A DNA stretch of 25,899 nucleotides from a virus (taxonomy: Duplodnaviria > Caudoviricetes). Position 1 is the first letter of the stretch; every line of letters starts with the position of its first letter. The translations under genes and the position numbers were made by a program. Shown piece after piece: positions 1-25,899 of the stretch. The DNA lies in the IMG/VR virus record IMGVR_UViG_3300020352_000031, positions 1-25,899 of that record. One strand, given 5' to 3'. The notes beneath the pieces are model-generated. The model did not search any database and was not told the origin of the DNA. It was given only the letters and a program-made list of their open reading frames with translations.

Positions 1-27
1 ATCTGGAGAGGAATATCACTCCTCCTT

Positions 28-53
28 TAGAAAATATACTTAGAAAATATACT
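28..53. repeat. 13-bp tandem duplication (TAGAAAATATACT x2) just downstream of the tmRNA coding piece
   Basis: Exact copies at 28-40 and 41-53. Confidence 0.6.
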
Positions 54-59
54 TTATAA

Positions 60-360
60 AGGAGGCTCCGTTGGGTGATACGGTGGAGCCGAAGCCGCAT
101 CTAGCCAGCCTAAGCCGCTAGAGAGTAAACGTCATCGTTTGCGTTTATTTTATTTCCGGAGTGTTGTTAACGTCTTTGATCCGGTACTGTTGACGATTCT
201 CCACTAACCTGAGATTGCTTGTCGAAACCTAGCTCCCCCATCAAAAACACACCCTGCGTAGTCTTCTGCGGTATTCCGGTGGGAACCTTACTACGCCTTA
301 CAGGTGTGCTTTTGGTGGAGGAGGGGGGAATCGAACCCCCGTCCACTCAACCCTACTTTA
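60..360 (-). ncRNA. ssrA: Circularly permuted (two-piece) tmRNA gene: acceptor piece (~360-313), intervening segment (312-240), coding piece (239 to ~60)
   Basis: On the minus strand, GGACGGGGGTTCGATTCCCCCCTCCTCCACCA (T-arm and CCA, ends at 313) precedes GGGGGAGCTAGGTTTCGAC (tmRNA 5' end, G1=239). Acceptor stem GGGGGAG/CTCCTCC has G3:U70 and A73. Tag frame 142-110 reads GCA AAC GAT GAC GTT TAC TCT CTA GCG GCT TAG = ANDDVYSLAA*. Outer ends are approximate. Confidence 0.93.
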
Positions 361-375
361 GCTTCACCGAATACT

Positions 376-720
376 TTAGCCTTCGATGGCTGTGATCATT
401 GCCAAAGCTGCACGCATCTTGATAAGATCGTTCTTAGTTGCTTTAGCTAGAGACTCAACTTCTACACCCAGCATGGTCTGAATCTCGTCAACCATTGCTT
501 CTTTACGCTCAACCGGAACACCTGCTTTAGTAGCTCGTGCCTGTGCTTGATAAATGCCCATGCTTGACAGCTTGGCAATTACGCTGCGTACTGGCTTGTC
601 GAACTCTACAGCTAACAGTTCAGCAGTTTCGCGAGTAGGATTAGCACTGTAGTTGGCTTCCATTACAGAAATCATGTCTTCAGTGTAGTTTGTCGATGCT
701 TTTGCGGTAAATTCGCTCAT
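376..720 (-). CDS. T5 A2-like small DNA-binding protein (114 aa)
   Basis: ATG at 720 after a GGGAG RBS. Motifs NYTE..., RSVIAKLSSMGIY and SLAKATKNDL resemble T5 A2 as recalled; similar to the 4474-4764 protein. Confidence 0.6.
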   Translation of the reverse strand: MSEFTAKASTNYTEDMISVMEANYSANPTRETAELLAVEFDKPVRSVIAKLSSMGIYQAQARATKAGVPVERKEAMVDEIQTMLGVEVESLAKATKNDLIKMRAALAMITAIEG

Positions 721-765
721 TAAAAATTCTCCCAAATTTTGTCTGTTTCTTTATTTTATGAATCT

Positions 766-794
766 ATTATACTAGCTTTCTGTTTTTTTGTCAA
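766..794 (-). promoter_or_regulatory. Consensus sigma70 promoter driving the A2-like gene and tmRNA
   Basis: TTGACA (794-789), 17 bp, TATAAT (771-766). Confidence 0.9.
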
Positions 795-1180
795 GAAGTT
801 TTCGCTGTTTGACTAAAGAGATAATGCATTAGGAATGCCTCCTCTAGTCCTCGTGCTTCTACTTCCCAAGGAGCGAACCAGTAATCCCCTCCCCACTGTT
901 CTCCTTTGAACATCTCTGTCTCCAGGCACAAATCATCTAGCTCGTGTTGTTTAACGTGCACCATCTCGTGTGCTACCGCCCGTATAATGTATACTAGATC
1001 TTCGTTCTTTATAAACTTCCTATCTAGGATGATGCTGTAAACGCTGCCACCCAAGATTTCCAACTCTGCACTGTTCGCACCTAGATCTTCAGTCTCCACA
1101 AAGATGTCTACATCTAAATTATAATAGCCAGCTACTAAGTCTACTACATCTCCAACTGTTTTTCTAAGCCGTTTCTTCAA
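791..1180 (-). CDS. Putative zinc metalloprotease-like protein (HEXXH)
   Basis: AHEMVHVKQ and downstream PWEVEA motifs; probable TTG start at 1180 after AGGAG. Confidence 0.7.
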   Translation of the reverse strand: MKKRLRKTVGDVVDLVAGYYNLDVDIFVETEDLGANSAELEILGGSVYSIILDRKFIKNEDLVYIIRAVAHEMVHVKQHELDDLCLETEMFKGEQWGGDYWFAPWEVEARGLEEAFLMHYLFSQTAKTS

Positions 1181-1346
1181 CGTAACTCCTTGCTTCCGCA
1201 CTAGATTTTAGATGCTTAACTAACCAAGTTATGTCATCAGTGTGTTCGCCCATTGATATTAGTAAGGTCATAGCAGCAGTTTTGTCTAAGCCTTCCCCAA
1301 GCATACCGTAGTATATCATTAAGATGTCAAACTGTTTATCTGTCAT
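1164..1346 (-). CDS. Hypothetical early protein (60 aa)
   Basis: ATG at 1346 after GGGAGG RBS and directly behind a promoter. Confidence 0.7.
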   Translation of the reverse strand: MTDKQFDILMIYYGMLGEGLDKTAAMTLLISMGEHTDDITWLVKHLKSSAEARSYVEETA

Positions 1347-1369
1347 ACTATCCTCCCTTATATGCAACT

Positions 1370-1398
1370 ATTATACTACTTTCCACTTTTGTTGTCAA
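1370..1398 (-). promoter_or_regulatory. Consensus sigma70 early promoter
   Basis: TTGACA (1398-1393), 17 bp, TATAAT (1375-1370), followed by the shared leader AGTTGCATA. Confidence 0.9.
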
Positions 1399-2023
1399 CA
1401 ATTCTTTCTTCCAAGGTATCGCATAGTTTAGTAATTAAAGCGAGGCGACCCTCCTTCTTGTCATTGTAGTTAATTGGGTACCAGTCATTAGTGGTAGTCA
1501 TTACACGTTCTTTGAGAATAGTCATCTCGTCATAGTACGATAGAGCTTTGATATCATTTGGTGATAGCTTCCACGACTTGAGTGGAGAAACTTTTCGTTC
1601 ATTGATACGATCATTCTGCTCGTCTTCACTGATAGATAACCAGAACTTGATGTACTCTACATCTTGGTTAGCTTCCCAGTTGTTTACGTTCGTCATGAAG
1701 TCGCAGTACTGGTCGTCTGAGCACCAGCCATTGATAGGCTGTACCATAGCTCTAGAATACCAACTACGATCAAAGAATGTAATCATAGGTCGCTTAGGCA
1801 TTTTGGTTTCCCAGAACTTAAGCCAGCTCTTCATAATCTTAGAAGTAGGCTTAGTAGAGAGCACAACGCTGTACGAATCTGTAGGCATATAGTGCGTCAA
1901 CTCACGAATAGTGGATGATTTACCAGCCGTATCTCTACCTTCTAGCACTACAGCAGTAGGCTTAAGGTTAGGATTGGCTAAGATGCCGTTTAGTCGTGCT
2001 TGTTGTGTCTCTAATTTGTTCAT
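1376..2023 (-). CDS. ppk2: Polyphosphate kinase 2 family protein
   Basis: Walker A EGRDTAGKS, Walker B FDRSWY, KFWLSISEDEQ..R and lid WKLSPND motifs typical of PPK2. Confidence 0.92.
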   Translation of the reverse strand: MNKLETQQARLNGILANPNLKPTAVVLEGRDTAGKSSTIRELTHYMPTDSYSVVLSTKPTSKIMKSWLKFWETKMPKRPMITFFDRSWYSRAMVQPINGWCSDDQYCDFMTNVNNWEANQDVEYIKFWLSISEDEQNDRINERKVSPLKSWKLSPNDIKALSYYDEMTILKERVMTTTNDWYPINYNDKKEGRLALITKLCDTLEERIVDNKSGK

Positions 2024-2047
2024 GCTATTCCTCTTTTGTATGCAACT

Positions 2048-2076
2048 ATTATATGGGGTTCCGTTGGATAAGTCAA
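2048..2076 (-). promoter_or_regulatory. sigma70 early promoter for ppk2
   Basis: TTGACT (2076-2071), 17 bp, TATAAT (2053-2048). Confidence 0.88.
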
Positions 2077-2080
2077 CAGT

Positions 2081-2275
2081 TTATACTATTTCTGACCAAA
2101 AGAATTCGTCCCCATACATGCGCTCTAGGAGTTCTTCCAGCTCCATACTGGAAGTGTCATAGCCGTCTTCCTGTAGCTCTTTGTGAGCGTCCATGACGAG
2201 CAGGTGCCAGTCTAAGCCGGTGTACATCTTGAAAGTTTGGTCTGCTATGTCGAAGCTAACGTATCTATATGGCAT
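2081..2275 (-). CDS. Hypothetical acidic early protein (64 aa)
   Basis: ATG at 2275 after GAGGA RBS in the repeated leader; the longer ORF-track start would run through the promoter. Confidence 0.7.
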   Translation of the reverse strand: MPYRYVSFDIADQTFKMYTGLDWHLLVMDAHKELQEDGYDTSSMELEELLERMYGDEFFWSEIV

Positions 2276-2302
2276 TTGTATATTCCTCTTTTGTATGCAA
2301 CT

Positions 2303-2331
2303 ATTATACAACCCCAAGCTTCTGTTGTCAA
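2303..2331 (-). promoter_or_regulatory. Consensus sigma70 early promoter
   Basis: TTGACA (2331-2326), 17 bp, TATAAT (2308-2303). Confidence 0.9.
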
Positions 2332-2452
2332 ATGTATTTTCTCTCTTGCTCATAAAACATCGCAACCGAACTCCCGGGGGCCGCTCGCGGGGTTTTTCTG
2401 TCAAGTTTTATTTTCTACAATTGTCTAAAATTATCAAAGATTATGGCACCCG

Positions 2453-2527
2453 TTGCGGGGTTTGCACAAATTATCTACGCTTATCTAAGACTAACGCAAT
2501 CTGACATAATTTGTGCAAACCCCGCAA
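2453..2527. repeat. Perfect 22-bp inverted repeat with a 31-nt spacer
   Basis: TTGCGGGGTTTGCACAAATTAT (2453-2474) / ATAATTTGTGCAAACCCCGCAA (2506-2527). Confidence 0.92.
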
Positions 2528-2533
2528 AAACAC

Positions 2534-2562
2534 TTGACATTGCAGAGCGTTGCAGGTATACT
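2534..2562 (+). promoter_or_regulatory. sigma70 promoter pointing against the pre-early genes
   Basis: TTGACA (2534-2539), 17 bp, TATACT (2557-2562). Confidence 0.7.
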
Positions 2563-2619
2563 GGCGCCGGCAAAGACTCGCCGGTTTGAACTAAATTGCC
2601 GTTAACTTCAAAAAAAGAC

Positions 2620-2648
2620 TTGACATTGGTCGGTTTTGCACATACGAT
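2620..2648 (+). promoter_or_regulatory. Second tandem plus-strand sigma70 promoter
   Basis: TTGACA (2620-2625), 17 bp, TACGAT (2643-2648). Confidence 0.6.
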
Positions 2649-2687
2649 GGCGCAGGCAACACCTTCGCATTTGCACTTCGCTTTTGC

Positions 2688-2825
2688 ACTGGCGCCCCCG
2701 CGCCGAATCATCCTAAATTGCACCCCATCCCTGCAAAAGACTACTAACCCCGCGCACACGCTCGCTGCCGGGGACGAGCAACACAAATATAATCATCGTC
2801 GTACTACTACTGGCGCCCCCGCGCC
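2688..2825. repeat. 17-bp GC-rich direct repeat ACTGGCGCCCCCGCGCC (2688-2704, 2809-2825; partial at 2560-2568)
   Basis: Exact copies, each followed within 1-2 nt by AATCAT. Confidence 0.85.
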
Positions 2826-2872
2826 AAAATCATGCTGTCAAGCGATGATTTTGGTCGTGGGATGGTGGAGAG

Positions 2873-2888
2873 TGTTTCACATGGAACA
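2873..2888. promoter_or_regulatory. parS-like (chromosomal ParB-binding) palindrome
   Basis: TGTTTCACATGGAACA, one mismatch from TGTTTCACGTGGAACA; intergenic. Confidence 0.6.
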
Positions 2889-3023
2889 TTAAAGGCCCAG
2901 CTGTTTTTTATGCAGCGCGCGAATTTCCTCCCTAGTTAAACCGAGTTGAGCCGCTAACACATCGGCTATAGCGGAGGGTAACCATTCCGGATACCAAAAC
3001 AAAATTTGTGAGTCAATTAGCAT
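2889..3023 (-). CDS. Small hypothetical pre-early protein (44 aa, MLIDSQILFWYPEWLPS...KKQLGL)
   Basis: Translated manually; AAGGA RBS; follows the upstream gene closely. Confidence 0.6.
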   Translation of the reverse strand: MLIDSQILFWYPEWLPSAIADVLAAQLGLTREEIRALHKKQLGL

Positions 3024-3035
3024 AATTTTTTTCCT

Positions 3036-3158
3036 TTAGATTTGTGTTAGTAGATAGTAGAAAGCGCCGCCCCAGATTAGCGTATCCGTCAGGACAGAAT
3101 AAACTAGGTAAGCGGTGACGAAAAATTTCGCCACCTTTTTTTGCGTTTTCTTTTTCAT
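3036..3158 (-). CDS. Small single-pass membrane protein (40 aa, MKKKTQKKVAKFFVTAYLVYSV...)
   Basis: ATGA overlap with the exonuclease stop; basic N-terminus plus hydrophobic segment. Confidence 0.65.
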   Translation of the reverse strand: MKKKTQKKVAKFFVTAYLVYSVLTDTLIWGGAFYYLLTQI

Positions 3159-3808
3159 TGTCCAAGCCCTAACAATTGCTTTCTGGTTACATCGCGCAGA
3201 ATGTAAGTGAGAATAGCAGCCTCATAATCCCGTGCATCTTCTAGCGCGGTATGAGGTTCATCCGCTAACGATATGCCTAAGATGAATTTTGCCATCGTGT
3301 CGGCAGTCATGCTAGGGTTGCTCAGTTTAGGCGTAAGCAAATTGTTATCATAGCAAAAGTCATGATAAGCCGCTTGGCTGCCGATAACTTTTTTGGCTGC
3401 CTTCATTAGACAAAAACGCTCAGAGAAAATCCCAAGGTTGATGCGAGTATTGCGGCATTTGCCAAGGTCAAAGCTCAAATTGTAAGCTGTCAAAACCGGA
3501 GCATAACGGGCGTTAACGCCAGCAAGCCATTGGTTTATCAGGGCTGGCGATGATATAGAACGCTCCCCAGATTCTAGCATTGCGTCATAATCCTTAGCTC
3601 GACGTTGTGCAGATTGCTCTGACCAAAAAGCCGAATCGGGCGCGGATGGGTCAGCGAACAAATCGAATTTGCCGAAATGTCCGAGAACCATAGCGCCGAA
3701 TTGCTCCACGATTTTGCCTTTGCGAGTGACGACGACAGCGCCGAAGTCTGCAACCGATTGCTTTTTAGTGGTTTCGGTGTCCACGATTATGTAATAGTGC
3801 TTAGTCAT
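3155..3808 (-). CDS. DEDDh (DnaQ-like) 3'-5' exonuclease
   Basis: ExoI IVDTETT, ExoII AYNLSFD, ExoIII HTALEDA. Confidence 0.88.
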   Translation of the reverse strand: MTKHYYIIVDTETTKKQSVADFGAVVVTRKGKIVEQFGAMVLGHFGKFDLFADPSAPDSAFWSEQSAQRRAKDYDAMLESGERSISSPALINQWLAGVNARYAPVLTAYNLSFDLGKCRNTRINLGIFSERFCLMKAAKKVIGSQAAYHDFCYDNNLLTPKLSNPSMTADTMAKFILGISLADEPHTALEDARDYEAAILTYILRDVTRKQLLGLGQ

Positions 3809-3809
3809 T

Positions 3810-4289
3810 TTATGCTACCTTTAGTTGAGAAGAGTTATATTGTACAGGGTCAATGACGCGAACGCCAGCATTACCGAGTACCGTTTGAACCTCTTTCGAG
3901 TCATCAAACATTATTGATTCAGCCGCAAATTGCTGCCATTGGATGCCGCGTGACATAGCCAAGGCTTGCAGTTTGTCGAGTTTAAGAATGCCGCAACCGC
4001 GCTCGTCGCCACCCATGCGGGAAAGCATAGTATTGCCGAGCATTTTGTGAGCGCGAAGGAAAGCGAAATCAGCCGCGCCCATAACCCGCGAAGTGCAAAT
4101 AATAACGTCGAGTCCGTCGCGAATCGCGCCTTGCATCTTGCTGGCTAGTGGTAGCAGTTTGTCTCTGGCTACCATGCCGACAGTGCAGTTTGCACGCCAG
4201 AAATCTAGGTCAATGGAGCCATCGGCCAGCAAACGCTGGCGGTGGCTAGTGTTAACGACGGTATCGTCGAGGTCAAATATAAAGTGCAT
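3810..4289 (-). CDS. HAD-superfamily phosphatase (possible nucleotidase, functional analogue of T5 Dmp)
   Basis: Motif I FIFDLDDT, motif II ICTSR, motif III K, motif IV MFDDS. Confidence 0.8.
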   Translation of the reverse strand: MHFIFDLDDTVVNTSHRQRLLADGSIDLDFWRANCTVGMVARDKLLPLASKMQGAIRDGLDVIICTSRVMGAADFAFLRAHKMLGNTMLSRMGGDERGCGILKLDKLQALAMSRGIQWQQFAAESIMFDDSKEVQTVLGNAGVRVIDPVQYNSSQLKVA

Positions 4290-4473
4290 AAGAATATCCA
4301 ATAATGCCAGTGGCGTTGAGTAGAATCAAATTATAGCATCGAATCTTGATAGCTTGCAAGGTTAATAGTGCCAAGCCAAGAATCGCTAACAATTTGCCTT
4401 CGTTAGTGTCGATGATGAATGGAGCAGCAGACAATGCCGCCGCTCCAACCCATCCAATGATTGAGAGCAACAT
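4273..4473 (-). CDS. Small hydrophobic membrane protein (66 aa)
   Basis: Several hydrophobic stretches; abuts neighbouring genes. Confidence 0.65.
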   Translation of the reverse strand: MLLSIIGWVGAAALSAAPFIIDTNEGKLLAILGLALLTLQAIKIRCYNLILLNATGIIGYSYALYI

Positions 4474-4764
4474 CTAACCGATGTGCTCTAGGACGGCGAC
4501 CAATTCCGCTTTGGTGAGGTCACCTTCGCGGTCGCCTAACGATAAGCCTTCGCGGATACCGCGCAGAATATCGTTCTTGGTTACAGAGTCGCGCTTGGCA
4601 GCAGTGCGAACCTGCGCGACATATTCAACCTCTAGGCTTTTGGCCTTAGAGATAACCGAGCGATGCGACAAGCCAAAGTCAGCAGCCAAAGCCTTGGCTT
4701 TGTCTAGGTTAAGTGGAGCTGCGGCTTCGATAGCGGCAACCATTGCTGGAGTGTAGTTAGACAT
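4474..4764 (-). CDS. T5 A2-like small DNA-binding protein (96 aa)
   Basis: NYTPAMV, RSVISKAKSLEVEY and LTKAEL motifs parallel the 376-720 protein and T5 A2; first gene after a promoter; AAGGA RBS. Confidence 0.55.
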   Translation of the reverse strand: MSNYTPAMVAAIEAAAPLNLDKAKALAADFGLSHRSVISKAKSLEVEYVAQVRTAAKRDSVTKNDILRGIREGLSLGDREGDLTKAELVAVLEHIG

Positions 4765-4792
4765 AGTAGTCATCCTTAGTTAGTGAGCGTAT

Positions 4793-4820
4793 ATTATAAC
4801 GCGTTTAGAGAAATTGTCAA
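4793..4820 (-). promoter_or_regulatory. sigma70 promoter of the pre-early operon
   Basis: TTGACA (4820-4815), 16 bp, TATAAT (4798-4793). Confidence 0.8.
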
Positions 4821-4865
4821 ATACCGATTTGGAATAAGCTTATTCGATTAAGTTATAAGCCGCGC

Positions 4866-5063
4866 CTATCTTTCAGCGTACAGCCGTACAATCATGAAGG
4901 CCAGAGTAACCAACAGAAAGGTTAAGCCGAGGCAGGCATAGCCAAGAGTTTGGGCCAGCCAATCGCCGCCCCCAGTAACAAACAGCCAGCCAGTGACAGC
5001 GGTAACGCTAACAATTATTGTTAGCATCGCGGAAGAAAAGATAACGCCGAGATAGTAAAGCAT
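4866..5063 (-). CDS. Small two-TM membrane protein (65 aa)
   Basis: ATG at 5063 after GGGGG; two hydrophobic helices. Confidence 0.6.
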   Translation of the reverse strand: MLYYLGVIFSSAMLTIIVSVTAVTGWLFVTGGGDWLAQTLGYACLGLTFLLVTLAFMIVRLYAER

Positions 5064-5127
5064 AGTAGCCCCCAATTGATTCAGCCTATAGCTTGCACCT
5101 ATTAAACGCGCTTGTCAATTGATTCTT

Positions 5128-5200
5128 CCTATCAATAGGGGGCGGTTAATAGACGTAGCCTATCGCCGCGCGGCGGGGCACCTCCTCACGTACGACTTTG
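5128..5200. other. Putative genome terminus / terminal-repeat boundary
   Basis: Strand switch, GC shift, and a 12-bp palindrome CGCCGCGCGGCG (5164-5175) between pre-early-like and late genes, matching the T5 layout; inferred. Confidence 0.45.
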
Positions 5201-5262
5201 GGTAAAAAGTAAAACGAGAAACGGTGTATAAGTTACTGCCAAGCACCAAGCAAAAAAAGTTC

Positions 5263-5291
5263 TTGACAATTGGACCCAATATCACTATAAT
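5263..5291 (+). promoter_or_regulatory. Consensus sigma70 promoter (late, host-recognition module)
   Basis: TTGACA (5263-5268), 17 bp, TATAAT (5286-5291). Confidence 0.9.
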
Positions 5292-5315
5292 TGAATGAAT
5301 TTCAGGAGATTAAAG

Positions 5316-5822
5316 ATGAGTATATTAGATAACGTAGAATATGAGAGCTATATAGGTTCATGGCCAACAGAGGACGATCGGACATGGATTGCAGAGGCAT
5401 GCGCGGATGCAACAGCAAAAACTCCAGAGTGGTGTATGGAGCAATTTATGATAGAAAAACCGTCCACGGTTCCTACCACCGGCATATTCATAATACCTAG
5501 ATTATTTAGACAGAAAACCGATAATCAAAGAGTATTCGTAGTAGCTAACGTAATAAACATAGATGCACAACACTCAGTATTTTTGGCGAGTGCAGTACAC
5601 CCAGACCACAGAAAGCAAGGACATATGACTAAATATGCAAGAGAAGTGTGGGTATGGGGCCAAACAAACACATGGCTCAACGAAACTATTAAAGATTCTA
5701 TATACCCTCGTATCCCTGCCGCAGGGCATTCTAATCACTCGAATGCTTACACAGCTATGAAAACAAATAGAGGACAAGTAACACTTAGCGCAAGCGTACA
5801 AGATCTATACGACGAACTATAA
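5316..5822 (+). CDS. Putative GNAT-fold acetyltransferase-like protein
   Basis: ATG at 5316 after AGGAG; acetyl-CoA motif A-like AVHPDHRKQGH. Confidence 0.5.
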   Translation: MSILDNVEYESYIGSWPTEDDRTWIAEACADATAKTPEWCMEQFMIEKPSTVPTTGIFIIPRLFRQKTDNQRVFVVANVINIDAQHSVFLASAVHPDHRKQGHMTKYAREVWVWGQTNTWLNETIKDSIYPRIPAAGHSNHSNAYTAMKTNRGQVTLSASVQDLYDEL

Positions 5823-7781
5823 ATGGCAACAGTAACCCTACCTTTAGCACAAACTCACAGTACCGTAAGTGCTGGCCTTCAAGACCTTACAGAAACGGTA
5901 ACTGTTAATATCACCGTGCCTAGTACTTATAACGGTAGTAGCTATACTGGTGATGGTGTAGGGGTTACTCAAAATGCTACTAATTGTAATATCTCAGATA
6001 CTACTCCCAACTGTCCAGGCACTGCTGCCTTTACAGTTACTAGAGCATCGGGCGTCGGAGCTTGGAGCGTAAAAGTAGTATATGAAGACTTTAAGCAAGG
6101 AAGCACAGTTTATAGCTTTTCCCGAACTTTATCAGGATACTGGGCAGACGCCACTCCTAATAATTATAGCTGGCCTGCTACACACGGAGCTCCTCTTAAT
6201 ACTTACATATATAATAATGTGCAGCTTAGTGGCTTTAACACAACTCTTTCTGTAACTTGTTCAGGATTAGCCACATCAGTTTCAAATAGTACAACAGCAG
6301 GTACTTTCAGTACGGCTGCAAAAAACATAACAACCGGGCAGTACTTACACACTCGTATACTTTCCTCTGGCTCTTTTGGTACAACGGTCTCAGGAACAAC
6401 CAGTGTAGGCGGTCTTACTCGAACTAAGAGTGTCACTACACTCGTCGCAGATACAACACCTAACTCTTGGTCAGCTACTGATCAAGTTAATCAAGAATTA
6501 AATATACAGCATTATTATATTCGACAAATAACAGGTATCAACACCTCAGTTAACGTTACTGCTTCAGGTACAGCTGGCACCCTGTTTAAGGTAAATAATA
6601 GTTCATCGTATGTTGCTACAGGCTACAGTACTCCTGGAACTACTTTAAGTATTACGAATGGGCAGTACCTGCATGTTGCCATACTAGCGGCACCGACTTA
6701 CTCCACTAACAGAAATATAACTGTCAGTATCGGAGGAGTTTCAGATAACTGGAGTGTTACAACTAGAGCTGCTGATGTAACACCTAATGCTTTTAACTTA
6801 CCTGACCAAACCAACGCTGCTAGAAGTACTTTTTTCTACTCAGTAGCATACATATCTGGAATTGAAGCTGCTGTATCATTTAATGGCAGTGGTAGCGGAG
6901 CTGTGGCTGTATCTAATACTGCAGGAAATGGTTCAGGAAGTACAAGTAGTGGCTTAGCCTATACTACAGGTGCTGTTAATGTATCAAATGGTCAGTATCT
7001 ACATGTTAGATTAGCGTCTTCCGCCTCGTTTAGTACCACAACAAGTACTACAGTTACGGGTGGAGGAGTAAGTAGCGTATTTAGTATCACTACCTTGGCG
7101 GCTGATACAACTCCTAATGCGTTTAGCTTTACAAATGTTACAAATGCTGCTTTAAATTCTCCGTATACTCGAAGCGCACAAATAACAGGGCTAAATGCTA
7201 GCACACTAGCTAGTGTAAGCGGAAATTCTGCTAAGATTGCTGTAACTTCATCGTCCACTATCCCATCAGATGCCGCATTTACTACAGCTTCTATAAGCAT
7301 GTCTAACACCAACTATATTCATGTAAAAATGAACGCATCTGGCTCTTATAGTACAGCTGTTAGTACTACAGTGAATGTGGGAGGAGTAACAAGTGCTTGG
7401 TCAGTTACTACAGGAGCCCAGGGCGGTACTGGAGGAGGTGGGGGCACAGGTACTGGAGCAGGAACATCTAGTAACCTAGACTATGGAATACAGTTGATAG
7501 GTACAGATGGAAGTACCGAAGTACTTGGAGTTAACACAAGAACAAGCAACCTACAGGTGTACCAGAGTGTATTTATAGCAGCAAATTCAACCTCCTCAGT
7601 TATAGCATGCCCTGATGCTAATAACTCGAGCAAAATATTAATTACAGTAGCACATAGCGGGGGATTCGGAAATAATAACTTTTTCTTATCAGTAAGTAAT
7701 AAAACTAGTACGGGGTTCACAGTAACAAACACTGCTAGTAGTGGTCTTACTGTGAAGATTGTTGCTATAAGGATAACATAA
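5823..7781 (+). CDS. Ser/Thr-rich virion adhesin/tail-fibre-like protein with four ~101-110 aa beta-rich (Ig-like?) repeats
   Basis: Repeats begin ADxTPN at 6144, 6447, 6771 and 7101, each with (G)QYLH/NYIH; Gly linker; C-terminal YGIQL domain; sits next to a fibre chaperone. Confidence 0.65.
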   Translation: MATVTLPLAQTHSTVSAGLQDLTETVTVNITVPSTYNGSSYTGDGVGVTQNATNCNISDTTPNCPGTAAFTVTRASGVGAWSVKVVYEDFKQGSTVYSFSRTLSGYWADATPNNYSWPATHGAPLNTYIYNNVQLSGFNTTLSVTCSGLATSVSNSTTAGTFSTAAKNITTGQYLHTRILSSGSFGTTVSGTTSVGGLTRTKSVTTLVADTTPNSWSATDQVNQELNIQHYYIRQITGINTSVNVTASGTAGTLFKVNNSSSYVATGYSTPGTTLSITNGQYLHVAILAAPTYSTNRNITVSIGGVSDNWSVTTRAADVTPNAFNLPDQTNAARSTFFYSVAYISGIEAAVSFNGSGSGAVAVSNTAGNGSGSTSSGLAYTTGAVNVSNGQYLHVRLASSASFSTTTSTTVTGGGVSSVFSITTLAADTTPNAFSFTNVTNAALNSPYTRSAQITGLNASTLASVSGNSAKIAVTSSSTIPSDAAFTTASISMSNTNYIHVKMNASGSYSTAVSTTVNVGGVTSAWSVTTGAQGGTGGGGGTGTGAGTSSNLDYGIQLIGTDGSTEVLGVNTRTSNLQVYQSVFIAANSTSSVIACPDANNSSKILITVAHSGGFGNNNFFLSVSNKTSTGFTVTNTASSGLTVKIVAIRIT

Positions 7782-8464
7782 TGGCATACGGCTTTGAAAT
7801 AACAGGAGGAGACAGCGCAGGCTCGTTTAAGGTTGTAGACACTGATCTTAACATGATAAATCTGCCTATACTTGCTCAAGGTTCCGGCAGTAGTGTCTAT
7901 GCAACAGGCTCTACGAATAAACCTTTTATATTTGTAAATGCAAAAGCGTTGTCTAATCAGCAGCTTGGAATAGTAGCAACATGGAATAGTAGTAGTAAGC
8001 TGATATCTTTTTATAAAGTTAATGTAACGTATCCTAGTAGTACTCAAGTTGACTTAACTCTTACTGCAGTATCTGTAAATTATTTTATAGTACAAAAAGC
8101 TGATGAAATAACGGCCTCCACCCAAGGGTATGGACTACAGGTGTTTACCTCAGCAGGCGCAATAGCAGTAGATTCTCAAAGATATCCTGTTAGCGCTACT
8201 TATTATATGAGCGAGTTAGTACCCCCGAACAAAAACAGATTCAACTTTGTAGATACTCTAACCACTGATGAAGACGCCTACGTAGATCTTAGCTATACAC
8301 GAACCACCGATGGCAACGGATTCGTGTATTATAATCTAGCTAGATTCGACTCCACAGAAATTGTTACTCAGTCTGCTTTTATTTTTTACTTTGGGGACTT
8401 TGGGACAGACTTCGTACAAGACAAACTTCCAATAGGCGAGGTTTTAATCGCCAAATTAAGATAA
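7781..8464 (+). CDS. Putative tail-tip/fibre-associated protein
   Basis: Twin YG motifs (MAYGFEI, YGLQVF) typical of siphophage tail-tip accessory proteins; translationally coupled to the upstream gene. Confidence 0.55.
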   Translation: MAYGFEITGGDSAGSFKVVDTDLNMINLPILAQGSGSSVYATGSTNKPFIFVNAKALSNQQLGIVATWNSSSKLISFYKVNVTYPSSTQVDLTLTAVSVNYFIVQKADEITASTQGYGLQVFTSAGAIAVDSQRYPVSATYYMSELVPPNKNRFNFVDTLTTDEDAYVDLSYTRTTDGNGFVYYNLARFDSTEIVTQSAFIFYFGDFGTDFVQDKLPIGEVLIAKLR

Positions 8465-8474
8465 GGAATAAATT

Positions 8475-8951
8475 ATGAATATTAATGCTATAGTATCAAT
8501 ACAGGAAAGTACAGGTAAGATAATACGAGTGATACTGCCTCAACTTGACGTTCCGCCAGAGGGATTGGTAGACGGTATTCGAACCGTATACCTTACTGAC
8601 TGGAGTTTAGCTAACACAGACTATGCAAATTTTATGCAAAACTACTGGTTCAATACAAGTAACTTAGAATTTTTTGAAGTAGGGGAGCCCCCTAATGCAT
8701 ATGCAGAGTGGGACTTATCCTCCTCAGCTTGGACATGGGACGCCAACTTAGTACTGACAGATATAAGATCAAAAAGATCCATACTTCTACTTAGAACAGA
8801 TTGGACACAAGTTTCTGATAATACTCTAACAGATGCTCAAAGAGAAGAAGCTCGTACGTATAGAACTGCTTTAAGGAATATCACTAGCAGTTTGAGTAAT
8901 CCGGAGAATGTGGAAGATGTAACGTGGCCGACACCACCTAGCTTTTTATAA
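8475..8951 (+). CDS. Tail fibre assembly chaperone
   Basis: C-terminal IRSKR..LL..TDWTQ..D...YRTALRNIT...WPTPP signature. Confidence 0.8.
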   Translation: MNINAIVSIQESTGKIIRVILPQLDVPPEGLVDGIRTVYLTDWSLANTDYANFMQNYWFNTSNLEFFEVGEPPNAYAEWDLSSSAWTWDANLVLTDIRSKRSILLLRTDWTQVSDNTLTDAQREEARTYRTALRNITSSLSNPENVEDVTWPTPPSFL

Positions 8952-8971
8952 TACCTTGTCAAAAATACTTC

Positions 8972-9000
8972 TTGACAATCCACCCCTTACCTACTATAAT
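8972..9000 (+). promoter_or_regulatory. Consensus sigma70 late promoter for the terS operon
   Basis: TTGACA (8972-8977), 17 bp, TATAAT (8995-9000). Confidence 0.9.
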
Positions 9001-9007
9001 TCTAACC

Positions 9008-9469
9008 ATGGCTAAAGAATTAACTACAATTTCCCCAGAGGGACTCGAAGTTGCGAACTCTTATTTACAGTTCGGAAACATTAACGGGGTCACCCAATAC
9101 TTAGGTGTACCTGAAAATAAAGTAGTAGAGTTGTTGAATAAGCGAGAGGTCAAGAAATATATTGACACTGTTTATCTAGACATGGGGTATCGTAACAAGA
9201 ATAATATTGCCAGCGTTCTCGATGAAATGATTGAAAACAAACTAGAAGAAGCTAAGGAAACTGGCGTGTACTCTAGCAAAGATTTGGCTGATCTGTTACA
9301 AATGGCTCACAAAATGAGGATGGACGAGATTAAAGCACAAGCAGAACTCGAAAAGATTCAGAGCACTAGCGTAAGAAGTCAGACTAATGTCCAGATTAAT
9401 GAAGGTGTACCTTTCGGCCAGGGCAACTACGGTAAGCTCATGGAAAAGCTATTAAAAGATGTTAACTGA
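9008..9469 (+). CDS. terS: Terminase small subunit (T5-like)
   Basis: ISPEGLEVANSYLQ, EVKKYID, GYRN, AHKMRMDE and QTNVQIN match T5 TerS as recalled; start at ATG 9008. Confidence 0.85.
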   Translation: MAKELTTISPEGLEVANSYLQFGNINGVTQYLGVPENKVVELLNKREVKKYIDTVYLDMGYRNKNNIASVLDEMIENKLEEAKETGVYSSKDLADLLQMAHKMRMDEIKAQAELEKIQSTSVRSQTNVQINEGVPFGQGNYGKLMEKLLKDVN

Positions 9470-9665
9470 AGATGAAGTACTTAAAGTGAAAATGGAATTA
9501 CGAGAACATGAGATCCAATGCGAGGAAAGATGGAAAACTACCTTTACTCGATTTGATCGTATTGAAGAGCAACTCGTAAGAATGGAACAGAGACAAATGG
9601 CTGGACTAGGAACTCTTGTAGTATTTCTAGCTGGCATAGTTGTGGCTGTAGCTACTCAAACTTAA
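9459..9665 (+). CDS. Small coiled-coil protein with C-terminal TM helix
   Basis: HEIQCEERW coiled coil and hydrophobic C-terminus; possible lysis-related membrane protein. Confidence 0.65.
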   Translation: MLTEDEVLKVKMELREHEIQCEERWKTTFTRFDRIEEQLVRMEQRQMAGLGTLVVFLAGIVVAVATQT

Positions 9666-9667
9666 TC

Positions 9668-9970
9668 ATGGCTACTAAAATAAATGAAGCCACAGAATTA
9701 GCGATACCTTTAAAGAATCTTATAGGATTAGTAACATTTACTGCCGTGTCCGTTTGGGCTTATTCAGGTATTACAGAAAGAATATCCTTCCTAGAGCATA
9801 ACATGGCTGCTGCAGTCACCGAAATAGAGGAAAACGATAATTGGATAGACGAGTTCGCACCACCACCCGAGGTACAGGACAACATTAAAAGAGTTAGAGA
9901 GCTTGAACTCAGAGTACGAGTTCTCGAAACTAAGGTAGATGCGGAAACTCCGCACGGTTATGGAGAATAA
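9668..9970 (+). CDS. Membrane-anchored coiled-coil protein
   Basis: N-terminal TM segment followed by heptad-rich region. Confidence 0.65.
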   Translation: MATKINEATELAIPLKNLIGLVTFTAVSVWAYSGITERISFLEHNMAAAVTEIEENDNWIDEFAPPPEVQDNIKRVRELELRVRVLETKVDAETPHGYGE

Positions 9971-9972
9971 TC

Positions 9973-10131
9973 ATGGCAGAACAAAAGAAAGGAACTTGGT
10001 GGGCTATTAAGGGCGACCAAAAGAAAGGCTTCGCAAGTCAAAAAGATGCAGAAGCATATGAAGCCGGCACTCTAGAAGAGAAAAAAGAAGTCCTCAACAA
10101 AATAGAAGGGGACAAGTCAGTAGAGATTTAA
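9973..10131 (+). CDS. Hypothetical protein (52 aa, MAEQKKGTWWAIKG...)
   Basis: Translated manually; GGAG RBS; fills the gap exactly. Confidence 0.65.
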   Translation: MAEQKKGTWWAIKGDQKKGFASQKDAEAYEAGTLEEKKEVLNKIEGDKSVEI

Positions 10132-10317
10132 GTGGCTGTTCGTAAGAGAAAGAAGGCAGCAAAGAAAAAGCCGGTACCTACTAACAAAAAACTTTACGCA
10201 CGAGTGAAGGCACAAGCTAAACGAAAGTTTGCTGTGTACCCTTCTGCTTATGCAAATGGATGGCTTGTAAAAACTTATAAAGCCAAAGGCGGAAAATACC
10301 GCATGGGGAGCAAATAA
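10132..10317 (+). CDS. Highly basic small protein
   Basis: Lys/Arg-rich; YPSAYANGWLVKTYK.KGG.Y motif. Confidence 0.75.
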   Translation: MAVRKRKKAAKKKPVPTNKKLYARVKAQAKRKFAVYPSAYANGWLVKTYKAKGGKYRMGSK

Positions 10318-10469
10318 TGCCAGCAGGAAAAGGAACATACGGAAAGAAAAGAGGACGTCCAGCCAAGAAAGGTAAGAAGTCACCCAGCAAAAAGAAAGGC
10401 TTAACAGCCGCTCAGAAGAAGTTACCCCCAGCACTTCGTAAAGCTATACTGAAGAAGAAAAAGAAGTGA
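10317..10469 (+). CDS. Highly basic 50-aa protein with AT-hook-like KRGRP
   Basis: Translated manually: MPAGKGTYGKKRGRPAKKGKKSPSKKKGLTAAQKKLPPALRKAILKKKKK; TAATG coupling. Confidence 0.75.
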   Translation: MPAGKGTYGKKRGRPAKKGKKSPSKKKGLTAAQKKLPPALRKAILKKKKK

Positions 10470-10487
10470 GGCCATAGGAGATAGACC

Positions 10488-10754
10488 GTGAGTTTAAAGA
10501 AGTGGTTTAAAGAAGAGTGGGTAGATATATCCAGACCCAAAAAGGGTGGCGGCTATGAGAAATGTGGACGAAGTAAAGCAGGAAAGAAAACATATCCAAA
10601 GTGTCTGCCCAAAGCCAAAGCCGCTGGTCTTACTGAAAAGCAACGAAAATCAGCTGTTCGTAGAAAACGAGCAGCTGGTAATCCAGGAGGAAAGCCAACT
10701 AACGTTAGCACCTTTGTAAAGAGAAAGAAACGTGGCGGTAAAAAGAAAAAGTAA
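10488..10754 (+). CDS. Highly basic small protein (DUF5872-like)
   Basis: LKKWFKEEWVD...CGRS...YPKCLP; AGGAG RBS. Confidence 0.72.
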   Translation: MSLKKWFKEEWVDISRPKKGGGYEKCGRSKAGKKTYPKCLPKAKAAGLTEKQRKSAVRRKRAAGNPGGKPTNVSTFVKRKKRGGKKKK

Positions 10755-11037
10755 GAAAAAAGATTCAAGACTTAAAAAAGCTGGGGTATCTGGCTACAAC
10801 AAACCAAAGAGAACCCCAGGACACGCTAAAAAATCACACATCGTTGTGGCTAAAGTAGGCGCTAAAGTAAAGACTATCAGATTCGGTCAAAAAGGAGCTA
10901 AAACAGCAGGAAAGCCTAAAGCAGGCGAGTCAGCTGCAATGAAAGCAAAGAGAAAGAGTTTCAAAGCACGCCACGCAAAGAATATTGCTAAAGGCAAGAT
11001 GTCAGCCGCATACTGGGCGGACAAAGTTAAATGGTGA
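10732..11037 (+). CDS. Highly basic small protein (DUF5754-like)
   Basis: KTIRFGQKG...RKSFKARH...SAAYWADKVKW. Confidence 0.72.
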   Translation: MAVKRKSKKKDSRLKKAGVSGYNKPKRTPGHAKKSHIVVAKVGAKVKTIRFGQKGAKTAGKPKAGESAAMKAKRKSFKARHAKNIAKGKMSAAYWADKVKW

Positions 11038-11043
11038 TGCTAA

Positions 11044-11493
11044 ATGTTAATGGAACTTGGAGCGATAGTGTCTGCAGTCAGTACTGCTACTTCGATGATC
11101 AACAAAGTTGCTTCTACAACTAATGATATATCGTCGATAAGTGGGTTCCTTACCAGCCTAGGCAGTGCACAAGTAGACCTACAGACTTTATCTAATTCAG
11201 GTAAGTTAACTGAAAAAGATGCTATTCAAGCTGCCTTAACTAAGAAACAAATTGATGAAACTATGAAAGAGATTAAAGATCTCTTTACTATTAGCGGCAA
11301 CGGAGCTTTGTACGCTGACGCTATGCAAGAGCTAGCAAATGCTAGAAAACGAAGGCTCGATGAAGTAAGGCGTAAGCAAAAAGAACGAAAAGAATTAATG
11401 AGCATGATTAAGTTGGGTGCCATAGCAATAGGTGTAGCTATCTTTTTAGTTCCTTTACTTTTGACTTTCATCGTCAGTGTAATTAAGGGGTAA
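11044..11493 (+). CDS. Hypothetical helical protein with C-terminal TM
   Basis: ORF track; hydrophobic C-terminus preceded by a basic stretch. Confidence 0.7.
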   Translation: MLMELGAIVSAVSTATSMINKVASTTNDISSISGFLTSLGSAQVDLQTLSNSGKLTEKDAIQAALTKKQIDETMKEIKDLFTISGNGALYADAMQELANARKRRLDEVRRKQKERKELMSMIKLGAIAIGVAIFLVPLLLTFIVSVIKG

Positions 11494-11496
11494 TAC

Positions 11497-11646
11497 ATGA
11501 GAACAGATATTCAAGAATTCGAACTTAGACAGCAAGCTGAAAAGATAGAACAACAGCGTAAGGACATAATGAATCTTATGCGCAGTGAAGGATGTGAGTG
11601 TCCTTGCGAGCCTCCTTGTGAGTGTGAGGACTGTGACTGTGGATGA
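11497..11646 (+). CDS. 49-aa protein with a metallothionein-like Cys-rich tail
   Basis: Translated manually: MRTDIQEFELRQQAEKIEQQRKDIMNLMRSEGCECPCEPPCECEDCDCG; AAGGGG RBS. Confidence 0.7.
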   Translation: MRTDIQEFELRQQAEKIEQQRKDIMNLMRSEGCECPCEPPCECEDCDCG

Positions 11647-12079
11647 GCAGAAAATAGTTTCTCTAAAAGAGAAGTTTATTTACGTTAGAGACGGAGATCG
11701 ATATGGCAAGCGAGATGCTTGGTATATTATGAAACCCGAAGGCGAAGGAGAGCTAGAGCGGTATAGAGGCGACTGTGAAGATTTTGCACTAACTACTCTA
11801 TATCAGCATTGCGACGAAAGCTTACTTAAGTTTTGGTGGATGCTCATAAGCTATAAAGCACAGATAACATATTGCTATGTTAAGACTCCTGAGCGGGGTC
11901 ACGCAGTTTTAAGAATTGAAGACGATTGGACAGATAACATATTTGGTAAGGTAGTTACTCAAGCTGATATGATTGATTACGGATACGTCTTTCAAACAAA
12001 ATATTTTAACCCCCTTACAGTAGCTATTAAACTACTCAAAGGTAAATGGTGGAAGAGCCAGAATGATAGAAGTAAGTAG
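11639..12079 (+). CDS. Transglutaminase-like cysteine protease (BTLCP/C93, LapG-like)
   Basis: GDCEDFA, GHAVL and a downstream DN giving a Cys-His-Asp triad; probable GTG start at 11639 after GAGGA. Confidence 0.75.
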   Translation: MDEQKIVSLKEKFIYVRDGDRYGKRDAWYIMKPEGEGELERYRGDCEDFALTTLYQHCDESLLKFWWMLISYKAQITYCYVKTPERGHAVLRIEDDWTDNIFGKVVTQADMIDYGYVFQTKYFNPLTVAIKLLKGKWWKSQNDRSK

Positions 12080-13364
12080 ACAAGATATAATCCCAGATTA
12101 TCTTCTTGATTTCCCAGTAGCAGATAAGTTCCTCAAGCTCCCAGTAGAGCCCTATATGGATTTACTGGGTATTGAGGCGCTCCCCTCCCAAGTAGCTATT
12201 ATAAATGCAATTAACTCTCCTAAGTACAGATTCGTTTGTGCTGCTGTTTCACGACGTCAAGGAAAAACTTATATAGCGAATATTATTGGGCAACTAGTAT
12301 CTCTTGTTCCTGGTTCCAATATTCTTATTATGTCCCCCAACTATGCCCTATCTCAAATTTCTTTTGATCTACAGCGAACGTTAATCAAACACTTCGATCT
12401 AGAAGTTACGAAAGACAACGCAAAAGATAAAGTTATCGAAATATCTAACGGCTCTACCATCCGCATGGGATCAGTAAACCAAGTTGACTCTTGTGTTGGT
12501 AGATCGTATGATTTAATTATTTTTGATGAGGCAGCCCTCGCCGACGGTAAAGACGCTTTCAACGTAGCACTACGTCCTACTCTAGATAAAGATAATTCTA
12601 AAGCAATCTTTATTTCCACACCCCGGGGTCGCAACAACTGGTTCGCAGAGTTCTTTGATAGAGGCTTCGATGAACAATTTTCTGAGTGGGTATCCATCAA
12701 AGCTACTTACAGATCTAATCCCCGTATGTCAGAGAACGATATTTTAGAAGCTAGAAAGAGTATGTCTGAAGCAGAGTTTCGGCAAGAGTATGAAGCTGAC
12801 TTCAACACATTTGAAGGTCAAGTATGGAGCTTTGACTTTGAGAAGTGTACAGGTGACTTTCAGGAAATGGAGACTAAACGTCTAGATATATTCGCAGGGC
12901 TAGACGTAGGCTACAGAGACCCTACAGCATTTTGTGTACTTGGGTATGATTGGGATGAAGAGATATTCTACTTATTGGACGAATACTTAGATGCCGAAAA
13001 GACAACAGAACAACACGCAGGTGAAATACAAAGACTTATTGATAAGTGGGATATAGACTATATATTTATTGACTCCGCAGCTCAACAAACTCGATTTGAC
13101 TTTGCACAAAATTATGACATTAGTACTATCAACGCTAAGAAATCAATTTTAGATGGTATTGCAAGAGTAGAAGGAATAGTCGACAATGATCGTTTGTTTA
13201 TAGATCAGACTTGCACAGAAACTCTGGCCGCCCTAGACCAATACCAATGGGACCCCAACCCTAACCTACTTAAAGAAAAACCAAAACATAATAGAGCCTC
13301 GCACATGGCGGATGCTCTTAGGTACGCTCTCTACTCGTTTGAAACATCAAACAGTGGTTTTTAA
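12063..13364 (+). CDS. terL: Terminase large subunit (T5-like)
   Basis: Walker A SRRQGKT, Walker B IIFDEAA, ISTPRG coupling motif, RNase H-like GLDVG...D. Confidence 0.96.
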   Translation: MIEVSRQDIIPDYLLDFPVADKFLKLPVEPYMDLLGIEALPSQVAIINAINSPKYRFVCAAVSRRQGKTYIANIIGQLVSLVPGSNILIMSPNYALSQISFDLQRTLIKHFDLEVTKDNAKDKVIEISNGSTIRMGSVNQVDSCVGRSYDLIIFDEAALADGKDAFNVALRPTLDKDNSKAIFISTPRGRNNWFAEFFDRGFDEQFSEWVSIKATYRSNPRMSENDILEARKSMSEAEFRQEYEADFNTFEGQVWSFDFEKCTGDFQEMETKRLDIFAGLDVGYRDPTAFCVLGYDWDEEIFYLLDEYLDAEKTTEQHAGEIQRLIDKWDIDYIFIDSAAQQTRFDFAQNYDISTINAKKSILDGIARVEGIVDNDRLFIDQTCTETLAALDQYQWDPNPNLLKEKPKHNRASHMADALRYALYSFETSNSGF

Positions 13365-13386
13365 TGATACCATGCAAAAATAATAT

Positions 13387-13415
13387 TTGACATGGTACCT
13401 CAAACTCGATATAAT
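13387..13415 (+). promoter_or_regulatory. Consensus sigma70 late promoter
   Basis: TTGACA (13387-13392), 17 bp, TATAAT (13410-13415). Confidence 0.88.
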
Positions 13416-13429
13416 TCTGGTATTAGAAA

Positions 13430-13792
13430 ATGGATTTAAAAAGAGACATCGTAAAATACATAAGAGACAAAGCAAAGAATAAGTATAAAAAAGGCACTGA
13501 ATGCCGAATATGTGGAGAGAAAGTTAAATTAGACTTCCACCACTTTTATACACTAGCTCCTCTAATACATGACTACGTTGCAAAGAACAAACTAGACCCC
13601 AAGAATGTACTCTCTTTCAGAGAAGACTTCATAGCAGAGCATCAAGCAGAGTTGTACGAACATACAGTAACTTTGTGCAATGCTCATCATTTACAGTTAC
13701 ATTCCATTTATGGGAGAAACCCTAGCTTAGGCACTGCTGATAAGCAGAAGAACTGGGTAGAGATTCAAAGAGAAAAGCATGGCATGGTATAG
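13430..13792 (+). CDS. HNH endonuclease (T5-like nicking endonuclease)
   Basis: CRICG...DFHH...TLCNAHH..LH; lies between terL and portal as in T5. Confidence 0.85.
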   Translation: MDLKRDIVKYIRDKAKNKYKKGTECRICGEKVKLDFHHFYTLAPLIHDYVAKNKLDPKNVLSFREDFIAEHQAELYEHTVTLCNAHHLQLHSIYGRNPSLGTADKQKNWVEIQREKHGMV

Positions 13793-14984
13793 TAACATTT
13801 TTGGTGGTAATAAGGCTCAAGAAGCTGACATGGAAAAATTGAATCCTATACAACAGTACTTCGGTAACGATAAAGAAGGATCTAGAGAATATACTCAGAA
13901 CTACGAGCAGTTCTATGAAACTCTAGAGATTGTTAATCGTGGCGTCAATATGATTGTAGACGATGTAGCAGAGATTCCAGTAGTTGTTCAACCTAATCAA
14001 ACAAATGGTGTTCAAAAAGGTATACGACGATCTACAGTAAATAAGCTACTTAATAAAGAGCCTAACTTATTTCAAGATGTCAGTTCCTTTAAAAGAAACC
14101 TAATCACTGACTACTTACTAGACGGAAACATTTTTATATACTACGATGGTGCTCACCTATACCATCTTCCTGCAGATAGCGTAACTATTCATGCAGACCC
14201 TAAAACATTCATAGAGAAGTACACCTATAACGATGTAGACTATGGTCCAGACGAAATTATACACGTTAAAGAAAACTCTTTCTACTCTATCTTTAGAGGA
14301 ACCTCAAGACTGAAGCCCGCTGTACGAACTATGGCACTTACAGCTTCAATGAGAAAGTTTCAAGATAATTTCTTCAAGAATGGAGCAGTGCCAGGGCTAG
14401 TACTAAAAAGTCCAAACACACTAAGTGAAAAGATTAAAGAACGAATGATTCAATCATGGAGTCTTCGTTATCGTCCAGACGCAGGTGGCAGACGTCCACT
14501 TATTCTTGACGGTGGTATAGAGATTGACAGTATTTCTAACGTAAACTTCAAAGAGTTAGACTTTCAATCTTCTATTACAGAAAATGAAACAATTATATTA
14601 AAAGCATTGGGAATCCCACCTATTTTATTAGACTCAGGCAACAATGCAAACATTCGCCCTAATATGAGAATGTACTACCTTGAGACAATCTTACCTATAG
14701 TAAGGAAGATTAATTATGCTTATAGTAGATTCTTTGGGTACGAAATAAAAGAAGAAGTCATAGATATTCCAGCTCTACAACCAGAGCTGAGAGATCAGTC
14801 ACAGTACTATAGTTCTTTAGTAAATGGTGGTATCATTACTATCAATGAAGCAAGAACTCGTCTAGGCTTTGAATCCTTAGAAGGACAAGATGATGTTAGA
14901 GTTCCTGCAAACATAGCAGGAAGTGCAGCCAACCCAGATGAGGGTGGCAGACCAACTGAAGGTGATGAAGATGGCAGTGACTAG
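13779..14984 (+). CDS. Portal protein (HK97/T5 type)
   Basis: LLDGN, FFKNGAVPG, ALGIPP and GIITINEAR motifs. Confidence 0.95.
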   Translation: MAWYSNIFGGNKAQEADMEKLNPIQQYFGNDKEGSREYTQNYEQFYETLEIVNRGVNMIVDDVAEIPVVVQPNQTNGVQKGIRRSTVNKLLNKEPNLFQDVSSFKRNLITDYLLDGNIFIYYDGAHLYHLPADSVTIHADPKTFIEKYTYNDVDYGPDEIIHVKENSFYSIFRGTSRLKPAVRTMALTASMRKFQDNFFKNGAVPGLVLKSPNTLSEKIKERMIQSWSLRYRPDAGGRRPLILDGGIEIDSISNVNFKELDFQSSITENETIILKALGIPPILLDSGNNANIRPNMRMYYLETILPIVRKINYAYSRFFGYEIKEEVIDIPALQPELRDQSQYYSSLVNGGIITINEARTRLGFESLEGQDDVRVPANIAGSAANPDEGGRPTEGDEDGSD

Positions 14985-15252
14985 AAACAGAAAGCATAGA
15001 TTAGTGCATGAGTTAGGAATGTACTTTGCTGAGAAAGGATATGTTGTTTCTTTAAATGAGTATAAGAGAGCCCTTGATAGACCGGCTTTCCTATCTCCTA
15101 AAGAAATAGTAAAAGTGATGGGAACGTATACCGGAGCAGTAGACTGGATTGAAAAATACGAACCGGAACTATGGGAACTTATTCACCAAAAAGAGGATAA
15201 AGATCCTCTAACGGAATTAGCCCAAGCAAAAACGGGGAAAAAGAATGGATAA
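14971..15252 (+). CDS. Hypothetical protein between portal and protease
   Basis: Probable ATG at 14971; overlaps both neighbours. Confidence 0.65.
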   Translation: MAVTRNRKHRLVHELGMYFAEKGYVVSLNEYKRALDRPAFLSPKEIVKVMGTYTGAVDWIEKYEPELWELIHQKEDKDPLTELAQAKTGKKNG

Positions 15253-17305
15253 AATTTTTAATTTAACCTCAACTTTCAAAACCCATGCGGTAGATGACGG
15301 ATCAGTAATGATTCGCGGTATGGCAAGTACAGCAGATTTCGATCGTGCTGGCGACTCTATCTCAGCTCAGGCTTGGGAAAAGGGTGGTTTAAAGAATTTC
15401 GAAAAGAACCCTATTATTCTTTTCAATCATGATTACGATCGTCCTATCGGTCGTGCTACAGGCCTTAAAGTAACAGAGAATGGCCTGGAGTTAGAAGCAA
15501 AGATTAGCAAGTCCGCACCTGCTAATGTTTGTGAGTTAGTAAAAGAAGGTATCCTTGGAGCATTTTCTGTTGGTTTCCGAGTCAAGGATGCTGATTTCAT
15601 AAAGGAAACCGACGGACTAATGATTAAGGACGCAGAATTGTTTGAGGTATCGGTTGTTTCCGTTCCTTGTAACCAAGAAGCTACTTTTTCGCTCGCGAAA
15701 TCTTTTGACTCTATGGACGAGTATGAAGAATTCAAAAAAACTTTCACAAATCGTGTAGATCTAGCCGGTCAGACTCTGGCTAAAGACGAAGTTAATACTT
15801 CTAGCGTAGCTAGTGATACACCGGACGGAACCGAAGAGGTTCAAAAGGAGATACAAATGTCTGAAGTTAATACTCCAGAAATCGACTTAGCCGCATTCGC
15901 AAAGCAAGTAGCAGAAGAAACTGCTACCAAGATTGCAATGAAGCAAGCCGAGCAAAAAGCTGCGGATGAAGCCGTAGCACAAGAAATCGTTGAGAAAGAA
16001 GCAGCAGACGCTGAAGCTAAGGCTCAACAAGAAGAAACAGTCAAGACCGCTGTAGTATCTGGTGTACAATCAGGTGCAGAGCGTCTATTAGCTGACATGC
16101 AAGCCGACTTCGACTCCAAGGGTGTTGAAACTGCTGAAGTACTAGAAAAGTACAAGTCTGAGTTGATGGAAAAATCAGCTGAGCTTGAAGCTATGCGTAC
16201 TAGCAAGCGTGACTTCTCTGGCCGTACAAACGGCGTAGATGCTAAAGCAATGGGTGGCGATTTATTGTCTGCTCACATTCTTGGTAAGATTACTGGTAAA
16301 GGTTGGGATACTAACTTTGGCCGTGAAACTCTAGAAAAAGCTGGCGTAACCTATACTGGTACTGCTGGTGACGGTTCTGCAGTTGGTGTTGACGTAATCG
16401 TATCAAACCAGTTTGAAGAAGAAGTTCGTCAAGCAATGAAGGTTGCACCTTTGTTCCGCGAAATTCAAGTTTCAAGTGGTGCTACTGTACTACCAATCGC
16501 TCCTGATACAGAAGCTGCTAACTTTAGTGCTGGCGGTGCTGATACAGCTGCGAACAACTTGGAAGAAGCAGGCGCATCTGATAATAACTATAACGTTAAT
16601 CAGGTTATTTTGCAAGCACACAGATTGATTTCAAGCACGTTTATTCCTGCTGATACTGACGAGCAAATCGTTATCTCAATCCTACCTATGCTTACCTCAG
16701 CTCTAGCACGTGCTCACGCAATTGCTATTGACTCAGCTCTACTAGTTGGTGCTGGTGCAGGTAACATCTCTAAAGGTCTAGTAGGTGTGAACGGTACTGA
16801 CAATGCAAACGGTTACGGTGCAGCTTCTGCTCTTACCGCAATTGATGCATCAGCTTCTGCTATTGTAACTCCTGCTAACCTTCTTGCAATGCGTAAGGAA
16901 ATGGGTAAGTACGGTCTAGAAGCTAGCCGTGTAGCTTACATCGTTCCTACTGATGCATACTTCAACTTGATTGATGCTTCAGGATTTACCGATGTAACAG
17001 AAGTTGGTAGTGATTTGGCTACTAAGCTTTCTGGTATGGTTGGTACGGTCTTCGGATCTCCTGTAATTGCTACAGATCGTCTAGTTAGCAACTTGGCTAA
17101 CGCTGGCGCAGCCACTACTACTGCAGCTCTTGCTGTAAACATGGATAACTATGTGATTCCACGTTTGCGCGGTGTTAACGTAGAAACTGACTACATCGTC
17201 AAAGAGCAGCGTACCGTATTGGTCGCAACTCAGTCTCTTGGCTTTAACGAGTTAGTTGCTGGCGCGGGCGCTAATAAGCCTGCAGTTCGTTTCCCTTTCC
17301 AATAG
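15245..17305 (+). CDS. Prohead protease-major capsid protein in-frame fusion (HK97 fold), with internal capsid start at 15857
   Basis: N-terminal protease motifs (LFNHD..RPIG, FSVGF, LFEVSVVSVPCN), coiled-coil delta domain and HK97-like capsid domain with no stop between them; AAGGAG-ATG at 15857 is in frame. Confidence 0.92.
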   Translation: MDKIFNLTSTFKTHAVDDGSVMIRGMASTADFDRAGDSISAQAWEKGGLKNFEKNPIILFNHDYDRPIGRATGLKVTENGLELEAKISKSAPANVCELVKEGILGAFSVGFRVKDADFIKETDGLMIKDAELFEVSVVSVPCNQEATFSLAKSFDSMDEYEEFKKTFTNRVDLAGQTLAKDEVNTSSVASDTPDGTEEVQKEIQMSEVNTPEIDLAAFAKQVAEETATKIAMKQAEQKAADEAVAQEIVEKEAADAEAKAQQEETVKTAVVSGVQSGAERLLADMQADFDSKGVETAEVLEKYKSELMEKSAELEAMRTSKRDFSGRTNGVDAKAMGGDLLSAHILGKITGKGWDTNFGRETLEKAGVTYTGTAGDGSAVGVDVIVSNQFEEEVRQAMKVAPLFREIQVSSGATVLPIAPDTEAANFSAGGADTAANNLEEAGASDNNYNVNQVILQAHRLISSTFIPADTDEQIVISILPMLTSALARAHAIAIDSALLVGAGAGNISKGLVGVNGTDNANGYGAASALTAIDASASAIVTPANLLAMRKEMGKYGLEASRVAYIVPTDAYFNLIDASGFTDVTEVGSDLATKLSGMVGTVFGSPVIATDRLVSNLANAGAATTTAALAVNMDNYVIPRLRGVNVETDYIVKEQRTVLVATQSLGFNELVAGAGANKPAVRFPFQ

Positions 17306-17324
17306 GCTAAGGGTTACTTTAACC

Positions 17325-17353
17325 TGGGGGAGTTTATTCTCCCCCAAGTTTTT
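17325..17353 (+). terminator. Rho-independent terminator after the capsid gene
   Basis: TGGGGGAG-tttatt-CTCCCCCA followed by AGTTTTT. Confidence 0.8.
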
Positions 17354-17365
17354 ACTTATTTACTT

Positions 17366-17956
17366 ATGGCAAATTTAATAACATTAGAAGAATATAAAGA
17401 AGCAGAGGGTATTGGAAGTCCTAAAGAAGACTTGCGAATCAATGCTTTAGTTCCGGCTGTGAGTCAATTAGTAAAAACTTATTGTGGAAATACTTTTGTA
17501 GATTATTACTCTAGTAATAAGACCGAAGTCTTTAATATAACCTGGGGCACAAATGTGGTTCAATTGACAGAGAGCCCCGTAAACTCAGTAGTTTCAGTAA
17601 AAGAAAGGAGTTCGTATGGGGAAGCGTATTCTACGCTATCTACTTCGGCATTCGACTATTATGTCGATGCAAGTACCGACAGTATTATTAGAACTAATTC
17701 TGGTGGTGGTACTGTTAACTGGCCTTCAGGCCCTGCTTCAGTAGAAGTAATTTATAAAGCAGGATACTCCAGTATACCCGAAGATTTAAAACTAGCAGTT
17801 TTTGACTTAATTACTTACTACTTAAAAGACGAACATAAAGAGCGTAGAACTCTTGGTGCCGCTAGTATTCAGAATCAAAGCTCTACTAGTCAGCGTAATA
17901 ATGTAGCTTTTCCAGACCATATTAAGCGAGTGCTAGACTTGTATAAGAACTACTAA
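17366..17956 (+). CDS. Head completion / head-tail adaptor (T5 p144-like)
   Basis: LITLEEYK...Y.AGY..IPEDLKLAV...FPDHIKRVLDLY; synteny. Confidence 0.85.
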   Translation: MANLITLEEYKEAEGIGSPKEDLRINALVPAVSQLVKTYCGNTFVDYYSSNKTEVFNITWGTNVVQLTESPVNSVVSVKERSSYGEAYSTLSTSAFDYYVDASTDSIIRTNSGGGTVNWPSGPASVEVIYKAGYSSIPEDLKLAVFDLITYYLKDEHKERRTLGAASIQNQSSTSQRNNVAFPDHIKRVLDLYKNY

Positions 17957-19365
17957 TGAGCAAAGCGCTAGTAGATAAACTTATAAAGGATTTTTTAACG
18001 GATCCTAAATATAAGCGAAGGTGGGATACAGTTCTTAGAAGTCAGATGGGTGGTTATGCACATATTACTACCATAACAGAAGCTGACTTAGTAACGTTAT
18101 ATAGAGATAATACTATAGCTGCTATATACGGAGAAAAATCTTTTAAAGACGCAGAAGTTGCCGCAAGTAGAGTAAAAGGTATTGAGAAAGCCGCAGCTAT
18201 GGCTGCCTCTCACGTTTATGCTAATTTTGAAACTTACTATGCTAGAACTCACGGTAAAAGAAAAGGTTCTGTAGTTAAAGACGGTAATAAAATTATAGTA
18301 CGACAACCTAATGGCTTACATTCTTCTGTACAAAGAATAATATGGCAGCAAGGCTGGAAACAGTTAAAAACTGCTCCAGAGCTGTCGGAGCAGAGCAGAA
18401 GAAGAATAGGCTCTGCAGAAGGCATGAAGGTTATGAGAAGAAGAACTCAAAATCTTCACGAAGAAAAAACAACTGTAGGATCTTTTACTTTATCCAAGTT
18501 GTACGAACGTGTTATGTCTAATACCATAAATAGTGATTTTACAGTAGCACAAACAACTGTTATAGCTAACACTATTGGTGAGTATTTTGGTGCTGTAACT
18601 GCAGTATGGAAGAAAGATCAAGCTGTAGGCCGATATAGTGTTTCGGACACTTTAGAAATACCTTTAACAATTGGCCCCCAGAGTAGTAACCCGACAGGTT
18701 CAGAAGCGTACGACTGGAAACAGATAAGAGGCAAGTTAGAGCAAGAACTCTTTCAACATGCTTTACAAGGAAAGTTCGGGGAACAGTATGTGAATACTGG
18801 AGGCAGTAAGCCTTTAACTGAGAAGGTAACTGATAGAGCCCTTCACATAGTTATAGAAGAGATTGAAGCATCTTTAAAGGGTAAAAAATCTATTAAGATG
18901 AGCAAAACTGCTTTACCTAAAGAAGAAAAAGGAAAGACAAGATACTCAGGAAAACAGTCTGACAATAATAAGGCAAAGAAAGCCAAACGTTCGAAGATTA
19001 AAAGAAATAAGTATAGTATCACAACTAGTAAGAATCAGAAAACGGCAATGTCACCAATAGCTTTAGCAGCGTTAATAAATGCTAAACTACCAGATGAGGT
19101 TGCATCTAAGATGGGCGCTCCTAGACTAGACAATAGGTCGGGCCGATTTGCTTCATCAGCAAGAGTTACAGATGTTTCGATCACAACTCAAGGATTTCCT
19201 AGTATAGGATATACTTATAGAAAAGACCCATACCAAGTGTACGAAGTAGGTAGTGGCACAAGATTTAGTGATTCACAGAGAGACCCAAGACCTTTGATCG
19301 ACGCTTCTATACGTAGTATTGCAGCACAATTTTTAACAGGAAGACTATACACTAGGAGAATATAA
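17956..19365 (+). CDS. Tail completion protein (T5 p143-like C-terminus, extended N-terminus)
   Basis: C-terminal RSGRFA...YTY..PY.V.E...RDPRPLI..SIR; synteny. Confidence 0.7.
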   Translation: MSKALVDKLIKDFLTDPKYKRRWDTVLRSQMGGYAHITTITEADLVTLYRDNTIAAIYGEKSFKDAEVAASRVKGIEKAAAMAASHVYANFETYYARTHGKRKGSVVKDGNKIIVRQPNGLHSSVQRIIWQQGWKQLKTAPELSEQSRRRIGSAEGMKVMRRRTQNLHEEKTTVGSFTLSKLYERVMSNTINSDFTVAQTTVIANTIGEYFGAVTAVWKKDQAVGRYSVSDTLEIPLTIGPQSSNPTGSEAYDWKQIRGKLEQELFQHALQGKFGEQYVNTGGSKPLTEKVTDRALHIVIEEIEASLKGKKSIKMSKTALPKEEKGKTRYSGKQSDNNKAKKAKRSKIKRNKYSITTSKNQKTAMSPIALAALINAKLPDEVASKMGAPRLDNRSGRFASSARVTDVSITTQGFPSIGYTYRKDPYQVYEVGSGTRFSDSQRDPRPLIDASIRSIAAQFLTGRLYTRRI

Positions 19366-19814
19366 TGACACGAACTTACACTTCTAGAAGAGCAAATATA
19401 GTAGAAGCACTGGCAGAGAGACTAAAAGATATAAACGGTTCCGGAGCTTTCCTAAGCGATGTAGAGAATAATGTTCACCCCTTTCTAAAGTTTTGGGATG
19501 AAGTAGAGCAATTTCCAGCAATACACTTAAATGCAGGAAGCGAAACTAGAGAGTACCAAGGAGGGGGCTACAAAGACAGGTTCCTATCTGTCACCCTTAG
19601 ATGCTACGTTAATGAAGAAGAGGCTCAAAATGCTTTGAATGCGTTAATGGAAGATATAGAAACAGTTTTAGAAGAGAGTTCTCAAATACAGTACTCAGAC
19701 AGAATGAACAACTTATTCAATGTTCAACAGATCACTATAGTCAGTATAGATACTGATGAAGGTGTACTTGAACCTTTAGGAGTCGGAGAGATTCTTATAG
19801 AGGTTCGTTATTAG
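19365..19814 (+). CDS. Tail terminator (T5 p142-like)
   Basis: R..IVEAL, F.DEVEQFP, GSETREY and SIDTDEG.L.P.GVGE motifs; synteny. Confidence 0.85.
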   Translation: MTRTYTSRRANIVEALAERLKDINGSGAFLSDVENNVHPFLKFWDEVEQFPAIHLNAGSETREYQGGGYKDRFLSVTLRCYVNEEEAQNALNALMEDIETVLEESSQIQYSDRMNNLFNVQQITIVSIDTDEGVLEPLGVGEILIEVRY

Positions 19815-19875
19815 AAAATACTGGCACGAGCAATTGTTCACGTCCAAGTCTTTTCAAGTTTCATAGGAGATAACT

Positions 19876-21162
19876 ATGGCACAACAACTATATTTTAGCC
19901 GCGACTCGAAGATGTTTATCGAGTTTGATGGCGTTGTATGGGAAGTTCCCGTACTAGATGGATTTAGTTTCTCGCAAGCTACAAACAGTACAGAGATTAC
20001 TCTGAACGAGATGGAGTCTACAGGTGGAGTCAGCCGTCGGGGTAGAAGAGCTTTTAACGACTCTTTGGCACCAGGCGAATGGTCTTTTTCAACATATGTA
20101 CGTCCATTTAAATCAAGCACAACAGGCACAGGAAAAGCAGACTCTGCAGCTGAAGTTCACGCAGTAGAAGAAGTTCTTTGGGCTTTGTTTGCTGGTGCAA
20201 AAAATTATGATGTCAGCAGTTTCGATTATGATACAGGCGGCACTAATGTAATTACACCGGGCACCTCTTCTAGCACAATTAATTTAGGCTCTTCTAACTC
20301 ATCTACTTTAGGTACAGCAAACGTGTACTTTGTACTTGGTTCTGCTAATCGTAAAGTAATGAAATTAAAAGACGTTACAGTTAATGAAGCTTCAGTTGAC
20401 TTTGACATTGATGGTATTGCTACTATTAACTGGTCAGGAAGCGCTTCAGAAGTACTAGACTTTACTGGAAGTACTCACGAAGATAACACTGCACCTGTAC
20501 ACAGTGACACCACTCAGGATGGAGGCACTATTGCAATTGGTGATGTATGGTTAGACGCTAATGACTCTTATCGTTTGTATGTTCTTACGAATGTAACTAA
20601 CGGTTCAGAAGCAAGAACTGTTTACAGAGATGAAGCAGTATTAGCTACTAATAACTTTATTCGTAATCGTCTAACAGTATTAAGTGTTACACCTACTACT
20701 AGAGACCCTGATTCTGATAGCGTAAACGAATTGGAAACCAACTACAGTCTAACTCTTACCGGCGGTAACGTAACATTTACTAATAATATTAGTTATATTA
20801 CTCCAGAAGAATTAGGTATTGTAAACGTGCCGATTGGTCACGTTACTGGTACTCGTTCTGTTTCAGGTTCTTTTACTTGTTATTTGACAGAAGATACAAG
20901 TGCTACTAATGCTTCCGCAGATTTCTTTGATGATTTACGCGGTATTACAAACGTAGTAACTAACTCTTTTGCTTTAGTATTTAAGATCGGTGGTGCTTCT
21001 GGTACTCCTCGTCTTGAACTAAATATGCCTACTTGTCACTTGGAAATTCCTACTCACTCTGTTGAGGATGTTATTTCTCTTGAGACAAACTTCATGGCAC
21101 TGCCTACAACTATTGCAGGCACAGATGAAGCAACAATTATTTATCATGGCGATGTAGTATAA
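19876..21162 (+). CDS. Major tail tube protein (T5 pb6-like)
   Basis: VLDGFSFSQ, FNDSLAPGEWSFSTY, FDIDGIATINWSG and HVTGTRSVSGS motifs; AGGAG RBS. Confidence 0.9.
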   Translation: MAQQLYFSRDSKMFIEFDGVVWEVPVLDGFSFSQATNSTEITLNEMESTGGVSRRGRRAFNDSLAPGEWSFSTYVRPFKSSTTGTGKADSAAEVHAVEEVLWALFAGAKNYDVSSFDYDTGGTNVITPGTSSSTINLGSSNSSTLGTANVYFVLGSANRKVMKLKDVTVNEASVDFDIDGIATINWSGSASEVLDFTGSTHEDNTAPVHSDTTQDGGTIAIGDVWLDANDSYRLYVLTNVTNGSEARTVYRDEAVLATNNFIRNRLTVLSVTPTTRDPDSDSVNELETNYSLTLTGGNVTFTNNISYITPEELGIVNVPIGHVTGTRSVSGSFTCYLTEDTSATNASADFFDDLRGITNVVTNSFALVFKIGGASGTPRLELNMPTCHLEIPTHSVEDVISLETNFMALPTTIAGTDEATIIYHGDVV

Positions 21163-21181
21163 TACAATATTGTTGGGTATG

Positions 21182-21203
21182 AAAGGGGCTTCGGCCCCTT
21201 TTT
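21182..21203 (+). terminator. Rho-independent terminator
   Basis: AAAGGGGC-TTCG-GCCCCTTTTT. Confidence 0.92.
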
Positions 21204-21226
21204 ATTTGACCAAGGAAAAATAAATC

Positions 21227-21255
21227 TTGACATTTTTCCTTACCTCCCTTATAAT
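21227..21255 (+). promoter_or_regulatory. Consensus sigma70 late promoter
   Basis: TTGACA (21227-21232), 17 bp, TATAAT (21250-21255). Confidence 0.88.
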
Positions 21256-21305
21256 ATAGATTCATCAAAAGTGAGAATGCTTTATTCTCTTAGAGCCAAG
21301 AACCA

Positions 21306-22196
21306 ATGCCAACTTATAATTTTAAGAGAGAAGCAGAACTTTTCATAGTTCATAACGGTAATCGTTATAGTCTTGACATAAGAGATGTATCTTTTAGCCA
21401 GAATTTTGGAGAAAAGAGTTACCCAGTAAAAAGCCTACACAATCCTACTGATTATTTTGAAGGAAGTGTAGTTAATAAGGCAAACCCAGCTAATTTTAGC
21501 TTAGAGGTATTCGCCATAGAAGAAGCAGATTTTACAATTGTAGAGTCTTTGCTTATAAGTACTTCGTCATTTGACGTATATGTTAAAACACCTACAGATG
21601 TTTTTAAACTTGAAAAATGTGTCATTACAAATGGTAGTTTCGTAATTGAGAAATCACGGCCCCTGAGTATTGCGATTCAAGGAGAAGCATCAAAGTTGAC
21701 TAGAGGAGCGTCCTTAGCGGGCTCTTTACAGTCTAGATCAGCAACTAAAACCTTTATTGCACCTCCTATTTTGGAGGTGATTTTAGGTTCTGCCACTCTT
21801 ACAGATATTGTGAAAGTTACGGTAGAGTTACAAAATGACATACAGTGGTTACCGTATGAGACTTTGAATGCTTCCCTAGCTGCATCATCTGCTGCCAACT
21901 CTATGTACCCAGACGGGTATGTTGTCACTAAAAAAATACTCGCAGGTTCTATTTCTCAATATCTTACTGATACAAATACCAGTAATGTGCAAGCATGGGA
22001 TACCTCTGTTTCCTTGGAAATAAAAGCAGGAAATGGGTTATCTGGAAGTCAGTTTAGAGGGTTCCATATAGGATCTGCAACTAGTACTTTCACTAATAGA
22101 ATGAATACCGGGAGTGTATTCCTTCAAAACTATGACTGGAGAATTACAGATAATTCAAGTTCTCTAGCAACAATATTTAAATATGTAACAAACTAA
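21306..22196 (+). CDS. Minor tail/baseplate tube protein (T5 p140-like)
   Basis: Tube-like paralogue (FSQ.F, KANPANFS); position after the tail tube gene. Confidence 0.8.
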   Translation: MPTYNFKREAELFIVHNGNRYSLDIRDVSFSQNFGEKSYPVKSLHNPTDYFEGSVVNKANPANFSLEVFAIEEADFTIVESLLISTSSFDVYVKTPTDVFKLEKCVITNGSFVIEKSRPLSIAIQGEASKLTRGASLAGSLQSRSATKTFIAPPILEVILGSATLTDIVKVTVELQNDIQWLPYETLNASLAASSAANSMYPDGYVVTKKILAGSISQYLTDTNTSNVQAWDTSVSLEIKAGNGLSGSQFRGFHIGSATSTFTNRMNTGSVFLQNYDWRITDNSSSLATIFKYVTN

Positions 22197-22212
22197 AGGA
22201 GTTTAGTTAAAA

Positions 22213-22662
22213 ATGGATCTAAAGAAATTAATGATAGACACTAAGTCTACATGGGCAGACTTTCCTGGACTAGACGGGTTCTCTGTAGAGGTGGTTAACC
22301 TTTCTCGTAAGGAATTAACTGCTTTAAGAAAAAGATGTACTACTAATAAATTTGACAGAAAAACAAGACAACCTGTTGAACAACTAGATGAAGATAAGTT
22401 TGTGTCTGAATTTTCAGCCGCAAGCATTAAAAATTGGAAAGGATTAACTCTAGGCCATTTGGAAACTCTTGTCCTAATCGATGTAGAGGGACAAGACCTA
22501 GAGGCAGAAGTAGAATATACAAAAGATAACGCAGAATTATTAGTTAGTAATTCTACTGATTTTGATACTTGGCTAAACGAGGTAGTTTTTGACTTAGATA
22601 ACTTTCGTAGTAAGTCAAAAGGAAATAGCTCTAAAAAGACTGGAAAGGATGTTCCTCAATAG
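22213..22662 (+). CDS. Tail assembly chaperone (G-like)
   Basis: T5-like FPG..GF.V, IKNWKGL and FDTWLNE...NFR motifs; synteny before the tape measure gene. Confidence 0.85.
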   Translation: MDLKKLMIDTKSTWADFPGLDGFSVEVVNLSRKELTALRKRCTTNKFDRKTRQPVEQLDEDKFVSEFSAASIKNWKGLTLGHLETLVLIDVEGQDLEAEVEYTKDNAELLVSNSTDFDTWLNEVVFDLDNFRSKSKGNSSKKTGKDVPQ

Positions 22663-22993
22663 CGATACTGGAATGACTCGAGATAAGTACTTCAATATGA
22701 TGGAACAACTCGGACAAGAACCAAAAGATAACGAAATCCCTCCAGACTGGGAAGACTTACCAGAGTTAATGATTAATGCAGTAAACACCTTTAACATGTT
22801 AGGAGACAAAATGTACCCTGAAATAGGGTATACAGGTAAAGACTACACTAATTTACCGCATTACATGGACTTATATGACGTTGAAGACAAAGAGTATTTT
22901 TTAGAGATACTATCTTGGCTTGACGCAAGAACTATCAAAAAATCTTCAGAGCAAATGAAGAAGGAATATGATAAGTTAAAGAGAAAGAAATAG
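22649..22993 (+). CDS. Second tail assembly chaperone region (T-like; possibly reached by +1 frameshift)
   Basis: YFNMMEQLGQEP...YTGKDY; +1 frame relative to the upstream gene, open from 22598. Confidence 0.8.
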   Translation: MFLNSDTGMTRDKYFNMMEQLGQEPKDNEIPPDWEDLPELMINAVNTFNMLGDKMYPEIGYTGKDYTNLPHYMDLYDVEDKEYFLEILSWLDARTIKKSSEQMKKEYDKLKRKK

Positions 22994-25899
22994 TGGCTAA
23001 TACAGTGAAGTTAACAATTAAGGTAGACGATAATGGCTCTTTAAGTGTTGTTGCCAAAGAAGCTAAAAAAGCCACCGCTGAAACTGATAAGCTTGGCCGG
23101 TCAACAGATAAGCTAGGCAAGTCTAGGGGCAGGTTTAATAAGGGCGAAAAAGGAGTAGCGGGAGCAACTTCAAATAGCACTAAAGCTTTCTCTAAAATGC
23201 GTATGGAAATGGGTGGAGGCTCCTCAGGTTTAGTAGGAGCTTACGCTACTTTAGCAGCCAACGTTTTTGCTCTTACTGCTGCTTTTGGCGTTCTTCAAAG
23301 ATCCTCACAAATAGATCAGTTAGCGCAGAGTTTACAGTTTCTTGGAAATGCAGCAGGCACAAACTTAAACATAGTTGTTGACCAACTAAAAAGAGTAACA
23401 GATGGAGCTCTTAGTACAGAAGAAGCTTTAAGATCGGCCTCCGTAGCTGCCAGCGCGGGGTTTTCTAGTGCTCAACTTTTACAGCTTACTACCGTTGCGA
23501 AAGGTGCTTCGGTAGCTTTAGGCAGAAACCTAGTAGATGCTCAAGACAGACTAGTAAGAGGTGTAGCTAAACTGGAGCCAGAAATTCTTGACGAATTGGG
23601 AATACTTGTTAGGCTGGATCAAGCTTCTGAAGATTATGCCACTAGTTTAGGAAAAACTGTCCAGCAGTTAACTATAGCAGAAAAACAACAGGCATTTTTT
23701 AATGCTACTGCAGAACAGGGCACCAAGAAATACGGAGCCTTAGCAGCCACTTTTGAAACTAATCCCTATGACCAGCTTTCTGCGTCTTTATCAAACCTTT
23801 TAAAAGATTTTGTAACTCTTATAAACAAAGGCTTAGTTCCGCTTGTGGAATTTTTATCAAAGAGCCAAGGAGCTTTAATAGCTTTTTCAGGCCTGTTTTT
23901 ATCAACAATTTCCAGCACATTATTGCCCGCCATGACTGCTATGGGGCAAAAAATGGCAAAAAATTCTGAGTTAACTACTCTATTTGCTACGTCTAATTTG
24001 AAAGGGCTGAAGTCTGTTTCTAAAGGAACTACTATCTATAGTAAATTTGTTGCAGGAATTCAAGATGGAACTAAGAATATAGGTGATTACCAGGAAGGCC
24101 TGAGCAGTCTAGATGACTCTATCGGTAAGCATACTCGTAGCTTGAGTAAAATGGAAGATGCCGGAGATGCTGAGAGCTCAAAACTTATACAGAAAAAAGC
24201 AGCACTCAATGCTGTACGTGAAGAAAGAACCAGACTACTAAAAGCTGTTAAGTTACATCAAATATCTTCTGCAAAAATGACTGCTGCACACGGGTTAGAA
24301 GCTATGGCACAAGGTTCCGTTATAATGGGAACTAAAGCACTAAAACAAGCTGTTCTCGACTACCAGTCCGGACTTGCGGTAGCAGGGCTTCAAACAACTG
24401 CTTTCACTGGCGTACTAAATACATTAAAAACAGCAGGATTTGCCTCTGTACTAGCTTTAAGAGCTCTTGCTACGGCTTTCTTTGCCTTGCTAGGCCCTTT
24501 ATCATTGCTATTCACACTTGTAACTGCTGGTTATGCGATATTTAAAGAGAAATTTATTCCTAAAGAAGTAGTAGATGAAGCTGGTGAAAATCTTGCTAGA
24601 GTTTTAAACAATATAAAAAATATAAACGATCAGTTTGTCGTTAGCTCTGTGGCGGGCTCCGATAGAGTTGTAGCGGGAATGCGAGCAGCGAATGGTGTAC
24701 TTATACAAAGTTTAGACTTGATGCGACAGCGTGAAAATTTGCAGCAAGAATCAATAAGAAAAGAATTAGCAGCAGAAAAATCAAGACTCGATAGGTTAAA
24801 TCAATTACAAAAGCGAGCAAAATCTCAACTCGATAAAGGTCCAATGGTCGGAGGTAAAGCAATTACCCCAGGTAGCAGCCTCTTCTTAAGAGAACAAACA
24901 AAGCTTCAAGAGACCTATAATAAAGTTTTAGCAGAAACAGACGCAGCTACCGCAAGACTTACATCTCTACAAGAAGCTCTGGGAAAACCAACAGAGGCAG
25001 CAAAAGAAAGTCTAAGTACTCTTATAACTACTTTAACTAACTCAGATTTGAGCAACTTTGTGGCACCTTTGATAGCGGAGATGGTCCTTTTGGCAGAGGC
25101 GCAGGGGAAGGGCACCATCACCAGTGAAGAATACCAAGAAAAGCTAGACGGTATACGAAAAAAGGCAAGTACTGCACAAAGCTTTCTTCCTAATCTTACA
25201 GACACTCTTGCCTCCGTAGGCAAAGAGATGAATAAGCTAAATGCTAGAAGCAATACTCCCTTTGATGCTTTGTTGACAGCCGCGAAAGCAGTAGAGAACG
25301 AGTTTAATGGCTTAAATACTTTAGCTCCGGAAACTAGAAAAAATCTTGAAAATAATTTAGGCGCAACAGGTAAAGCTATTCTTAAAACTTTTAAAGGACA
25401 AGGCGGACCTGCTGTAAGAACTTTTGTATCAGAGTTAGAGAAAGCTGTTAAAACTATAGCACAAGGACCGGAGAAACTTAAAGCTAACGCAACAGCTCAA
25501 AAAGCTCTTACAGAGGCTGCTAAACACTCTGTTACGGCGTATGGCAGTCTAGTCGAAACTCAGGGAAAGGGATTTGATCTCAGAAAAGATATAATAGATG
25601 CTGAAGAAAAAGCAAACAAAGCGCTCGTGGGACAAACAGCCGAGCAAATAGCGAACTCTAAAGCCGACATAGAAAATAAAAAAGCTGCACTTGCTTTAGA
25701 TCGCCTATCTGTAGACGAAGGCGTTGTTAAAGTAAAGACTGAACAGATTAGATTAAAAAATAAAAAGCAAATATTAGATATAGATAAAAAAGCTCTCTCC
25801 GTAGCAATAGACGCTCAGCGGCTGTCTGCAGATATGGCTGCAGTACAAACTAAACTTGCTAACTCTAGAAGTAGATCTGATGGGTCTACTGCATTAAGT
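22993..25899 (+). CDS. Tape measure protein (T5 pb2-like), 5' part, truncated by the window end
   Basis: GTG at 22993 overlaps the upstream TAG; translates MANTVKLTIKVDDNG...GLVGAYATLAANVFALTAAF...GVAKLEPEILDELGI; Ala/Lys-rich helical sequence; absent from the ORF track, consistent with no stop before the end. Confidence 0.9.
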   Translation, partial: MANTVKLTIKVDDNGSLSVVAKEAKKATAETDKLGRSTDKLGKSRGRFNKGEKGVAGATSNSTKAFSKMRMEMGGGSSGLVGAYATLAANVFALTAAFGVLQRSSQIDQLAQSLQFLGNAAGTNLNIVVDQLKRVTDGALSTEEALRSASVAASAGFSSAQLLQLTTVAKGASVALGRNLVDAQDRLVRGVAKLEPEILDELGILVRLDQASEDYATSLGKTVQQLTIAEKQQAFFNATAEQGTKKYGALAATFETNPYDQLSASLSNLLKDFVTLINKGLVPLVEFLSKSQGALIAFSGLFLSTISSTLLPAMTAMGQKMAKNSELTTLFATSNLKGLKSVSKGTTIYSKFVAGIQDGTKNIGDYQEGLSSLDDSIGKHTRSLSKMEDAGDAESSKLIQKKAALNAVREERTRLLKAVKLHQISSAKMTAAHGLEAMAQGSVIMGTKALKQAVLDYQSGLAVAGLQTTAFTGVLNTLKTAGFASVLALRALATAFFALLGPLSLLFTLVTAGYAIFKEKFIPKEVVDEAGENLARVLNNIKNINDQFVVSSVAGSDRVVAGMRAANGVLIQSLDLMRQRENLQQESIRKELAAEKSRLDRLNQLQKRAKSQLDKGPMVGGKAITPGSSLFLREQTKLQETYNKVLAETDAATARLTSLQEALGKPTEAAKESLSTLITTLTNSDLSNFVAPLIAEMVLLAEAQGKGTITSEEYQEKLDGIRKKASTAQSFLPNLTDTLASVGKEMNKLNARSNTPFDALLTAAKAVENEFNGLNTLAPETRKNLENNLGATGKAILKTFKGQGGPAVRTFVSELEKAVKTIAQGPEKLKANATAQKALTEAAKHSVTAYGSLVETQGKGFDLRKDIIDAEEKANKALVGQTAEQIANSKADIENKKAALALDRLSVDEGVVKVKTEQIRLKNKKQILDIDKKALSVAIDAQRLSADMAAVQTKLANSRSRSDGSTALS

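Follow-up and report, generated by a model that had tools for sequence, protein, structure and literature searches.

A predicted permuted two-piece tmRNA gene at the stop codon of an upstream reading frame in an uncultured T5-like phage

The DNA that we analysed, hereafter the window, comprises positions 1-25,899 of IMG/VR record IMGVR_UViG_3300020352_000031 (Caudoviricetes; 25,899 nt), a fragment of ~26 kb that represents about 27% of a genome. Judging from its gene content, its source is an uncultured marine siphophage that we refer to as T5-like, claiming no membership in the Demerecviridae: its TerL is 49-50% identical to those of My1, Slocum and Vibrio T5-like phages, PHROG matches identify T5-type portal, protease/capsid and tail genes, and its capsid-protease shares 27-37% identity with T5-like phages. 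The prohead protease and major capsid protein form a single 686-aa ORF (15245-17305, plus strand) where the T5-like matches annotate two genes, and a polyphosphate kinase 2 gene (2023-1376, minus strand; PF03976, E = 1e-42) is of a kind frequent in the same phage group. A search for its homologues gave 2300 matches. Relatives of this phage are present in marine RNA and metagenome runs.

Near one end of the window, on the minus strand, lies what several sequence models identify as a complete permuted two-piece tmRNA gene, extending from about 372 to about 64. ARAGORN calls a permuted tmRNA with the tag ANDDVYSLAA (c19-409), and the Rfam model tmRNA_permuted (RF04321) matches 373-110 with 89.5 bits against a cut-off of 47 (E = 2.8e-16); in a specificity control, one of 151 sampled genomes of one bacterial class passed this model, and the next best scored 46. 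The layout pattern of the gene occurs once in the window and in none of 200 shuffled windows. A preliminary description of the locus had proposed a tmRNA whose 3′ half precedes its 5′ half, with a CCA end at 313 and G1 at 239, and had advised running ARAGORN and Infernal with standard and permuted models; the permuted call and the score above cut-off come from that check and place the proposed order on the minus strand, which had not been named. The extent given there, 360-60, hit the locus and was slightly off at both ends.

Read along the minus strand, the gene opens with a predicted acceptor piece of ~60 nt (313-372, with a 5′ end that we infer), which contains the P2 3′ strands (372-344), a T-arm read from the sequence (340-324), the acceptor 3′ strand (323-317), A73 (316) and an encoded CCA (315-313). 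An intervening segment of 73 nt follows (240-312), consisting of an 11-bp basal stem, a variable internal hairpin cargo and a 4-nt end. The 5′ end of the coding piece (196-239) supplies the acceptor 5′ strand (239-233, with G1 at 239 and G3), a D-loop surrogate and the P2 5′ strands (221-196). G3 (237) pairs with U70 (319), so that this alanine determinant is present, as announced, along with the tag ANDDVYSLAA. Ahead of the tag is a PK1-type pseudoknot of the 'long' allele (156-195; stems 195-192/174-171 and 184-180/160-156), drawn from the sequence only, with no shuffle test. The tag frame, ANDDVYSLAA-stop, and a conserved A-rich resume context occupy 110-142 according to ARAGORN, RF04321 and the family comparison, and a 3′ pseudoknot closes the coding piece (64-101; stems 101-95/83-77 and 90-85/69-64), its score of 34 exceeding that of all 30 shuffles (at most 23). 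A pseudoknot on either side of the tag is the standard plan of two-piece tmRNAs (PMC3985003), and LAA is the common end of ssrA tags (PMC9382460).

Downstream of the tmRNA, the fold contains an AU-rich hairpin (21-65, minus strand), the reduced counterpart of a long stem found ahead of tRNA-Cys in L092 and L126. Beyond it, and 3 nt from the contig end, is a tRNA-Cys relic (4-24, minus strand) which, compared with the intact tRNA-Cys of L092 and L126, retains two acceptor strands, U73 and CCA only. Intact tRNA-Cys genes occur in L126, L127, L132, L150, L177 and L183, and L125 has a hairpin similar to the relic at 1754-1775. We dismissed the idea that the relic is a functional tRNA-Cys microhelix, since the same stretch in L125 is a plain 10-bp hairpin and the copy in the window sits at the contig edge. 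We also dismissed a coding piece ending in a CCA-bearing tRNA-like structure, which is seen only after alpha-type tails and is absent in the window.

On the upstream side, the tmRNA is abutted by the stop of a small ORF on the same strand (376-735; 119 aa from TTG 735, or 114 aa from ATG 720, the likely true start). Its product may bear a weak likeness to T5 A2-type DNA-binding proteins: it matches phrog_1725 with E = 1.3e-4 and its Atlas cluster is 25% PF26822 (Phage_T5_A2), and direct comparison with T5 A2 gave no significance (hhalign probability 1%, BLAST E = 0.024). No match to the ORF was found among cultured phages; its paralogue has a weak one. This paralogue, 35-50% identical to the ORF, lies 1.4-5 kb downstream in most family loci. 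Further upstream is a perfect sigma-70 promoter (766-794, minus strand; TTGACA-17-TATAAT, 12 of 12 positions), the nearest site upstream of the tmRNA to reach 10/12.

Using this ORF as an anchor, we assembled a set of related loci, made up of the 80 best among 116, L111 and the window itself. Among them, a tmRNA stands at the ORF stop in 17, elsewhere in view in 3, and in none of the sequence in view in 62. In a tree of only 113 columns, the carriers are confined to a single, well-supported clade, whose 24 distinct rows comprise 15 with the gene at the slot, 3 with it elsewhere and 6 with none. The junction is no assembly chimera: an independent metagenome contig, L206, is 99.7% identical to the window over 1575 nt (313-1887) and carries the same passage from ORF to acceptor piece. 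When the T-arm/acceptor pattern was searched for in GTDB genomes, it returned seven loci, namely five standard one-piece tmRNAs, one cut standard match and one without a call.

The geometry of the junction varies little. From stop codon to CCA there are 59 nt in 16 of the 17 loci and 63 nt in the window, despite differing ORF C-termini; in those 16, stop codon and helix P2 overlap by one base, the last of the former and the first of the latter, and in the window the stop lies 4 nt upstream. All 17 family loci examined have a consensus promoter upstream of the ORF. A promoter of the tmRNA's own (sigma-70, at least 9/12, 45-150 nt from the CCA) is found at 0 of 11 distinct junctions, which share ancestry and hence are not independent, as against 25 of 74 other phage genes; for this count, 8 duplicate loci and loci with less than 200 nt upstream were dropped. 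On the minus strand of window positions 1-1500 we found no terminator-like site. The ORF and the tmRNA are thus likely to be transcribed as one RNA from the promoter at 794-766.

What stands at the junction can be compared with the spacing of promoters elsewhere. In other phage permuted genes with a strong promoter, 69-72 nt separate the end of the -10 box from the CCA end in 12 of 17 cases, so that acceptor pieces there should measure about 63-66 nt. Short acceptor pieces are therefore the norm in phages, and the ~60 nt of the window, which had been presented as very short, are ordinary; in this family, the stop codon occupies the position at which transcription would be expected to start. 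In the sister loci L136 and L137, the tmRNA does have a promoter of its own, at 72 nt from the CCA. A stop codon within 66 nt also occurs in 8 of the 74 other phage permuted tmRNA genes. That a 5′ end not set by a promoter is workable is suggested by the cultured phage Marzo, in which 68 nt separate a tRNA from the permuted gene that follows it.

Sites for RNase E, with the consensus RN/WUU, are overrepresented near stop codons (PMC5222698), and the junction of the window matches that consensus in full. A full match occurs in just 1 of 18 T5-like loci, which rules out a conserved complete RNase E site as a family feature of the junction. Among assembled RNA runs, a contig crosses both spacer junctions at 194-399 (contigs of 4 of 21 listed runs), and in a relative (record 2 of X13) 255 nt of the ORF are joined to the acceptor half and spacer; either may be precursor or DNA, and neither shows a processed end. 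Ends of X7 and X13 contigs at or near 376 were rejected as evidence of a cut, as their alleles at 436 and 439 match the tmRNA-less L125 and relatives diverge there.

The predicted structure is conserved among the carriers. For 29 named pairs in 14 aligned genes, 96.5% of 404 cells are paired (47-59% in slid controls), a value reached in 0 of 500 shuffles; the structure was drawn from the window itself, and eight pairs show two-sided change, each resting on one sequence. Within P2, 7 of 17 pairs change on both sides across the 14 sequences, again in one sequence apiece. The 7-bp acceptor stem is nearly invariant and so yields no covariation signal; G3:U70 and ACCA are present in 17 of 17 slot loci (best 80 of 116 loci, plus L111 and the window). 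With different letters, the same 3′ pseudoknot topology outscores each of 30 shuffles in 11 of the 17 distinct tails, and the 6 on which our strict no-bulge finder failed are alpha-like. The acceptor piece is 86-98% identical to that of the window in T5-like relatives, in which the adjoining ORF DNA is 60-68% identical, and the tags of these relatives all end in AA; together these argue for selection. Homologues without stem covariation and tag conservation had been named at the outset as grounds for refutation; the relatives show both covarying stems and conserved tag ends. No one-piece tmRNA was called in 80 family loci (best 80 of 116). We built no RNA tree because the modules of the tmRNA recombine.

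The intervening segment had been noted to fold back on itself. It does so at -25.6 kcal/mol (z = -2.95; 1 of 200 shuffles as stable), with both of the stems named earlier in the fold. Spacers in the family measure 4, 26, 30, 65, 73, 75 or 126 nt, those of 4 nt between CCA and G1 being found in five loci (L128-L131 and L133). A basal stem of 10-11 bp with covarying arms is present in 10 of 12 distinct spacers (0 of 1000 shuffles); it recurs in 48 of 79 phage permuted genes, where it extends the acceptor helix. The spacer of the window is 99% identical to that of L135 while the neighbouring modules differ, and its PK1 allele is 98% identical to those of L130 and L150 and 96-98% to those of seven relatives. 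All four combinations of spacer and PK1 alleles are seen (L128, L130, L132, L177). A T4-like contig with its own tmRNA promoter, L117, has a 44-nt spacer core identical to that of the T5-like L132, and the two have the same tag and tail type. One type of spacer cargo also occurs outside the tmRNA in L137 (39 nt identical); the cargo of the window turned up in just one other viral contig and matches no Rfam family. On these comparisons, spacer, PK1, tag and tail are exchanged as modules, with a T4-like phage taking part as well.

Some relatives have further insertions in or near the gene. In L177, L183, L146, L150, L139, L136 and L137, the tail is followed by another slot mounted on a stem, whose basal stem resembles that of the spacer. 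It carries about 80-200 nt of conserved non-coding cargo, for which no Rfam model reached its gathering score in the loci that were scanned; this slot is collapsed in the window. L147, in the same clade, has a different permuted tmRNA (5586-6039), whose spacer appears to hold a small basic ORF, and also an Hsp20-like ORF. ORFs in L183 (12020-12253) and L147 (4953-5150) appear to resemble ribosomal protein bS21.

The gene is also missing from some relatives. The partial contigs of the three closest ones, whose ORFs are 94-98% identical, carry no tmRNA, be it at the slot or outside it, and two of the three keep a shortened 3′ pseudoknot. In the tmRNA-less L126 and L127, the ORF stop is directly followed by a shortened pseudoknot of the window type, and then by a long hairpin and tRNA-Cys. 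In L140 (IMGVR_UViG_3300007956_000088, 424-520), the tmRNA body is deleted, so that the ORF ends LVAA on the former tag stop and is followed by the tmRNA tail; this LVAA is possibly a hard-wired ssrA-like end, and may be a by-product of deletion between short shared sequences. The losses in the closest relatives and in L140 look like separate deletions. A permuted tmRNA was found in 0 of 3 near-complete genomes of the outer clade. Since the gene is missing at the slot in its three closest relatives and from all three of these genomes, it is likely to be dispensable in this phage group. Neither these losses, nor the promoterless junction, nor the swapping of modules had been noted in the preliminary description.

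With the prototype of RF04321 in Caulobacter, the gene has in common the order of its halves, the G3:U70 stem, T-arm, CCA, P2, two pseudoknots and an LAA tag; it differs in residing in a phage, in lacking a promoter of its own and in having a swappable hairpin as its spacer. The Caulobacter acceptor piece, of roughly 80 nt, is longer than the ~60 nt of the window. Among clade-specific models, the betaproteobacterial RF01850 fits the window best (64.5 bits, E = 1.3e-17), below its cut-off of 84 and with the same type of 3′ pseudoknot; the T4-like L117 passes it at 96.7. L094 (58.9) and L099 (55.5), which belong to the same phage clade as the window, pass alpha_tmRNA (RF01849; cut-off 50), which on the window, like cyano_tmRNA (RF01851), stayed below the beta model, as a lower-scoring clan overlap or unmatched. 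By these scores, subtype goes with the swappable tail and is no guide to the host.

Two-piece tmRNAs of phages are a published class, to which the window adds one member, and the rarity implied at the outset finds no support. Buchholz et al. (2022; PMC9004378) report tmRNAs in 402 of 18,146 phage genomes, 53 of 133 unique structures being two-piece, and proposed the same roles for them as did the preliminary description; Nawrocki, Petrov and Williams (2025; PMC11915505) list 79 phage sequences and built RF04321. Two strict patterns that we ran on IMG/VR returned 90 and 23 stretches, and ARAGORN made 110 permuted calls on those 117 loci, duplicates included. The phages of the former study (Melnitz, HTVC008M, Mosig, cyanophages, phiCbK-like phages and Menderavirus; PMC9004378) resemble ours in being aquatic, in having a permuted gene and in the role proposed. 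The tmRNA is likewise patchy among Melnitz-like contigs (17 of 47), and the Melnitz gene differs in that it is reported to follow an early promoter (PMC9004378). Within the parts of that paper on which we draw, Table S1 names no phage that we recognised as T5-like, and the passages describe neither a fusion to a stop codon nor module swapping (PMC9004378). Nor did we find a promoterless tmRNA at a stop codon described in the literature that we searched, which covered few subscription papers.

The best cultured match to the acceptor half is in Stenotrophomonas phage Marzo (Menderavirus, MZ326868; 80.6% over 62 nt), which likewise has a permuted gene with no room for a promoter; there the gene lies in a tRNA array behind tRNA-Leu rather than a protein gene, and both tag and phage group are different. 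No cultured phage was found that covers 80% of the window tmRNA. The route that we propose for the 5′ end resembles the cutting at stop codons by RNase E that generates 3′ UTR small RNAs (Chao et al. 2017; PMC5222698), except that those are Hfq-type regulators ending in terminators whereas the product here is a predicted tmRNA half.

Taken together, the arrangement probably represents a two-piece tmRNA without its own promoter, made from a single transcript and run by the host as a dispensable booster of ribosome rescue. Transcription from 794-766 would proceed through the ORF, acceptor half, spacer and coding half, and the two halves would be held together by P2 and the acceptor stem. The spacer would be lost through cleavage by host RNase P ahead of 239 and through 3′ trimming that uncovers the encoded CCA at 313, as has been proposed for two-piece tmRNAs (PMC3985003). 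We propose that an endonuclease such as RNase E, whose sites are enriched at stop codons (PMC5222698), would cut at or near the stop codon and free the ~60-nt acceptor piece; the coding piece would have its end shielded by the 3′ pseudoknot. Host AlaRS would charge the molecule via G3:U70, host SmpB and EF-Tu would deliver it to stalled ribosomes, and the tag would direct the unfinished protein to ClpXP-type proteases.

Dependence on host SmpB, suggested from the start, is the best reading of the sequences. The window, only about 27% of a genome, holds no smpB, as had been stated, and we found none in six records in all (the window, four partial relatives and one complete, more distant relative whose genome is without tmRNA). 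The conserved resume context and LAA end fit the earlier suggestion that the gene sustains rescue during infection, and we found no support for its companion, that rescue is redirected. In the literature searched, we came across no experiment that tests the function of a complete phage tmRNA in infected cells.

The same mechanism could serve a different end: rather than meeting a general rise in stalled ribosomes, the tmRNA could be a back-up for host tmRNA destroyed by host defences or by RNases, or for the shut-off of host transcription. Patchy presence and rapid module swapping, which we regard as typical of genes in conflict, would fit such a role, as would the prediction that CoCoNuT defence systems target RNA including tmRNA (PMC11090510) and the early degradation of host DNA by T5 (bioRxiv 10.64898/2026.04.02.716235). 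The parts that vary, however, are spacer, PK1 and tail, with the tRNA-like core nearly fixed; and of the T5 nuclease A1, whose gene is described as conserved in the T5 family (bioRxiv 10.64898/2026.04.02.716235), no homologue appeared in five related records, two of them complete, in a search run without a positive control. We regard this alternative purpose as unlikely, if worth keeping in mind. Considerably harder to credit is a tmRNA that acts as a decoy, soaking up host SmpB and blocking rescue in the manner of the truncated tmRNA of phage DS6A, or that is an inert relic of an integration site. A form with only the tRNA-like domain is reported to inhibit tmRNA (PMC4131195, PMC11915505), and tmRNA genes are common integration sites; but here the gene is whole, with tag frame, resume context, LAA end and both pseudoknots intact and conserved, and no integrase match emerged from the 25 + 19 window ORFs scanned, a subset of the ORFs of a fragment contig.

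Two further explanations, both improbable in our judgement, concern the processing itself. The acceptor half might not be cleanly released, leaving an ORF message that is charged with alanine and held to the coding piece, or a cut inside the stop codon might create a nonstop message that is tagged by the same tmRNA. The lack of an own promoter at all 11 junctions is what such a model expects, and in 16 of 17 loci the stop codon would be severed if the piece were cut so as to begin at P2, with U at +2 and +3; the window, whose stop sits 4 nt upstream, would keep it intact, and the promoters of L136 and L137 imply that a free short piece occurs in the same clade. By destroying the stop, such a cut would make the putative DNA-binding protein encoded upstream a substrate for tagging. 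The resulting loop, which we doubt, would limit itself, and it would be hard-wired in one relative by fusion to the last codons of the tag. That relative is L140, which has lost the tmRNA body and whose ORF ends LVAA fused to the tag stop, an outcome also explained by the short sequence shared by both deletion ends. The X13 contig joining ORF, acceptor half and spacer in an RNA library could be an unreleased product but may be precursor or DNA, and close relatives manage without the loop. Alternatively, the tmRNA precursor might be a launch pad from which RNase P and trimming free the spacer as a small structured RNA with a job of its own. Spacers of 26-126 nt on a common basal stem, its arms covarying (10 of 12 at 10-11 bp), would suit this role, as would the cargo found outside the tmRNA in L137 and the one identical over 44 nt in T5-like phages and the T4-like L117. 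Yet five loci make do with a 4-nt spacer, near identity in distant phages is expected if cargoes recombined recently between fixed flanks, a basal stem is found in many phage permuted genes (48 of 79), where it simply lengthens the acceptor helix, and the cargo of the window, found in one other viral contig only, matches nothing in Rfam.

What distinguishes this locus is not the permuted gene itself but the promoterless junction at a stop codon, together with a natural series of variants. At one locus in one clade, the gene is present, absent or reduced to its tail, its spacer ranges from 4 to 126 nt, and it occurs with and without a promoter. This series makes it possible to test how the 5′ end of an acceptor piece is formed without a promoter and whether the spacer has any role, the genes with 4-nt spacers offering a minimal natural substrate for processing. 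If the acceptor half did stay on the message, a bacterial-type mRNA would be charged like a tRNA, which would be surprising. Finally, since spacer, tag and tail can be identical between T5-like and T4-like phages, unrelated phages that infect one host appear to exchange tmRNA parts, and as a consequence, tmRNA subtype should not serve to infer the host of a phage.
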